Source of the DNA: an uncultured Gemmatimonas sp.
GTDB taxonomy: Bacteria; Gemmatimonadota; Gemmatimonadetes; Gemmatimonadales; GWC2-71-9
Direction: 5' to 3'
DNA length: 64,000 bases
Assembly: GCA_964535105.1 (NCBI GenBank)
Contig: CAZHSO010000001.1
Span: 1,779 to 65,778, forward strand
The translations under genes and the position numbers were made by a program. Below are positions 1 to 64,000 of this stretch, one piece after another. Numbering within the stretch: the first letter of the stretch is position 1; each line of letters starts with the position of its first letter. The notes beneath the pieces are model-generated. The model was not told the DNA's origin, did not search any database, and worked only from the letters and a program-made list of their open reading frames with translations.

Positions 1-1883
1 ACAACTTTCATACCGACGCCTTCCAGCCGCTGCTGGACCGGATCGGGGAGCTGGTCGGCTCGCCCTATCCCGGCAGCATGGAAGGGCCAGGGGCATCGTT
101 CCGCGTTGTGGCAGATCACGCGCGCGCCGTCACCTTCCTCCTTGCTGATGGCGTCTTCCCCGGCAACGAGGGCCGCGGGTACGTGCTGCGGCGGATTCTG
201 CGACGCGCGGTGCGGCACGCGTGGCTTCTCGGCAGGCGCGAGCCGACGCTCGCGCCACTCACCGGGCTGGTCATCGACCTGATGCAGGACGCCTATCCCG
301 AGCTCGCCGGCAAGCGGGGAGAAATCCGGCAGTGGACCGAGACAGAGGAAGTGCGTTTCCTCGAGACCATCGAGGGAGGGCTCGGTCGCCTCGAAGAAAT
401 CTTCGCGACGGGCGTCTCGGCGATTCCGGGTGAAGAGGCGTTCAAGCTGTACGACACGTTCGGCTTTCCCATCGATCTCACTCAGCTGATCGCCGCGGAG
501 CGCGGGGTCGGGGTGGATCTTCCAGGGTTCGAGGCCGCGCTCGCGGAGCAGCGCAACCGGAGCCGGGCTGCGCGACGCGGAGCGGCGGGTGGGCAGTCCG
601 CCGGTCCTGTGATCCGCTCCCGGAAGCCCAAGTGGAACATCCTCCGCCGGGGAAAACAGAAATTCGTCGGCTACGACACGACGCGCGCCGAGACCGAGCC
701 ACTCGCCTTCCGGCAGGACGCTGGGCGCGTCGATCTCATCCTTCACCAGAATCCGTTCTACGCCGAGTCGGGCGGTCAGGTCAGCGACATCGGTGTCGTG
801 CGCGGCGCGGGCTGGACCCTGCCGGTCGATGCCGTCCGGAAGGACGAGCGGGGCGTGGTCGTTTCGGGGCCGATACCGGAGTCGTTCGAGCCCACCCCCG
901 TCGAGGCGGAGGTCGCCGAAGCGCGTCGCCGGAACATTGAGCGGAATCACAGCGCGACCCACCTGGTGCACGCCGCGCTTCGGCGGCACCTCGGCACCCA
1001 TGTCCGCCAGCAGGGATCCCTGGTGGATGCCGACCGGTTGCGCTTCGATTTTTCGCATCACGGTCCGATCGAGTCCGCGACGCTCGACCGGATCGAGCGG
1101 GATGTGAACGAGGCGATCTGGGCCAATCACCCGGTCTCGACCCGCGAGCTGCCCTATCCTGAGGCCCTGGCGCTCGGCGCGATGGCGTTCTTCGCCGACA
1201 AATACGGGGAGGTCGTGCGCGTCGTGCAAATGGGGAATTCGATCGAGCTTTGCGGCGGAACCCACGTCGCCACCACCGGCGTGCTGGGACTCTTCCGGTT
1301 CAGCTCGCAGGGCGGTGTCGCGGCGGGGGTGCGCCGGATCGAGGCGGTGACGGGGCCCGGCGCCTATGCGGCGCTGGACGCGATCGATGTCCGGCTTCGC
1401 CAGGCGGCCGATCTCCTGCGCACCCAGCCCGAGCACATGGCGCGCCGGATCGAGCAGCTCTTGCAGGAGCGTGACAAGCTCGAGAGCCGGGTGCAGGAGA
1501 TGCTCAAGGACGGTACCGGCGCCGGGGCCACCGGGCAAGAGCTTACGGTGCGCGACATTGCCGTGACGATCGGCGAAACCGCGGCCGAAGACCGGGAGGA
1601 GATCGGGCAGCTCGCCGACCAGTTCCGGTCGGGACGCAAGAGCGCAGCGCTGGTGCTCTTCGGCACGTCGGGTCGCGGTGCCCTGCACGTCGCGCTCACC
1701 GACGATCTGGTGCAGCGGGGCTTGAAGGCGGGTGACCTGGTGAATCGCATCGCCGCCGCGAGCGGCGGGCGGGGGGGAGGACGTCCGGGATTCGCCTCGG
1801 CGAGCGCAGGCGATCCCGCGCTCCTCCCCGCCGCTCGCGAGGCGGCGCCGCGCCTCATCGAGGAATGGCTGGCCGGCGCGTGA
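1..1883 (+). CDS. alaS: alanine--tRNA ligase, C-terminal ~627 codons (5' end lies outside the window)
   Basis: Frame 3 is open from nt 3 (NFHTDAFQPLLDRI...) and runs into listed ORF 78..1883. It carries the editing-domain motif NHSATHLVHAAL, ELCGGTHV and a C-terminal oligomerisation/DHHA1-like tail. Confidence 0.95.
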   Translation, partial: NFHTDAFQPLLDRIGELVGSPYPGSMEGPGASFRVVADHARAVTFLLADGVFPGNEGRGYVLRRILRRAVRHAWLLGRREPTLAPLTGLVIDLMQDAYPELAGKRGEIRQWTETEEVRFLETIEGGLGRLEEIFATGVSAIPGEEAFKLYDTFGFPIDLTQLIAAERGVGVDLPGFEAALAEQRNRSRAARRGAAGGQSAGPVIRSRKPKWNILRRGKQKFVGYDTTRAETEPLAFRQDAGRVDLILHQNPFYAESGGQVSDIGVVRGAGWTLPVDAVRKDERGVVVSGPIPESFEPTPVEAEVAEARRRNIERNHSATHLVHAALRRHLGTHVRQQGSLVDADRLRFDFSHHGPIESATLDRIERDVNEAIWANHPVSTRELPYPEALALGAMAFFADKYGEVVRVVQMGNSIELCGGTHVATTGVLGLFRFSSQGGVAAGVRRIEAVTGPGAYAALDAIDVRLRQAADLLRTQPEHMARRIEQLLQERDKLESRVQEMLKDGTGAGATGQELTVRDIAVTIGETAAEDREEIGQLADQFRSGRKSAALVLFGTSGRGALHVALTDDLVQRGLKAGDLVNRIAAASGGRGGGRPGFASASAGDPALLPAAREAAPRLIEEWLAGA

Positions 1884-2185
1884 CGCCAATGCTCGACTGG
1901 TTCCACCAGGAGAGCGCCGGGGCTCCCCCCGCGCTTCGGGCCCGGGCGGCACGCTATCTCGAAACCACCGCCGTCACCGATGACATGGCTACTGATCTGG
2001 CGGCCGCCGCGATGGGGGCCCTTCGTGCCACGCTGGAGCATGCCGGAGGGCGCGACGTCGCCCTTGATCTGCTGGCGGCCGATGCGCTGGTGACTCTCGC
2101 GCTCAAGGCGCGCGCCGCCGCCGATCCCGCCGACCTTGGCGGGTTCGCGGCGCGGGTTCGCGCCTCCGGTTCGGGGGCGCGGTGA
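1865..2185 (+). CDS. hypothetical small Ala-rich protein
   Basis: Listed ORF. Its TGA overlaps the GTG start of the next gene (GTGA at 2182-2185). I recognise no family. ATG at 1889 is an alternative start. Confidence 0.4.
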   Translation: MAGRRVTPMLDWFHQESAGAPPALRARAARYLETTAVTDDMATDLAAAAMGALRATLEHAGGRDVALDLLAADALVTLALKARAAADPADLGGFAARVRASGSGAR

Positions 2186-2943
2186 TCGATCTGCACTGTC
2201 ACCTGCTGCCCGGGGTCGACGACGGATCCCGGACGGTGGAGCAGTCGGTCCGGGTGCTCACCGCCATGCAGGAATCCGGCGTGACGGCGGTCTGCCTCAC
2301 ACCGCACCACACGGTGGGTCAGCTGAGCCAGGGCCTTCCACCCTCCCATGACGCCGCCTTCGCGGCGCTCTCCGCGGCGGCGCCCAAAGGCGTGCAGTTG
2401 TATCGCGGCGTGGAGCTGATGCTCGATCGGGCGATCTCACCCGATGTGCAGCACCGTCCCGAGGCGCGCCTCGCGGGCACCCGGCATATCCTGGTCGAAT
2501 TCGGCCGGCTCACGGCGGTGACCTCCATCGCCAATGCGTTGCACCAGATTTCCCAGCTCGGCCTGGTGCCGTTGCTCGCGCACCCGGAGCGATATGCCGC
2601 CTGCACCCCGGAGGCGGTGCGCCACTGGAAGTCGCTCGGCGCGATCATGCAGGTGGATGCGACGACCATTCTCGCCACCCGGGGTCGCGGCCAGCGCGCG
2701 CGGAATCTGCTGGCCGCCGGACTCGCGGATATCATCGCCGCCGACAACCACGGCGACGATCGCATGATGGGGACGGCCTATCGGTATCTCTGCGAAGCGG
2801 GTGGAGCGTCCCAGGCGGACCTCCTGTCCCGGCGCAATCCAGCGGCGATCCTCGCGGACAAGGAACTGGAGCCGGTGCCTCCTCTTCTCTTCAAGACGGG
2901 ACTGATGCAAAAGCTCCGGAACCTTCTGGACGACGGCGAATGA
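2182..2943 (+). CDS. PHP-family protein-tyrosine phosphatase (CpsB/YwqE-like)
   Basis: The N-terminus MIDLHCHLLPGVDDGS matches the CpsB metal-binding motif. It also has a later HPERY motif and is ~250 aa long. Confidence 0.8.
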   Translation: MIDLHCHLLPGVDDGSRTVEQSVRVLTAMQESGVTAVCLTPHHTVGQLSQGLPPSHDAAFAALSAAAPKGVQLYRGVELMLDRAISPDVQHRPEARLAGTRHILVEFGRLTAVTSIANALHQISQLGLVPLLAHPERYAACTPEAVRHWKSLGAIMQVDATTILATRGRGQRARNLLAAGLADIIAADNHGDDRMMGTAYRYLCEAGGASQADLLSRRNPAAILADKELEPVPPLLFKTGLMQKLRNLLDDGE

Positions 2944-3512
2944 GCGCCGCCGAGCGGATCATGGCGGGTCTCGCCGATCTGGCGCGGACCGCCGAGGCGA
3001 CCTCGACGCTCGCGCCGGCGGTGGCCGCCCTGGTGCGCCGCTACGCGGACACGATTCGGCGGGGCGGCACGATCTTCTTCGCCGGCAACGGGGGCAGCGC
3101 CGCCGACGCCCAGCATCTCGCCACCGAATACGTGGTGCGGTTCCGCGAGGCGCGACGGCCCTATGCCGCGATCGCGCTCACGACCGACACCTCCCTGCTG
3201 ACCGCGGTGGGCAACGATCTCGGGTTCGAGCAGATTTTCGCGCGACAGATCGAGGCGCTGGGCCGGGCGGGCGATCTGCTGGTGCTTCACAGCACCAGCG
3301 GTGCGAGCCGAAACCTGCTGGCGGCCGCGAGCGCCGCGCGGATCCGCGGTGTGTCGGTCGTCGCCTTCCTGGGGCGGGGCGGTGGGCCGCTCCGGTCCCA
3401 GGTGGACGAGGCGATCGTGATTCCCTCCGACAACGGGAGCCGGATCCAGGAGATGCACCTCGCCCTCGAGCATCTGATCGTGGAAGCCGTCGAGGAGGAG
3501 CTGGACCGGTGA
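2940..3512 (+). CDS. gmhA: SIS-domain sedoheptulose-7-phosphate isomerase-like protein
   Basis: Motifs FFAGNGGSAADAQHLATE and STSGASRNLL are typical of GmhA/DiaA SIS proteins. ATGA overlap with the upstream gene. Confidence 0.75.
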   Translation: MSAAERIMAGLADLARTAEATSTLAPAVAALVRRYADTIRRGGTIFFAGNGGSAADAQHLATEYVVRFREARRPYAAIALTTDTSLLTAVGNDLGFEQIFARQIEALGRAGDLLVLHSTSGASRNLLAAASAARIRGVSVVAFLGRGGGPLRSQVDEAIVIPSDNGSRIQEMHLALEHLIVEAVEEELDR

Positions 3513-4261
3513 TCTCTCTCACCGGACAGCGGGTCCTCGTTACGGGCGGCTCGCGCGGCATCGGCCGCGCCGCGGCGCTCCTCTTCGCCCGGGCCGGGGC
3601 CGACGTGGGGATCACCTACCATACCCGGACGGCCGACGCCGAAACGGTGTCCCGGGAAATTCGCGCAATGGGGCGGCGGGCGTTTCACTCCGGCGGCGAC
3701 CTTGCCCTGCCCGAGGTAGTGGACCGGGTCTTTCGGGAATGCAAAGCGGCATTCGGCGGGCTCGACTGCTTCGTCGCCAACGCGGGGATCTGGCCGGTCG
3801 AAGAAGTACCGCTCGGCCGGCTCAGCGAGCAGCGCTGGCGGTCCACTCTCGCGCAAAACCTCGACGCGGTCTTCCTCACCACGCGCGCCGCGCTCGGCCT
3901 CATGGGCCGCGGCGGACGCATCGTGCTGGTCTCCAGCACCGCAGGGCAGCGAGGCGAAGCGTTTCACGCCGACTACGCCGCCACCAAGGGCGCGCTCATC
4001 TCGATGACCAAGTCGCTCGCGATCGAGTGTGCACCGGACATCACCGTGAATTGCGTGGCACCGGGGTGGGTGGACACCGAGATGAGCGCTACGTCCTATA
4101 CCGGCGAGGGCAAGGCCCGCATCGCCGCAACCATCCCCCTCAAGCGAATCCCGGCGCCGGAGGACATTGCGGGGCCGATCCTGTTCCTCTGCAGCCCGCT
4201 GGCGCGGCACATCACCGGCGAGGTGCTCAACGTCAATGGCGGGAGTGTCCTGTGTGGGTGA
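3509..4261 (+). CDS. short-chain dehydrogenase/reductase (FabG-like)
   Basis: Has the Rossmann motif VTGGSRGIGRA, NAG, a YAATKGAL catalytic Y-x3-K and a GxxLNVNGG tail. Confidence 0.85.
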   Translation: MISLTGQRVLVTGGSRGIGRAAALLFARAGADVGITYHTRTADAETVSREIRAMGRRAFHSGGDLALPEVVDRVFRECKAAFGGLDCFVANAGIWPVEEVPLGRLSEQRWRSTLAQNLDAVFLTTRAALGLMGRGGRIVLVSSTAGQRGEAFHADYAATKGALISMTKSLAIECAPDITVNCVAPGWVDTEMSATSYTGEGKARIAATIPLKRIPAPEDIAGPILFLCSPLARHITGEVLNVNGGSVLCG

Positions 4262-4387
4262 GCAGTGAGCGGTGAGCGGTCGCAGTCCTGCAGCCGCGTG
4301 GGCCTCGCGGGCACGGGTCGTTTCCCGCTCACCGCTCACCGCTCACCGTCCGTCTCCTGCTCACCGCTCACCGCTCACCGCTGACCG
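4258..4387. repeat. heptanucleotide arrays (GTGAGCR)3 ... (CGCTCAC)3 ... (CGCTCAC)3-4 forming a long inverted repeat
   Basis: Left arm 4258-4279 (gtgagcagtgagcggtgagcgg, overlapping the SDR stop codon). Complementary arm 4325-4348. Second direct array 4357-4387 ends 2 nt before the ATG at 4390. Confidence 0.85.
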
Positions 4388-4389
4388 TC

Positions 4390-5343
4390 ATGATTCATCT
4401 TCTCGCCACCGGCGGCACCATCGCCATGCAGCGCAGCGCCGCCGCGGGCGGAAATGTCCCTGCCCTGGATGCCGAGCAGCTCGTGGCCGCGGTCGGAGGA
4501 CTCGGTAGCCGGAGCGAACTCCGGGTCGAGGACTGGGAGCGGCTGCCGGGCGTGCATCGTGGGCCGGCCGAGCTCTGGGCGCTGCGCAACCGGGTCGCCG
4601 AGATCGTGTCGGCGCCCGATGCGCCCTCCGGCGTCGTGATCACCCACGGGACCGATACTCTGGAAGAAACCGCGTACCTCGTCGCGCGCACCGTGCCGCT
4701 GCCGGTGCCGGTCGTGCTCACCGGCGCGATGCGTACCTCCAGCGACCCCGACTGGGATGGTCCCCGGAATCTCCGCGGGGCGGTGCAGGTGGCGCGCTCC
4801 CCCGCGAGCAGGAACCGCGGCGCCCTGGTGGTGTTCGCCTCCCGGATTCTCGATGGGCGTTTCGTCGCCAAGGTCGACACCTTTGCGCTCGAGGCCTTCG
4901 GCTCTCCCCACGCGCCGGCGGTCGGGACGGTCGACGATTCGGTGCGCTACGAGCGCCCGCCGGAGCCGCATCACCTCCTGCCGGCGCGGGATCTCTCCCC
5001 CCGCGTCGTGATCGTGCCGCTGATTCTGGGAGACGACGGCGCCCTGCTGGACATGGCTCGCGAACGGTTCGACGGGGTGGTGATCGAAGGCTTCGGACGC
5101 GGAAACATTCCGCCGGGAGCGCTGCCGGCGGTCCGCCGCTGGATCGATGCCGGCAAACCGGTCGTGCTGTCCAGCCGCTGTGCGGCGGGAGAAGTCGGCG
5201 GCGAATATGCCTTCCAGGGTGGCGGCGGCGAGCTCCTCAGAATGGGCGTGACTCCCGCCGGGCGCCGCACTCGGGCGCTCGCGCGGATGGAGCTCGTGCT
5301 CTCCCTCTCCGCCGGAGTCCCCTACGGAGCGACCGCCCAGTGA
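4390..5343 (+). CDS. L-asparaginase (type I / AnsA-like)
   Basis: N-terminus MIHLLATGGTIAM (TGGTIA nucleophile motif), then HGTDTLEETA. No signal peptide. Confidence 0.8.
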   Translation: MIHLLATGGTIAMQRSAAAGGNVPALDAEQLVAAVGGLGSRSELRVEDWERLPGVHRGPAELWALRNRVAEIVSAPDAPSGVVITHGTDTLEETAYLVARTVPLPVPVVLTGAMRTSSDPDWDGPRNLRGAVQVARSPASRNRGALVVFASRILDGRFVAKVDTFALEAFGSPHAPAVGTVDDSVRYERPPEPHHLLPARDLSPRVVIVPLILGDDGALLDMARERFDGVVIEGFGRGNIPPGALPAVRRWIDAGKPVVLSSRCAAGEVGGEYAFQGGGGELLRMGVTPAGRRTRALARMELVLSLSAGVPYGATAQ

Positions 5344-6527
5344 CCGCTCCAAGTCTTCCGGCGCTCCACGATCTGCCGAAGGAGGTGGCCGAGATCGCCG
5401 CCACCCTCGAGCGCGCCGGGTTCGAGACATGGTGCGTCGGGGGAGCGCTTCGCGACCGGATTCTGGGACACCGCGCGGTCGATGTCGATCTGGCGACGGC
5501 GGCAACGCCGGACCAGGTGCAAAAGCTCTTCCCGAAAACGATCGCCGTCGGCCTGCGCTACGGCACGGTCGGCGTGCTCGATCCGCGGCGCGTCCTGCAC
5601 GAGGTCACCACCTTCCGAAAAGATGTGGAGACCGATGGACGTCACGCGGTGGTCGAGTACGGAGCCAGCCTCGAAGAGGATCTGGCCCGGCGCGATTTCA
5701 CCATCAACGCACTCGCCTATCACCCGCTCCGGCACGAATGGCGCGATCCGCACGGCGGCGCCGCCGATCTCGACCGCCGCGTGGTGCGGGCCGTCGGCAA
5801 TCCCGCGACACGCTTCGCCGAGGACTATTTGCGGATTCTGCGTGCGCTCCGGTTCGCCGCGCGATTCGAGTTCGCGATCGAGCCGGGAACCTGGCAGGCC
5901 GCGGTGGCGGGGGCGCCGGGTCTTTCCGGGCTCTCGGCCGAGCGGGTGCGGGACGAATGGTTCAAGGGGCTCACGACCGCAACGTCGCTGACCCGCCTGG
6001 TTGCGCTCTGGCACGACGTGGGGGCGGCCGCGGTGTGGCTGCCGGAGCTCCGGAGCTCCTGCCCGTTGGCCATCGATGCTCCCGCGCGACGGGATCCCGT
6101 GGTGCTGACCGCGGCGCTCTCATCCGCGCCCCATGAGGTCCTGGGACGACTGCGCGCGTCCAACGAGGAGATCGCGCGCGCGCGCGCCATGCACGCGGGG
6201 CCTGCCAGGCCCGCGAGCGATGATCCCCGCGACGTGCGGCGCTGGATGGCGGCGGTCGAAGGCGCTGCCGATGATTTGCTGAGCCTGGCGGAGCTCGCCT
6301 CGGGCTCGCCGCCGCCGTGGGCCGCGGTCGTCGCCGGCATTCGCGCGCGGAGCGAAGCCACCTCACGAGGCCAGCTCGCCGTGACCGGAGCCGATCTGCT
6401 GGCCCTGGGGATTCCCGCGGGGCCGGAGCTCGGGCGTCTGCTGACCCGGCTGCTCGAGGCCGTTCTCGATGACCCCGCGCGCAATACACGAGAGAGCCTG
6501 CTGACACTCGCCGAGGCATGGCGGTGA
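5340..6527 (+). CDS. cca: CCA-adding enzyme / poly(A) polymerase-family tRNA nucleotidyltransferase
   Basis: Head-domain motifs VGGALRDRILG, DVDLAT and RDFTINALA. GTGA overlap with the upstream gene. Confidence 0.8.
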   Translation: MTAPSLPALHDLPKEVAEIAATLERAGFETWCVGGALRDRILGHRAVDVDLATAATPDQVQKLFPKTIAVGLRYGTVGVLDPRRVLHEVTTFRKDVETDGRHAVVEYGASLEEDLARRDFTINALAYHPLRHEWRDPHGGAADLDRRVVRAVGNPATRFAEDYLRILRALRFAARFEFAIEPGTWQAAVAGAPGLSGLSAERVRDEWFKGLTTATSLTRLVALWHDVGAAAVWLPELRSSCPLAIDAPARRDPVVLTAALSSAPHEVLGRLRASNEEIARARAMHAGPARPASDDPRDVRRWMAAVEGAADDLLSLAELASGSPPPWAAVVAGIRARSEATSRGQLAVTGADLLALGIPAGPELGRLLTRLLEAVLDDPARNTRESLLTLAEAWR

Positions 6528-7246
6528 CGCCGGTTTTCTTCGCGATCGCCGCCGCGCTGGGCAACCTCGCCGGCGCCTTTGCCGTGGTGCGGCGCGAGCG
6601 GCGGAGTCTCGTCTTCATCGAGACCTGCCTTGCGTTCGGCGCGGGGTTCATGGTCGCGCTGGTCCTGGTCGGCGTCCTGCCGGAGGTGTTCGCGGCGCCG
6701 GGCGCGTTTCCCTCGGCCGGGCTCCTCGTGCTCCTGGGGTACGTCCTCGTGCACGTCGCGCAGCACGTCATCACCCCGCATTTCCATTTCGGTGAAGAGA
6801 CGCATACCGTCTCGGCGCGCGCCGGCGACAGCGCGCTGGTGGGGCTCACCCTCCACGCCTTCTTCGACGGGGTCGCCATCGCCAGCGGATTCCTGGTGTC
6901 GGAGCGGCTCGGCCTCCTGTTTTTCCTCGCGGTCGTGCTGCACAAGCTTCCCGAGGGCGTCACCATTGCGAGCCTGATGCTCGCCTCGGGACGGGGGCGT
7001 GGTCCGGCGCTGGGGTCCGGCGCGGTGCTGGGGATCGCCACCATCGGGGGGGTGCTGCTGACCGAAGCGGTGGCCTCGCTCGCGCGGTCCGGTCTTGCGC
7101 TCGCCGCCGGGGTCACCCTCTACGTCGCGGCCTCCAACCTGGTACCCCAGTTCCAGGCCACCCGCGGCGTTCGGATGACCGCCGCATTTCTCGGTGGAGC
7201 GGCGGCGTTGCTCCTGCTCGGACCCCTGACCGGGTCGGCCGTGTGA
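6518..7246 (+). CDS. ZIP-family divalent metal transporter
   Basis: Multi-pass hydrophobic protein with HAFFDGVAIA and HKLPEGVTIAS motifs, as in ZupT/GufA. Confidence 0.75.
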   Translation: MAVTPVFFAIAAALGNLAGAFAVVRRERRSLVFIETCLAFGAGFMVALVLVGVLPEVFAAPGAFPSAGLLVLLGYVLVHVAQHVITPHFHFGEETHTVSARAGDSALVGLTLHAFFDGVAIASGFLVSERLGLLFFLAVVLHKLPEGVTIASLMLASGRGRGPALGSGAVLGIATIGGVLLTEAVASLARSGLALAAGVTLYVAASNLVPQFQATRGVRMTAAFLGGAAALLLLGPLTGSAV

Positions 7247-8556
7247 CCGATGCGATGGACGACACCCCGGAGCTCTTCTCGACACCGGCGCCGCTGGCTG
7301 CGCGGATGCGCCCGCGCACGCTGGAGGAATTCGCCGGGCAGAGTCATCTCCTCGCGCCTGGACGGGCGCTGGGCGACGCGCTCCGCCGCGGGGACATCGG
7401 GAGCGCGATTCTCTGGGGACCGCCGGGGACCGGCAAGACTTCGCTCGCGCATCTCGTCGCCGGACATACCGGGCGGGCGTTCATCGCGTTCAGCGCCGTC
7501 ACCGAAGGGGTGCAGCGGGTCCGCGAGGTGATCAAGGAGGCGGAGGAGCGGTGGCGCCTGGGCCGGGGTACGATTCTCTTCTGCGACGAGATCCACCGCT
7601 TCAATCGCGCGCAGCAGGATGCCTTCCTTCCGCACGTCGAGCGAGGAACCATCACGCTCATCGGTGCCACGACCGAAAATCCGAGCTTCAGCCTGAACGC
7701 GGCGCTCCTCTCCCGTTGCCAGGTCTTCGTGCTGCAGCCGCTCACCCCCACCGACACCGGGGTCGTGGTGCGGGCGGCGCTGGGCGACCGTGACCGGGGG
7801 CTCGGACGGCTCGAACTCACCGTGACGGACGATGCGATGGGCTGGCTTGTCGTTCAGGCGGATGGCGATGCCCGGCGCGCGCTCACCGCGCTCGAGGCTG
7901 CCGCGCAGCAGGCCGGCCTCGGGGGACGGATCACACTCGCCGACATGGCCGAAGCCTTTGCCCGAAGGGTGCCGCGATACGACCAGTCGGGCGAAGAGCA
8001 TTTCAATCTCCTCTCCGCCTACCACAAATCGCTTCGCGGGAGCGATCCACAGGGCGCCCTCTACTGGATGGCGCGGATGCTCGAAGGGGGCGAGGACCCG
8101 CTGGTGCTGTTCCGCAGGGCGATTGCGATGGCGGCGGAGGACGTCGGGCTGGCGGACCCGCACGCCCTGCAGCTGGCCGTGGCGGCGCGTGAAGCCTACC
8201 GGCAGCTCGGACCGCCCGAGGGATACCTCCCGCTGGCGGAGATGACGATCTACCTCGCGATCGCGCCCAAGTCGAACAGTGTCAAGGCCGCGCTCCATGC
8301 GGCCATGGGCCTGGCGCGCGACACTCCCGCGGAGCCGGTGCCGGTACATCTGCGCAATGCGCCCACGGCTCTGATGAGGGAGCTGGGGTACGGCGCCGAG
8401 TATCGCTACGCCCACGACTATCCCGGCCACTTCGTGAAGCAGGAGTATCTGCCGGAGCCGCTGGCAGACCGGGCGCCGTACGTACCCGGCGAGCTGGGGT
8501 ACGAAAAGAAGGTGGCCGAGCGCATGGCGTGGTGGAAGAGCCGGGGCGCGGAGTGA
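7243..8556 (+). CDS. rarA: replication-associated recombination protein A (AAA+ ATPase)
   Basis: Walker A GPPGTGKTSLA, DEIHRFN, and C-terminal MgsA motifs HFNLLSAYHKSLRGSD and YxYxHDY. Confidence 0.9.
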   Translation: MTDAMDDTPELFSTPAPLAARMRPRTLEEFAGQSHLLAPGRALGDALRRGDIGSAILWGPPGTGKTSLAHLVAGHTGRAFIAFSAVTEGVQRVREVIKEAEERWRLGRGTILFCDEIHRFNRAQQDAFLPHVERGTITLIGATTENPSFSLNAALLSRCQVFVLQPLTPTDTGVVVRAALGDRDRGLGRLELTVTDDAMGWLVVQADGDARRALTALEAAAQQAGLGGRITLADMAEAFARRVPRYDQSGEEHFNLLSAYHKSLRGSDPQGALYWMARMLEGGEDPLVLFRRAIAMAAEDVGLADPHALQLAVAAREAYRQLGPPEGYLPLAEMTIYLAIAPKSNSVKAALHAAMGLARDTPAEPVPVHLRNAPTALMRELGYGAEYRYAHDYPGHFVKQEYLPEPLADRAPYVPGELGYEKKVAERMAWWKSRGAE

Positions 8557-8650
8557 TGGGTGGGCCGGATTATCTTACCGAGCACTCTTTCGAGCGACGA
8601 GGACGACCATCCGAGATCTGATTGCGGTACAGCCCCCGGCGGAGCGCGCG

Positions 8651-9889
8651 GTGCTCGTGGCCGTCACCCGCAAGGGTTCGCGCGAAGTGGACCAGGTGCA
8701 GGAGCATCTCGACGAGCTGGGGCGGCTGGTGGATACTGCGGGCGCGCAGGTCGTGGGACGGCTGACGCAGCAGGTACAGTCCCCCAATCCGGCCACGCTG
8801 CTCGGCGAGGGCAAGGTGGAGGAGCTCAAAGCGCTCGTTGCCGAACGCGGGGCCACGCTCGCCATTTTCGACGATGAGCTCGCGCCGGTGCAGGGCGCCA
8901 ACCTGGAGCGCGAGCTTGGCATCAGGGTCATGGACCGCGCGGAAGTCATCCTCGACATCTTCTCGACCCGGGCGCGCACGGCGGAGGCCAGGCTGCAGGT
9001 CGAGCTCGCCCAGCTCGAGTATCTCCTGCCGCGGCTCACGCGGATGTGGACCCACTTGTCGCGGATCCGCGGCGGTATCGGTCTCCGGGGCCCCGGCGAA
9101 ACCCAGCTCGAAACCGACCGGCGAATGATTCGCCAGAAGATTCAGCATCATCGCGGGAAGCTGCGCGATGTCGCCCGCCACCGCGAGACAATTCGCAGCG
9201 GGCGCCAGAAGCTCCTGAATGCGTCGCTGGTCGGATACACCAACGCCGGCAAATCGAGCCTCCTGCGCGCCCTGACCGGCGACCATGACATTGTCGTGGA
9301 AGACCGCCTCTTCGCGACGCTCGATACGCTGACCCGAGAAGTGGAGGTGGGCGACGGCGTGCGTGTCCGGGTCACCGATACCGTCGGCTTCATCCGGAAG
9401 CTGCCCCACCATCTGGTCGCGAGCTTCCGCGCCACCTTGGAGGAAGCGCGCGAGGCCGATGTGCTGTTGCACGTCATCGACGCGAGCCATCCCGAGTGGG
9501 AGGAGCAGGCGGCGGTGGTGGAGCAGGTGCTGGGAGAGCTCGAGCTCTCCGACCGTCCGGTGGTGCTCGTGTTCAACAAGATCGATCTGGTGGAGGATCC
9601 GACCGCGTTCGCCGCGCGCATCCGCGAGATTCACCCCGACGCGGTGCTCACCACGACGATGCGCACCGACGGCGTGGCCTCGGTCAAGGCGGCGCTCCGG
9701 GATCGCGCCCGCGCCGGCCGTTCGACAGTCCGCGTGGTGGTGCCGGCCGGGGATGGAGCGCGGCTGGCGGCGGTGTACCGCGCCGGCGAGGTGCTGTCAC
9801 GCGAGGTCACGCCGGAGGGTGTCGTCCTGACGGTGCGCATGGAAGGATGGCGCGCTCGCCAGCTCAGCCTGACCGACGGGGCGGCGTGA
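8651..9889 (+). CDS. hflX: GTPase HflX
   Basis: HflX N-domain, then G-domain motifs GYTNAGKSSL, DTVGFI and NKID. There is no ATG/GTG/TTG upstream in frame although ...AERAVLVAV reads through. The true start may therefore be non-canonical (ATT 8621 / CTG 8618). Confidence 0.85.
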   Translation: MLVAVTRKGSREVDQVQEHLDELGRLVDTAGAQVVGRLTQQVQSPNPATLLGEGKVEELKALVAERGATLAIFDDELAPVQGANLERELGIRVMDRAEVILDIFSTRARTAEARLQVELAQLEYLLPRLTRMWTHLSRIRGGIGLRGPGETQLETDRRMIRQKIQHHRGKLRDVARHRETIRSGRQKLLNASLVGYTNAGKSSLLRALTGDHDIVVEDRLFATLDTLTREVEVGDGVRVRVTDTVGFIRKLPHHLVASFRATLEEAREADVLLHVIDASHPEWEEQAAVVEQVLGELELSDRPVVLVFNKIDLVEDPTAFAARIREIHPDAVLTTTMRTDGVASVKAALRDRARAGRSTVRVVVPAGDGARLAAVYRAGEVLSREVTPEGVVLTVRMEGWRARQLSLTDGAA

Positions 9890-10944
9890 CAGCGGCGACA
9901 CTCCCACTGACCGGCCGCACAATCCGCTTTGCCCTCGCCGGATGCGGGCGCATTTCCGCCAATCACTTCGATGCGCTCGCCGCGCATCCCGATGATGCGG
10001 AGCTCGTCGCCGTCGCCGATATCGACCCCGCTGCCCTCCAGCGGGCGATGACTGCGACCCACGTCCCGGGCTTTCCCTCTCTCACGCATCTTCTGGCCGG
10101 CTCGACCCCCGACGTGGTCATCCTGGCCACGCCGAGCGGCCTGCATGCATCCCAGGCGATGGAGGTCGCGCGCGCCGGGCGGCATGTAATGACCGAAAAG
10201 CCGATGGCCACCCAGTGGGAAGACGGCAAGGCGATGGTGCAGGCCTGCGAGGCCGCGGGAGTCCGCCTCTTCGTCGTGAAGCAGAATCGCAGCAATCCCA
10301 CCCTGCAGCTCCTCAAGCGCGCGGTGACCGAAGGGCGTTTCGGCCGGATCTGTCTGGTGACGGTGAACGTGTTCTGGAACCGTCCCCAGTCCTACTATGA
10401 CAGCGCGCCGTGGCGGGGAACTTGGGCGCTCGACGGCGGGGCGTTCATGAACCAGGCCAGCCACTACGTGGACATGCTCGACTGGCTGGTTGGTCCCGTG
10501 GAGAGCGTGCAGGCCTATACCGCCACGCTGGCCCGGCGGATCGAAGCCGAGGATTCCGGTGTGCTGGCGCTGCGCTGGCGCGCAGGCGCCCTGGGCTCGG
10601 TCAACGTCACCATGCTGACCTACCCCAAGAATCTCGAGGGGTCGGTGACGGTGCTGGGCGAGCGCGGCACCGCGCGCGTGGGCGGCGTCGCGGTCAACCG
10701 GATCGAGCACTGGGAGTTTGACGCGCCGCACCCGATGGACGAGGAGATCGAGCGGGCGAGCTACGAAACGACGTCGGTGTATGGGAAGGGCCATCAGCGC
10801 TACTATCGGAACGTGATCGATGTTCTCCGCGGAACGGCCACCCCGGAGACCGACGGCAGGGAAGGGCTCCGCTCGCTCGAGATCCTGGTCGCCACCTACC
10901 TCTCCGCGCGCGACGGGCGCCGGGTTTCTCTGCCGCTGGAGTAG
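9886..10944 (+). CDS. Gfo/Idh/MocA-family NAD-dependent sugar oxidoreductase
   Basis: The protein-like sequence starts at GTG 9886 (VTAATLPLTGRTIRFALAGCGRISANHF). This GTGA overlaps the hflX stop. The listed ORF start at 9496 lies inside hflX and reads as Gly/Arg junk. Confidence 0.85.
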   Translation: MTAATLPLTGRTIRFALAGCGRISANHFDALAAHPDDAELVAVADIDPAALQRAMTATHVPGFPSLTHLLAGSTPDVVILATPSGLHASQAMEVARAGRHVMTEKPMATQWEDGKAMVQACEAAGVRLFVVKQNRSNPTLQLLKRAVTEGRFGRICLVTVNVFWNRPQSYYDSAPWRGTWALDGGAFMNQASHYVDMLDWLVGPVESVQAYTATLARRIEAEDSGVLALRWRAGALGSVNVTMLTYPKNLEGSVTVLGERGTARVGGVAVNRIEHWEFDAPHPMDEEIERASYETTSVYGKGHQRYYRNVIDVLRGTATPETDGREGLRSLEILVATYLSARDGRRVSLPLE

Positions 10945-10990
10945 CCGGTATCGTGTCGGCGGGACTCCGGGAGGCGGAGCTGGTTCCCGA

Positions 10991-12082
10991 TTACGCGCCG
11001 CGCGCAGGCTGATTCCGGCGCGCGAGCACCTGCTCCCAGAACGTCAGCGTCCGCTGCGCCACCGCCGAATCGACGAATTCCTCGAGAATGCGTCGCCGGG
11101 CCCGCTCTCCCATGGTCCGGACCCGGGCGGGATCCGCGAGCAGCTCCTGCAGGGTGTTCACCATTCCTTCTCGATCGTCCACGACGATCCCCGCGTCGCC
11201 CACCAGCTCGGGAAGCGCCCCTGCGCGGGTGACGACCGGCGCGATGCCCCGGGCCATTGCCTCGAGCAGCACCGGGTTGGAGCGGTCGACCCAGGTCGAG
11301 GTATCGTGCGATGGGACCACGAGGCAGTCGATCTCTTCCCAGACCGGAGTCAGCTCGCTCCGCGGCACGCCACCGAGCCAGCGAATCCGCGAGGCCAGGC
11401 CGAGTCGCTGCGCCAGCGCCTCCAGCGCTTCCTGCTCGGGGCCGGTGCCCACGATGGTGAGGGTCCAGGCGCCCATGACCCCCGCGGCGGCACGCAGCAG
11501 CATTTCGCCACCGCGCTCGGGAACGAGGCGGCCGATGAAGCCGAGACGGATGCCGCGGCGCAACTCGCCTCGGAAGACTGGCGGCTCCGGGGTCACCCCG
11601 AACTGGGGTAGCATGGCACGGAGTGCGGCGGGCGCCGCCTCGGCGAGGAGGTCGGCGGCCATGCGATTCCCGCCGATGACACCTGCCGCCTCGGCGAGTG
11701 TCGCACGATAGCGGCGACCCTCGAAGAGTCCCCGGCGGCGGCGCAGACTCTCGGCGCTGAACACGACGCACGGAATCCGCAGCCGGCGCGCCGCGGATGC
11801 CAGCGCAGCGGCGGCCTGGGTGCCTGGGGGCTCCTCGATGTGGACGAGGTCGGGCCGGAAGTCGGACAGGATGCGGCGGAGCGCCCGGGCGTTCCAGTCG
11901 AGCCGGGTAGGATCGGCGCGGTCCCCCTTCACGGGAACCGGGGTCAGGCGGATGCCGCCGTCGAGTGCGAGGGAGCCGCCCGGGAGGGCGACCGTGAGAT
12001 CGACACCGAGCCCGGCGAGCGCACGGAGTTTGCCGCGAGTTGGAGGATCGGCGTAGAGATGGGAGAGAATGAGCGCCCGCAC
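10991..12082 (-). CDS. GT4-family glycosyltransferase
   Basis: GT-B fold pattern. The C-terminal half carries the E-x7-E-like region (LLEAMARGIAPVVT) typical of Glycos_transf_1. Confidence 0.8.
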   Translation of the reverse strand: MRALILSHLYADPPTRGKLRALAGLGVDLTVALPGGSLALDGGIRLTPVPVKGDRADPTRLDWNARALRRILSDFRPDLVHIEEPPGTQAAAALASAARRLRIPCVVFSAESLRRRRGLFEGRRYRATLAEAAGVIGGNRMAADLLAEAAPAALRAMLPQFGVTPEPPVFRGELRRGIRLGFIGRLVPERGGEMLLRAAAGVMGAWTLTIVGTGPEQEALEALAQRLGLASRIRWLGGVPRSELTPVWEEIDCLVVPSHDTSTWVDRSNPVLLEAMARGIAPVVTRAGALPELVGDAGIVVDDREGMVNTLQELLADPARVRTMGERARRRILEEFVDSAVAQRTLTFWEQVLARRNQPARGA

Positions 12083-12163
12083 GGGGGGAATTTAGCGAGG
12101 GCGGGCGTCGAATCGGCAGAACCGTGCTGCGAAGTTTGGGTGAGGACGATAAGTTTGGAGCGC

Positions 12164-12238
12164 GGGCCCTTAGCTCAGCCTGGTTAGAGCAGCGGACTCA
12201 TAATCCGTAGCGCGCTGGTTCAAATCCAGCAGGGCCCA
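12164..12238 (+). tRNA. elongator-type tRNA with CAU anticodon (Met or lysidine-dependent Ile2)
   Basis: Manual cloverleaf: acceptor GGGCCCT/AGGGCCC, D arm GCTC/GAGC, anticodon stem GCGGA/TCCGT with loop CTCATAA, T arm GCTGG-TTCAAAT-CCAGC, discriminator A, no encoded CCA. It is not an initiator, because it has a 1:72 pair and lacks the GGG/CCC anticodon stem. Confidence 0.9.
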
Positions 12239-12244
12239 TGACAG

Positions 12245-12318
12245 AGGCAAAGTGGCAAAGAGGCAAAGAGGCAAGGAGGAAAGAGGCGACGACCTTGCCT
12301 CCTAGCCTCCTTGCCTCT
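12245..12318. terminator. GGCAAAG-repeat hairpin downstream of tRNA(CAU)
   Basis: aggcaaagtggcaaagaggcaaagaggcaaggagg followed by the complementary cctccttgcctct. The 13-bp stem is 12267-12279 / 12306-12318, with an inner small hairpin, then a gtgcttcttcgt tract. Confidence 0.6.
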
Positions 12319-12331
12319 GTGCTTCTTCGTA

Positions 12332-12375
12332 TGAGCGATGAACGGCTCGAACCCCCGACCTCGCGCATGTGAGGC
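12332..12375 (-). repeat. tRNA-Val 3'-half copy A (att-like direct repeat)
   Basis: 41/44 identical to 20969-21012, which runs from the discriminator through the T arm and variable loop to the anticodon loop CTCACAT of the intact tRNA-Val. No 5' half is present. Confidence 0.85.
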
Positions 12376-12632
12376 GGATGGGGACCGCGTACCTGCGTCG
12401 ATGCCTCCGTTGGCACATTGGCTGACACGGTCTCTCAGCGGCCGGTGGCGCGAGGTTGGGCTCAGCGCCCGGCGCGGGCGGAGGGAGTTCGCGTTCCGGG
12501 ACCCAATAGACCTCAAGAGGAATATTGCAAGGTTTTCTTATAGCCCGTCCATCGCGGCATCGAGGGGCCGGGGCGGAATCGCGGAGGGCAATGCCGGTCT
12601 TCGCTGGAGATGGCTGGAGACGCCACGCCCAA

Positions 12633-12662
12633 TTGACAATCCGTGTCTGAAGTTGGTAGGAT
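12633..12662 (+). promoter_or_regulatory. candidate sigma70-type promoter for the Big_1 lipoprotein operon
   Basis: TTGACA (12633-12638), an 18-nt spacer, then TAGGAT (12657-12662), about 25-90 nt upstream of the candidate starts. Pattern match only. Confidence 0.35.
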
Positions 12663-12686
12663 CCTCACAATTGGCGTATCTTCGTT

Positions 12687-14387
12687 TTGGACTGCGGGGC
12701 GCAGACTCCAGAGCATTCGGTAGGTCCGCTTTCACGACGGGCATTCACAGTGGCTACCCTATTCATCCAGAGTTTCGGTCGAGCACGCTTGGCGCTCCTC
12801 GGAGCGGCGATCGGATTCGCGAGCCTTGCCGGATGCGGCGAGACCACCGTCAATGCGCCGCTCCCGGCAGCGCGGGTGGAGGCCGTGGCGGGCCCGGCGC
12901 TGCTTGGTCCCGCGGGACTGCTCCTCCCCGATCCGATCGAGGTCCGCGTCTTCGGTAGCGACAATCAGGAGTTGCCAGGAGCGACCGTGACCTTCAGCGC
13001 CGCAAACGGAGGCTCCGTGAATCCCGCGACCGCGACGACCGATGGGAACGGTGTCGCCGGCACCCGCTGGACACTCGGGCAGACGGCTGGGCCGAACGTC
13101 CTTACGGCCACCGCCGCGAGCGGCGTATCCACTACGATCACCGCCACCGCGACTGCGGGCCGCGCGGCGACCGTCACCGGGCTAGCCGGTGCCAATCAGA
13201 CCGCGGCCGCCGGCACCGCCGTCCCGATCGCGCCCAGCGTGCGTGTCGTCGATGCCTTCGGCAATCTGGTGGCAGGCGCCCCGGTGACCTTCACGGTTCT
13301 CTCGGGCGGCGGCCGGGTGACCAATGGCCTGACCGTCACCAACTCGCAGGGCATCGCCACCGTGGGCAGCTGGATCCTCGGCCCCGCCGCGGGGGCACAG
13401 ACATTGGCCGCGAGGGTCGAAGAGAATGGGGTGACCAACAATCCGATCGTCTTCACCGCTACCGGGGTGGCGGGTCCGCCCGCCACGATGGTCGCTGTCT
13501 CCCAGACCACGCAGACGGCCCTGACCGGTTCCAACGTCAACGATCCGCCGAGCGTGATCGTGCGGGACGCGTCAGGCATACCGGTATCGGGGCTCGTCGT
13601 GACGTTCACCGTGACGGTCGGTGGTGGAAGTGTTGTCGGCTCGCCGGTCACGACCAACGCCAGCGGCGTTGCGACGCTCACCTCGTGGAGGCTCGGTGTG
13701 GTGGCCGGGCTCAACACCTTGATCGCCACCGCGCCCGGGCTTCCGAGCGTGACCTTCAACGCGACGGGCACCTCGGGCTCGCCGGCCACCGTCGTCGTGA
13801 GCGCCGGCGCCAATCAGGTAGCGCTGCAAGGTACAGCCGTGGCCCAGCCGCCGACCGTCAAGGTGACGGATGTCAACGGCAACGCGGTGGTCGGGGCGAC
13901 TGTGACGTTTGCCGTGATACTCGGCGGCGGGTCGGCCAATGGGTTGAACCAGGTCACCGACGTGCTCGGATTCGCGGGGGTTGGCAGCTGGACCCTCGGC
14001 AGCGGGGCCCCCAACACCCTCGGGGCGACGGTCACGGGGTCCGGCATCATCGGCAACCCGGTCACATTTACCGCCCAGTCGGCCACCCAGATCACGGTCG
14101 TGAGCGTCGTGCCCAGTGGGTCGATCGCCCTCGGGACGAACTTTGCCATCACGGTGCAGTTGCTGAACTCGGTCGCCGCCGCCGTCGCGCTGTCGGGCAG
14201 GCCGCTGACCATTTCCATCGCCTCGGGTGGCGGCATCCTCAACGGCACGCTGACACGGACCACGGATGCCAACGGCGCGGTGAGCTTCACGCTCCTCAAC
14301 GTGACCGGGGTGGCGGGCGTCCGCACCTTCACGATCACCGGGGCCGGGCTGCTTTCCGCGACGACCGGCGCGATCACATTTAACTGA
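12687..14387 (+). CDS. surface lipoprotein with five tandem Ig-like (Big_1 / invasin-type) modules
   Basis: Lipobox LLGAAIGFASLAGC, followed by five ~95-100 aa modules that each repeat the pattern ...P.V.V.D..GN.V.GA.VTF.V..GGG......TD..G.A.....LG...G...L.A.... GTG 12750 is an alternative start. Confidence 0.8.
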   Translation: MDCGAQTPEHSVGPLSRRAFTVATLFIQSFGRARLALLGAAIGFASLAGCGETTVNAPLPAARVEAVAGPALLGPAGLLLPDPIEVRVFGSDNQELPGATVTFSAANGGSVNPATATTDGNGVAGTRWTLGQTAGPNVLTATAASGVSTTITATATAGRAATVTGLAGANQTAAAGTAVPIAPSVRVVDAFGNLVAGAPVTFTVLSGGGRVTNGLTVTNSQGIATVGSWILGPAAGAQTLAARVEENGVTNNPIVFTATGVAGPPATMVAVSQTTQTALTGSNVNDPPSVIVRDASGIPVSGLVVTFTVTVGGGSVVGSPVTTNASGVATLTSWRLGVVAGLNTLIATAPGLPSVTFNATGTSGSPATVVVSAGANQVALQGTAVAQPPTVKVTDVNGNAVVGATVTFAVILGGGSANGLNQVTDVLGFAGVGSWTLGSGAPNTLGATVTGSGIIGNPVTFTAQSATQITVVSVVPSGSIALGTNFAITVQLLNSVAAAVALSGRPLTISIASGGGILNGTLTRTTDANGAVSFTLLNVTGVAGVRTFTITGAGLLSATTGAITFN

Positions 14388-15061
14388 TGACTATCACCAT
14401 GAGCCGCGAATCGATGAACGTGATGGCAACGGCGCGCCGGGCAGTCGGGCTCGTGGCCGGTGCGTTGATGGCGGCGACGGTCGCGAGTGCGCAAGTCCAG
14501 CAAACCGCGGGCGGGTGGCGGATCGGGGCCTCGACTGGCGGGTACGTGCCCCACTCCTCGCTCATCAGGGCCGCCGACTCCAACGACACGCGGCTTGGGG
14601 CCGGGCCGGCTTTCTCGCTCGACCTGCAGTATCTGGCATCCAGGTTCGTCTCGGTCTACGCGAATGGCCTCCTGAGCTTCGGGACGATCACATTCGGGAG
14701 CTCGATCCGCCCATCGGTGGTCGGCCCATCCAACCAGGTGATGCTGACGGCTGGCACGGCGGGGCTGCTGCTCACGGCCAACGGCTGGCTCGGAGAGCAT
14801 GTCCAGCCGACCCTCCGGCTCGGCGGCGGGTTCAAGTGGTACTCCTTCGATCTCACCGATACCCGGAGCCAGGTGCGGCCGACCGTTGACATCGGCCTGG
14901 GCTTTCGCGGTGTCGGCAGCGGACCAATCGAGGTGACGGCGGAGGTACGGTACCTGCTGAGCTCGTTCGATCAGGGCAAGCTGCCCACCCGAGGCATCGC
15001 CCCCCAGGCCCAGCGGCAGAACGACCTGGTCTTCGCGATCGGGTTCGGGATCCGACCCTAG
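14387..15061 (+). CDS. outer-membrane beta-barrel protein (OmpW/OprG-like size class)
   Basis: TGATG overlap with the upstream gene. Signal peptide ...AATVASAQ. Alternating hydrophobic beta-strand pattern with aromatic girdle residues over ~200 aa mature length. Confidence 0.6.
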   Translation: MTITMSRESMNVMATARRAVGLVAGALMAATVASAQVQQTAGGWRIGASTGGYVPHSSLIRAADSNDTRLGAGPAFSLDLQYLASRFVSVYANGLLSFGTITFGSSIRPSVVGPSNQVMLTAGTAGLLLTANGWLGEHVQPTLRLGGGFKWYSFDLTDTRSQVRPTVDIGLGFRGVGSGPIEVTAEVRYLLSSFDQGKLPTRGIAPQAQRQNDLVFAIGFGIRP

Positions 15062-15154
15062 TCAGTCGCGGGCCTGATGGTGATCCGGAGGGTGCTCGCC
15101 CGTCTTCGACAACCCGCTCCGGACGAAGCTGTTCCGCCATGTCCCAACGAGAAA

Positions 15155-15190
15155 GCCCCGTCCGCGTAAGCGATGACGGGGCTTCTTCGT
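15155..15190. terminator. bidirectional terminator-like hairpin (uninterrupted paralogue of the intron target site)
   Basis: GCCCCGTC (15155-15162) pairs with GACGGGGC (15175-15182), followed by TTCTTCGT. It is nearly identical to the hairpin at 16901-16929. Confidence 0.7.
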
Positions 15191-15197
15191 TCAAGCA

Positions 15198-15241
15198 TGG
15201 GCGCTGAGGGGCTCGAGCCCCCGACCTCGCACATGTGAGGC
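15198..15241 (-). repeat. tRNA-Val 3'-half copy B (att-like direct repeat)
   Basis: 41/44 identical to 20969-21012. Same orientation and same end points as copies A and C. Confidence 0.85.
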
Positions 15242-15596
15242 CGCTGAAGCCCGCGCACCGGCAACGACCGGCGCGAAAGAGCAACAACTTACGGATTTTT
15301 CCCCGCGTGGCTTCGCCGGCTCTCGCGGGACCCTTTGGCCCATAGCTGACACTCAGAGCGTCGGACGCTTTCGCTATTGCGGACGCATAAGTGCCTTCCC
15401 AGGTTGCCGTAGTCACCGTGCTGCGCTGGGCACGCCAGCCGAATGGCTGCTTGCGCCCGGCTGTTGTCCGCGAGAACGGGCGAGTTTCGCGCATCTCGCG
15501 ACGCCGACGCCCTGAGAGCTCCGCGACGCCGGGGGTGAGGGAAACGGGGTGAGTGCTGCAGTCGGCCCACCCCGTCCCTCTTTCCCTGCTTGCCGC

Positions 15597-16316
15597 CTAA
15601 TGCGCCGGGTGCGGGGACCTGGTGCAGTCTCCACCGATCTCAGTCGTCGAGATCGGGTAGAAGCGGAACTGCGCCAAGCGGAGCCCGGTGTTCTCGTAGT
15701 GCCAGAAGTAGTCTTCGCCCAGGCTCGAGAATAGCGGAACGAGCCCGAGCGTCCCGTCGACGTCGGCGCAGACCTGCAGCAACTGCTTGCTCACGTCGAT
15801 GAATTTCGGAGGAGTCACCTTGTTCAGCGGCACGATCAGGTCACCGGCATTGCACCAGGTCGAGGCGGTCGAGAACTCGGTGAAGCAGGTCCGGATGGTG
15901 GCGCTGCCCTTGTTACCGCCCAGGGCGCGCACCCACACGGAGTACGCAAGGGTCCCGTCCCCGTTGTCCGGGTTGGGGAGCCAGAAGTCGGCGTCGCCGT
16001 CGCTGTCCAGGCAGTTGTAGTCGGTCACCGCGTAATCGCCTTGGTGCAGGAAGATGTCGCACGCCGCAGTGGCGTTCTTGCCAAGCGGCACGAAGATCCG
16101 GTGCCCCTGGCTGTTGGAGTTGTCGACGCTATGGCCCTTCTCCACCCCGATGATGTTCAGCGTGAAGTGCCAGCCGCTGGGGGCGCCGTTTCCGGTCTCA
16201 CTGACGGCGGCGGAGGGCCGCAGCGGGTCCACGGTCGCCGTGGGCTCGCCGGTACAGGCGACCGCTGCCAGCGAGCCAAGGGCGAGAATCACTGCGACTG
16301 CTTTCGTTGGGTACAT
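15597..16316 (-). CDS. hypothetical Cys-rich lipoprotein
   Basis: Lipobox LALGSLAAVAC. Balanced amino-acid composition with 8 Cys and Asp-rich stretches (DSDGDADFWLPNPDNGDG). I recognise no family. A hairpin terminator lies downstream (~15543-15575). Confidence 0.65.
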   Translation of the reverse strand: MYPTKAVAVILALGSLAAVACTGEPTATVDPLRPSAAVSETGNGAPSGWHFTLNIIGVEKGHSVDNSNSQGHRIFVPLGKNATAACDIFLHQGDYAVTDYNCLDSDGDADFWLPNPDNGDGTLAYSVWVRALGGNKGSATIRTCFTEFSTASTWCNAGDLIVPLNKVTPPKFIDVSKQLLQVCADVDGTLGLVPLFSSLGEDYFWHYENTGLRLAQFRFYPISTTEIGGDCTRSPHPAH

Positions 16317-16357
16317 TGTGCACTCCTGTTGTTGGATTGTAATTCACCGGCCACCCT

Positions 16358-16400
16358 AGCCCCTTCGCTTCGCTCAGGGTGACAACCGCACAGGGTGACA
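16358..16400. repeat. GTCACCCTGAG-N3-GCGAAGGG family element (reverse orientation) plus duplicated cagggtgaca
   Basis: agccccttcgcttcgctcagggtgaca is the reverse complement of the motif also seen at 21097-21124 and 46368-46400. cagggtgaca recurs at 16391-16400. Confidence 0.7.
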
Positions 16401-16403
16401 GCC

Positions 16404-16646
16404 TCAGGCCGTTGCGAGCTGGCCCTCTTGCTGCTGGACTGCTTCCGCGCGGAACTCGAAGTGGGCCGCCTGCACGGTCTCGAAATCGCGCGCCGTCTTG
16501 AGCCGGGTGATCCGCCGCCCGAAAATATCCACTCGGCGCACGGTCACACCGGGAAAAATCGGCGACACGTCGTACCACAGACCAGCACTCAGACGCGGAT
16601 ACCGCAAACTGTATTCGGGCTTCAATCGGGCTTGCATGTCGGGCAT
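16404..16646 (-). CDS. hypothetical 80-aa protein
   Basis: Internal ATG of listed ORF 16404..16769 (MPDMQARLKPEYSLRYPRLSAGLWYDV...), with GAGG about 10 nt upstream. Its composition is more protein-like than the antisense ORF. No family recognised. Confidence 0.3.
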   Translation of the reverse strand: MPDMQARLKPEYSLRYPRLSAGLWYDVSPIFPGVTVRRVDIFGRRITRLKTARDFETVQAAHFEFRAEAVQQQEGQLATA

Positions 16647-16900
16647 GGGTCGGCCTCGGGCGCAGGGAATCGCAGGGATTGCTAGTATCAGCGGGCGTGC
16701 AGGAGACCGCAAGATTCGAATAAGCCGACAGTGTTCAGTTTTTTGGCGACGGAATGCCGTTCTCAGCACGCCGTGAGGATCATTGACCGTCCCAGTGCCC
16801 GGGGCTACAGTCGCGACTCGCTTTCGGTATTCTCTTCATCTACGAGCGCATTCATCTGCACCACCGCACGACGCGCCGCGCGGCTGTATGACAACACGAA

Positions 16901-16937
16901 AGCCCCGTCCGCGTAAGCGAGGACGGGGCTTCTTCTT
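16901..16937 (+). terminator. intrinsic-terminator-like hairpin plus T tract serving as the group IIC intron insertion site
   Basis: GCCCCGTCC (16901-16909) pairs with GGACGGGGC (16921-16929), followed by TTCTTCTT. The intron's GTGTG starts at the next base. Confidence 0.75.
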
Positions 16938-17573
16938 GTGTGCCCAGCATGAAAGGTGACTTGGAGGTGCAAGTCCTCTGGGGAGTGGGTCGTAGCGACC
17001 CAAGCAAGCCGCAAGGCCGCGACCGTGAGGAGACGGCTGAAAGAAGCGGGGAGCGAATCTGCGAGCCGAGGAACACGGATCGGATCTGAGGCGCTGCCGA
17101 GCAGGGCGAGCGGGCACGTAACCGCGAAGCCCTCACGACCAAGACTCCGGCGGCGTAAATCCGGCGGTTGCGCGGAGACGGCCACCATTCTTACCTGGGG
17201 AGATCTCGCCTCACGCCTGAACGGACGACGCCGACGGGCAGCATCCAGCGGCGGAGCGAGACGTCAGCCGAGGCCATAGTACCGGGGGGCGCTCCACTCG
17301 GGAAGGGCCGAACGGAAAGGCGAGTAGATGCCGCGAATCTCGATCGTAGTCCCCAGAAATCCGCGCAGGTCGGCGGAGCTCGTGTCGGAGGGTAGGGTGA
17401 ATCCCGAGAGTACGGCACAGTGGGGAAACGCTACGATGGGCGCGGAGGGAGCCCCTGTACTCAGGTCCGCTTCTTCAGGGAGCCTCAACTTTCCGAACCG
17501 CCGTATACGGACCCGTACGTACGGTGGTGTGGGAGGGGACCAGCGGGGATCACCCGCTGGCCCCTATCCCGAT
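16938..17573 (+). mobile_element. ORF-less group II intron, class C (IIC), 636 nt
   Basis: - 5' end is GUGUGCCCAGCAUG.
- Domain V lies at ~17497-17530 (CCGCCGUAUACG-GACC-CGUACGUACGGUGG) with a CGC triad and a 2-nt bulge.
- Domain VI lies at 17531-17570 with a bulged A at 17566, 7 nt before the 3' end (...CCGAU).
- Internal blocks GAGGAACACGG, CCAUUCUUACCUGGGGAG and GCCAUAGUACC match my recollection of the Oceanobacillus iheyensis IIC intron.
- No ORF capable of encoding a reverse transcriptase is present.
- The ends are confirmed by the empty paralogous site at 15155-15205. Confidence 0.85.
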
Positions 17574-17580
17574 TCAATCA

Positions 17581-17624
17581 TGGGCGATGAGGGGTTCGAA
17601 CCCCCGACCTCGCGCATGTGAGGC
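17581..17624 (-). repeat. tRNA-Val 3'-half copy C (att-like direct repeat)
   Basis: 43/44 identical to 20969-21012. Identity stops abruptly inside the anticodon stem. Confidence 0.9.
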
Positions 17625-17781
17625 CGCTGGGGCACCGTGCACCAGCGCCGAAGGGCGTGTACCAACAACGACTTCGCCAATCCCAGCATCCGCTAGCGTT
17701 TGCCAGCGCCGGCTGGCTTGAAGCAGCATCTGTGACAACGGCGGGGGCTGGCCGGGCGCTTCTTCGGCGTCGCCAACGCGT

Positions 17782-20763
17782 CTACCGGCGGGCGCGGGCG
17801 CGGGCGCGCACCGCCACCAACTCGCGGATTTCGCTCAGCAGCTCTTCGCAGCCGCGCCCGCCCTTCTGTACGATCGCTTCCACGCCGCCGTTGAGCCGCC
17901 GGCGATCCTCCTCGGTGAGCACCTTCGCCGTGATGACGATCACGGAGAGCGTCGCCCGCGCTGGCTCGGCGCGGAGTTCCTCGAGGAACGCGAACCCGTC
18001 CATTTCGGGCATCATCAAGTCGAGGAGGACGATCTCTGGCGCGTGGTCGCGCAGGCGCTCGAGGCCGACGCGGCCGTTCTCCGCTTCGTCAACGGTCCAG
18101 CCGGCGCGCTCGAGCGTGCGGCGAACCATCAGGCGCGTGGCCTCGTCGTCCTCGACCACCAGCGCCCGCGCGCCCGCAGCGGCCTGTGCGCAACGTTGGA
18201 CCGCGGCGAGGAGGCGGGCCCGGTCGATCGGCTTCGAGAGATACTCCGTCGCGCCGAGAGCGAAGCCCATGCGCGTCTCATCCACGATCGTAGCCATGAC
18301 CACCGGGATGTCGGCCAGGGTGGCGTCGGATTTCAGCGCGGTGAGCACCGCCCAGCCGTCCATGCCGGGCATCATCACGTCGAGCGTGATCACGTCGGGG
18401 CGGAAGGCGCGCGCGCGCGCGATACCCGTCTTGCCGTCGGCCGCCTCCTCCACGCGATACCCCGCTTTGGTGAGGTGGCGCTGCAGGAGCGTGCGTGCCG
18501 CCGCGTCGTCGTCAATCACGAGCACCGTCAGCGCGCCCGCGCCCGAGGCGGACTCCGCGCGGACCTCCAGGGCCGCGGGCTCGTGGGGAAGCTGCGCGGG
18601 TAGCCGGACCGAAAACGTGGACCCCTTGCCGACGACGCTTTCCACGGCGATGTCGCCACCCATCAGTTCGCAAAACCGCTTGCTGATGGCGAGCCCAAGC
18701 CCAGTGCCGCCGTAGCGGCGCGAGGTCGACGCCTCGGCCTGCGAAAAAGCCTGGAAGAGCCGCGTCATCTGTTCCGGCGTCATCCCGATGCCGGTGTCGC
18801 TCACGCGGAACACGAGCCACGCCGCACCGTCGGCCGCGTCGCGCCGCAGCTCCAGCGTGATCACGCCGTCTTCGGTGAACTTGCTCGCGTTCGACAGCAG
18901 GTTGAGCAGGACCTGGCGCGTGCGGGTGAGGTCGGCGTGCATCAAGCCGGCGTCGGCCGCGATGCGCACGTCGAGCCGATTGCGGTTCTTCGCCACCAGA
19001 GGCCGCATGGTTTCCACGACGGCGTGGATCGCCTCGCGCACGTCGAAGGTCTCGGGCTGAAACTCCATCCTGCCGGCCTCGATCTTGGAGAGATCGAGCA
19101 CGTCGTTGATGAGCGTCAGCAAGTGCTTCCCGGCGACCTGGATCTTCTGGAGGTCGGGGATGAGATCGGGCTGTCCCCGCTCCGCCGCTTCTTCCTGCAG
19201 CATTTCGCTGTAGCCGAGGATGGCATTGAGCGGCGTGCGCAACTCGTGGCTCATTCCCGCGAGGAATTGGCTCTTGGCGGAATTGGCCGCTTCCGCGTCG
19301 TGGCGGGCCTCGAGCAATTCCGAAACGTCGTGGTACAGCGCCATAAAACCCACGCGCCGCCCGTCCACGAACACCGGGACGCTATAGAAGTCCACCTCGA
19401 CCAGCGTGCCGTCCTTGCGGAGCCGCGGGCTGGTGCCGTGTACCGGCTCGTTGAGCCCCTGGAGCGAGTACGCGACGGCCGCCGCGCGCATCTCCTCATT
19501 GGTCACCATGTCATCGAGGTTGCGGCCGATCGCCTCGGCGCTCGTGTACCCGAACAGTTTCTCGAATCCGGGATTGCACGACACGACGTCCTGCCGTTCG
19601 TCCACCACGACGATGGCGACCGGGCTATTGGCCAGCAGTTGTTCGAAGTACTGACGCTGCCGGTGGGCGTCGGAGTAGAGCCGGGCGTTCTCAATGGCGA
19701 TTGCCGCCTGCGGGGCGAACAAGTTGAGCACGCGGAGATGTTCGGAACCAAACTGCTTGGCGGGATCCGAGTGCCAGACGCTCATGGCGCCCACCAGGCG
19801 GCGCCCCACCAGCAGCGGCACAACCACGAGGGCGTGGATGTCCATTGTGGCGTATTGCGCCGAGCGACCCCTCCATTGGCCGTAGTCGGGAATGATGAGT
19901 GGCTCGAGCGTTTCCGCGGCGAAACCCATCGCGCCTTCGCCGATCTTGAGACGCGTACCGGTGGTGCTGGTGGCCGTCCCGTAGTTCGCGGCGACAAGTA
20001 GTTCCGCGGTTTGCTCCGAGTAGGTGGCCAGTTCGCCGCCAGTCACCGCGAGCAGCGCGACAGCGCGGTCGAGGACACCCTGGAGCAGTTTGGACAACTC
20101 CAGCTCGGCGGACAGAGCGGCGAGCGTTTCGATAAGCGCCTGCTGCTCATCGGCGCGACGGCGCTCCGTGTCGAGCAGGCGGCGCTGGGTCTCGAGTAGA
20201 TGAGCGCGCGCGAGCGCGATGCTCGTCTGGATGGCGGCGGCGGTGAGGATCTCGAAGTCCTCTGGGGCAAACGCGTTCGGTCGGCGGCTCTGCACCATCA
20301 GGACGCCGATGGTGTTGTACCCAACCCGCAGCGGAAGGTCCACTTCGGAGCCCGCGTCGTAACTCGAGACGTACGCGGGATCGCGAAGGACGTCCGGCGT
20401 ATAATGCAGCTTGCCGTCGAGCAGGGGCCGCTCGCTCAGCCCCTGTCCCTGGGGAATGCGGTATCCAGCCGTGGCCTGTGGCCATCCCACGCTCGCCTCG
20501 AGGACGCGGTCGTTCGTGGTTTCGTCCACCAGGAAGAGCGCGACCAGTTCGTATCCCAGCGCGTCATCGTGTAGCCCGTTGACCACGCGCTTGCAGATCG
20601 CGTGCGGGTCGATCCCCGCGGCGACCTCGCCGCTCAACCGGAGGAGCGCGGAAAGTCGGCGTGCCTGGTTTCCCGCGGTCGTCGCGGCCGGTGTGGCGGA
20701 ACGTGGGGAGGAAGGCTTGGCTCCGGCGGCGCGGGAATGGGTGCCGGGTCGCTGCTTGGGCAT
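17782..20763 (-). CDS. cytoplasmic hybrid sensor histidine kinase (GAF-GAF-PAS-HisKA-HATPase-REC-REC)
   Basis: H-box SHELRTPLNAILGY, the G-boxes DTGIGM and GTGLGLAI, and two receiver domains (VLVIDDD...DVMMPGMDG; ALVVEDD...DLMMPEMDG). No transmembrane segments seen. Confidence 0.9.
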   Translation of the reverse strand: MPKQRPGTHSRAAGAKPSSPRSATPAATTAGNQARRLSALLRLSGEVAAGIDPHAICKRVVNGLHDDALGYELVALFLVDETTNDRVLEASVGWPQATAGYRIPQGQGLSERPLLDGKLHYTPDVLRDPAYVSSYDAGSEVDLPLRVGYNTIGVLMVQSRRPNAFAPEDFEILTAAAIQTSIALARAHLLETQRRLLDTERRRADEQQALIETLAALSAELELSKLLQGVLDRAVALLAVTGGELATYSEQTAELLVAANYGTATSTTGTRLKIGEGAMGFAAETLEPLIIPDYGQWRGRSAQYATMDIHALVVVPLLVGRRLVGAMSVWHSDPAKQFGSEHLRVLNLFAPQAAIAIENARLYSDAHRQRQYFEQLLANSPVAIVVVDERQDVVSCNPGFEKLFGYTSAEAIGRNLDDMVTNEEMRAAAVAYSLQGLNEPVHGTSPRLRKDGTLVEVDFYSVPVFVDGRRVGFMALYHDVSELLEARHDAEAANSAKSQFLAGMSHELRTPLNAILGYSEMLQEEAAERGQPDLIPDLQKIQVAGKHLLTLINDVLDLSKIEAGRMEFQPETFDVREAIHAVVETMRPLVAKNRNRLDVRIAADAGLMHADLTRTRQVLLNLLSNASKFTEDGVITLELRRDAADGAAWLVFRVSDTGIGMTPEQMTRLFQAFSQAEASTSRRYGGTGLGLAISKRFCELMGGDIAVESVVGKGSTFSVRLPAQLPHEPAALEVRAESASGAGALTVLVIDDDAAARTLLQRHLTKAGYRVEEAADGKTGIARARAFRPDVITLDVMMPGMDGWAVLTALKSDATLADIPVVMATIVDETRMGFALGATEYLSKPIDRARLLAAVQRCAQAAAGARALVVEDDEATRLMVRRTLERAGWTVDEAENGRVGLERLRDHAPEIVLLDLMMPEMDGFAFLEELRAEPARATLSVIVITAKVLTEEDRRRLNGGVEAIVQKGGRGCEELLSEIRELVAVRARARARR

Positions 20764-20925
20764 CGTCGCGTCGAGGAATAAGGAATCGGAATTCCCTTCG
20801 CCCCTGGCAACCTACAACGCCTGGCGCGGGCTGTCCACTCGGCGCCCCACGCCGGCCCTCCGTAGGAGCGGGGAACAGACGCAATTCTTGTGACGATCTC
20901 GCACCTACCTTGAAACAACGAACGA

Positions 20926-20953
20926 GCCCCGCCAGCGAAACCGCTGGCGGGGC
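20926..20953 (-). terminator. terminator hairpin downstream of tRNA-Val
   Basis: GCCCCGCCAGCG-AAAC-CGCTGGCGGGGC. On the minus strand it is followed by TCGTTCGTTGTTTC. Confidence 0.7.
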
Positions 20954-20968
20954 ATTTCACTTCCGCAG

Positions 20969-21042
20969 TGGGCGATGAGGGGCTCGAACCCCCGACCTCG
21001 CGCATGTGAGGCGCGCGCTCTAACCAGCTGAGCTAATCGCCC
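20969..21042 (-). tRNA. tRNA-Val (anticodon CAC)
   Basis: Reverse complement GGGCGAT-TA-GCTC-AGCTGGTTA-GAGC-G-CGCGC-CTCACAT-GCGCG-AGGTC-GGGGG-TTCGAGC-CCCTC-ATCGCCC-A folds as a canonical cloverleaf. CCA is not encoded. Confidence 0.92.
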
Positions 21043-21083
21043 GATTTTTCGGGAAGGGGAAAGTACCTATTCAGGTGGAGAGG

Positions 21084-21170
21084 GTCAACGGAGAGTGTCA
21101 CCCTGAGGGTAGCGAAGGGCTCGGGCGGACAAATGCTTTTCCCGTTGACCGTTGACCGTTCACCGTTGAC
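21084..21170. repeat. composite intergenic element: gtcaacgg ... GTCACCCTGAGGGTAGCGAAGGGC core ... (CGTTSAC)4 heptamer array
   Basis: gtcaacgg at 21084-21091 is complementary to the array ccgttgaccgttgaccgttcaccgttgac at 21142-21170. The core motif lies at 21097-21124. Confidence 0.8.
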
Positions 21171-21178
21171 GCAGTTCC

Positions 21179-22219
21179 TCAGATGACTCCCCCTCGCCGC
21201 AAGCGCCCAATCGCGTCGTGCCGCTCCTCGTGCACCGCCAGCACCTCCGCCGGTGCCACCGTCGCCACACCCGCCTTCGCGACCTCGAGCCCCGCCGCGT
21301 AATTGGCGAGGTTGGCTGCTTCGCGCACCGATGCCCCCGCGGCGAGCGCCGTCGCGACCCACGCGGTGACCGTGTCTCCCGCGCCCGAGACGTCGAACAC
21401 TTCGCGCGCGAGGCTCGCGATGTGGGTGATGACCTGATCGTTGGTGACCAGCACCATCCCGTCGGCGCCGAGGGTCAGGAGCAGATTGTCGACCCCGAGC
21501 TTCTGCAGCGCTTCCTGCAGCGCGTTCTGGCCCGAGAGGTCCAGCGTGGCGCCCAGCGCCGCCTCGAGCTCGCGCCGGTTGGGCTTGAACACAGTGGCGC
21601 CGCGGTACGCGAAGAAATTCCGGAACTTGGGATCGACCACCACCGGAATGCCGCGGCGCCGCGCGGCGGCAGTCGCCGCGGTGATCAGCGCTTCGGTGAG
21701 CGTACCCTTGTTGTAGTCCTCGAGCACGAGCCCATCCGCGTCCACCAGCGCGGCCAGCGCCGTCGAGATGAGGCGCTCCTGATCCTGGCCCTCGAGCGGC
21801 GACTCGATCTCCTCGTCGATGCGGACGATCTGCTGGTTGCGCGCCAGCACGCGGGTCTTGGTCGTGGTGGGCCGGCCGGAGACCGGGACCAGGTGCCGGT
21901 CCTCCAGTTGCGCGGCCGCGAGCTCGGCCCTGATCGTGGCGGCGTGGCTGTCGTCTCCCACGGCGCCCACCAGCCGGCACGACGCGCCGATCGCCGCCAC
22001 ATTCGCGGCGACGTTGGCCGCTCCGCCCAGCGCGCTCCGGGTTTCGCGCACGGTGATCACCGGAACGGGGGCCTCGGGAGAGAGGCGGTAGGTGTCACCG
22101 AGGAGGTAGCGATCGAGCATCACGTCGCCGATGACGACCATGCGGCGGCTCTTCATCCGGTCGAGCAGCTGCACCAGGCGATCGCGTGCGATGGGCGGCT
22201 GCGACGGGGTGGGTCTCAT
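21179..22219 (-). CDS. hldA: D-glycero-beta-D-manno-heptose-7-phosphate kinase (RfaE/HldE domain I, PfkB family)
   Basis: N-terminus ...VVIGDVMLDRYLLGDTYRLSPEAPVPV and C-terminus DVSGAGDTV. The length fits a kinase-only protein. Confidence 0.8.
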   Translation of the reverse strand: MRPTPSQPPIARDRLVQLLDRMKSRRMVVIGDVMLDRYLLGDTYRLSPEAPVPVITVRETRSALGGAANVAANVAAIGASCRLVGAVGDDSHAATIRAELAAAQLEDRHLVPVSGRPTTTKTRVLARNQQIVRIDEEIESPLEGQDQERLISTALAALVDADGLVLEDYNKGTLTEALITAATAAARRRGIPVVVDPKFRNFFAYRGATVFKPNRRELEAALGATLDLSGQNALQEALQKLGVDNLLLTLGADGMVLVTNDQVITHIASLAREVFDVSGAGDTVTAWVATALAAGASVREAANLANYAAGLEVAKAGVATVAPAEVLAVHEERHDAIGRLRRGGVI

Positions 22220-22272
22220 GGGCGGGAAAGGTAATCCGCGCTCCCTGCCCGCGCCGCTATCTTTCCTGGCTG

Positions 22273-23292
22273 ATGAGCTCCTCCGGGTTCCGCGTCGAAG
22301 CCATTCGTGGCCCCCTCACCGAATCGGTGCACCGCATCTCCGTCGCCGTCGTGCAGGCCGACGGCCGTCTGCTCGCGTCCGCCGGCGATCCCGGGCACGT
22401 CACCTGGTGGCGGTCCGCCGCCAAGCCGTTCCAGGCAATGCCGCTGGTCGAGGACGGCGTGGCCGAGCGCTTCGGGCTCAGCAGCCCCGAGCTGGCGCTC
22501 GCCTGCGCGTCGCACTCGAGCGAAGCTCCCCATCTCGAAGCAATAGACCGTTTCATGGCGAAGGTGGGCATCGGGGAGAGCGATCTCGCCTGCGGGGTCC
22601 ATCCGCCGATCTCTCCCGACAGCGCGAAGGCGGTGCTCTGCGGCACCTCGACCATGACGCCGAAATGGAGCAACTGCTCCGGCAAGCACACCGGGATGCT
22701 GGCCCTCGCCAAGCATCACGGTTGGCCGCTCGAGGGGTACAACGCCCAGGGCCATCCGGTGCAGGAGCGGATTCTCGACGTGGTGACGCAGTGGACCGGC
22801 GTCGCCCGGGGCGAAATCCGGACCGCGCCCGATGGCTGTACCGCGGTGTGCTTCGCGCTCCCGCTCCGTAACATGGCGCTGGCCTTCGCCCGGCTCGGCG
22901 CCTCCGACGCCGCCGCGCCGCGGCGGATCACGGGCGCGATGATGGCCCATCCGTTTCTGGTCGCGGGAACCGGCAGGCTCTGCACCGACCTGATGGCCGG
23001 ATGGCCGGGCAACATCATCGCCAAGATCGGCGCCGACGGAATCTATTGCGCGGCGCTGCGCTGGCTCGGGTTGGGTGTCGCCCTCAAGGTCGAGGATGGC
23101 GACATGCACGCCTCCGCTGTGGCGCTGCTCGACGTGCTTCGCCAGGTCCTCGAGCGCGCCGCCGCGGTACCGTTCGCGCCGTATTCCCTGGAGAGCCTCG
23201 CGGCCTATGCCCGCCCGCCCATCGTCAATACCCGGGGCGTGGTCACCGGTGAGCTTCGGCCCGCGGGTGCACTGCAGTTCTTCGATGTCTGA
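22273..23292 (+). CDS. asparaginase II-family (PF06089-like) protein
   Basis: I chose ATG 22273 because the listed start 22186 overlaps the divergent hldA gene. Motifs WRSAAKPFQAMP, ACASHSSE, CSGKHTGMLA and KIGADG. Confidence 0.7.
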   Translation: MSSSGFRVEAIRGPLTESVHRISVAVVQADGRLLASAGDPGHVTWWRSAAKPFQAMPLVEDGVAERFGLSSPELALACASHSSEAPHLEAIDRFMAKVGIGESDLACGVHPPISPDSAKAVLCGTSTMTPKWSNCSGKHTGMLALAKHHGWPLEGYNAQGHPVQERILDVVTQWTGVARGEIRTAPDGCTAVCFALPLRNMALAFARLGASDAAAPRRITGAMMAHPFLVAGTGRLCTDLMAGWPGNIIAKIGADGIYCAALRWLGLGVALKVEDGDMHASAVALLDVLRQVLERAAAVPFAPYSLESLAAYARPPIVNTRGVVTGELRPAGALQFFDV

Positions 23293-23328
23293 CGCGTTCG
23301 GGTGGTTCTCTCGGGAACCTCTCCCGGT

Positions 23329-23949
23329 ATGAACTTGAGGGCGCTGGACGACGCGACCCGGGCACTCGTGGGGCTCGCGGCGGCAATCGCCGGCGGGGAC
23401 GAGGCGGCGGTCGAGCTGCACTGTCGCACCTGTCTGGCCGAAGGGGCTCCCGAGACGTGGGTGGACGAGCTGCTGCTCCAGTCCACCCTGATGGTCGGCT
23501 GGCCGCGCGCGCTCTCCGCCGCCGCGATCTGGCGAGGAATCGGCGGTCCCGCGCGATCGCTGGAAGACGGCGCGGGATACGGTGCGACGCTGGAGTGGCG
23601 CACCCGCGGGGAGGCTGTGTGCCGGGTCATCTACGGAACGAACTACGACCGGCTGCGCGCCAATATCCGGGAGCTGCACCCCGCCCTCGATGCCTGGATG
23701 GTCACCGAGGGGTACGGTCGAACGCTGGGGCGGCCGGGACTGGATCTGGCCCGGCGCGAACTCGCGGTCGTGGTGCAGGTCGCGGTCCAGGGCGCGGAGC
23801 GGCAGCTCCACTCCCATCTCAGGGGGGCGCTCAACGCCGGTGTGGCGCCCGGGGTCCTCGGAGAGGCTCTTGACATCGTGCGGCCGATGCTCGGCTCTCG
23901 CGAGCGCGCGCTGCTGGCATCTCTCTGGGATCGGATGGGTGCGTCATGA
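23329..23949 (+). CDS. carboxymuconolactone decarboxylase (AhpD-like) family protein
   Basis: Two CMD-like helical halves (LVGLAAAIAGGD...; ...VVVQVAVQGAERQLHSHLRGALNAGV). Start chosen at ATG 23329; the listed GTG is at 23302. Confidence 0.6.
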   Translation: MNLRALDDATRALVGLAAAIAGGDEAAVELHCRTCLAEGAPETWVDELLLQSTLMVGWPRALSAAAIWRGIGGPARSLEDGAGYGATLEWRTRGEAVCRVIYGTNYDRLRANIRELHPALDAWMVTEGYGRTLGRPGLDLARRELAVVVQVAVQGAERQLHSHLRGALNAGVAPGVLGEALDIVRPMLGSRERALLASLWDRMGAS

Positions 23950-24977
23950 CTTTTATCGATCGCGCCCTGGTGCACGTCGTCGCGGGCACCGGCGGATCCG
24001 GCTCGAGCTCATTCGCACGATTCAAGTATGTGCCCAAGGGCGGCCCCGACGGCGGTGACGGCGGACACGGCGGGAGCATCTATGTGCGGGGCGACGCGAA
24101 CCTCTCCACGCTCCTCGACTATCGCTATCGCACGTCATGGAAAGCGGAGCGCGGCCAGCACGGCAAGGGAAAGACGATGACGGGCCGGTCGGGAGATGAT
24201 CTCTATCTCCCGGTGCCCCCCGGAACCGAGGTGCGCGATGCGGCGACCGGCGAGCTGATCGGAGAAATCCTCCGCGCGGACGACGAGCTGCTCGTCGCCA
24301 AGGGAGGGCGCGGAGGGCGGGGGAATGCCCGATTCGCCACGCCGACCCACCAGGCACCGAGGGAATGGGAGCCGGGCCAGGAGGGGCAGGACCGGCAGAT
24401 CGAGCTGGTGCTCAAGCTGATCGCCGACGTGGGACTCGTGGGAGAGCCCAACGCCGGAAAAAGCAGCTTGCTCGCCGCCATCTCCGCCGCGCGCCCGAAG
24501 ATCGCCGACTATCCTTTCACGACGCTGGAGCCCAACCTGGGCGTCGTCGGGCTCAGCGGGTCGCGCTCATTCGTCGTGGCCGACATTCCCGGCATCATCG
24601 AGGGAGCGCACCAGGGCAAGGGGCTCGGACACAAGTTTCTGCAGCATATCGAGCGCACCAGGGTGCTCGCATACCTTATCCCGCTCGACAGCGAAGATGT
24701 GCAGGCCGTGTACCGGCGGCTGCGTCGCGAGCTCCGGGAATACAGTGCTCTCCTCCACGACAAGCCGCACCTCATCGTGCTCACCAAGAGCGACCTGATC
24801 CCTCCCGGGGACCCCATCCCGGTGGTCGAGGCTCCGGAGGCACGCGGGACGATGGTGCTGTCGAGCGCCGCGCGCCTCGGCCTCGAGCCGTTCACCTCGA
24901 AGCTCTGGGATCTGGTGACGGAGGCGCGCGCCGCCGATCTCGTCGTCCATGAATTCGGAGACGATGCCGATGGATGA
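23946..24977 (+). CDS. obg: GTPase Obg
   Basis: Gly-rich Obg fold (GGPDGGDGGHGGSIY), then G1 GEPNAGKSSL, DIPGIIEGA and TKSD. Confidence 0.92.
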   Translation: MTFIDRALVHVVAGTGGSGSSSFARFKYVPKGGPDGGDGGHGGSIYVRGDANLSTLLDYRYRTSWKAERGQHGKGKTMTGRSGDDLYLPVPPGTEVRDAATGELIGEILRADDELLVAKGGRGGRGNARFATPTHQAPREWEPGQEGQDRQIELVLKLIADVGLVGEPNAGKSSLLAAISAARPKIADYPFTTLEPNLGVVGLSGSRSFVVADIPGIIEGAHQGKGLGHKFLQHIERTRVLAYLIPLDSEDVQAVYRRLRRELREYSALLHDKPHLIVLTKSDLIPPGDPIPVVEAPEARGTMVLSSAARLGLEPFTSKLWDLVTEARAADLVVHEFGDDADG

Positions 24978-26064
24978 GTCGTACCTCGCGCTCGCGCTGG
25001 TGCCGGGGGTCGGCGCCGCGCGATTCGCCGCGCTCCTCGAACGATTCGAAACCCCGGACGGCGCCCTCTCGGCGCCGTTCGAGCTTTTACGCGCCGTCCC
25101 GGAGTTTCCCGCCGAGGTCGCCCATGCCGTCACGCAAGCGGATCGGGGAGCGGCGGAGCGCGCCCTGGCTCGGCTCGCCGGGTTAGGTGGAACGTTGCTT
25201 TGTCCCGGCGCGGATCGGTTCCCCGGCGCTCTCGGTGCGATCCCCGATCCGCCGCTTTGTCTTTTCGCCCTCGGAGATCTCGATCTCCTCGAGCGTCCCG
25301 CGCTCGCGATCGTCGGCAGCCGCGATCACTCGCACTATGGCGCCGAAGTGTGCCGGGCCCTGGCGCGGGCTGCGGCGGATGCCGGACTGGTCGTGGTGAG
25401 CGGGATGGCGCGGGGACTCGACGCCGTGGCGCACACCGGCGCGCTCGATGCATCCGGTGGGACCATCGGCGTCCTGGGGAACGGCCTCGGCGTGATCTAT
25501 CCGCTCTCCAATCGACTGCTGTACCAGCGCGTGGCGGAGCGGGGGATCCTCCTTACCGAGTTTCCTCCAGGCCAGCGTCCCGGGCCCGGCAGCTTTCCGC
25601 GCCGCAACCGGCTGATCAGCGGACTCGCGCGGGTGACGGTCGTCGTCGAGGCCGCGATTGCCTCGGGGGCGCTGCAGACCGTCGCCTGCGCCCAGAATCA
25701 GGGAAAGGAGGTGATGGCGGTGCCTGGTCCGATCACGAGTCCGGTGTCCGGAGGGACCAACCGGCTGATTCGCGATGGAGCGGCGCCCCTGCTCGAGTTG
25801 GCGGATCTTTTCGCGCATTTTCCGGAGGCCGCCCGCGCGGCAAGAGGACGAGTCGCTCCCGAGGCGGGGACTCTCGCACCCACCGAGGGACGTATCGTGA
25901 ATGCGCTCTGGGCGGGCCCCCGTCGCACCGAGGAGCTGATCGAGGCCACCGGCGCTCCAGTGACCGACGCTCTCGACGCGCTCTCGTCGCTCGAGCTCGC
26001 AGGGAGAATTCGACAGCATGGCGGGGGGCTATATCAGTTGAACTCGAGCGGGTTGTTCGCATAG
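24949..26064 (+). CDS. dprA: DNA-processing protein DprA
   Basis: Motifs ALAIVGSRDHSHYG, SGMARGLDAVAH, FPRRNRLISGL, and a C-terminal winged-helix tail. The start could be an internal ATG (24964/24970). Confidence 0.88.
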   Translation: MNSETMPMDESYLALALVPGVGAARFAALLERFETPDGALSAPFELLRAVPEFPAEVAHAVTQADRGAAERALARLAGLGGTLLCPGADRFPGALGAIPDPPLCLFALGDLDLLERPALAIVGSRDHSHYGAEVCRALARAAADAGLVVVSGMARGLDAVAHTGALDASGGTIGVLGNGLGVIYPLSNRLLYQRVAERGILLTEFPPGQRPGPGSFPRRNRLISGLARVTVVVEAAIASGALQTVACAQNQGKEVMAVPGPITSPVSGGTNRLIRDGAAPLLELADLFAHFPEAARAARGRVAPEAGTLAPTEGRIVNALWAGPRRTEELIEATGAPVTDALDALSSLELAGRIRQHGGGLYQLNSSGLFA

Positions 26065-26078
26065 ATCCTGCGCGTGGA

Positions 26079-26268
26079 CCGTTGACCCACAGATCTCACA
26101 GATTCACGCAGATTTGGATTCCTGGTCGCGACACCATTGCATCGGTGACATCAGTGGGCGCTGTGTTTTCGCACTTCGTGGCATGTGTGAGCGTCGTTGT
26201 TGGGGGCTTGAGTCGGCTCAGGATGGTAAGAGGTGGTTCCGTTCACCGTTGACCGTTCACCGTTCACG
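26079..26268. repeat. composite intergenic repeats: CACAGAT-type triplet and (CGTTSAC)4 heptamer array
   Basis: ccgttgaccc at 26079-26088. cacagatctcacagattcacgcagatttggatt at 26088-26120. ccgttcaccgttgaccgttcaccgttcacg at 26239-26268. Confidence 0.8.
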
Positions 26269-26294
26269 CTGTCCGAGGTGATATTTCCCGGACG

Positions 26295-27401
26295 ATGCAT
26301 CTCTACGTGCACGTGCCGTTCTGCGCCCGCCGCTGCAGCTACTGCGATTTTGCCATCGCAGTGCGCCGCGAGGTGCCTTCCGCAAAGTACGCCGAGCTGG
26401 TGGAGCGGGAGTGGGCGGGATGGCAGGATCACGCCGGGTGGAACGCGTCCCCGGCGCTCGACACGATCTACTTCGGCGGCGGGACCCCGTCCCGTCTCGA
26501 TCCGGCGTCGATCACCCGATTACTCGATGCTTTCCGCGCGGACCGCGCCGTCACTCCGGGAGCAGAAGTGACGCTGGAGGCCAATCCCGATGACGTGACT
26601 CCTTCGAGCGCCGGTGCGTGGCGGGACGCGGGGATCACCCGTGTCTCCCTCGGCGCGCAGTCCTTCGACCCCGGTGTCCTCGGGTGGATGCACCGGACCC
26701 ACGATGCCACGCAGATCGGTGTGGCGATGCAGACACTCCGTTCGGCAGGATTCTCCGACATCTCCCTCGACCTGATCTATGCCGTCCCACCGGCGCTCCG
26801 GCGCATTTGGGCCGACGATCTGGATCGCGCCCTCGCGCTCGAGCCGACCCATCTGTCGTTCTACGGACTGACCGTGGAGCCCGCGACCCCGCTCGGCAAG
26901 TGGACCGCGCGCGGGGAGAGCCTCTCACTCGACGACGATCACGCCGCCGCCGAGTATCTCCTCGCGCACGCCCGGCTCGAGACGGCCGGCTTCGACCACT
27001 ACGAAGTCAGCAACGCCGGGCGGCCCGGTTATCGCGCGCGGCACAATGCGGCCTATTGGCGGCGGGCGCCCTTCATCGGCCTGGGGCCCTCCGCGCACAG
27101 CGGCTTTTCGTCGCTTCGTTGCTGGAATGTCCGCGAGTGGGAGGAGTACCGCCGCCGCGCGGAAGCAGGAGAGGCGCTCATGCAGGAGCAGGAGACCCTC
27201 GACGACGAACAGGTCCAACTCGAGGATCTCTACCTCGGACTCCGGACGACGGACGGATTGGCGGTCACTCGGCTGCCTCCGGACGTGCTGGATAGATGGA
27301 CTGTGGCGCGGTGGGCGGTCGTGCGCGAATCCCGGGTGATATTGACCCCGGAAGGGTGGCTCAGACTCGACGCGCTGGTGGCAAGTCTAAGTCGTTGCTA
27401 G
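26295..27401 (+). CDS. hemW: radical SAM heme chaperone HemW (HemN-like)
   Basis: MHLYVHVPFCARRCSYCDF carries the CxxxCxxC radical SAM motif. ~370 aa. Confidence 0.88.
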   Translation: MHLYVHVPFCARRCSYCDFAIAVRREVPSAKYAELVEREWAGWQDHAGWNASPALDTIYFGGGTPSRLDPASITRLLDAFRADRAVTPGAEVTLEANPDDVTPSSAGAWRDAGITRVSLGAQSFDPGVLGWMHRTHDATQIGVAMQTLRSAGFSDISLDLIYAVPPALRRIWADDLDRALALEPTHLSFYGLTVEPATPLGKWTARGESLSLDDDHAAAEYLLAHARLETAGFDHYEVSNAGRPGYRARHNAAYWRRAPFIGLGPSAHSGFSSLRCWNVREWEEYRRRAEAGEALMQEQETLDDEQVQLEDLYLGLRTTDGLAVTRLPPDVLDRWTVARWAVVRESRVILTPEGWLRLDALVASLSRC

Positions 27402-27411
27402 ATTTCCTGTT

Positions 27412-28452
27412 GTGCAGAGTGCCGAAGGCCTGAGCGACCGCCAGTTTCGGGTGCTCGAAGCCGTTATCGAAATCTTCGTCGAGACCGCGCAACCCGCCGG
27501 AAGCCAGGCGGTTGCCAAGCGGTCGCGGCTGGGGATTTCTCCGGCATCGGTCCGAAGCACGATGGGCGAGCTCGAAACGCGAGGCTTTCTCTTCCACGCC
27601 CACACCTCGGGGGGGCGCATCCCCACCGACCGAGGGTACCGGCTCTACGTCAACCGGCTGCTGCGGCCGGCTCCGGTCCTCGAGAGCGCGCGGGCGCAGC
27701 TCGAAAGCGAAATCCTTCCCGGCTCCCGCAATCCGATCGACGAGATCCTCCGCCGCGCCGCCCAGGTGCTCGGGGTGCTGACCCAGGAGCTTGGCGTCGC
27801 CATCGGACCGACGCTCGATGAGCTGGTGCTCGAGCGGCTCGAGCTGGTTCGGGTGAGCAGTGCGCGCCTCCTGGCGGTGCTGACGCTGCAGAGCGGGCTG
27901 GTGCGCACCATTTTCGTCGAGGTGCCCGCCGCGGTCGCGCCCGAGGTGGTGGAGCACGTTTCCCGGGTGCTCAACGAGCGTCTCGCGGGGCTCTCGCTGC
28001 GGGAAATCCGCGGCAGTATGGCCGAGCGCCTTCGCGACGCCGACAGCGCGCGGCACGGCGGCGAGCTGCTCAATATCTTCGTTGCCCAGGGCGAGGATCT
28101 CTTCGATTTTTCCGACGAACAGGGCACGGTGGTGCTGGGGAGCGCGCAGCCCCTCGCCGAGCAGCCTGAGTTCGCCTCCAACGGCCGGATGCGGAACCTG
28201 CTCGATCTGACCGAGCGGCGTGACGTGCTGCGCCAGGCGTTCCTCGATCACCATCGCCGCGGGCTGACCATCACGATCGGAAGCGAGAACAGCGATCCCC
28301 GGCTCACCGAGTTCACCCTGGTGACCTCGGCCTACCGAGCCGGCAGCGTGAGCGGTGTCATCGGGGTGCTGGGGCCGACCCGCATGCCCTACGACAAGAT
28401 CATCGGGCTGGTGGAGCACACCAGCCGCATGCTGGAAGGACTGATGGAGTGA
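27412..28452 (+). CDS. hrcA: heat-inducible transcriptional repressor HrcA
   Basis: N-terminal winged helix ([28 protein letters not shown]), the ELETRGFL motif, and the typical length. Confidence 0.9.
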
Positions 28453-29573
28453 GCGACTTTTACAAGCTGCTCGGCGTGTCACGCGATGCCACCGATGAGG
28501 AAATCAAGCGCGCGTATCGCAAGCTTGCGATGGAGTTCCATCCCGACCGCAACCCGGCGCCAGACGCGGAGGCCCGCTTCAAGCAGATCGCCGAGGCGTA
28601 CGAGGTCTTGTGCGACGAGGACAAGCGGGCCGCCTACGATCGGTACGGCGAGGCCGGGCTCCGCGGCGGTGCCGGGGGATTCCATCACGTCGATCTGGCC
28701 GAAGCGCTCAGCATCTTCATGCGGGACTTCGGGGGCGGCGGCGGATTCGAGTCGCTCTTCGGAGGCGGGCGGAGCCAGGCCGAGTCGCGCCGCGGCCAGG
28801 ATATCCGGGTCGCCGTCAAGCTGCAGCTCCAGGAGGTCGCGACCGGTGCCAAGCGCACCGTCAAGCTCAAGAGCATGCTCCGCTGCGACGCCTGCTCCGG
28901 CACCGGGGGGAAGAGCGGGACGCGGCCGGTGCCGTGCACGACGTGCGCCGGGAGTGGGGAAGTCCGCCGGGCGACGCGCAGCATGTTTGGCCAGTTCGTG
29001 TCGGTCTCGCCCTGTCCCACCTGCGGCGGCGAAGGCACCATCATCACCGATCCCTGTGAGGTCTGCCGCGGAGATGGCCGGGTGCGCGGGGAGCGCGCCG
29101 TGCCGGTGGACATTCCCGCCGGTGTCTCGAGCAACAACTACATCACGCACCGCGGGCAGGGCGCCGCCGGGCCGCGCAATGGCCCCGCCGGCGACCTGCT
29201 CATCACCATCGAGGTCAAGGACGACGACCGGTTCGAGCGCCATGGCGACGACCTGAGCATCGATCTTCCGCTTTCGTTCAGCCAGGCCGCGCTCGGAACG
29301 AGTGTCACCGTCCCCACTCCCTATGGCGATGAGCGCCTCGCCGTTCCGCCCGGGGTTCAATCGGGGACGGTGCTTCGGATCAAGGGGAAAGGGCTCCCGC
29401 ACCTGGGACAGAACGGCGCCGGCGATCTCAACGTGCGCGTCCACGTCTGGACCCCGCAGAACCTGACCGGCGAGCAGCGGCGGCTCCTCGAAGAATTCCA
29501 GCGCGTCGAGGGTCCCCCGCCCAAGGAAAACAACGGCTTCTGGTCCCGCCTCAAGGAAGCCCTCGGCGCATGA
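28449..29573 (+). CDS. dnaJ: molecular chaperone DnaJ
   Basis: J domain with HPD (DFYKLLGV...EFHPDRN), a G/F region and four CxxCxGxG zinc-finger repeats. Confidence 0.95.
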
Positions 29574-30418
29574 GCTGGTGCGCCGTGGACGTCCGGAGTC
29601 CCGGCGACTCCCGTGACGCCGTCGCGAGCTGGCTCGTGGGACGGACGGGCCAGGCGGTCGAAGAGCGGGAAGACGGGACGCTGGTGGGCTTCTCGGAGAA
29701 CGAGGTCGCCGCCGAGGAGCTCGTGCAGGAGCTGCACGCGACATTCGGGAGCAGAGTCTGGGGACGGGCCCGCCCCCTCCCCGAAATCGATTGGAGCACC
29801 GCCTGGCGCGACGGGCTGGGCCCGCGCAGCATCGGACGGCTTACCGTCACGCCGAGCTGGGCCGCGCACGCCGCGCCGGATTCTCCCACCGTCGTCATCG
29901 ATCCCGAAAGCGCGTTCGGCACCGGAGAGCACGGCTCGACGCGCGCCGCGCTGGCGCTCCTCGAGCGTCACCTTCGCCGTGGAGACCGCGTCATCGACCT
30001 CGGGAGTGGCAGCGGAATTCTCGCCATCGCCGCCGTCAAGCTCGGCGCGTCCCAGGCAGCGGGCGTCGAGGTCGACGACGAGGCCGACCCGATCGCCGCC
30101 GCCAATGCCGCGAAGAACGGCGTCGACAGCCGCGTTCGCTTCGTGACCGGCGACGCCGCTCTGCTGGCCCCGCTTCTTGGGCCGGTCGAGATCGTGATCT
30201 CCAACATTCTCCTATCGGTCAACATCACCCTCCTGCCCGTCATCCATTCCTCGCTCCTTCCCGGAGGCCTGGCGATCTTTGCCGGTATGGAGGTCCCGGA
30301 GCGCGAGCTCTTCCTGCCCGCGCTCGGCGACGCCGGGTTCGATTTGCTGGACGAGGTCGTGGACGACGCGTGGTGGGGCGCCGTGGGCCGCAGGGCCGAC
30401 GCGGCCTGCGAGCGCTGA
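29570..30418 (+). CDS. prmA: ribosomal protein L11 methyltransferase
   Basis: Motifs [25 protein letters not shown] and SNIL. Sits in the conserved position after dnaJ. Confidence 0.88.
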
Positions 30419-30419
30419 G

Positions 30420-31133
30420 GTGCATTCGGTTCTGGCCGCTCAGGGCGCGCTGGTCGTCGGCGCGACTGTTCCCCTCGACGAGGAAGAGCGGCACCATCTT
30501 CGGGTGCGTCGCGCCGCCGAGGGAGAACGCGTGCGCGCGCTCGATGGCGCCGGCACGATCGCCGAAGGGGTGCTCATGCGTGTCGGGGGCGACTTCGCCG
30601 TGCGGGTCGAGCGGCTGCAGGTCGTTTCGGCGCCGCCCCGGTTCGCGCTGGTCGTGGGCGCGGGCGACAGGGAGCGCTTCGGCTGGCTCGCGGAAAAGTC
30701 GGCCGAGCTCGGCGTGACCGAGCTGCTGCCGCTCAAAGCGGAACGGACCCGCAGCGTCGCGGCGGGAATTCGAGAAGGCCATGTGCTGGCGCTGCAGCGG
30801 CGGGCGCGGCAGGCGATCAAGCAATCCGGCGCGGGGTGGGCCCCGCACGTGGGGGCGCCGGTGGACGTGAAGTTCGCCGCGTCGCAGGGCGATCCGGAGT
30901 ACCGCTGGCTGGCCGATGCGACCGGCGAGCCGCCTCCCGAGCTTCCGCCCAATGTTCCACTCGTGGTGGTCGTGGGGCCGGAGGGCGGCCTCATTCCGGC
31001 CGAGCGGGAAGTCTTTCTTGCCGCGGGCTTCCGGCGGGTTCGTCTCGCGCCGGATCTACTGCGTTTCGAAACCGCCGCGCTCGCCGCCGCGGCCGTCGTC
31101 GCCAGCCAGCGACCCCGGAGGTCACGTGAGTGA
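30420..31133 (+). CDS. rsmE: 16S rRNA (uracil1498-N3)-methyltransferase
   Basis: Protein-like sequence begins at GTG 30420 (VHSVLAAQG...), directly after the prmA stop. It has HHLRVRR and a C-terminal GPEGG...LAPDLLRFETAA SPOUT motif. The listed start 30279 lies inside prmA. Confidence 0.85.
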   Translation: MHSVLAAQGALVVGATVPLDEEERHHLRVRRAAEGERVRALDGAGTIAEGVLMRVGGDFAVRVERLQVVSAPPRFALVVGAGDRERFGWLAEKSAELGVTELLPLKAERTRSVAAGIREGHVLALQRRARQAIKQSGAGWAPHVGAPVDVKFAASQGDPEYRWLADATGEPPPELPPNVPLVVVVGPEGGLIPAEREVFLAAGFRRVRLAPDLLRFETAALAAAAVVASQRPRRSRE

Positions 31134-31473
31134 TTGCATCTTCTGCCGGATCGTGAAAGGCGAAATACCCGCGAAGGAAGTGGCCCGGTCCGCGGGGGCC
31201 GTCGCGTTTCACGACCTGAATCCCCAGGCGCCGGTGCACCTGCTGGTCGTGCCCGTCACCCATTTCGATAACGCTGAGGCGACCGACAGCGACGAGGGCG
31301 AGCGCGTCCTTGCCGGAACACTGCGCCTGGCGGTGCAGGTCGCGCGGCAGCTCGGGCTCGCCGATTCCGGATATCGCCTCGTCATAAACGTCGGCGCGCA
31401 GGGGGGACAGTCGGTGGCACACCTGCACCTCCACCTCCTCGGTGGGCGACAGATGAAGTGGCCTCCGGGATGA
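31126..31473 (+). CDS. HIT-family (histidine triad) nucleotide hydrolase
   Basis: Starts at GTG 31126 (VSDCIFCRIVKGEIPA) and ends with the HLHLHLLGG triad. The upstream part of the listed ORF is the out-of-frame rsmE region. Confidence 0.88.
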   Translation: MSDCIFCRIVKGEIPAKEVARSAGAVAFHDLNPQAPVHLLVVPVTHFDNAEATDSDEGERVLAGTLRLAVQVARQLGLADSGYRLVINVGAQGGQSVAHLHLHLLGGRQMKWPPG

Positions 31474-31546
31474 GCGACCTTGTCTCCCGATAGAAGCGAA
31501 GCTATGTTCCATCACTTCAAGTACTTAGGCCTACGCGACCGATGCT

Positions 31547-34045
31547 TTGTTTCAACCTGACAGATTTCCACGCCGGATGACTGGCCTGGAATCGGAAACA
31601 ACCCGGGACGGGGTGTCGGCGCATAGGAGCGCCGACACCCCGTCCCCTTTGGCGGGCGAGGGATCCCTCGAGGCCCTCGCGGTTCTCGAGTTCGATCGCG
31701 TTCTCGAGCTTGTCGCCGGTCACGCCGCGGGTGAGCTCGGAGCCGAGCGGGTTCGCGCCCGCCGCCCCTCGGCGGATCGCGACTGGATCGAAGGGGAGCT
31801 CGCGCCGGTAGCCGAGCTGCTTTCGTTCTTCGCGCAGGGCGGCGGGGTCGACGCGTTTCCGGTTCCATCCCTCCGTGGAGTCATCGGCCGCCTCAGGCTC
31901 GAGGGCAGCGTCCTCGAGGGACATGAGCTGGCTGCGATTCATCGCACCCTGGTCGCGGCGCGCGATGCCGCGGCCGAGCTCAAGCGCATCGCCGAGGAGG
32001 CGCCGCGCGTCGCTCTGCTGCGCGCCCCGGTCCCCGAGCAGGCAATCGAGCGCCGGCTGGCCCAGTCGGTGGACGAGCAGGGAGAGCTGCTCGATTCGGC
32101 GAGCCCCGGTCTCCTCCGCGCGCGGCGCGAAGTGCACCACGCCCGCGAACGCCTGGTCAAGAAGCTGGAAGCGATCCAGCGCGGACTCGATGCCGCCGCC
32201 GCGGGCGGAGCCGCCCCCGTCACCGTGCGGAACGGGCGCTACGTCATCCCGGTCCGTCGCGATTCCCGCAGCCGTCCCGATGGCATCGTCCATGACGAAT
32301 CGGCCAGCGCCGGGACGCTCTTTATCGAGCCGACCGCCGCGATCGAGCTCGGCAACGCCCTGCGCGAGGCGATGGCCGCTGCCGAGCGGGAAGCGCTGCG
32401 GGTGCTGCTCGAGCTCACCGAGCTGCTGCGCCCCCACGCTGATCTCCTCCGCGGCGCGCACGAGATGTGCGTGGCGCTCGACGACCTGGTCGCGCGGGCG
32501 CGTTATGCCCGCGGCGTGAGAGGAAGCGTTCCCGCCGTCGCCCCGGCAGGGGCGGGACTCGTGCTGCGCAATGCCCGACACCCTCTCCTGCTTGGCCGCG
32601 GCGTCGACGTGGTGCCGTTCGACCTCACGCTCGATGAGCGGGAACGCACGCTCCTGATCAGCGGGCCGAACACGGGCGGGAAGACGGTGCTGCTCAAGAC
32701 GGTCGGATTGGCCGCCGCGATGGCCCAGAGCGGCATCGCCCCTCCAGTTGGCGAAGGAAGCATCCTCCCGGTCTTCCGGCGGATGGCGGCCGACATCGGC
32801 GACCACCAATCGATCACGGCCGACCTCTCGACCTTCAGCGCGCACCTCGCCACCCTTCGCGGTGTGCTGGAGGATGCCGACGCGGGAACGCTGGTCCTGA
32901 TCGATGAAATCGGGAGCGGGACCGACCCTGCCGAGGGTGGCGCGCTCGCCGGCGCCGCCCTTCGCGCGCTGACCCGCCGGGGCGCCCGGACCATTGCCAC
33001 GACGCACCTGGGCGCGCTCAAGGTGCTGGCAACCCAGACGGAGGGTGTGGTCAACGGATCGCTGCAGTTCGACGCCGAGCGACTCGCGCCGACCTACCGC
33101 TTCCAGAAGGGAACGCCGGGCCGGTCGTACGGACTCGCCATCGCGCGGCGACTCGGCATCAACGAAGCCGTACTCGCCGATGCGGAAAGCCGCGTCTCCG
33201 GCGCGGAGCGATCTCTCGACACCCTGCTCGAGGCCGCGGAAGCACGGGAACGAAAGCTCGCCGCCGACCAGGAGACGCTCACCGCCCGTCTGGCGGATTC
33301 CGAACGGGAGACGGCGCGCCTCACTCGTGAAGCCGAGCTGCAGCGGGCGCGGGACGCGGAGCTCAGGGGTCGCGAACGGGACGCCGAGCGCAAGGCCCGC
33401 GCGGAGGCACGGAAGTTCCTGCTCGATGCCCGCGAGCGCGTGGAGGAGGCGCTCCGCGCCGCGTCGGAAGCTGCCGATGATGACCAGGCCAGGGAAGCAC
33501 GCCGACTGCTCGAAGAGGCCATTCGCCTCGAGGGGGAGGCGCCGCAGGAAGTGGCGGTGCCCGAGTCGGCGCCGGTGGCGGGCGCGGGCAGCGTGGCGGT
33601 GGGCCAGCGGGTCAGGCTCGCGACGGGGAGCACCGGAGAGCTGCTCGAGCTGAGATCGGATGGCAAGGCGGTGGTGGTGGCGGGGGCAATACGGATAGTG
33701 GTTCCCGCGGAGACCTTGGTGGCTGCCCCGGGGAAGGGGGAGGGGGGAAGGGGGAAGGGGTCTCCCTCCTCCCCCTTCCCCCTTCCCCCTTCCCCCGCGA
33801 CCGCCATGGAAATCGACCTCCGCGGCATGCGCGGCGACGAGGCCGCCGCGGTCACGGTCGCCGCCCTCGACGCGGCGGTCCTCGCGGACAATCCTTTCCT
33901 CCGCATCATCCATGGCATGGGCACCGGCGTGGTGCGGGAGACGGTGCGGCGCGTGCTGGCCGCCGACCGGCGGGTGGCGAGGTTCGATTTCGCGCCCCGC
34001 AACCAGGGCGGTACCGGCGTCACCATCGCGGAGTTCACGTCGTGA
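31547..34045 (+). CDS. mutS2: endonuclease MutS2 (MutS domain plus C-terminal Smr)
   Basis: LEFDRVLELVAGHA N-terminus, Walker A GPNTGGKTV, DEIGSGTDP, a coiled-coil linker and an Smr domain (IDLRGMRGDEA...IIHGMGTG). Start uncertain (31547 or ATG 31577). Confidence 0.9.
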   Translation: MFQPDRFPRRMTGLESETTRDGVSAHRSADTPSPLAGEGSLEALAVLEFDRVLELVAGHAAGELGAERVRARRPSADRDWIEGELAPVAELLSFFAQGGGVDAFPVPSLRGVIGRLRLEGSVLEGHELAAIHRTLVAARDAAAELKRIAEEAPRVALLRAPVPEQAIERRLAQSVDEQGELLDSASPGLLRARREVHHARERLVKKLEAIQRGLDAAAAGGAAPVTVRNGRYVIPVRRDSRSRPDGIVHDESASAGTLFIEPTAAIELGNALREAMAAAEREALRVLLELTELLRPHADLLRGAHEMCVALDDLVARARYARGVRGSVPAVAPAGAGLVLRNARHPLLLGRGVDVVPFDLTLDERERTLLISGPNTGGKTVLLKTVGLAAAMAQSGIAPPVGEGSILPVFRRMAADIGDHQSITADLSTFSAHLATLRGVLEDADAGTLVLIDEIGSGTDPAEGGALAGAALRALTRRGARTIATTHLGALKVLATQTEGVVNGSLQFDAERLAPTYRFQKGTPGRSYGLAIARRLGINEAVLADAESRVSGAERSLDTLLEAAEARERKLAADQETLTARLADSERETARLTREAELQRARDAELRGRERDAERKARAEARKFLLDARERVEEALRAASEAADDDQAREARRLLEEAIRLEGEAPQEVAVPESAPVAGAGSVAVGQRVRLATGSTGELLELRSDGKAVVVAGAIRIVVPAETLVAAPGKGEGGRGKGSPSSPFPLPPSPATAMEIDLRGMRGDEAAAVTVAALDAAVLADNPFLRIIHGMGTGVVRETVRRVLAADRRVARFDFAPRNQGGTGVTIAEFTS
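33730..33796. repeat. G-run / C-run imperfect palindrome embedded in-frame in mutS2
   Basis: ggggaagggggaggggggaagggggaagggg (33730-33760), tctc, then cctcctcccccttcccccttcccccttccccc (33765-33796). It translates as GKGEGGRGKGSPSSPFPLPPSP in the linker just before the Smr domain. Confidence 0.85.
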
Positions 34046-35838
34046 GTCGCATCGCCGACGAGCTGATCGAGCAGATCCGCGATGGCGCGGACCTGGTCGG
34101 CATCATCGGGGAGGCGGTGCAGCTCAAGCGCGCCGGCACGGACTGGCGGGGACCCTGTCCCTTCCACGGCGGCACCCACCGGAACTTCGCCGTGATTCCC
34201 AAAAAAGGGATGTACTACTGCTACGTCTGCCATGAAGCCGGCGACGTGTTCACCTATCTCATGAAGAAGCAGGGGATGGACTACCCCACCGCGGTGCGCG
34301 AGGTGGCGCGCAAGGTGGGAATCATCGTGCCAGAGCGGGGGACCCGGGAAGGCCCTGACCCACGGGAGCCGCTCTTCACGGCGTCGGCGGTGGCGCAGGA
34401 ATGGTTCGCAACCCGTTTGCGGGAGGATCCCGAGGCCGCCACCGCGCGGAAGTACCTGGCCGATCGCGAAATCTCCCCTGACGTCGCCGGGGAGCAGGGG
34501 CTGGGGTTCGCGCCGCGCGGCGCGGCATTCGTGGACGCGATGAAGACGCTCGGCATCGAGGAGCGGGTGCTCCTCGAGGCGGGGCTCATGGTGAAGCGCG
34601 ACGACGGCACTATCAGCCCCCGCTTTCGCGGGCGTCTCCTCTTCCCGATTCGCGATCTGCGGGGGCGCGTTGTCGGATTTGGCGGGCGAATCCTCGGGCA
34701 GGGGGAGCCCAAATATCTGAACTCCCCGGAAACCCCGATCTTCCACAAGGGCACGATGCTGTACAACCTCCACGAGGCGAAGCAGGCGATCCGCCGCGAG
34801 GAGGAAGTCATTCTCGTCGAGGGGTACTTCGACGTGCTCCGCCTGGTGATCTCCGGCACCGACAACGTCGTGGCGCCGATGGGCACCGCGCTCACGCCCG
34901 ACCAGGCCGCGCTGCTGCGCCGGTTCGCCAAGGCCGCGATCCTCCTCTACGACAGCGATTCCGCCGGGCTTCGCGCAACATTTCGCGCGGCTGACGAGTG
35001 CCTGCGGCACGGGATGCGGGTCAAGGTCGCGACCATGCCGGAAGGCGAAGACCCCGATACGCTGGTGCGCCACGGCGGCGCGGCGGCCCTCACGCCGATC
35101 CTCCGGGACGCCGTGGACGTGCTCGACCGGAAGATCCAGCTCCTGGAGCGGAAAGGCTGGTTCGAGGGGCTGGAGCATCGCCGCGATGCGCTCGACCGTC
35201 TGCTGCCGACCGCGCGCGCGGCCTCCGATCCGATTGCGCGCGATCTCTATCTCGCCCGCATCTCGGAGCGCACCGGCGTGTCGCGCGCGGTGCTCGAACG
35301 CGAGGAATCCTCCCGGCCGCCGGCGCTTCCGGAGCGCTCCGCGAATCCGGCTCCGCGACCACAATCCCCCGCGCTTCGGGCGCGGAGTAGGCTTCCGGGA
35401 GCTCGGCTCGAGCAGCAGTTGCTCAAGACAATATTGTCCGGGGGCAGCTGGCTCGCGCGCGGGCGGGAGGAGATCCCCCCCGAGACGTTCGAAGTTCCGT
35501 CCTATCGCGAAATCTTCGACGCGGTGCGCGTGCTGCCGCCCTCCGCTTCGCCCGGCGCCGCGCTGGACGGACTCTCCCCCCAGGCGCAGGATGCCTTTCA
35601 GCGACTGCTTCAATCCGCGACCGAGGAGCGCGCTGCGGGCGTCAGCTTCGATGAGGTCTATGTTGGCGCGCTGCAGGGGCTCCGTGCCCGCGCCGTTTCC
35701 CGTACTCTCGCTCCCGTCTCCGCAGTGGACGAGCGACAGCACCAGCTGAAAGCGCTTCCGCCCGACCAGCGGACGCGGTTCATCATTCGCAAGGCTGCAG
35801 CCAAGGACACTCGTCGCTCCACACCCACCGACTCTTGA
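34042..35838 (+). CDS. dnaG: DNA primase
   Basis: Zinc finger CPFHGGTHRNFAVIPKKGMYYCYVCHEAGD and TOPRIM motifs (VILVEGYFD, LLYDSDSAG). Confidence 0.93.
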   Translation: MSRIADELIEQIRDGADLVGIIGEAVQLKRAGTDWRGPCPFHGGTHRNFAVIPKKGMYYCYVCHEAGDVFTYLMKKQGMDYPTAVREVARKVGIIVPERGTREGPDPREPLFTASAVAQEWFATRLREDPEAATARKYLADREISPDVAGEQGLGFAPRGAAFVDAMKTLGIEERVLLEAGLMVKRDDGTISPRFRGRLLFPIRDLRGRVVGFGGRILGQGEPKYLNSPETPIFHKGTMLYNLHEAKQAIRREEEVILVEGYFDVLRLVISGTDNVVAPMGTALTPDQAALLRRFAKAAILLYDSDSAGLRATFRAADECLRHGMRVKVATMPEGEDPDTLVRHGGAAALTPILRDAVDVLDRKIQLLERKGWFEGLEHRRDALDRLLPTARAASDPIARDLYLARISERTGVSRAVLEREESSRPPALPERSANPAPRPQSPALRARSRLPGARLEQQLLKTILSGGSWLARGREEIPPETFEVPSYREIFDAVRVLPPSASPGAALDGLSPQAQDAFQRLLQSATEERAAGVSFDEVYVGALQGLRARAVSRTLAPVSAVDERQHQLKALPPDQRTRFIIRKAAAKDTRRSTPTDS

Positions 35839-35844
35839 GGCGTC

Positions 35845-36558
35845 ATGCATCCTGATTTGGAAAAACTGCGCGAACTGCAGGCGAAAGACTTGGCGCTCCT
35901 CGCCACCGGCCGGGAGATCAAGGCGCTCGACGACGAGCTTGCCGCGCTCGACGCCGCGCTCGACCAGGCCCGGAGCGACCTGGATGCCGCCCGGAGGAAG
36001 CACGCCGATGGGGTCGTGCGACGGGAGGAGCTCGAAGGGGTGATCGAGACCCAGCGAAGCCAGCAGGAGAAGCGGCGCGCCAGGATCGAGCAGGTCCGCA
36101 CCGCCCGCGAGGTCCAGGCGCTGATGACCGAGGTGGACCTCGCGCGATCGGCGCTCGCCAACAAGGAGAGCGACTGGGTCAAGGCCGCGGAGCTGAGCCA
36201 GCAGCAGGAGGCCGCGGTGGCCGAAGTGGAGCAGCGGCTCGCCGGCCTCGAAGGCGATCAGACCGGTGAGCGCGCTCGTCTCGCCGAGGCGCGGCGGGCC
36301 CTGGAGGCGGCGCGCGCGGCCGCCGGCGAGGTCCGGTCGGCCAGCGCCTCGGCGGTGGAGCGGAGCCTCCTGCTTCGCTACGACCGTCTGTGGACCTCGC
36401 GAGCCACGACGGTGGTTGTGGCGCTCCGGGGCGATGCGTGCGGCGCCTGCTTCACAGCGATCCCCAGGAATCGCCGAAGCCAGATCCGCGCCGGTACGCA
36501 CATCGATGCGTGCGAGGGATGCGGCGTCATTCTCTATCCTGCCGACGGCGAGGAATGA
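35845..36558 (+). CDS. coiled-coil zinc-ribbon protein (COG1579/DUF164-like)
   Basis: Long heptad-rich helical region, then C-terminal CGACFTAIP...CEGCGVIL (a C4 ribbon). Confidence 0.7.
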   Translation: MHPDLEKLRELQAKDLALLATGREIKALDDELAALDAALDQARSDLDAARRKHADGVVRREELEGVIETQRSQQEKRRARIEQVRTAREVQALMTEVDLARSALANKESDWVKAAELSQQQEAAVAEVEQRLAGLEGDQTGERARLAEARRALEAARAAAGEVRSASASAVERSLLLRYDRLWTSRATTVVVALRGDACGACFTAIPRNRRSQIRAGTHIDACEGCGVILYPADGEE

Positions 36559-38288
36559 CGCTGCCCTTCCCACGCTGGGTTCTGGCGCCCGAGCCCGAAG
36601 CGGGCGCGGCGCAGGCGCTCGCCCGGGAGCTCTCCATTCCGGCCCCCCTCGCCGCATTGCTGGTGCAGCGCGGCCTCTCCGGGGCCGATGCGGCGCGGAC
36701 CTTTCTTCGTCCGTCACTCGAGCAGCTGAGCGATCCGATGTCCCTTGCCGGCCTGCGGGATGCGGTCGCCGCCATTGCGGGCGCGGTGGCGCGACGGGAG
36801 ACGATCGTCGTGCACGGGGATTACGACGTCGACGGCCAGTGCGCCACCGCGCTGCTGACGCGCGCGCTCCGGCAGACGGGCGCGGAGGTCCACGCCTTCG
36901 TGCCGCACCGGATTCGCGATGGTTACGACTTCGGCCCCGCCGGCCTCGCCTTCGCGGTCGCGACCGGAGCGAAGCTGATCGTCACCTGCGACTGCGGCAT
37001 CACGGCGGTGGAGACGGTGGGCCAGGCCGAGGCCGCCGGCATCCGCGTGGTGGTGACCGATCACCACTTGCCGGGCGCCGAGCTTCCTCCCGCGACCGCC
37101 GTCGTCGACCCGGAGCGTCTCGACGATCGCTCGGGCCTGGGGATGCTGTGCGGCACCGGGATCGCGTTCAAGCTGGTGCAGGCGCTGGTACCCGCGCTCG
37201 GGCTGCCCTCCGCGCTCCCGATGCATCTGCTCGATTACGTCGCCCTCGCCACCGTGGCCGACGTGGTGCCGCTGACCGGCGAGAATCGCATCCTGGTGCG
37301 GCACGGTCTCCGCCTCCTGAGCCAGAGCCGCTGGCCCGGCCTCCGGGCGCTGATCGAGACCAGCGGGTTAGGACAGGGAGAGCTCCGCGCCGGACAGGTC
37401 GGCTTCATCCTCGCGCCGCGTCTCAACGCCGCGGGGCGGGTCGGGGAGGCGGCCGACGGGCTCCGCCTCCTCCTCACCGACAGTCCCGACGAAGCGACGA
37501 TGCTCGCCCAGCGGCTCGAGCGTCTCAACGAAGAGCGGCAAGCGCTTGACCAGCGTTTTCTCGAGGAGGCGATCGCCCAGGTCGAAGCGGCGGGCCCGCT
37601 CGACCGGCGCGCCGGCATCGTGCTATGCTCCGACGACTGGCACCCCGGCGTCGTCGGAATCGTCGCCTCGCGGGTGGTCGAGCGCTACGGCCGGCCGACC
37701 TTCCTCGTCTGCTTCGACGGCGACATCGGGAAGGGGTCGGGACGGAGCATTGCCCGCTTCGATTTGCACAGCGCGCTGACGGAATGCGGCGATCTGCTCG
37801 AGCGCTACGGCGGGCACAAAATGGCGGCGGGCGTGACCCTGCGGCGGGAGAACTTTCCGGCGTTCCGGGAGCGATTCGAGCGGCTGGCGGGCGACCGGCT
37901 CGGGTTCGACGATCTCGGTCCGGAGCAACGCGTGGATCTCGAGATCCCGCTCGACGAGGCCACCGACGAGCTCGAAAAGCTCTGCCGTCATCTGGAGCCG
38001 TGCGGCATGGGCAACGCGGCGCCGGTCTTCGGGGTCCGCGGAGTGGAATTCACCCGGCGGCAAAAAGTCGGGACCAACCACGTCAAGGGCGCGCTCCAGG
38101 ACCCGTCGCGCTCACTCGACGCGATCGGCTTCCGTCTCGCCGATCGTCTCGCCGAGCTTGGTGGCGGACCCGTCGATGCGGCATTCCGGCTGGAGCTGAA
38201 CGAGTTTCGCGGGCTCACCACGCTGCAAGCCCGGCTGCTTGCCGTCACACCGCACCGGCCGGCGGGCGGGCGCGGCAATGGGCAGTGA
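36555..38288 (+). CDS. recJ: single-stranded-DNA-specific exonuclease RecJ
   Basis: Start at ATG 36555 (ATGA overlap with the upstream gene). DHH motifs VVHGDYDVDG, TCDCG, VTDHH and a DHHA1 GGHKMAAG. Confidence 0.9.
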   Translation: MTLPFPRWVLAPEPEAGAAQALARELSIPAPLAALLVQRGLSGADAARTFLRPSLEQLSDPMSLAGLRDAVAAIAGAVARRETIVVHGDYDVDGQCATALLTRALRQTGAEVHAFVPHRIRDGYDFGPAGLAFAVATGAKLIVTCDCGITAVETVGQAEAAGIRVVVTDHHLPGAELPPATAVVDPERLDDRSGLGMLCGTGIAFKLVQALVPALGLPSALPMHLLDYVALATVADVVPLTGENRILVRHGLRLLSQSRWPGLRALIETSGLGQGELRAGQVGFILAPRLNAAGRVGEAADGLRLLLTDSPDEATMLAQRLERLNEERQALDQRFLEEAIAQVEAAGPLDRRAGIVLCSDDWHPGVVGIVASRVVERYGRPTFLVCFDGDIGKGSGRSIARFDLHSALTECGDLLERYGGHKMAAGVTLRRENFPAFRERFERLAGDRLGFDDLGPEQRVDLEIPLDEATDELEKLCRHLEPCGMGNAAPVFGVRGVEFTRRQKVGTNHVKGALQDPSRSLDAIGFRLADRLAELGGGPVDAAFRLELNEFRGLTTLQARLLAVTPHRPAGGRGNGQ

Positions 38289-38803
38289 CCCGCATCATCG
38301 CCGGGGAGTTCGGCGGACGACGGCTCACCACGCCGTCGGACCCGAGAGTGCGGCCCACCGCCGACCGGGTGCGGGAGGCCTGGATGAGCATTCTCGGTGA
38401 GCGGCTTGCGGGCGCGCGCGTGCTTGACCTCTTCGCGGGCTCAGGCGCCCTTGGCCTTGAAGCGCTGAGCCGGGGCGCCGCATCCGCGACCATGGTCGAG
38501 CTCGCCCCAGCGTCGCTCGTCGCCATCCGGGCCAACGTTGCCTCCCTCGGCGTCGAGGAGCGGGTGACGGTGCGCCGGGAGGACGCCATGCGCTTCGTGG
38601 CGCAGCTCGGCCCGCGGGCATACGATGTGGCGCTCGCCGATCCCCCCTACACGGTCGACCACGCTGCCGAGTTGGTGGCCGCATTCCGGAGAGTTCCGTT
38701 CGCTGGGCTGCTGGCGGTCGAGCACCCCGCGCGGGAAACCCCGGGCGGCGATGAAACCCGGCGATACGGCGACATCGCCCTTACCTTCTGTTACGCCCCA
38801 TGA
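38285..38803 (+). CDS. rsmD: 16S rRNA (guanine966-N2)-methyltransferase
   Basis: GTG 38285 (GTGA overlap with the recJ stop). VTRIIAGEFGGRRL, VRPTADRVREA, LDLFAGSGALGLEALSRGA and DPPY. Confidence 0.88.
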   Translation: MTRIIAGEFGGRRLTTPSDPRVRPTADRVREAWMSILGERLAGARVLDLFAGSGALGLEALSRGAASATMVELAPASLVAIRANVASLGVEERVTVRREDAMRFVAQLGPRAYDVALADPPYTVDHAAELVAAFRRVPFAGLLAVEHPARETPGGDETRRYGDIALTFCYAP

Positions 38804-39282
38804 CACGTATCGCCCTCTATCCCGGCTCCTTCGATCCCCCCACGCGGGGTCACGAGGACCTGATCCGGCGGAGCCTCACGCTCGCCGATCGGGTGATCGT
38901 CGGGATCGCGGTGAATTCGAGCAAGCAGCCGCTGTTCAGTGCGGACGAGCGCCTCGACATGCTTCGCCATACGCTGGGCAATGATCCGCGGATCGGATTC
39001 GACACCTTCGAGGGACTGGTGGCCGACTACGCCGCGCGCATCGGCGCGTCGGTGCTGGTTCGGGGGCTCCGCGCGGTGGGCGACTTCGAGTACGAGTTCC
39101 AGATGGCGCTGATGAACCGTCAGCTCCTCGCCGGACTGGAAACGGTGTTCCTGGTCCCGGCGCAGGGGCTCTCGTATATCAGCTCGAGCCTGGTGCGGGA
39201 GGTCGCACGCTACGGCGGGGATGTAAGCGAGCTGGTGCACCCCGTGGTCGTCGAGGCGCTGCGACGGCACTTCCGCTCGTGA
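38800..39282 (+). CDS. coaD: phosphopantetheine adenylyltransferase
   Basis: Motifs YPGSFDPPTRGHEDL and ISSSLVRE. 160 aa. Confidence 0.93.
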   Translation: MTRIALYPGSFDPPTRGHEDLIRRSLTLADRVIVGIAVNSSKQPLFSADERLDMLRHTLGNDPRIGFDTFEGLVADYAARIGASVLVRGLRAVGDFEYEFQMALMNRQLLAGLETVFLVPAQGLSYISSSLVREVARYGGDVSELVHPVVVEALRRHFRS

Positions 39283-39526
39283 GTCTGGAAGCGCTGCTCG
39301 GTCGGGCCCGCCGCAATCGTGCCCGTGTCGTGCTCGCTGGAGGAGACGACGGGATGGTCGAGGCGATCGCGGGACGGCGCGGGAGCCGGCGGGCGCCCGG
39401 CTGCTGGGACCGCTCCTGCTTGGGCCCGCCTGGGTGGTGATGGGCGTGACGGAGGATGCGGATGACGGGGAGATGGCGGGCACCGTCGCGCTGGCTGCGC
39501 TGGTTGCCGCCCGGGCAGACACCTGA
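39279..39526 (+). pseudogene. possible decayed 5' fragment of a phosphate acetyl/butyryl-transferase (Pta/Ptb-family) gene
   Basis: From GTG 39279, the translation VSLEALLGRARRNRARVVLAGGDDGMVEAIAG resembles Pta N-termini (..RIV.PEG.DERVL.A). After a frameshift it continues AREPAGARLLGPLLLGP... and ends at TGA 39524. It is far too short for the enzyme. Confidence 0.3.
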
Positions 39527-39538
39527 AGGAGGGAGCGA

Positions 39539-39871
39539 ATGGGATTCACCAAAGTGCAGAACGACGGCGTGGCTGTTCTCAAGGTCGAGGGCCAGCTCAT
39601 CGTGGGGAACCGCCAGGAGCTCAAAGGCATGGTGCAGGACGGACTCGATAGCGGCGAACGCAAGTTCGTGATCGACTGCACCCAGACCGGCTATATCGAT
39701 TCCTCCGGCCTCGGCGCGCTGGTCTCGCTTTCGAAGAAGGTGCGCGAGCAGGGGGGCGAGCTCCGGATTGCGGGGCTCAATGAAGATCTCCGCGCGCTGT
39801 TCGAGCTCACCAAGCTCGATACCCTCTTCCACATCTCGCCGACCGCCGCCGAGGCCCTCGCGGGCTTCTGA
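39539..39871 (+). CDS. STAS-domain anti-sigma-factor antagonist (SpoIIAA/RsbV-like)
   Basis: AAGGAGGG Shine-Dalgarno 6 nt upstream. YIDSSGLGALV contains the phosphorylatable Ser context. 110 aa. Confidence 0.85.
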   Translation: MGFTKVQNDGVAVLKVEGQLIVGNRQELKGMVQDGLDSGERKFVIDCTQTGYIDSSGLGALVSLSKKVREQGGELRIAGLNEDLRALFELTKLDTLFHISPTAAEALAGF

Positions 39872-39872
39872 C

Positions 39873-40367
39873 ATGGACGACGGCGTCGCGGCGCCACTGC
39901 GCCTCTGCGTTCGCCGCTCGATGGCGGAGCCCGGTCCGCCCGGGGAGGGCACCCCTCCCGCGACGGTATGGGTCGCGATACGGGTGCCCGCCGACGTGCG
40001 GTGTGTTGAGGAGGCGGTGGAGCTGATGGCGCGGCACTGCTTTGCCGGCGCCGAGCCGTCCCGGCGCACCAGCTTCCGGCTCCGCGTGCTCCTGGCGGAA
40101 GCCCTCACCAATAGCATCCTTTTCGGCGCCGGTGGCGATCCCAACCGCGCGGTGCGGGTGGCGGCGGAGCTCGGCGCCAGCACCATCCGTCTCCAAGTCA
40201 CCGACGACGGACCCGGCTTCGACCCGATGGCCGTGACGGATCCGACCTCGCCCGCCGCGGTGAGGCGTCCCGTCGGCAGAGGCCTCTTCCTCATCAGGAA
40301 TCTCGCCGACCGCGTCGAATTCAATGCGCAGGGGAATACGATCTGGATGACGCTGCCGCGCGCCTGA
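39873..40367 (+). CDS. anti-sigma regulatory factor, serine protein kinase (RsbW/SpoIIAB-like HATPase)
   Basis: ATG 39873 lies 1 nt after the STAS stop. N box EALTNSILFG, G boxes DDGPGFD and GRGLFLI. Confidence 0.75.
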   Translation: MDDGVAAPLRLCVRRSMAEPGPPGEGTPPATVWVAIRVPADVRCVEEAVELMARHCFAGAEPSRRTSFRLRVLLAEALTNSILFGAGGDPNRAVRVAAELGASTIRLQVTDDGPGFDPMAVTDPTSPAAVRRPVGRGLFLIRNLADRVEFNAQGNTIWMTLPRA

Positions 40368-40450
40368 CGCGGTTACGCCCCGTCCTCGAGGCACTCGATG
40401 GCGCCGCCACGGCGCGCCCGCGACTCTGGCGTGCCGAGGGGTTCGAGCTC

Positions 40451-41902
40451 GTGCCGGCCTACGGGAACGAGCCATCGCCCCGCATTCCGCTTCCAGCGGG
40501 GGCGGAGTCGGTGCCCTCTCCCGGCGGCGGCACGATCCGGCCGCTGGGCGCGGGGGCTCCGCTGTGGCTGGAGACGTCCTGCGGTCGGGAAGGGGACGCG
40601 ATGCTGGCCCTCTTCGGCCTCTTCCTCCGCGCCGACCGGGAGACCGCGCACCTGTCCGAAGAGCTGGCCACGCGATACGAGGAGATCGATCTCCTCTACA
40701 CCCTCAACGACATTCTCGGACAGGCCCTCCGCCTCGAAGACGCGGCGGGAACGATCATCCGCGCGGTGAGCGACGTCGTCGGCGCCGCGCGGGCGTCGCT
40801 CGCCGTCCTCGACGAGGAGTCCCGGTGCCTGCGCACCGTCGCCGCTCAGGGGTTCGACGGGAGCCGCGTCGCCGACATTCCCCTCGACGATCCGGTCTCG
40901 GTTGCCGCACGCGCGGTGCGCGAGCGGGAGCCGCAGATCGGGGATGCCGGAACGGGGCCGCATGAGGGCCGGGGATATCGCGGCGGCGCATACATGAGCG
41001 TGCCGATCACGTACCGGACTCCGGGAGGCACCTCCCGCTGTGTCGGTGTGATCAACCTCACCGACCGGATTCGCGATGGGCGGTTCAGCGCCACCGATCA
41101 GAAGCTGGTGACCGCTGCGGCCAACCAGATCGGGGCCGCGATCGAGCTCGCGCGTCTCGCGGCACGGCAGCGGGAGCAGCAGCGCCTGCAGGATCAGCTC
41201 GAGGTCGCCCATCACCTGCAGCGCTCCCTCCTCCCCGCGCCGGACGTCCTCCGGGGCGATGCAGAGGTCGCGGTCCGCTGCTTTCCCGCCGAGCAGGTCG
41301 GGGGGGATTTCTATTACTTCAACCGGCTCGGGCTCGGACTGGTCGGGGTGATGGTCGGCGACGTCTCGTCTCACGGGATCTCCGCCGCGATCGTGATGGC
41401 GGCCGTGATGGCGGCGGCCGGCATCCACGCCGCGGGTGGCGACACGCCGGACCGTGCGCTCACGGCGCTGGGCGGAAGCCTTGCTGCCAAGCTCGCCTCG
41501 TCGGACACCTACCTCACGATCTTCTACGGCATCCTCGATCCGATCAACCGGCGGCTGACCTGGGCGAATGCCGGGCATCCACATGCATTTCGGCTTCCGG
41601 CGGAGGGCGCCGCCGAGCGGCTCGAGTCGACCGCGCCGCCGCTCGGACTCGGCGGCTCCGAGATCCTGTGCCGCTCCACTCCCTGGATCGCGGGCCGGGA
41701 TCTCCTCTGCGTGTGGACCGATGGGCTCGTCGATGCGGAGAACCTGGCGGGTGAACGGTTCGGCGAGGCGCGCCTCCTGGCGCTGCTCGGGGCGCGACGT
41801 GCCTGGAACCCAGAGCTGATCGTGGCGGACGTGATGGCGCAGGCGGACGCATTTTCGCCGCACCCCGCCGACGACCGAACACTGCTGGTGCTCCGGCTCT
41901 GA
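40451..41902 (+). CDS. GAF-domain PP2C (SpoIIE-family) serine phosphatase
   Basis: GAF region (LEDAAGTIIRAVSDVVGAARASLAVLDEE...), then PP2C motifs VGGDFYYF, VGDVSSHG and WTDGLVDAEN. Start uncertain: the frame is open upstream without a canonical start codon, and ATG 40601 is also possible. Confidence 0.8.
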   Translation: MPAYGNEPSPRIPLPAGAESVPSPGGGTIRPLGAGAPLWLETSCGREGDAMLALFGLFLRADRETAHLSEELATRYEEIDLLYTLNDILGQALRLEDAAGTIIRAVSDVVGAARASLAVLDEESRCLRTVAAQGFDGSRVADIPLDDPVSVAARAVREREPQIGDAGTGPHEGRGYRGGAYMSVPITYRTPGGTSRCVGVINLTDRIRDGRFSATDQKLVTAAANQIGAAIELARLAARQREQQRLQDQLEVAHHLQRSLLPAPDVLRGDAEVAVRCFPAEQVGGDFYYFNRLGLGLVGVMVGDVSSHGISAAIVMAAVMAAAGIHAAGGDTPDRALTALGGSLAAKLASSDTYLTIFYGILDPINRRLTWANAGHPHAFRLPAEGAAERLESTAPPLGLGGSEILCRSTPWIAGRDLLCVWTDGLVDAENLAGERFGEARLLALLGARRAWNPELIVADVMAQADAFSPHPADDRTLLVLRL

Positions 41903-41904
41903 TC

Positions 41905-42708
41905 GTGCGGACCCGGAAACGGTTCGGTCAGCACTTCCTCCATCATCGCTCCATTCTCGAACGCATCGCGGAGGCGCTCGCTCCCGGGCCGGGCGACCTG
42001 GTGCTCGAAATCGGCCCGGGCCCTGGTGCGCTCACCGAAGCGCTTGCGGCCCGTGGCCCGCGCGTGGTCGCGATCGAGAAAGACCGGGACCTGGTATCCG
42101 TCGTCCGTAAGCGGGTGCCCGGCGCGCGCATTGTTGAAGGCGACGCGCTGGAGCTCGACTGGCGTGACGTTGCGGGAGCGCGGCCCGGGGAGGCGCTCCT
42201 CGTGACCGGCAACATTCCCTACAACATCACCACGCCGCTCCTCGATCATGCCCTCACGCCGCCGCGCCCCGCGCGGATTGTATTTCTCGTCCAGAGGGAG
42301 GTCGCCGATCGTCTCGTCGCTCCTCCCGGCAACAAGGTCTACGGGGCGCTGAGCGTCGGTGTGCAGGCGGTGGCGCGGATCGAAAAGCTTTTCCCGGTGC
42401 CGGCTGGCGCCTTCGCGCCTCCTCCGAAAGTCGATTCGTCGGTGATTCGTATCACGCCGCTCGAGGATCCTCTGATTGCCGATTCCCTGATTCCGGCATT
42501 CCGGCGGCTGGTTGTGGGACTCTTCGGCTTCCGGCGGAAGCAGCTGGTCCGCGGGCTTCGCGAACTCACCGGATGGCCCGCCGAGCAGGTGGGGGAGGCG
42601 CTCGGGCTCGCGGGCATCTCCCCGGAGGCGCGGCCCGAGACGGTCGCGCCGGCGGAGTTCTCCCGGCTGCTCACCGTTCTCATTGACGGGGGATGGCGGC
42701 CGGACTAG
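41905..42708 (+). CDS. rsmA: 16S rRNA (adenine1518/1519-N6)-dimethyltransferase
   Basis: Motifs KRFGQHFL, VLEIGPGPGALT and GNIPYNITTPLL. Confidence 0.92.
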   Translation: MRTRKRFGQHFLHHRSILERIAEALAPGPGDLVLEIGPGPGALTEALAARGPRVVAIEKDRDLVSVVRKRVPGARIVEGDALELDWRDVAGARPGEALLVTGNIPYNITTPLLDHALTPPRPARIVFLVQREVADRLVAPPGNKVYGALSVGVQAVARIEKLFPVPAGAFAPPPKVDSSVIRITPLEDPLIADSLIPAFRRLVVGLFGFRRKQLVRGLRELTGWPAEQVGEALGLAGISPEARPETVAPAEFSRLLTVLIDGGWRPD

Positions 42709-42727
42709 CTTTGTGAAAACTTTCACA

Positions 42728-43360
42728 ATGCCAGTGCCCGTGCGCAAGATCGCCGAATCCACCGTCCGCCGTCTCTCGCTCTATTTGCGGTTCCTCGAGG
42801 AATTCGAGGAGCAGGGAGCGACGACCGTCAGCTCCGAGGCGCTCGCGTCGCTGGGGGGGACGACGTCCGCCCAGGTACGGAAGGATCTTTCCTTCTTCGG
42901 GTCCTTTGGCAAGCGCGGGCTCGGCTACCAGGTTCCCGCCCTCAAGAGCCGGCTACGCGACATTCTCGGCCTCGATCGGCGATACCGCGTCGTCGTGGTG
43001 GGGGCGGGGAAGATCGGACGCGCCCTGGTCCAGTACGGCGGGTTCCGCGCCCGAGGATTCGACCTGGTCGCCATCTACGATAACGATCCGAAAAAGTTCG
43101 GCCGGGAGTGGAACGGTCTCCTGGTTCGCGACGTCCGCGAGCTGGAGCGTGATCTCGCGCGCGAGCAGGCGGATATTGCCGCGGTCGTCACCCCCGCCGA
43201 CGCGGCGCAGGGTGTCGCCGACCGCCTGGTCAAATGCGGAATCAGCGCCATCCTGAATTTTGCCCCGGTGCGGCTGCAAGTTCCCGAGCCGGTGACGGTG
43301 AAGTCGGTCAATCTCGTGCTGGAGCTGGAGGCGTTGTCGTACGTACTCGCTAACCGCTAG
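42728..43360 (+). CDS. rex: redox-sensing transcriptional repressor Rex
   Basis: ATG 42728. TVRRLSLYLRFL..., SSEALA...AQVRKDLSFFGSFGKRGLGY and Rossmann VVVVGAGKIGRAL. The listed start 42512 lies inside ksgA. Confidence 0.9.
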   Translation: MPVPVRKIAESTVRRLSLYLRFLEEFEEQGATTVSSEALASLGGTTSAQVRKDLSFFGSFGKRGLGYQVPALKSRLRDILGLDRRYRVVVVGAGKIGRALVQYGGFRARGFDLVAIYDNDPKKFGREWNGLLVRDVRELERDLAREQADIAAVVTPADAAQGVADRLVKCGISAILNFAPVRLQVPEPVTVKSVNLVLELEALSYVLANR

Positions 43361-43417
43361 CGAAGAGCGAGTCGCGAGGAGCGAAGCGGTTGTTCCTCTT
43401 CGCTCCTCGCTCTTCGC
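43360..43417 (+). terminator. long GC-rich hairpin after rex
   Basis: gcgaagagc...gaggagcgaag (43360-43386) pairs with cttcgctcctcgctcttcgc (43398-43417). It starts at the last base of the rex stop codon and is followed by a T-rich stretch. Confidence 0.55.
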
Positions 43418-43436
43418 TACTCCCTTATCTTGATTC

Positions 43437-44663
43437 ATGCCGGCGATCAGCGTTACCTCCGAGATCGGTGCCTTGAGCGCGGTCCTTGTGCACACCCCCG
43501 GTCTCGAGCTCGAAGCGGTGACACCGGGGAATCGCGAAGACTTCCTCTACGATGATCTGATCGGCCTCGAAGTGTCGGCCCGCGAGCATGCCCGCCTTAA
43601 GGCGGTCCTCCGCCGCTTTGCCACGGTCTATGAGATCGGGGATCTGCTCGTGGAGGTGCTCGACCAGCCCGAGGCGCGCGACTACCTCATCTCGCGCACG
43701 ATGGATGTGGTGCCCTCGGAGCCGCTGGCGCAGCAGCTGAGCAAGCTCCCCGCCCGCGCGATCGTGAAGATGGTGATCGAGGGCACCGAGGAGATTCCCG
43801 GCCCCATCGCGAGCGCGCTCAACGAAACCGGCTTCATTCTGCCGCCCCTCCCCAATCTCTTCTTTCCGCGTGACATCGGGTTGGTCATCGGCAGCCACGC
43901 GGTCGTGGGTTCGATGCGCTACGGGACCCGCTGGACCGAAGAGCTGCTCATCAAGACGCTCTTCGCGTTTCATCCCGCCCTCGCCAACGAGGGAATCCTT
44001 TACGACGGGTCGGAGGAGCGGCGCAGCAACTACACCCTCGAAGGCGGGGATGTTCATGTGCTCCGGGATGATCTCCTCCTGGTGGGATTCAGCGAGCGCT
44101 CTTCCCCCGGCGCCCTCGACCGGCTGGCCGATTCGGTCTTCAGCCGGGCCGGGGTCAAGGACGTGATCGTCGTCGTGATGCCGAACAACCCGACGGCGAT
44201 CCACCTCGACATGCTGTTCACCCACATCGACCGCGATCTCTGTGTGGTCTTTCCCCCGAGTTTCATCGGGCCCGAGCGGCTCACGATTCTCCACCGCCAC
44301 AAGGGAGAGAGTGGCGTCCGCGAGCAGCCTGATCTCTTTACCGCGCTGGCGCAGGTCGCGATGCCGCTCGAGCCGGTCCTCGCAGGCGGAACCCGGCGGC
44401 TCACCCAGGAGCGGGAACAGTGGGCCTCCGGCTGCAATTTTCTTGCGACCGCGCCCGGGGTGATCGTGAGCTACGCCCGGAACGAGGAAACGCTGCGCCA
44501 GCTCCAGCTCGCCGGCTTCACCATTCTTCCGAGCGCCGAGTTCCTGGCCGATACGGCGCTTCCCGCCGGGCGCACCGCGATCACCATCGAGGGGGGAGAG
44601 CTGGTGCGAGGAGGCGGCGGTCCGCGCTGCATGACCATGCCGATCCTCCGGGACGAGCCATGA
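43437..44663 (+). CDS. arcA: arginine deiminase-family (guanidino-group modifying) enzyme
   Basis: N-terminus VTSEIGALSAVLVHTPG, FPRD, EGGDV, and a C-terminal GGGGPRCMTMPI motif with the catalytic Cys. Confidence 0.75.
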   Translation: MPAISVTSEIGALSAVLVHTPGLELEAVTPGNREDFLYDDLIGLEVSAREHARLKAVLRRFATVYEIGDLLVEVLDQPEARDYLISRTMDVVPSEPLAQQLSKLPARAIVKMVIEGTEEIPGPIASALNETGFILPPLPNLFFPRDIGLVIGSHAVVGSMRYGTRWTEELLIKTLFAFHPALANEGILYDGSEERRSNYTLEGGDVHVLRDDLLLVGFSERSSPGALDRLADSVFSRAGVKDVIVVVMPNNPTAIHLDMLFTHIDRDLCVVFPPSFIGPERLTILHRHKGESGVREQPDLFTALAQVAMPLEPVLAGGTRRLTQEREQWASGCNFLATAPGVIVSYARNEETLRQLQLAGFTILPSAEFLADTALPAGRTAITIEGGELVRGGGGPRCMTMPILRDEP

Positions 44664-45472
44664 GCGGGGTCCTCGCGGCCCTGCCGGCGTCCACCCTCGT
44701 GGACCGGTCGCTCGTTGCGCTGGCCGAATCTCCGCGATCGGCTGGGTGGCTGGCGACGAGCATCCTGGGCCTTCCGAATGTTCCCGAGATCGTCGCCGAG
44801 CGGCTCGCCATGGCCCTGCTCGGGGCGGACCCCCGCGTCCGCCGGCTGGCCGACGGCCGGTGGAGTGTGGTCGCGGCGGCGGCCGGGCCACCGCTCATCG
44901 AGGAGTGTGCCTTCGCTGTGGTGGACGTGGAGACCACCGGGATGCGCGCCTCGGGGGACGATCGCATCACCGAGATTGCGGTGGTGCTGGTGCACGGCGA
45001 GCGTCGTGAGCTCCTGTTCGAGTCGCTGATCAATCCGGGGCGCCCGATTCCCGCGATGATCAGCTCGATGACCGGCATCACCGACACGATGGTGCGTGCG
45101 GCACCGCGGTTCGAGGAGGTTGCAGGGCAGGTGCTCGATGCGCTGGCGGGCCGGGTCTTCGTCGCCCACAATGCCCGCTTCGACTGGGGCTTCGTCTCCG
45201 CCGAGGTGCGCCGGGCGCGGGATCAGCGGCTCGACGGGGCGAGGCTCTGCACCGTTCGCCTCGCCCGGAGGCTGGTGCAGGGCGCCACCTCCTGCTCGCT
45301 GGGCGCCCTGACCGAGCGCTTTGCTTTCGAGAACCCCGCGCGCCACCGGGCGGCGGGAGACGCGCTCGTCACTGCGCAGCTGCTGCACCGGCTGCTCTGC
45401 CTCGCGCGCGACGCCGGCGCGCGGACCGTGCCCGATCTCGAAGTGCTGCAGGTTGCCCGGGTGCGCCGCTGA
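44660..45472 (+). CDS. DnaQ-like 3'-5' exonuclease (DNA polymerase III epsilon family) with N-terminal extension
   Basis: ATG 44660 (ATGA overlap with the upstream gene). ExoI FAVVDVETTG, ExoII FVAHNARFD and ExoIII HRAAGDA. Confidence 0.85.
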   Translation: MSGVLAALPASTLVDRSLVALAESPRSAGWLATSILGLPNVPEIVAERLAMALLGADPRVRRLADGRWSVVAAAAGPPLIEECAFAVVDVETTGMRASGDDRITEIAVVLVHGERRELLFESLINPGRPIPAMISSMTGITDTMVRAAPRFEEVAGQVLDALAGRVFVAHNARFDWGFVSAEVRRARDQRLDGARLCTVRLARRLVQGATSCSLGALTERFAFENPARHRAAGDALVTAQLLHRLLCLARDAGARTVPDLEVLQVARVRR

Positions 45473-46377
45473 TGGCACTCACCCATTCCTTCACCCTCGG
45501 CGCTTTCAAATGCCACTCGCTCGAGAGCGGCACCCAGCGTCTCGACGGAGGGGCGATGTTCGGCATCGTTCCCAAGCCCCTGTGGTCCAGACGCGTCACT
45601 CCCGACGACCGCAACCGGATTCCGCTGGCGATGCGATGCCTGTTGATCGAGCATCCCGATGGACCGGTGCTCATAGATACGGGGCTGGGCAACAAGGAGG
45701 ACGCCAAGTTCCGGGACATCTACGGAGTCACGAACAGCGACCCCGGCGGGCGCACCCAGCTCGAGGCGGCCCTGACCGAAGCGGGTCTCGAGCCGTCCGA
45801 CGTGCGCTGGGTCATCAATACCCACCTGCATTTCGATCATGCGGGGGGCAACACCTGGGAGGAGCGCGACCAGAACGGCGTGGCCGTCGGTGGGGCCAAG
45901 CTCACCTTTCCCAACGCCACCTACGTCGTGCAGCGGGGTGATCTCGACTTCGCCCGTCACCCGAACGAGAGAACGCGCGCGTCGTACCTTCCCCACAACT
46001 TCGAGCCGGTCGCCGAAGCGGGGAAGTGGAAGCTCCTGCACGGCGACGTGGATGTACTTCCGGGCGTCTCGGTACGGGTCACGCCGGGGCACGTGCCGTA
46101 TCATCAAAGTGTCCTGGTGCGCAGCGCGGGAGAAACGCTGTTCTATCTGGCGGACGTGATGCCCACCCGGCACCATCTCCCGCTTCCCTGGATCATGGGG
46201 TACGATTTGGAGCCTCTTCGCACGCTGGAGTCGAAGCGGAAACTGGTCCGGGAGGCGCTCGAAGAGGAATGGTGGCTCTTCTTCGAACACGATCCCGATG
46301 TCGTGATGGGACGGGTGGGAGAAGGCGACAGAGGCCCTGAGATCGCCGCTGCCGTCCCGAAGCCTTTGTCACCCTGA
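45472..46377 (+). CDS. MBL-fold metallo-hydrolase
   Basis: THLHFDHAGG motif plus downstream His/Asp ligands. The stop codon lies inside the GTCACCCTGAGCG repeat. Confidence 0.85.
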   Translation: MALTHSFTLGAFKCHSLESGTQRLDGGAMFGIVPKPLWSRRVTPDDRNRIPLAMRCLLIEHPDGPVLIDTGLGNKEDAKFRDIYGVTNSDPGGRTQLEAALTEAGLEPSDVRWVINTHLHFDHAGGNTWEERDQNGVAVGGAKLTFPNATYVVQRGDLDFARHPNERTRASYLPHNFEPVAEAGKWKLLHGDVDVLPGVSVRVTPGHVPYHQSVLVRSAGETLFYLADVMPTRHHLPLPWIMGYDLEPLRTLESKRKLVREALEEEWWLFFEHDPDVVMGRVGEGDRGPEIAAAVPKPLSP

Positions 46378-46400
46378 GCGCAGCGAAGGGGCGTAGCCCC
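46368..46400. repeat. GTCACCCTGAG-N3-GCGAAGGG family element
   Basis: gtcaccctgagcgcagcgaaggggcgtagcccc contains a ggggc-gta-gcccc hairpin. Related copies lie at 21097-21124 and, inverted, at 16358-16384. Confidence 0.75.
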
Positions 46401-46412
46401 TCCGGAGGCACC

Positions 46413-48317
46413 ATGCGTCTGACATCCGCCGTTGTCACTGTGTGTCTCCTCGCGACGCCGTCCGTCGCCACCGCGCAGCGCACCGCGAAGCCTCCGCTGC
46501 ACGGCCGGCACTGGATGGCCATCACCGGCAAGCCGCTCGGCGCCACGACCGGCGCCATGATCTTCCAGAAGGGCGGCAATGCCGTGGACGCGGCGTGCGC
46601 GATGCTCGCCTCGGTCGCGACGATGTGGGATGTGCTCTCCTGGGGCGGTGAGACCCAGGCCCTCATCTATCATCCGGGTCTCAAGAAAGTCATCGGTATC
46701 AATGCGCTTGGCGTGGCCCCGACGGGAGCCACGGCCGCTTTTTTCAAGTCCAGGAGCATGCAGCATCCACCGGAGTTCGGGCCGCTCGCCGCCGTCACCC
46801 CGGGTACTCCAGGCGGGCTGATGACGATGCTGGCAGAATACGGCCGACTCTCCCTTCGGGAGGTTCTCGAGCCGGCGATCCAGCTCGCCGAGGGCTATCC
46901 GATCGAGGCCCAGACCGCCAACCGGATCGAGGCGGAGAAGGCACGAATCAAGGGGTGGAAGTATTCGCGCGAGGTGTTCCTCACGCACCCGGGGGCTGAT
47001 CGTGAGGCGCCGGAGGCGGGAGAGATCTTCCGGCAGCCCGACCTGCTGGTCACGCTGCGCAAGCTGGTCGAAGCGGAGCAGAATGCGCTGAGGGCGGGGA
47101 GGAGCAGAAAAGAAGCGATCTACGCCGCCTATGACCGGTTCTACCGGGGCGACATCGCAGAGGAGCTGGTGCGCGGCACGCAGGAAGAGGGCGGACTGAT
47201 CACGATGCAGGATCTGGCCGCGTGGAAGGTGAAGATCGAGGAGCCGCTCTCCACCACCTACCGCGGGATCGAGGTCTACAAACTTCCGATGTGGCAGCAG
47301 GGCCCGGCGATGCTTCAGGCGCTCAATATCCTGGAGAACGCCGACATCAAGGCGATGGGCTACAACAGCACGCGCTATCTCCACACGGTGTATCAGGCGA
47401 TGAGCCTCGCCTTCGCCGATCGTGATTTCTACTACGGCGATCCCGCCTTCGCACCCGAAGAGCCGGTCCGGGGTCTCTTGTCCAAGGAATACGCCAAGCA
47501 GCGTTACGCCACGATCAACTGGGAGCGGAACGATCCCGCCATCAAGCCGGGCGATCCCTATCCCTTCCAGGGTGGCAGCAACCCGTTCCTCGATCTGCTG
47601 GCCAGGTGGAACGTACGGGGCAGCGCGGCAGCGACAACTCCGAGTGCCGATGCCGTTCCACCCACAGACGGCACAGATGACACAGATGCTCATACATCGA
47701 TGTTCGTGGGCGACCGGTTCAAGGACGCCTTTTATCGAGGGACCACCTCGATCGAAGCCGCGGACGCCGAGGGGTGGGTGGTGTCGGTCACGCCAAGCGG
47801 AGGGTGGGTTCCCGCGGTGATCGCCGGGCGGACCGGCGTCGGTTTGAGCCAGCGGATGCAGAGCTTCGTGACCGATGCCGCCGACGGGCCGTTCAACGTG
47901 GTGGAGCCCGGCAAGCGGCCGCGGGTGACGCTGACGCCGACGATGGCGCTCAAGGACGGTTTGCCGTACTTGTCGTTCGCGGTGCAGGGGGGTGACAGTC
48001 AGGATCAGAACCTGCTGCAGTTCTTCCTCAACGTCGTCGAGTTCGGGATGACCGTGCAGGAGGCGGTCGAAGCGCCCAACATGAATTCATTCCAGATGCG
48101 CACCTCATTCGGGGCGCATGAGTCGCGCCCGGGACGGATGCTGCTGGCGGATGCGGTGCCGGAGTGGATCCGCGCCGATCTTCGGAGGATGGGATACGCG
48201 CTGGAGTTCGAGGCGCGCACCTCCGGGCCGATCAACGCGATCTACTTCGACCGCAAGCACGGCTCGATGTGGGGCGGGTCGAGCCATCATGGGGAGGACT
48301 ACGGGATCGCGTGGTGA
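46413..48317 (+). CDS. ggt: secreted gamma-glutamyltransferase-family (Ntn hydrolase) protein
   Basis: Signal peptide MRLTSAVVTVCLLATPSVATAQ. Putative autoprocessing site ...FYRG/TTSIEAAD. C-terminal GGSSHHGEDYG-type motif. Confidence 0.75.
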   Translation: MRLTSAVVTVCLLATPSVATAQRTAKPPLHGRHWMAITGKPLGATTGAMIFQKGGNAVDAACAMLASVATMWDVLSWGGETQALIYHPGLKKVIGINALGVAPTGATAAFFKSRSMQHPPEFGPLAAVTPGTPGGLMTMLAEYGRLSLREVLEPAIQLAEGYPIEAQTANRIEAEKARIKGWKYSREVFLTHPGADREAPEAGEIFRQPDLLVTLRKLVEAEQNALRAGRSRKEAIYAAYDRFYRGDIAEELVRGTQEEGGLITMQDLAAWKVKIEEPLSTTYRGIEVYKLPMWQQGPAMLQALNILENADIKAMGYNSTRYLHTVYQAMSLAFADRDFYYGDPAFAPEEPVRGLLSKEYAKQRYATINWERNDPAIKPGDPYPFQGGSNPFLDLLARWNVRGSAAATTPSADAVPPTDGTDDTDAHTSMFVGDRFKDAFYRGTTSIEAADAEGWVVSVTPSGGWVPAVIAGRTGVGLSQRMQSFVTDAADGPFNVVEPGKRPRVTLTPTMALKDGLPYLSFAVQGGDSQDQNLLQFFLNVVEFGMTVQEAVEAPNMNSFQMRTSFGAHESRPGRMLLADAVPEWIRADLRRMGYALEFEARTSGPINAIYFDRKHGSMWGGSSHHGEDYGIAW

Positions 48318-48383
48318 GGGGGTCGGGCCCGCATGTCTGAAAGGTCCTGCACTCGATCGGGTACCCAATGAATGAACCCAGAG

Positions 48384-48421
48384 TGTTACCTATGTCCTCG
48401 ATCTATTTGTTACCTATGTCC
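48384..48421. repeat. direct repeat TGTTACCTATGTCC x2 (24-nt period)
   Basis: Copies at 48384-48397 and 48408-48421. The second overlaps the 3' end of the minus-strand methyltransferase gene. Confidence 0.8.
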
Positions 48422-49192
48422 CCGGCCGCTCACCCGCGCATAGATGTCCGCATGCCAGGCGAGCGTCGACGCCTGATACGTACGAGTGAAGCCGCTCTGT
48501 CGCAGGAGGGCGTCCAGCGCCGTCGGTGGATGGACAAACGCGCGGAACGGATTGCCCCGAACCCGCCGGAGGGCGTTCTCCACCCCGAGGGCTGCCCGGA
48601 CGAACCAACGACCTCTGGGGTAGGACAACGCGAGAAATCGCCGCGTGTGCTCGGCCGCCTCCTCGAGGAGTGGACGGTAGGCGGGATAACAGCAAACCAC
48701 TCTGTCGAGGCTCACCACGTCGGCCGGCTCCAGCTCCGGTGCGACGGTCACAAAATCGGCCTCCCGCCACCGAATCTTCCCGGCCCATCCTTGTCGCTCG
48801 GCCTCCGCCCGGCCTATGGTCACAGACGCCGGCGACAAATCCACACACTGCGCTCGGGCCATGCCGGCCTTGAGCAACTCGAAGGTCAAGACACCGATTC
48901 CCGCCCCGACGTCAAGCAACGTACCCTCGGTTGCGCCAAGGGTTTGGAGGCCGGTTAGGAGGCGTCGGGTCGTGGGACCGGGACCTTTTCGATGATAGGC
49001 TTCGAGTTCGGCGCGCGCGCGCTTGTCGTCGAAGTGCCGAGCGGTGAAGGCGGTCGTGGCAGAGCAGGAGCAAGTCATCGCGCGTTCAAAGAAGGGACCG
49101 CCACCTAACCAGTACTTAAGCCGCTCCGGTAACCGTACCACCAGGCGTGAATCTCTGCAACCACCGCTGTCTATTCCGAGAGCAGCCAGCAA
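48410..49192 (-). CDS. class I SAM-dependent methyltransferase
   Basis: Motif I LLDVGAGIGVLTFELL, with a post-I acidic residue. Start uncertain (listed 49192, or ATG 49078 giving MTCSCSATT...). Confidence 0.75.
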   Translation of the reverse strand: MLAALGIDSGGCRDSRLVVRLPERLKYWLGGGPFFERAMTCSCSATTAFTARHFDDKRARAELEAYHRKGPGPTTRRLLTGLQTLGATEGTLLDVGAGIGVLTFELLKAGMARAQCVDLSPASVTIGRAEAERQGWAGKIRWREADFVTVAPELEPADVVSLDRVVCCYPAYRPLLEEAAEHTRRFLALSYPRGRWFVRAALGVENALRRVRGNPFRAFVHPPTALDALLRQSGFTRTYQASTLAWHADIYARVSGRGHR

Positions 49193-49300
49193 TCCCGTGG
49201 CCCGAGAATACTCGTAGTGGGAAGGACTTGCGCTTGAATCACGTTCGCGCGCCCTGCCGGCTATTGCCGCGAAGAAACGCAGTCTGATCGGTCCCCGAGC

Positions 49301-50131
49301 TCAGCCGACGGTATCCACTTTCCTGGCCACGAAGATCAGCTCACCCGGATACGTCGTCCCGTAGGCGCTCTTATCGTATCCTCCGTACAGCTGCACGATC
49401 CCGAACCCGGCCCGGGCGAGCAGGTGCTCGGCCTCGAAACGAAACAGGTATCGCATCGGGAAGGCATGGACCAGGCGCTCAATGCGTCCATCGGGATGCA
49501 CCACGTCGTAGATGAGCTCGACGTGATTGACCTGCATGAGACGGTCGTGTGAAGCGATACGGTGATGCCGGGTAACTCGCCGGCCGTCCGGCAGCGTGAA
49601 CTCGGGACCCTCCTCGACTTCCTCCCCCCCAGGCCTGTTCACCAGCGCATCGAGCGACGGGTTGAACAGATCGAGAATCAGCGTCCCTCCGGGGGCCAGG
49701 TGCCGGGAAATACTCTCGAGGCACGAGAGCTGGTCAACCACCGTGACCAGGTGCTGAAAGGGACGAAACGGGATCGTGGCCAGTGTGAAAGTCCGACCGA
49801 GGTCGAACCGGCGCATATCAGCCTGGACCAGCTCAACTCGCGCCCGCACCGACTCCGGTTCGTCCCGCAGCCGCCGGCGACACTCCGCCAGCATGCTCGG
49901 CGACAGATCAAGTCCCACAATGTCGATGCCGGCACGCGCGGTCGGAATGAGCACGCGGCCGGTGCCACAGCCGATCTCCAGAACCGAAGACCCCGCCTCC
50001 CTTGCCGCTTCCACTAAGAAGCCCACGTCGGGCCGGTCGCGATACGCCCCCACGTGGTCGTAGAGGTCGGCGACCACCTCGTACTCGTCGTTCTCAGGAC
50101 TCACCCGCCCACCTCCCGGCAATCTCGGCAT
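49301..50131 (-). CDS. class I SAM-dependent methyltransferase
   Basis: Motif I VLEIGCGTGRVLIP, LDLSPSML and GGTLILD. The listed start overlaps the upstream peptidase gene by 38 nt; GTG 50104 is also possible. Confidence 0.8.
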   Translation of the reverse strand: MPRLPGGGRVSPENDEYEVVADLYDHVGAYRDRPDVGFLVEAAREAGSSVLEIGCGTGRVLIPTARAGIDIVGLDLSPSMLAECRRRLRDEPESVRARVELVQADMRRFDLGRTFTLATIPFRPFQHLVTVVDQLSCLESISRHLAPGGTLILDLFNPSLDALVNRPGGEEVEEGPEFTLPDGRRVTRHHRIASHDRLMQVNHVELIYDVVHPDGRIERLVHAFPMRYLFRFEAEHLLARAGFGIVQLYGGYDKSAYGTTYPGELIFVARKVDTVG

Positions 50132-51236
50132 ACACCTCCACGGAGGTCTCCAGTAGTGAAACGCGACAGAATTCGTCGGTCTTGTGGGCCATCTCCGGCT
50201 GGCCGGGGCCGAGTATGATCGTCGGCGGGTTGCCGAAAGCCTGCGTCAAGACCGAGGCATCGGTAAAGTAGGGAACTCCTCCCGGACGCGGGCGCTCGCC
50301 GAGGACGCGTTCCATCACGTCGAATACACCTTGGATCCACGGATGGGCGGGGTCCGTCTCGATGCTGGCGGCGCCTTCGAGGCGCTCGATGCTCACATCC
50401 TCGCCGAGCTCGGCTTGAAGTCGGGCCATGAGGGAATCTTCGCGCTGACCCGGCACCAGGCGGATGTCGACTCCAATCGAAGCCGCATCGGCCACGGAAT
50501 TGATGTTCGCGCCCCCCGCGATCGTTCCGATGTTGAGTGTGGGAGACCCGAGAAGCGGATGTGCCCCCGTGCGAAAGTCAAAATCTCGAAGCTGATGAAT
50601 CACCTCCGCCATCCGGTGAATCGCATTGACCCCCTGTTCTGGCATCGATCCATGGGCGGAGACGCCCCGCGTCGAAATCCGGTACCGCACGCATCCCTTG
50701 TGGGCGATCAGCGGTTGATTCGCCGTCGGCTCCCCTACGACCAGCGCCCCGACTCGGCCTCCGAGGTCGACGCTCCCGGCGAGGTGCCGGGCGCCTTCGC
50801 AGGACGTCTCTTCCCCAGCAGTGATGACGAGCATGATTCCCGCTTTCCGACCCCGCACTGCCACGTGCCGCAGCGCCATCACCACCATCGCGGCCACCGC
50901 CGCTTTCATGTCGGAAGCACCCCGGCCGTAGAGGCGATCGTCCACCACGTCGCCGCCGAACGCATCGTGGGTCCAGGGAGCGGCACCAAGGGGAACGGTA
51001 TCGAGATGACCGGTGAAGCCGATGGGGAGCCGGTCGTCGCTGCCCGCCAGCGTGGCGAGCAGCGTCGTGCGGCCGGGGGCGAAATCGAAATAGCGGGTCT
51101 CGTAGCCCGCCCCGGCAAGAAGGTCTCCAAGGAGGTGCGCCGCCGCTGATTCGTTCCCCGGAGGGTTGATCGTATCCAGCGCGATGAGGCGCCGGGCCAG
51201 CGCGAGCGCGCCGCTGCCGGATCCTCCAGAGATCAC
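50094..51236 (-). CDS. M20-family metallopeptidase (ArgE/DapE-like deacylase)
   Basis: Motifs GHLDTVP, RGASDMKA and GEETSCEG. Dimerisation-domain length is typical of M20A. Confidence 0.85.
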   Translation of the reverse strand: MISGGSGSGALALARRLIALDTINPPGNESAAAHLLGDLLAGAGYETRYFDFAPGRTTLLATLAGSDDRLPIGFTGHLDTVPLGAAPWTHDAFGGDVVDDRLYGRGASDMKAAVAAMVVMALRHVAVRGRKAGIMLVITAGEETSCEGARHLAGSVDLGGRVGALVVGEPTANQPLIAHKGCVRYRISTRGVSAHGSMPEQGVNAIHRMAEVIHQLRDFDFRTGAHPLLGSPTLNIGTIAGGANINSVADAASIGVDIRLVPGQREDSLMARLQAELGEDVSIERLEGAASIETDPAHPWIQGVFDVMERVLGERPRPGGVPYFTDASVLTQAFGNPPTIILGPGQPEMAHKTDEFCRVSLLETSVEVYAEIAGRWAGES

Positions 51237-52042
51237 CGGATCTGGAAGGTCAGCGTGGCCCAGTTCGACACATAGTCCGTGACGCCGCCGGTCAGCTTCA
51301 CCATCGAGATGAATTTGACGTAGTAGTGGCCTCGGCGCGTGAGGCGGATGTTCGCCTCCCCATCAGGCCCGGTGCGGACCGTCTGAACCGGAAGGCGGGC
51401 ATTGCCGGTGGTACGGCCCCCTGCGAGCAGGGTAAGGCCCGCTGCCGGCGTGCCATTGACGAGCGCGCGAACACGGAGGGTTCCCCCGGGCTTGACCGAG
51501 TAGGGGTTGTCGAGCGGGATCAACTCGGCGGGATACCCCAGTACGGCGGCGAAGCCATCGTTCCGCGCCGTGCCGACCTGGAGGACCGCCTTCACATGTT
51601 TGGCATACCGCTCACTCGCGGAATCGGAGGTGATTCCCTCGCGCTTCCGGGCATCCAGGACCTCAGTCAGTCCCTCCTCGGCGAGGTACCCGCTGAATTC
51701 CATGCCGCTGATCTTGAGCTGGTTCGGACGGGTCGAGAGCCCCAGCACATAGGTCCCGGCCCCCTCAGTGGTGATGCTGATAAACGTGGTGTCCCCGCGC
51801 GCCTTCACCACCGTCGTGTCGTACCGGACGCGGTTGCCCGGCGCGATGAGGCTGATGTCGGCGATGCGGTTCCGGTCGATCGAATTCTCGGTGGTGCTGA
51901 ACGTGCCGTTGAGCAGCGGGACGACGACCGAGGTGTTCTCCGCCAGGAAAAAGCTTTTCAGCTTGAGGAACATGTCGTGCGCGCTGAGCGCGCTCGTCAG
52001 CGCCAGGCTGAGCACCACGAGGACCGCAACGGGTTTCCGCAT
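51233..52042 (-). CDS. DUF4198-like periplasmic protein
   Basis: ATG 52042 gives the signal peptide MRKPVAVLVVLSLALTSALSAHD.... All-beta composition. My recollection of DUF4198 (an SAHD/HDFW start after the signal peptide) fits only loosely. Confidence 0.5.
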   Translation of the reverse strand: MRKPVAVLVVLSLALTSALSAHDMFLKLKSFFLAENTSVVVPLLNGTFSTTENSIDRNRIADISLIAPGNRVRYDTTVVKARGDTTFISITTEGAGTYVLGLSTRPNQLKISGMEFSGYLAEEGLTEVLDARKREGITSDSASERYAKHVKAVLQVGTARNDGFAAVLGYPAELIPLDNPYSVKPGGTLRVRALVNGTPAAGLTLLAGGRTTGNARLPVQTVRTGPDGEANIRLTRRGHYYVKFISMVKLTGGVTDYVSNWATLTFQIR

Positions 52043-52107
52043 CTGATTCCTCCGAGGGATACCCTCTTGAAGGTTGGCGATCGAGCGTAAGATGGCGCCG
52101 GGAGGCC

Positions 52108-52611
52108 TCATCCGCAGAACATCCGCCGCGGGCGCCACTCGGCGTCGAACCCTCCTCGCGTCGTCCGCCCATCAGCGAGCCGGAGGTCAACGTACCCGCT
52201 CAGCCTGCCGTCGGCGCCGACCTCCCGCACCTTGATCCTACCGCTCGGCATAGCGGTACAGCGCTCCCGTTCACAGAGTGCACCCGCCGCGACTCCGCGT
52301 TTGTCCGGCCAGCGGTACGTCCCCGCACGAATCCCCGAGGGCTTGGTTCCGCCGCTGCCCCGGGGATAGATCGCCAGCCGAAGCTGTGGCGAGTCACCCC
52401 CTTCGAGGACGCTGTCGCCCGGAGTGAGCGGCTCACCTCGCAGCACGAGGCTCACCGCGTAGCCATCCCACGGAGCGCAACTGGGCCCTGCATATGCGAA
52501 GTTGAGTCCCGCCGGTGGCGCCGTGGGCTCAGGCGGAGCGGAGCAACCCAGGAGGGCGAGAATGGCCAGGACGCTGCGATTCGCCGCCACCTTACGCCTC
52601 CGTCCGTGCAC
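52108..52611 (-). CDS. hypothetical lipoprotein
   Basis: GTG 52611 gives VHGRRRKVAANRSVLAILALLGC (a lipobox). The listed ORF extends to 52698. No family recognised. Confidence 0.5.
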   Translation of the reverse strand: MHGRRRKVAANRSVLAILALLGCSAPPEPTAPPAGLNFAYAGPSCAPWDGYAVSLVLRGEPLTPGDSVLEGGDSPQLRLAIYPRGSGGTKPSGIRAGTYRWPDKRGVAAGALCERERCTAMPSGRIKVREVGADGRLSGYVDLRLADGRTTRGGFDAEWRPRRMFCG

Positions 52612-52862
52612 GATGGTTGATCCAATAATAGAACAGGAGACTGAATCCGAGGCCACCCGGGCTTTGGGCGGCGACCCGGGTCGACCGGCCATTGACAAAC
52701 CCGGCCGCAGGGCGCGACTCTAGACCCAGCCCGCGTTGGGGCGCCTCCTGTCCGCGGCAAGGGAGAATACTCCCACCCATCCGGCTTCGAAGCCACATCG
52801 CCGAGCCTTCTTCCGGCCTGTATTTCAGCGGACTTCAGGCGGCTACGGGAGGAAGGTTTTCC

Positions 52863-54389
52863 ATGAGCAGGCAGCTCACGCCCCAGAGCACCCTCGAGAA
52901 TCTCAAGATCGGCCATGCCGAGCGCGTCGCTTCGTTCCTGCGGAATGCGAGCCTCGACTGGCGGGTCGGCGGATCGATGCGGACCTCGTGCCGCCACACC
53001 GCCGAGCGCCTGCTCCGGCGGCATCCCGATATTGCGCGCGACAGCATCTACACCGCCCTTGTGTGCGGCGATCTGGAGGAGGTGGAGCGTCTTCTGGCGG
53101 CACGGCCGCAGGCTGCCTCCGAGCCGGGGGGGCCGCGCGGATGGCCACCACTGCTCTACCTCTGTTCCGCACGACTGTCCCTCCCTGCCGCGAGCAAAAA
53201 CGCCGTGCGAATCGCGAAGGCTCTGCTCGACCACGGCGCGGACCCGAGCGCCTACTACCCCGGTGGAAATGAGAGCATCCACTACACGGCGCTGACCTGT
53301 ATCGCCGGCGAGGGAGAGGAGGACGGAGCGCCACACCCGGCGCGAGAGGCGCTCTGGCAGTTGCTGCTGGAGCGTGGCGCCGAGCCGTACGACATCCAGA
53401 CGCTCTATAACACGCACTTTCGCGGCGATGTCCTCTGGTTCCTCGAGCTGATGTACGCCGAGGCCGTGAAGCTCGGCCGCCAGGCTGACTGGGATGATCC
53501 GAGCTGGTCGATGCTGGACATGGGCGGATACGGTCCCGGCGCGCACTACCTGCTCGGAATCGCCGTGCGGAAGAACGATCTTCGACTGGCCGAATGGATC
53601 CTGGCGCATGGCGCGAACCCCAACTTGCCGAAGTCCTCCCATCCGAAGTTCCTACCGAAAGCAACCCTGTACGAAGAGGCAGTGCGCTTGGGCCATTCGG
53701 AGATGGCCGAGCTGCTGGTGCGCCATGGCGCCACCAGGAGTGCGTTGGTCCTCGAGGGGGTGGAGGCCTTTGCGGCGGCATGCTTCCGCCTGGACCGTCC
53801 GCAGGCACAGGCGATTCTGCAAGAGCATCCCGAGTACCTGCGCTCGCCGGTCGCGATGTTCGCCGCGGCCAGGCGCGGCCGCGCCGACGTCGTCGCCTTC
53901 CTGCTCGATCTCGGAATGTCGGTCGATGTGCGGGACACGAACAATACGCGGGCGCTGCACGAGGCGGCTTATGCCGACGCGCCACGCGTGGTGACGCTTC
54001 TTCTGGAGCGGGGCGCCGAGGTGGATCCCCGTGATTCCAACCATGGCAACACGCCCCTCGGCTGGGGGGTCTATGGGAAAAAGCAGCGCACGATCGAGCT
54101 CCTGAGCCGTGTCAGCCGGGATGTCTTCGAGCTCACCTGGATCGGCGCTGTCGAGCGACTGGGGGAGCTGTTGAGCGCGGAGCCCGAGCTTGCCAGGATC
54201 ATCGGCGGCGGCCACACCCCGCTGATGTGGCTGCCCGACGACGACGATCGCGCCATGGAGATCGCCAGACTCCTGCTCGCCCACGGCGCCGATCCGGCGC
54301 TGCGGAACAAGCAGGGGGAGACGGCGGCGGATCGCGCTTACCAGCGCGGGATGGATGAGATCGCGGTGCTCCTCAGCCCGACGCGCTGA
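52863..54389 (+). CDS. ankyrin-repeat protein
   Basis: ATG 52863. Multiple ANK units (e.g. TALHEAAYADAPRVVTLLLERGAEVDPRDSNHGNTPLGWG and LLLAHGADPALRNKQGETAAD). Confidence 0.8.
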   Translation: MSRQLTPQSTLENLKIGHAERVASFLRNASLDWRVGGSMRTSCRHTAERLLRRHPDIARDSIYTALVCGDLEEVERLLAARPQAASEPGGPRGWPPLLYLCSARLSLPAASKNAVRIAKALLDHGADPSAYYPGGNESIHYTALTCIAGEGEEDGAPHPAREALWQLLLERGAEPYDIQTLYNTHFRGDVLWFLELMYAEAVKLGRQADWDDPSWSMLDMGGYGPGAHYLLGIAVRKNDLRLAEWILAHGANPNLPKSSHPKFLPKATLYEEAVRLGHSEMAELLVRHGATRSALVLEGVEAFAAACFRLDRPQAQAILQEHPEYLRSPVAMFAAARRGRADVVAFLLDLGMSVDVRDTNNTRALHEAAYADAPRVVTLLLERGAEVDPRDSNHGNTPLGWGVYGKKQRTIELLSRVSRDVFELTWIGAVERLGELLSAEPELARIIGGGHTPLMWLPDDDDRAMEIARLLLAHGADPALRNKQGETAADRAYQRGMDEIAVLLSPTR

Positions 54390-55995
54390 GCAGCGCCGCG
54401 ATCTCGTCGAATCCACGCCGCTTCGCCCATTCGGCCGGCCGGGCCCACGGCTTGTCTTGGGGCAGTGCGGCGTTCGCGCCGCGCGCGAGCAGCCACTCGA
54501 CCATTTCCTTCTGACCGGCCCGCGCGGCCCACCCCAGGGGTGTGCTGGAAAACTCGTCATCGATGGGATTGATCCCGGCGCCGAACTCGAGGCAGAGGGA
54601 GGCCATTTCGCGATTGCCCTTGAGCGCAAACCGGTGCAAGGGCGTCATGCCGAGCCAGTTACCGCGGCTCGGATCCAGGCCATGGTGGAACAGCCAGCGC
54701 GCGTATTCCGGTGTCCTGGCGCCTCCGAAGATCATCGTGCGAAGGACGTCCGGCTGGTAGCGCAGCGCCAGAGCAACGAGCTGCTCCCGATCGGTGTCCA
54801 GGTATCGATGGATCGGAAGCGCCGGATTCGCCTGGAGCATTTCCTCGATGCTCGCGACGTCGCCCTCGTAGCACGCCATCTCCAGGCCGAGGACGCCGCC
54901 GTGGGACGCCAGCAGGTCCAGGATTTCCCGGGGAGCGCCTCTCGCCCTCCACATGCAGTTACCGGAGGATTCGATCATCGCGTTGGGGTTCGCGCCATGC
55001 TCGAGGAGCAGCTTGACGATTTCCCAGTGCCTGCCGCCGATCGCCTCGTGCAGGGCGCCGCCGTGGGGTGCGACCGGTTCCGGCTGGTTGGGGTCCGCCC
55101 CGCGCTCCAGGAGCAGCTTCACCACCTCCAGGTGTCCGGCACCGGCCGCACAGCGAATCGGCACGCCGTTGTAGTAGCCCGTACTCGGCGGAACCGCGTT
55201 CACCAGCGCCGGATGCTCGTCCAGCATCGCGCGCACGCGCTCCAGGTCGCCGAGCTGCGCCGCGGTGCTGATGTCGTAGTCCGCGCCGCGTGCGAGCAGG
55301 TAGCCGATGACGACTTCATGCCGCCGGAGCGCCTCCCGCGGGACATCCTGCCATCCGCGATACCAGTAGTCGCCGTTGGTGAGATCGAGCGGGCGTGCTC
55401 CATCGGGACGCATGGCGTTGATGTCGCCGCCACGCTGGAGAAGCAGGTCGATCAGGGGTATCTGCCTGGTCATAACGGCCCAGTGAAGCGGCTGGTTGCC
55501 CGAGGCATCCGCGGCGTCGATGAGATCGGGCCTCGCGTCGAGTGTGGCGCGGACCTGATCGAGATCGCGGCCGCGGATCATGGCCGCGAGCGATTCCCCT
55601 TCGGGCACGATCCTGTGCTTTTCCGCGAGCTTTGATTCCAGCGGCGCGAGCACCTCGGCATAGCCACGCTCGCGCGCCACGTCAAACAGCCACTGGTGGC
55701 CCCCGGGGCCTCCGGGCTTGTACACCGGGCGGAACCCGAGGCCGCCGCACATCGGATCCGCACCCTGTTGCAGCAGGAACCTGACGACCTCCCGCCGATT
55801 CTCACGCACGGCGAAGTGGAGGGGCCGGTAGTATTCGAACTCGCAGTCGAGCAGGTTCGGATCTCTTGCGACCAGGGCCGTGATCGTGGCCAGGTCTCCG
55901 TCCGCTGCCGCTCGCAGCATGGCCCACACGTCGGTGCCGCGGCCCCGCGACCACGGCTGATACTCGTCGGACTGGAGCGCTTCGGGCTGGATCAC
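54373..55995 (-). CDS. ankyrin-repeat protein
   Basis: Repeated ANK units (RPLHFAVRENRREVVRFLLQQGADP; NQPLHWAVMTRQIPLIDLLLQRGGDINA; TPLHRFALKGNREMASLCLEFGAGINP). Its 3' end overlaps the convergent ankyrin gene by 17 nt. Confidence 0.85.
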   Translation of the reverse strand: MIQPEALQSDEYQPWSRGRGTDVWAMLRAAADGDLATITALVARDPNLLDCEFEYYRPLHFAVRENRREVVRFLLQQGADPMCGGLGFRPVYKPGGPGGHQWLFDVARERGYAEVLAPLESKLAEKHRIVPEGESLAAMIRGRDLDQVRATLDARPDLIDAADASGNQPLHWAVMTRQIPLIDLLLQRGGDINAMRPDGARPLDLTNGDYWYRGWQDVPREALRRHEVVIGYLLARGADYDISTAAQLGDLERVRAMLDEHPALVNAVPPSTGYYNGVPIRCAAGAGHLEVVKLLLERGADPNQPEPVAPHGGALHEAIGGRHWEIVKLLLEHGANPNAMIESSGNCMWRARGAPREILDLLASHGGVLGLEMACYEGDVASIEEMLQANPALPIHRYLDTDREQLVALALRYQPDVLRTMIFGGARTPEYARWLFHHGLDPSRGNWLGMTPLHRFALKGNREMASLCLEFGAGINPIDDEFSSTPLGWAARAGQKEMVEWLLARGANAALPQDKPWARPAEWAKRRGFDEIAALLSASG

Positions 55996-56345
55996 GCGCG
56001 ACCGTTCCCGTCGGGATCCTCGATCTGGATCTCGTATGCCCAGGAAAAGTTGGTCGGCGAATGCCGCACCCGGGCCCCTCGCTGCCGGAACTCTTCACAG
56101 AGTGACGCCGAGTCCGTGACGCCGACCCAGATCCAGGTCCCGACGTGTCCCTGGTCGCCTTCGCACAGGAAAATGTCGCAGCGATCGCGGGATACGGACG
56201 CGATCACGTGCAAGTCCTGCCATTGCAGCGTGAATCCAAGCACGTTGATGTAGTAGTCGATGCTGGCCTCGAGGCTCTCCACCCGGAAAATCGGGATCGC
56301 CCCGCCAAGCGCGTTCGCCGCCGCGAGCGGCTCGTCTCTTCCCAT
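55992..56345 (-). CDS. VOC-family (glyoxalase/bleomycin-resistance fold) protein
   Basis: ~117 aa beta-alpha-beta-beta-beta pattern (FRVESLEASIDYYINVLGF... EIQIEDPDGN). Stop/start overlap with the upstream ankyrin gene. Confidence 0.7.
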   Translation of the reverse strand: MGRDEPLAAANALGGAIPIFRVESLEASIDYYINVLGFTLQWQDLHVIASVSRDRCDIFLCEGDQGHVGTWIWVGVTDSASLCEEFRQRGARVRHSPTNFSWAYEIQIEDPDGNGRA

Positions 56346-56464
56346 GGCTCGGCCCTCAGCTCGCAGACGGCACCAGTCCCAACCTGCGCAGGTATCTGCG
56401 CGTGAGCTGCGGGGCCACTTCGGCGCCGCCGCCGCGCCGGGGCCACCGTGGCGCGGGGATCGCG

Positions 56465-56998
56465 TTACGGGCGGTACCGCACCCCGTTGATGAGAATCAG
56501 GCCGCCGAGTTCCTCTTCACGAAAGGCGCGCCACCCCTTCGAGGTCGAGCGCGAGACCTCGCGATGTAACTGGGTGGTGATGACCGTGTCGCGGGTGCGG
56601 CCGTCGCGCTCCAACATCAAGCGATCCCAATATTGCCAGCGGAACACGATAGCGCTATCGCCAGCCAACTGGACGCTGTCGATGACGCTCACGATGCGGA
56701 GGGTAGCCGGGATGATGGCCCAATCGCGCAACGCGTTGGCGCGTAGTTGGGCGCGGGTGACCGTTTCGCCGGCTTCGGTCTGGATGGTCAGGCCGTCCGG
56801 GATCGGGGCCATGTAGGCATCAATGTCCTGACGCCGGGTGGCGTCCACCCCCTTCGCGACCTCGCTCGCAATACTGTCCCGGATGACGTCTGCTCGTGGG
56901 CGGGCGGGTGCGACTTGGCATCCGCTTCCAAGCGGCCCCATCATAAGCAGGAGGCTGAGCCGATGGACGAAGCTCGTACGGTGACCTCTCACCGGCAC
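56465..56998 (-). CDS. secreted SnoaL-like/NTF2-fold (DUF4440-like) protein
   Basis: Signal/lipobox-like N-terminus (LLLMMGPLGSGC), then an NTF2-like pattern of ~130 aa. Family call is weak. Confidence 0.45.
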   Translation of the reverse strand: MPVRGHRTSFVHRLSLLLMMGPLGSGCQVAPARPRADVIRDSIASEVAKGVDATRRQDIDAYMAPIPDGLTIQTEAGETVTRAQLRANALRDWAIIPATLRIVSVIDSVQLAGDSAIVFRWQYWDRLMLERDGRTRDTVITTQLHREVSRSTSKGWRAFREEELGGLILINGVRYRP

Positions 56999-57077
56999 CT
57001 GTGGTTGGGTGATGACCCTTAGAGCACACTCTCTTGGGAAGGGTTGCTTACGTTTCGGTGTTGTCTCAGAGCGCCGG

Positions 57078-57458
57078 TTATGCAGTCACCTGCTCCGCCA
57101 GCGAGAGCAGATTGCCATCGGGGTCTTTGAACCACGCTACCTTGGTTCCCCCCGGTGCAGCCCAGATGCCCGCAGCATCTTGCTGCATGAAGGAGTAGCG
57201 CTCGAAGCTGATGCCGGCCTGGGACAACGCGGCAACCATCGAGGTGATGTCCGCGACCTGCCAGCCCAGCGCCGTGAATGGAGGTGGATGCACCGCTTCG
57301 ACCTTCTGAATCCGGAGCTGGGTCCCATTGGAGTCAAAGGTCAGGGCGAACTGATCGTCAGAAAGCAGACGAAGGCCGAGGACCCGTTCGTAGAAGGTCT
57401 TGGCCCGCGGTGCGTCAGCGGTAGCAACAAATGCAGTCAGGCGGGCAGTTCCGAGCAT
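57078..57458 (-). CDS. VOC-family (glyoxalase-fold) protein
   Basis: Motifs AKTFYERVLGL and FKDPDGNLLSL. Confidence 0.75.
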   Translation of the reverse strand: MLGTARLTAFVATADAPRAKTFYERVLGLRLLSDDQFALTFDSNGTQLRIQKVEAVHPPPFTALGWQVADITSMVAALSQAGISFERYSFMQQDAAGIWAAPGGTKVAWFKDPDGNLLSLAEQVTA

Positions 57459-57628
57459 GGAGGTCTGATGTCAGGTGGCAGCGCTAGAGCTACTCTCTTG
57501 GCAGCCGGCGGTCAAGGCAACCTGACGTGACGCCTCGGCGCAGCCGCCGCCATCCAATCCAACCAAAGATACCCGGCGGCGATCGCTCGAGGAACGCGAT
57601 GCCATCTGCGCAGCTGAGGACTCAGGTG

Positions 57629-58102
57629 TCACGGCCAGCGCCGTGGTGCTCGACAGATTGGGCAGGGTCCCATCTGAGGCTGGCGTCCGTAAACGACCGT
57701 GATGGGACCCAAGGCAACCACCTTCTTTTCGACAGTATCATTCACTGCAATCGCGAGAGTGAGGGTACGGCCTGCGACCCGGCCACTGAACTGGGCGGGC
57801 AGCGGAGGCCCGACTTGGACCGGATACGCCCGCAAGACGTAGCTCCCGTCGATCGTAAACCGCCCATTCGCATCGAGTTGAATATTCCCGGGCATGTCCC
57901 CGAACGTACAGCCGACGTGGACGTGGGCCGCGGAGTCCGTGACAATGACGCCCGAGTTGTCTCCACCCCAAGTGCCGAGTGCCAGTACGTTGTCCGATGG
58001 CGGAAGCAACGATGACTCGAAACAGGAGCTGACGGGCAGTCCCAGGAGGGCGAGGCAGATTTGTGCGGGGCGCGCGCGACGGGTGGAAAAGAGGAACGGC
58101 AT
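57629..58102 (-). CDS. hypothetical lipoprotein
   Basis: ATG 58102 gives MPFLFSTRRARPAQICLALLGLPVSSC (a lipobox). No family recognised. Confidence 0.5.
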   Translation of the reverse strand: MPFLFSTRRARPAQICLALLGLPVSSCFESSLLPPSDNVLALGTWGGDNSGVIVTDSAAHVHVGCTFGDMPGNIQLDANGRFTIDGSYVLRAYPVQVGPPLPAQFSGRVAGRTLTLAIAVNDTVEKKVVALGPITVVYGRQPQMGPCPICRAPRRWP

Positions 58103-58302
58103 AGTTGGTTTGCCTGTCTCGAACCAAGATAGCACGCTTCGCGCGCGGGGATGTAACGGGCCCGCGGCTCAGAGGCGGGCAGAAAGTCAAACGGGCAATC
58201 GCCGCGCCGGCAGGTGTGGGATGTTGCCTGACGGACTGCGCTTCTGCTGCGGGGGCCTGCGGCGGCCGACGCGTTTAGGACCCCGGCAGCAGCAAGCGCG
58301 GG

Positions 58303-58548
58303 TTAGGTGGTGCCTGTAACGTCCGCCAAGAAGACACGTGCCGCGTCGAGGTCGAACGACGGCACGAGAACTCTTGTCCCTTGGGTCGTGGGACCCTGAA
58401 AACTGGCTCCGAAGATGCCGACAGCCTCGCCGGAATCCGTGCGTGCAAGGAACCCGGCACTTTGAAGCTGTGCCGCTATCATCTCGGCCTCGTATGCCGC
58501 CGGGTAAACGGCAAGCACCACCCAACGGTCTGGTTCGTTCATCAACAC
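58303..58548 (-). CDS. DUF2007-like small protein
   Basis: 81 aa. VVLAVYPAAYEAEMIAAQLQSAGF fits the ferredoxin-like putative signal-transducing fold. Recognised by recollection only. Confidence 0.45.
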   Translation of the reverse strand: MLMNEPDRWVVLAVYPAAYEAEMIAAQLQSAGFLARTDSGEAVGIFGASFQGPTTQGTRVLVPSFDLDAARVFLADVTGTT

Positions 58549-58826
58549 CTAGATCGCTGAGATGCTAGTGGCAACCACCTAACTATTGCTTAAGCCGAAA
58601 CAGACTCTACCGCTTTCCCGATATTGCAGCAATGGTCCGCGGCATCTCTCCAGATCACCATGACCACCAGATTGGGACGAAGTTGCTGCAACAGCCCGAG
58701 TTGGATGCAGCAGGGCGCATTATTCCCCGGATATCACTGCAGCGGGACGCCGCATAAGCCAAATACTTTCGCAGGGGGCGCACGCTTTTCAGCCTCGCGC
58801 ACGGGGCCCGCGCCCAGGCGCCCGGG

Positions 58827-59345
58827 TTACCCCGACAGGCGCAGCACCACCACCTGGTCCACCTCACCAGAACCGCGTGGCGGCAAGCTGAGCGTCACCC
58901 CGCCCGCGCCGATTGCCGGAACGGCACGGATGATCCTGTGGCAAGCAAGGTCGCGGCCCTGCAGGCACGGGGCAGGGCAGCCAGCGACAGCTCGGGATCC
59001 TCCCAGTCCAGCGCGTGCACAAAGACCGAGTCCCCCCGCTCTGTCGTCACTCCCCACGGCCTGGGCCAAATCGGCCCGCCCCGAGTTCCGCAAACCGACC
59101 CGCCCTACCGCTCCATGCAGCGCCCGACCACCCGCAGCGTGCCCACGAACTCCGGCTGAATGGTTCCATCGGGCCGGGGTCCCACATTGAGCAGATAGTT
59201 CCCGTTCCGCCCCGCCGCGCTCACCAGCTCGCGGATCAGCGACGCCGAGCTGTGGAACTCGCGGTCCTGCAGTCTGAGGCCTCACGAACTGTTCATCGTC
59301 TGCGCCGTTTCCAGCGGGAGCGCATGGTCAAGAGGATAGTGCATA
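58827..59345 (-). pseudogene. decayed GH29 alpha-L-fucosidase gene (3' two-thirds, 5' part missing)
   Basis: Minus-strand translation: ...PLETAQTMNSS*GLRLQDREFHSSASLIRELVSAAGRNGNYLLNVGPRPDGTIQPEFVGTLRVVGRCMER*GGSVCGTRGGPIWPRPWGVTTERGDSVFVHALDW..., then a frameshift into VTLSLPPRGSGEVDQVVVLRLSG*. GNYLLNVGPRPDGTI matches the GH29 GGNLLLNVGP..DG.I motif. The fragment carries two in-frame stops and one frameshift. Confidence 0.65.
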
Positions 59346-59353
59346 TTGGGCGC

Positions 59354-61534
59354 ATGCGCATTTTCCTCCTGCTCCTCGCGGTCGCCGCCGGCTCCGCATC
59401 GGCCCAGGCCCGCTCCGACGATCTCCCCCTGGTGCCGTACCCGGCTCAGGTCACCCGGGGCACGGGAAGCTTTGCTCCCGCAGGCGCGATTGTCGTCGCC
59501 GTTGTACCCGGCCACACGGCCGAGCTCGAGAGCCTGAGACGCCTCGCCGCCCTGATCCTGACCGAAAGCCTCGGCCCGGGCGTGCGCACCGCCGCCGCAC
59601 CCAACGCCACCGTCCTCCTCCGCCTCACCGGCTCGAGCAATGCCCGCGCCGAATCGTACCGGCTCGAGATCACCCCGGAGCGCATTCACCTCGAAGCGCC
59701 GAGGCCGGCCGGTCTCTTCTACGGACTCCAGACCCTCCGCCAGCTCGCCGCCGGCGACGGCTCGCTCCCCGTCGTCACGATCGCGGACGCGCCGCGTTTT
59801 GCCTGGCGCGGGCTGCACCTCGACGTCGGCCGGCACTTCTTCGACGTGATGTTCGTCAAGCGCTACATCGACCTGATGTCGCGCTTCAAGCTCAACACCT
59901 TCCACTGGCACCTGACCGAGGACCAGGGCTGGCGCATCGCCATTGCAGGCTATTCCCGGCTGACCTCGGTGGGAGCGTGCCGCAAGGAGACCATCCTCGA
60001 GAAGAACTTCTCTCCCTACATCGGCGACAAGACCCCGCACTGCGGCTACTACACCCAGACGCAAATTCGCGAAGTCGTGGCGTACGCCCGGGAGCGCTAC
60101 GTCACCGTCGTCCCCGAGATTGAAATGCCGGGGCACTCGCAGGCCGCGATCGCCGCCTACCCCTGGCTGGCCTGCACCGCCGGGCCCTTCGAGGTCTCGA
60201 CAACCTGGGGTGTGGACGAGGACATTTTCTGCCCCTCCGAGCGCACCTTCCGCTTCGTGGACAACGTGCTCTCCGAAGTAGTGAAGCTCTTTCCCGGCCC
60301 CTACGTGCACATCGGCGGCGACGAGGCGCCCAAGAGCCGCTGGAAGGCGAGCCCGCTCGCGCAGTCGGCGATCAGACGGGAACGCCTCAAGAACGAGGAC
60401 GAGCTGCAAAGCTATTTCATCCGCCGGGTGGAGCGGATGCTCAACGCGAAGGGGCGGCGGCTGATCGGCTGGGACGAGATTCTGGAAGGCGGCCTGGCCC
60501 CCCGGGCGATGGTGATGTCGTGGCGTGGCATGGGCGGTGGGATCGCCGCGGCCCAGGAGGGCCACGACGTGATCATGAGCCCGACCTCGCACGCCTACTT
60601 CGACTTCTACCAGGGCGACGGGCGTTTCGAGCCGCTGGCCATCGGTGGGCTGCTGCCGCTCGACCTGGTCTATGCCTTCGAGCCGGTGCCCGACACCATC
60701 CCGGCCGCAACCGCCCGGCACGTCATCGGGGTGCAGGGCAACGTCTGGACCGAATACCTGAAGACCCCGCAGTCGGTCGAATACATGGTATACCCGCGGG
60801 CGCTGGCGCTCGCCGAGGTGGCCTGGTCTCCGCGCGATGCGAGGAATTGGGACAGCTTCGTGACCCGGCTCCCCGCCCAGCTCCGCGCACTCGACCGGCT
60901 CCGGGTCGCGTACCGGATTCCGCACGTCGAGGGACTCGATGCGGACCAGCTGACCCTGAACGACAGCGTGACGGTGTGGCTCAGCACTCTGCTTGGCGGT
61001 ACCATCATCCGGTACACCACCGACGGCTCCGATCCGACGACGGCGAGTCCGAAATACGAAACGCCGCTCGCCCTCCAGGTGACCTCCACCGGCACCCGCG
61101 TCACCGCACGGGTGTTCCTCGGCGACGGGCGAGTCAGCGCGCCCCGCGCCGCGACCTACGCGCGGACGACGCTGCGGACGCCCGACACGGTGGCCGAGGG
61201 AGGGCTCGCTCCGGGGCTCCGCGCCACCTACGGCGAGGCATCGCTCCGAGCCTTTCGAGGATACATCAAGGTGCCCGGCGACGGCCTCTACACCTTCGTG
61301 CTGCGCTCCGACGACAGAAGCCGACTCTCGATTGGAGGCAAGGTCGTGATCGATCACGACGGGCCGCACGGCGCCGAGGACAAACGCGGGATGATCGCGC
61401 TCGGCGCGGGGTATCACCCCATCGAGGTCAGGTATTTCCAGGCGGGCGGCGGGGCGGAGCTGGCGCTTCTGGTGCAGGAGGGCGAGGCCGCAGCGCGCGA
61501 GGTGCCGGCGTCATGGTTCTTTCATGCGCGGTGA
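59354..61534 (+). CDS. secreted GH20 beta-N-acetylhexosaminidase with C-terminal PA14-like domain
   Basis: ATG 59354 gives the signal peptide MRIFLLLLAVAAGSASAQ. Motifs RGLHLDVGRHF, FHWHLTEDQGWR and HIGGDE (catalytic D-E). The tail GDGLYTFVLRSDDRSRLSIGGKVVIDHDG...HPIEVRYFQAGG is PA14-like. Confidence 0.88.
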   Translation: MRIFLLLLAVAAGSASAQARSDDLPLVPYPAQVTRGTGSFAPAGAIVVAVVPGHTAELESLRRLAALILTESLGPGVRTAAAPNATVLLRLTGSSNARAESYRLEITPERIHLEAPRPAGLFYGLQTLRQLAAGDGSLPVVTIADAPRFAWRGLHLDVGRHFFDVMFVKRYIDLMSRFKLNTFHWHLTEDQGWRIAIAGYSRLTSVGACRKETILEKNFSPYIGDKTPHCGYYTQTQIREVVAYARERYVTVVPEIEMPGHSQAAIAAYPWLACTAGPFEVSTTWGVDEDIFCPSERTFRFVDNVLSEVVKLFPGPYVHIGGDEAPKSRWKASPLAQSAIRRERLKNEDELQSYFIRRVERMLNAKGRRLIGWDEILEGGLAPRAMVMSWRGMGGGIAAAQEGHDVIMSPTSHAYFDFYQGDGRFEPLAIGGLLPLDLVYAFEPVPDTIPAATARHVIGVQGNVWTEYLKTPQSVEYMVYPRALALAEVAWSPRDARNWDSFVTRLPAQLRALDRLRVAYRIPHVEGLDADQLTLNDSVTVWLSTLLGGTIIRYTTDGSDPTTASPKYETPLALQVTSTGTRVTARVFLGDGRVSAPRAATYARTTLRTPDTVAEGGLAPGLRATYGEASLRAFRGYIKVPGDGLYTFVLRSDDRSRLSIGGKVVIDHDGPHGAEDKRGMIALGAGYHPIEVRYFQAGGGAELALLVQEGEAAAREVPASWFFHAR

Positions 61535-61541
61535 GGCCCGG

Positions 61542-62792
61542 CTAAACCTCGCCCCTCGCGGCGGCCACCGCACGGACCGCCCGGTCCACGTCGGTCATTG
61601 TGTTGTAGATATGCGGGCAGAGCCGGAGCCCTCCGGTCGGCGCGGCGGCCACCTGGTGTCCGTGATAGAGCCGGTCGTGGAGCTTCTGATGGTCCAGCCC
61701 CTCGAACCGCCCCACCACCACGCCGAGCGAGCATCCGGGCGCGGTGGGCGTCACCAGCCGGTAGCCCGGAATCTCCCGGAGCCCGGCGGTGAGACGCGCC
61801 GCGAGCGCCTCCACCCGCGCTTGGATCTTCTCGATCCCGATCCGCTCCACGAACGCGATCGCCGCGCCGAACCCCGCCATCACCCCCTCGTTGCGCTGGC
61901 CGAGCATGTCGAGCTTCTTCGCGCTCCCGGGACCCGGATCGGCAGGGTCGCTGAAGCCCCGGCTGATCACAGATGGCTGGACGTTTGGAATCAGATCCTT
62001 GCGAATGAACAGGACGCCGCCTTCGCGCGGACCCATCAGCCACTTCTGGGTGCTAGCGGTGTAGGAGCCGGCGCCCAGCTCCCGCATCGAGAGGCGCATC
62101 ACACCCAGGCTCTGGGCGCCGTCAATGTGGACGTGGATCCCGCGCTCCCGGCCCAGCCGGCAGAGCTCGGGGGCGGGGAGCCGCATCCCGCTCGAGTTGG
62201 AGACGTCGGAAAAGGCCAGCACCCGGGTGCGCGCGGTGATCGCCCCCGTCACCGCGGCCACCAGCTCATCGCCGCCGGACGGATTAGCGGGAAGGGCGAC
62301 GCGCGTCACCGTGAATCCGCGGCGGGCCGCCTGCGCTTCCCAGGCGAGGGCGTTGCTGGCATGGTTCTGATCGGTGATCAGCACCTCATCGCCGGCGCTG
62401 AGTGCCAGACCGGCGACCATGATGTTGTTGCCTTCGGAGGCGTTTCGGATGATGGCGAATTCGTCGGGGCTGCCGTCGAGAAACCGGGCCAGGGCGGATC
62501 GAACCGTCTCCCGGAGGGCATTGTACTGGGCCCGGTTGTGGAACGAGACGTCGGCATCCACCGACCGGTTCGCACGCTCCACTGCCGAACTGACGGAGCG
62601 GGGCGGGGGACACATGTTGGCCGCGTTCATCGGGATCAGGCGGCTGCCGAAGGTGAACTCGGCCTGCAGGGTGCGCCACGCGGATTCACCGTCTTGCATC
62701 TCGACCGTCCGGAGCAGGGGAAGTGCGGCGTATGCGGACGAGGCGCCGGCGAGGGTGCCGAGGAATTCCCGCCGGGAAGGAGGGCCGCTCAT
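61542..62792 (-). CDS. Tat-signal aminotransferase class V-fold PLP-dependent enzyme
   Basis: N-terminus SRREFLGTLAGASSAYA (a twin-arginine motif). Class V pattern with the Lys in ASTQKWLMGP. Confidence 0.8.
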   Translation of the reverse strand: MSGPPSRREFLGTLAGASSAYAALPLLRTVEMQDGESAWRTLQAEFTFGSRLIPMNAANMCPPPRSVSSAVERANRSVDADVSFHNRAQYNALRETVRSALARFLDGSPDEFAIIRNASEGNNIMVAGLALSAGDEVLITDQNHASNALAWEAQAARRGFTVTRVALPANPSGGDELVAAVTGAITARTRVLAFSDVSNSSGMRLPAPELCRLGRERGIHVHIDGAQSLGVMRLSMRELGAGSYTASTQKWLMGPREGGVLFIRKDLIPNVQPSVISRGFSDPADPGPGSAKKLDMLGQRNEGVMAGFGAAIAFVERIGIEKIQARVEALAARLTAGLREIPGYRLVTPTAPGCSLGVVVGRFEGLDHQKLHDRLYHGHQVAAAPTGGLRLCPHIYNTMTDVDRAVRAVAAARGEV

Positions 62793-63382
62793 GGGGGCCC
62801 CCCGACCGTCCGCGAGACGATGGTGATGGGCGTCGGGTAACTGATCCGGCCGAGCGGCGTATCGATGGTGGGCACGCCGCGCAGCGAAATCCTGGTCGGA
62901 TCGCTGGAGAGTCCAGCCACCGAAGCTGCGAGATCCACCAGCCGCTCTGCCGGCCCGTCGAAGAATTCATAGAGGTTGAGCCGCATCCGCATCGGGAAGG
63001 TCGTCGGTTGGCCGGGGGGGAAGGCGAGCGTCGTGTCGAGGGTGCCCGAGATAGTCTCCTTGTCGTTCAGGAAGAGCGACCAGGCCAGCCTGACCATTGT
63101 CGCGGTCACATTGTTAACGGCGGGGTTTTCCCCGCGCACATCAAGCTGGAATTCGAACGGAAGGTCATTGCGCGCGACGGCGAATCCGATCCGCCCGATG
63201 TCCAGGGCGCTCAAATCGCGATAGGAGCGGATCCGGCTCAGGTCCACGCCGGCCAGACGGGCATTGCGGGTGCCGGCCAGAGAAAAGGCCACTTGCCGGA
63301 GCGCCGCGATCTGTTGAAGGGCCGCGCAGCCGGCAACGCCGGCTAGCACGACGAGTACGAAATACGTCGATTTCCGGTGCAC
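62789..63382 (-). CDS. LEA type-2 (WHy-like) lipoprotein
   Basis: GTG 63382 gives VHRKSTYFVLVVLAGVAGC (a lipobox). The body (FEFQLDVRGENP..., LAWSLFLNDKETISG..., FPMRMRLNLYE) resembles LEA_2 beta-sandwich proteins. Stop/start overlap with the downstream PLP gene. Confidence 0.5.
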   Translation of the reverse strand: MHRKSTYFVLVVLAGVAGCAALQQIAALRQVAFSLAGTRNARLAGVDLSRIRSYRDLSALDIGRIGFAVARNDLPFEFQLDVRGENPAVNNVTATMVRLAWSLFLNDKETISGTLDTTLAFPPGQPTTFPMRMRLNLYEFFDGPAERLVDLAASVAGLSSDPTRISLRGVPTIDTPLGRISYPTPITIVSRTVGGPP

Positions 63383-63441
63383 AGGCGGCTCCTGGTGCCT
63401 GGTGTGCCCGGATAATAGCTGCCAACCGGTCGGCGGCGGGG

Positions 63442-64000
63442 TCAGGCCGCCGCGGGGGGCCCCCCGGAGACCTGGAAGGCGCAGCTGGGGTGATCGCTCC
63501 GGTCGCAGCACTCGGTCACCTGCTGGCCGGTGATTTCCTCTACGAGCGCCTTGGCGACGGCGCAGACCTCCGGGTGCTTGGCGCTCACCGCCGAGAGCGG
63601 GCAGCCATAGCCCTGCAGCCGCCACCCGTGGTCGGTGCGCTGGACCTCGATATCGCCCCCGAGGCTCCGGAGAGCCGCGGCCGCGGCCTTGACGCGGGCC
63701 TTGGGATCCCTGGACGGCTCCGTCCGCTCCGCCACCCGCTCTCCCACCGCGCGGAGCAGCTCGATGGCCCGCTCCCGCCCCTCGGCCCGGGAGATCTCGT
63801 CCACCAGCCCCGCCAGCACCAGGGCATAGGCTTTGGGGAAGAGCTCCTCCCCCTCCCGGGTGAGCGCATAGACCCCGGCGGGCTTGCCCCTAGCCTCCCG
63901 CCGGGTGCCCACCCGCTCGATCACCCCGTCGCGGTCCAGCGCCGCCACGTGGGTCCGGACCGCGTTGTCGGTCAGCTCCAGCTGCTCGGCGAGCCCGCTG
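63442..64000 (-). CDS. ArsR/HTH_20-type transcriptional regulator with Cys-rich C-terminal domain (5' end outside window)
   Basis: The reading frame is open to the window edge (...LAEQLELTDNAVRTHVAALDRDGVIERVG...GKPAGVYALTREG). C-terminus has CPLSA...EVCAVA...ECCDRSDHPSC. Confidence 0.7.
   Translation of the reverse strand, partial: SGLAEQLELTDNAVRTHVAALDRDGVIERVGTRREARGKPAGVYALTREGEELFPKAYALVLAGLVDEISRAEGRERAIELLRAVGERVAERTEPSRDPKARVKAAAAALRSLGGDIEVQRTDHGWRLQGYGCPLSAVSAKHPEVCAVAKALVEEITGQQVTECCDRSDHPSCAFQVSGGPPAAA

Follow-up and report, generated by a model that had tools for sequence, protein, structure and literature searches.

Three displaced 3' halves of a tRNA-Val(CAC) gene in an uncultured Gemmatimonas: probable decayed remnants of successive tyrosine-integrase insertions

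The 3' half of a tRNA-Val(CAC) gene recurs three times beside the intact gene in the stretch of DNA analysed here (64 kb, referred to as the window), and the question raised by this locus is by what process the copies, and the small gene cassettes between them, came to stand in a row. The array probably consists of tandem decayed CIME-like remnants, left by successive insertions of tyrosine-integrase elements into the one tRNA-Val(CAC) gene.

An earlier note on this DNA had placed the array between convergent tRNA genes, and both calls were reproduced by ARAGORN and Rfam: tRNA(CAT) at 12164-12238 (+ strand; Rfam tRNA, 70.6 bits) is the left array boundary, and intact tRNA-Val(CAC) occupies 20968-21042 (- strand; Rfam tRNA, 66.7 bits). 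The 44-mer 20969-21012, from the tRNA-Val(CAC) 3' half, was used as repeat query (blastn-short, 64-kb window) and returned, as the note had it, three direct repeats: copy A, 12332-12375 (- strand), 41/44 identical to the tRNA-Val 3' half; copy B, 15198-15241 (- strand), 41/44; copy C, 17581-17624 (- strand), 43/44; E-values were 8e-18 for copy C, 5e-13 for copy B and 3e-14 for copy A, and no further copy of the 44-mer was found in the 64-kb window. The intervals, given before as 2.8, 2.3 and 3.3 kb, were found to have these sizes. Identity in each copy spans the discriminator base, T arm and variable loop, the 3' strand of the anticodon stem and the entire 7-nt anticodon loop, and it ends 2 nt (copies B and C) or 3 nt (copy A) into the 5' strand of that stem; the claim that identity stops within the anticodon stem thus holds for all three copies, 2-3 nt beyond the loop. 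The direct repeat is the 3' part of the target tRNA, starting at or within the anticodon loop. In all four copies the 7-nt crossover loop is intact, as is most of the stem sequence on either side; each cassette is bounded by tRNA-half copies with an identical 7-nt core, as is expected of attL and attR of a CIME. An integron was also considered; no integrase is present in the window, and the array boundaries are tRNA halves, not attC sites.

The copy nearest to the intact gene (C, 43/44) is the least diverged, as first noticed; it is followed by A and B (both 41/44), whose acceptor and T stems bear substitutions and whose arms are the more diverged. This gradient is consistent with the proposed order of insertion. 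In this order copy A would be the oldest displaced 3' half, of attR type; copy B would have been the functional 3' half until the following insertion; copy C would be the half displaced most recently; and the intact tRNA-Val is of attL type, its 5' part being chromosomal and its 3' half derived from an element. Repeated tRNA halves were found in 0 of 83 related loci; the triple array is therefore not a clade-wide feature.

Flanking sequences of two kinds accompany the halves. Between tRNA(CAT) and copy A lies a long imperfect hairpin (12243-12326; inverted repeat I1, arms of 34 nt, 82% complementary) with 8-nt GGCAAAGA-type repeats; it is the terminator common to tRNA(CAT) and the original tRNA-Val 3' end (B' flank). 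Its assignment to dispersed REP-/MITE-like repeats was rejected, the motif being confined to 12243-12326; the other long periodic hairpins of the window carry different motifs. The second kind is an element-type terminator hairpin. At 15145-15188, directly downstream of copy B in tRNA sense, it forms the P' flank of element A; its region is 83.5% identical over 97 nt to the tRNA-Val-plus-terminator region of the related locus L010, and the hairpin recurs nearly identical in L101, beside the intact tRNA-Val of that locus. At 16892-16935 (P' flank of element B) it is 93-97% identical to the former, and a group II intron lies between it and copy C. The P' flank of element C (20882-20967, including terminator 20916-20959), downstream of the intact tRNA-Val, is 81% identical over 168 nt to L010 and 85% over 213 nt to L017.

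On the other side all three copies are joined to a shared non-tRNA arm of ~40 nt: arm A, 12376-12417 (~40 nt), adjoins copy A; arm B, 15242-15283, copy B; arm C, 17625-17737, copy C; similarity A-C is 29/45 (z 4.3) and B-C 29/43 (z 4.6). Over 160 nt, arm C and its half align with L089:2166-2323 at 79% identity; the first 43 nt of arm C match the L089 arm at 35/43 (z 8.5), and a second L089 arm is matched at 31/44 (z 6.0), one of these two L089 arms adjoining a tRNA-Ile half. No arm resembles the 5' side of the tRNA. A conserved RNA hairpin of the arms, or a tRNA-like fold of arm and half, was rejected, pairing being different between copies. The arm of L095, an element at a tRNA-Arg gene, has only a displaced GCCGCTG motif in common with the arms of the window.

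No intact integrase was found in the array or in the 64-kb window (tblastn with the integrase of a relative; profile HMM of about 100 members of the family). The statement that the cassettes carry no mobility gene stands as far as an intact integrase is concerned; it does not quite hold in view of a 48-nt integrase relic in cassette A and an ORF-less group II intron in cassette B. The relic and the intron had both been overlooked in the first reading. The tyrosine-integrase gene relic PVFDNPLRTKLFRHV (15094-15141, + strand) abuts the terminator in the orientation expected for int of the element; it is 81% identical over 48 nt to int of L010 (E 1e-6; 12/14 aa, int residues 352-365), and the segment also matches the int genes of L090, L092 and L093 (four int genes including L010). 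It is direct evidence that cassette A decayed from a larger element, putatively an ICE or IME. A search with all ORFs of five intact elements (tblastn and blastn) returned this int relic as the only backbone relic in the array and none in cassettes B and C, so that deletion is presumed for these two. Of the genes that a CIME lacks (PMC5704250), none was found by Pfam, tblastn and profile-HMM searches.

The earlier note had proposed a search for an integrase-bearing element with the same attP, and integrase-bearing elements whose tRNA-proximal flank matches were found at this tRNA-Val. L010, L090 and L092 have the same PfkB-linked tRNA-Val and, directly downstream of it, a gene for a PF00589 integrase of 441-443 aa; in the window no integrase gene stands beside the reconstituted tRNA. 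The terminator between tRNA-Val and int in these relatives is homologous to 15145-15188, 16892-16935 and 20916-20959. The P' flank, the tRNA-proximal half of attP, matches L010 and L092, the comparison being confined to that half; the integrase-bearing tRNA-Val elements extend past the 10-kb flanks examined, with the distal (P-arm) end outside. L095 is a complete family member of 11.3 kb at tRNA-Arg(CCG). The backbone of the intact relatives comprises int, AAA_25, HTH proteins and a large protein of 841-960 aa; none of those examined showed a relaxase or conjugation gene. Viral contigs yielded 0 matches to the attR-type junction pattern and no relatives of the L010 integrase.

Comparison of the tRNA(CAU)-tRNA-Val intervals of relatives, also proposed before, yielded one empty site and one pre-insertion site. 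L011 is empty (tRNA-Val, a 120-nt hairpin, then tRNA(CAT), the two genes converging on the hairpin), a layout that matches the tRNA(CAT)-hairpin-copy A segment of the window. L101 is colinear with window positions 12692-15241 (88% nt identity over 2555 nt) and has an intact tRNA-Val exactly at the position of copy B, with the same terminator and without cassettes B and C; these two cassettes are therefore later, lineage-specific insertions. L006 likewise has the 224-aa gene of cassette A beside intact tRNA-Val and no cassettes B and C, so that un- or less-occupied target sites are at hand in three related genomes (L011, L101, L006). Across close relatives the tRNA-Val to tRNA(CAT) interval ranges from 0.12 to >9 kb with unrelated content, and in several of them lower-GC DNA lies downstream of tRNA-Val. 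The few same-species metagenome contigs showed only parental junctions, no recombinant or empty ones, the A/B junction being identical in four of them; a metagenome scan with the exact junction pattern gave one further locus only, L089. Public contigs end inside the repeats, which explains the assembly breaks found here.

Cassette A carries a Big_1-repeat lipoprotein gene (12687-14387, + strand; 566 aa as longest ORF, 532 aa in public gene calls; Pfam Big_1, E 7e-23; lipobox LAGC) and a gene for a 224-aa signal-peptide protein, OMP/opacity-protein-like (14387-15061, + strand; no Pfam match; about 195 homologues of 58-96% identity, some JGI-named 'opacity protein-like surface antigen'), in agreement with the adhesin-like lipoprotein and OMP described before. 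Cassette A as a mobile mini-cassette was not borne out: its cargo is conserved beside tRNA-Val in the related species of L101 and L006, the 224-aa gene adjoining the intact tRNA-Val in both, and from this conserved location and the graded identity of the ~195 homologues it is taken as an old resident that was not recently moved. In L101 neither copy A nor arm A is present, and a lysyl-oxidase gene stands there instead; in L006 a long hairpin of the copy-A type lies directly between the 224-aa gene and intact tRNA-Val. A single simple series of events linking L006, L101, L089 and the window for cassette A was sought, and none fits.

Cassette B holds a 239-aa lipoprotein gene (15597-16316, - strand; GC3 0.88; lipobox AVAC) without a Pfam family, the orphan lipoprotein of the first reading, and the ORF-less group II intron of 636 nt (16938-17573, + strand; RF02001, 104.5 bits, E 4e-21; RF01998, 37.3 bits; RF00029, 41.5 bits against a gathering score of 40; all three above thresholds). 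The 5' end of the intron is 2-3 nt past hairpin 16892-16935 and its T-rich tail; domain V (~17497-17529) has a 2-nt bulge, domain VI (17531-17569) a bulged A, and the fold z is -4.0. Joining of the intron flanks restores a copy-B-like sequence. An intron-encoded reverse transcriptase is absent, the ORFs of the intron being short and of non-coding composition. Group II intron insertion just downstream of a terminator-like stem-loop has been described (PMC1702495); the window intron resembles these class C (IIC) introns in standing directly downstream of an inverted repeat and T's, and in its compact ribozyme, whose domains V and VI are canonical. It differs in being ORF-less (636 nt), with no intron-encoded protein, and is class C-like by insertion site and domains. 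We propose that it invaded the terminator of remnant B after decay of the element.

The cargo of cassette C is the hybrid histidine kinase reported before, of 993 aa (17782-20763, - strand; Pfam order GAF-GAF-PAS-HisKA-HATPase-REC-REC). Orthologues at 91% and 81% aa identity stand in unrelated contexts without tRNA, and homology to L098 stops exactly at the stop codon. Exact-protein look-ups of the glycosyltransferase and the kinase gave no match; the kinase record P0121 was found by homology search. The GC contents of cassettes A, B and C (67.5%, 64.1% and 67.5%) are close to that of the host flanks (68.3 +/- 2.1%), a point against the insertion history preferred below.

Taken together, L011, L101 and the integrase-bearing loci L010, L090 and L092 support the earlier interpretation of the repeats as att scars of successive tyrosine-integrase insertions, for which 'CIME-like remnants' is a fair label. 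The 3' half of the one tRNA-Val(CAC) gene would have received at least three successive site-specific integrations by elements of one tyrosine-integrase integrative-element family of Gemmatimonadales. The incoming attP would have consisted of a ~40-110-nt arm, a tRNA copy from anticodon loop to 3' end, and the terminator hairpin; crossover in the anticodon loop would have rebuilt a working tRNA with the copy of the element and displaced the earlier 3' half outward, fused to the arm of the new element. Copy A, the long hairpin and tRNA(CAT) would then represent the original chromosomal end, and copies B and C internal hybrid junctions, each running from the arm of the later element into the half and terminator of its predecessor. 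Deletion of integrase and backbone would have left remnants of 2.3-3.3 kb with one or two cargo genes. The sequence of these events, the loss of int from B and C through deletion, and the present immobility of the array are inferred.

The preservation of the 7-nt crossover loop, and of most of the stems around it, in all four copies would suit another history, in which non-autonomous mini-elements (an attP-like module and 1-2 genes each) are moved, now or recently, in trans by an integrase of the L010 family whose gene lies elsewhere. Conserved ends with varied cargo speak for it (arm C recurs in L089 by other genes; the P' flank of C stands in L017 beside a homocysteine S-methyltransferase gene, without integrase), as do the sharp limit of the kinase cargo, homology to the 91% orthologue ending at the stop codon, and L089, where modules of this kind delimit the small units of a second mosaic without integrase. 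Mobilisation of this kind is nevertheless rather unlikely: the int relic in A marks the decay of a larger element, no family integrase lies in the 64-kb window, the junctions are identical in all same-species contigs, repeated halves occur in 0 of about 80 related loci, exact-pattern scans added one metagenome locus and 0 viral contigs, the 636-nt intron interrupts junction C, and the cargo of cassette A is stably inherited across species. The wider form of this idea, a Gemmatimonadales population of integrase-less mini-elements shuffled in trans between tRNA genes by L010-family integrases, is somewhat more doubtful again. Such an element may comprise a conserved attP-like module of ~140-250 bp (arm, tRNA 3' half, terminator) and 1-2 genes, and its targets may be Val, Ile and possibly CAT tRNA genes; the idea derives from the same arm by Val and Ile halves, from conserved ends with differing cargo (C versus L089 and L017), from the sharp kinase cargo limits and from the L089 mosaic. 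If true, these mini-elements would be a tRNA-based analogue of the gene-cassette system.

That the repeats arose without site-specific recombination, by segmental duplication of a tRNA 3' end with its terminator or as scattered tRNA-derived pseudogenes, is highly improbable; local duplication could yield the co-repetition of terminator and half in copies B and C, but all copies have the same anticodon-loop endpoint joined to the shared non-tRNA arm, the same terminator accompanies int genes in relatives, the int relic is at the expected place, and the intervening DNA segments are mutually unrelated. Against retention of the half-tRNA modules for a function, as terminators, processing signals or tRNA-like RNAs that regulate adjacent genes, stand the acceptor- and T-stem substitutions in copies A and B, an arm hairpin that is not conserved between copies, the lack of any Rfam family besides tRNA and intron, and the absence of the modules from relatives, e.g. 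the otherwise syntenic L101; a strong hairpin terminator at a gene end in each module is in its favour, and its probability is put at very little, the lowest of all the readings weighed here.

The accretion-and-decay history preferred here has close parallels. A triple array of this sort had been called no standard feature type; tandem accretion with integrase-less members and repeats of tRNA/tmRNA 3' ends is, however, well documented (PMC5704250, PMC3146451), and tandem partners 'are generally decayed elements' (PMC5704250). ICESt1/ICESt3 of Streptococcus thermophilus (PMC5704250) resemble the window array in successive integrations into the 3' end of one gene, in internal hybrid att sites between neighbouring units, and in CIME members that lack integrase and transfer genes and keep the flanking att repeats. 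The window array differs in its host phylum (Gemmatimonadota), in the very small size of its remnants (2.3-3.3 kb) and in intact family relatives without detected relaxase or conjugation genes; no functional element is left in it, so that, in contrast to ICESt1/ICESt3, cis-mobilisation has no visible driver. The ssrA island arrays of Dehalococcoides (PMC3146451) likewise comprise several islands in tandem behind a single small-RNA gene; a direct repeat of the 3' end of that gene, with conserved sequence next to it, marks the limits of each island, and many of the islands have no integration module and are read as possible CIMEs or fixed remnants (PMC3146451). They involve a serine recombinase (CcrB homologue), a tmRNA target and a 20-bp repeat, whereas the window array involves a tyrosine integrase, crossover in a tRNA anticodon loop and a 44-nt repeat.

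The crossover site itself is of a familiar kind. Among the att sites that tyrosine integrases use in tRNA genes, an anticodon-loop class was reportedly described by Williams in 2002. The window array shares with this class the identity block from anticodon loop to tRNA 3' end and the symmetric core of loop and stem, and no difference in principle was noted. As an example of the well-known accretion-and-decay process the array is clean but ordinary, and it reveals no new mechanism. For an uncultured phylum that has been little studied, it records the use of one tRNA gene as a repeated landing pad, and it illustrates the reduction of integrated elements to single adaptive genes (for surface proteins or a sensor kinase) which then persist as a stable part of the chromosome; the integrase family defined here for Gemmatimonadales, with the attP layout proposed for it, could aid the annotation of genomic islands in these MAGs.

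Two tRNA genes were found in the window by ARAGORN, in agreement with Rfam: tRNA(CAT) (12164–12238, plus strand) and tRNA-Val(CAC) (20968–21042, minus strand). The former is presumably a tRNA-Ile2 of the lysidine type and not a tRNA-Met; it has C4-G69 and C5-G68, lacks the initiator-type GGG/CCC anticodon stem and appears to resemble E. coli ileX closely. The repeat unit was defined as the 44 nt of tRNA-Val that begin at the discriminator base and reach the anticodon loop (20969–21012), and blastn-short across the 64 kb returned three direct repeats of it and no others: copy C, 17581–17624 (43/44 identical, E 8e-18); copy B, 15198–15241 (41/44, E 5e-13); copy A, 12332–12375 (41/44, E 3e-14). 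In all three the complete 7-nt anticodon loop is matched, the 7-nt core is unbroken, and the match ends 2–3 nt inside the 5′ strand of the anticodon stem. The earlier note had described these 44-nt repeats and their break in the anticodon stem accurately; the match it gave stands, but the repeats at the junctions are longer and take in shared arms and terminators.

A non-tRNA arm of ca. 40 nt, on the side opposite the tRNA 3′ end, is common to copies A, B and C (A–C 29/45, B–C 29/43; z 4.3–4.6 against shuffles); none of the three arms resembles the genuine 5′ part of the tRNA. Terminator hairpins were located on the 3′ side of copy B (15145–15188) and of intact tRNA-Val (20916–20959); a third (16892–16935) is 93–97% identical to that of copy B, with an intron between it and copy C; 3′ of copy A, a long periodic hairpin (12243–12326) is followed by the convergent tRNA(CAT). 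Unusually long hairpins (31–34-nt arms, short purine-rich periodic repeats) lie at this last position, at 33730–33795 and at 43359–43425, the motif differing in each, and analogous ones adjoin tRNA-Val in two relatives (L011 and L006); this seems to be how the genome typically builds its intergenic terminators.

The intron interrupting junction C (16938–17573, plus strand, 636 nt, ORF-less) is of group II: RF02001, 104.5 bits (E 4e-21); RF01998, 37.3 bits; RF00029, 41.5 bits, all above the gathering thresholds; domain V carries a 2-nt bulge and domain VI a bulged A. Its 5′ end lies 2–3 nt past the hairpin 16892–16935, and the terminator is cut off from copy C; excision in silico gave a terminator–spacer–half order resembling copy B. 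No intron-encoded protein was found in 16938–17573, nor any other intron elsewhere in the window. The insertion site immediately past a terminator is like that of IIC introns, which typically insert directly after one (PMC1702495).

No integrase was detected in the whole window by tblastn with a relative's integrase or by a profile HMM from ca. 100 homologues. A 48-nt stretch (15094–15141) touching copy B's terminator is 81% identical (E 1e-6) to the integrase gene of the related contig L010, in the orientation of the relatives' genes; its translation, PVFDNPLRTKLFRHV, corresponds to PVFDAPLRTKMFRHGY of the integrase, and the integrase genes of L090, L092 and L093 are matched at the same residues. 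This stretch is a relic of such a gene and direct evidence of decay; no further backbone relics were detectable in the array. In L010, L090 and L092 a tyrosine integrase of 441–443 aa (78–85% mutual identity) stands immediately downstream of the corresponding tRNA-Val, and the element backbone includes AAA_25, HTH proteins and large proteins of no assigned function; the terminator between tRNA and integrase is homologous to all three window terminators. The attP match to these elements covers the tRNA-proximal half, the part that lies within the retrieved DNA. Contig L095 (1–11367), both ends of which lie in one tRNA-Arg(CCG) 3′ half, is probably a complete 11.3-kb member of the integrase family (integrase, HTH, AAA_25, 960-aa protein); close integrase relatives (68–73% identity) have switched target tRNA.

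Gene calls in the array were backed by GC3 and Pfam. Cassette A carries a Big_1 lipoprotein (12687–14387) and an OMP-like protein of 224 aa (14387–15061); cassette B, a lipoprotein of 239 aa (15597–16316, minus strand); cassette C, a hybrid kinase of 993 aa (17782–20763, minus strand). The 224-aa protein has 195 homologues with identity grading from 96% to 58%, and cassette A cargo therefore behaves like long-resident DNA. The nearest orthologues of the kinase (91% and 81%, aa) occur in unrelated contexts without tRNA, and homology to the locus L098 ends precisely at the stop codon.

The window belongs to a bacterium of the Gemmatimonadales. Among species with PfkB 83–90% identical, the interval from tRNA-Val to tRNA(CAT) is hypervariable: 120 nt in L011, an empty site with a hairpin between the convergent tRNAs as at copy A/tRNA(CAT), and 1.2, 1.4, 2.1, 3.4, 6 or >9 kb of unrelated content in others, with lower GC in several. 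In the relative L101 the order is GT4, tRNA(CAT), lysyl oxidase, Big_1, 224-aa gene (protein 88% identical), window-type terminator and intact tRNA-Val, colinear with window 12692–15241 (88% over 2555 nt). Copy B was therefore the working 3′ half until cassettes B and C arrived, and these two are confined to the species of the window. Neither copy A nor arm A occurs in L101. The 224-aa gene adjoins intact tRNA-Val also in L006, the relative whose PfkB is closest (90%): directly after the stop codon comes a long hairpin of GCAAAG repeats resembling that of copy A, and then the tRNA (5017–5090), with no element-type terminator or integrase relic between them. This layout is hard to reconcile with one linear history of cassette A, and no simple series of events was found deriving any of the window, L006 and L101 states from another.

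Upstream of tRNA-Val in L101 (10970–15311), PfkB is replaced by cupin, UPF0261 and PEP_hydrolase; both flanks of this tRNA-Val were therefore rearranged between related species. More distant Gemmatimonadales (L020–L083) have PfkB, tRNA(CAT) and tRNA-Val on a single strand, ca. 100–200 nt apart, whereas in the window's clade (L004–L024) tRNA-Val follows PfkB and tRNA(CAT) is convergent; the difference points to rearrangement at this hotspot. In L014 a 45-nt 3′ half of tRNA(CAT) that does not differ from that of the window (11145–11189) lies 13 nt past tRNA-Val, with foreign DNA (62% GC) beyond it, so tRNA(CAT) likewise serves as an anticodon-loop integration site; in L054 an integrase homologue adjoins tRNA(CAT).

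The sole other metagenome match to the junction pattern, L089, contains tRNA(CAT) and then lysyl oxidase; an element-type terminator, next to it a tRNA-Val half carrying an arm that matches copy C's at 79% over 160 nt; a further module in which a terminator and a tRNA-Ile(GAT) 3′ half are joined to this same arm; and a duplicated tRNA(CAT) 5′ half. Integrase is absent. The same arm stands beside Val and Ile halves; it is therefore a property of the element family, not tied to one tRNA. At L089 735–862 and 4921–4965, the tRNA-Ile module is remote from any tRNA-Ile gene, and a second tRNA(CAT) promoter and 5′ half lie downstream of the complete gene, an arrangement unlike the ordinary outcome of 3′-half integration.

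The best-supported origin of the array is a series of integrations of related elements at the anticodon loop of tRNA-Val, followed by decay. Each insertion would have brought in a new 3′ half and terminator with the element and displaced the old half, joining it to the incoming arm; later deletion would have stripped integrase and backbone. Copy A would then be an attR-type end, copies B and C hybrid junctions inside the array, and intact tRNA-Val the attL; the divergence gradient (C 43/44; B and A 41/44) is consistent with this order of insertion. The earlier reading of the copies as att scars is borne out by the crossover position, the shared arms and terminators, the integrase-bearing relatives at the same tRNA-Val and the pre-insertion state of L101. 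Its label of CIME-like remnants is apt under the published definition of CIME (PMC5704250); its view of the array as an unusual feature type was not justified, since the array matches the known accretion-and-decay pathway of the same source and parallels the Dehalococcoides ssrA island arrays (PMC3146451).

One JGI contig matches part of the window at 99.94% identity. The cassettes may still be mobile, the 7-nt core being intact in every copy; however, the window has no matching integrase, the intron splits junction C, and the few contigs from this species carry parental junctions throughout. The Logan contigs L002 and L003, independent and from separate samples, both stop at window position 21149, which is 107 nt ahead of tRNA-Val and not part of the repeated 44-mer; strain variation or coverage may be the cause. 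Cassettes B and C probably shrank in place; conserved ends with differing cargo, as in L017 and L089, lend a low probability to their arrival as small non-autonomous units. This cassette-like reading would be of more interest than integration followed by decay.
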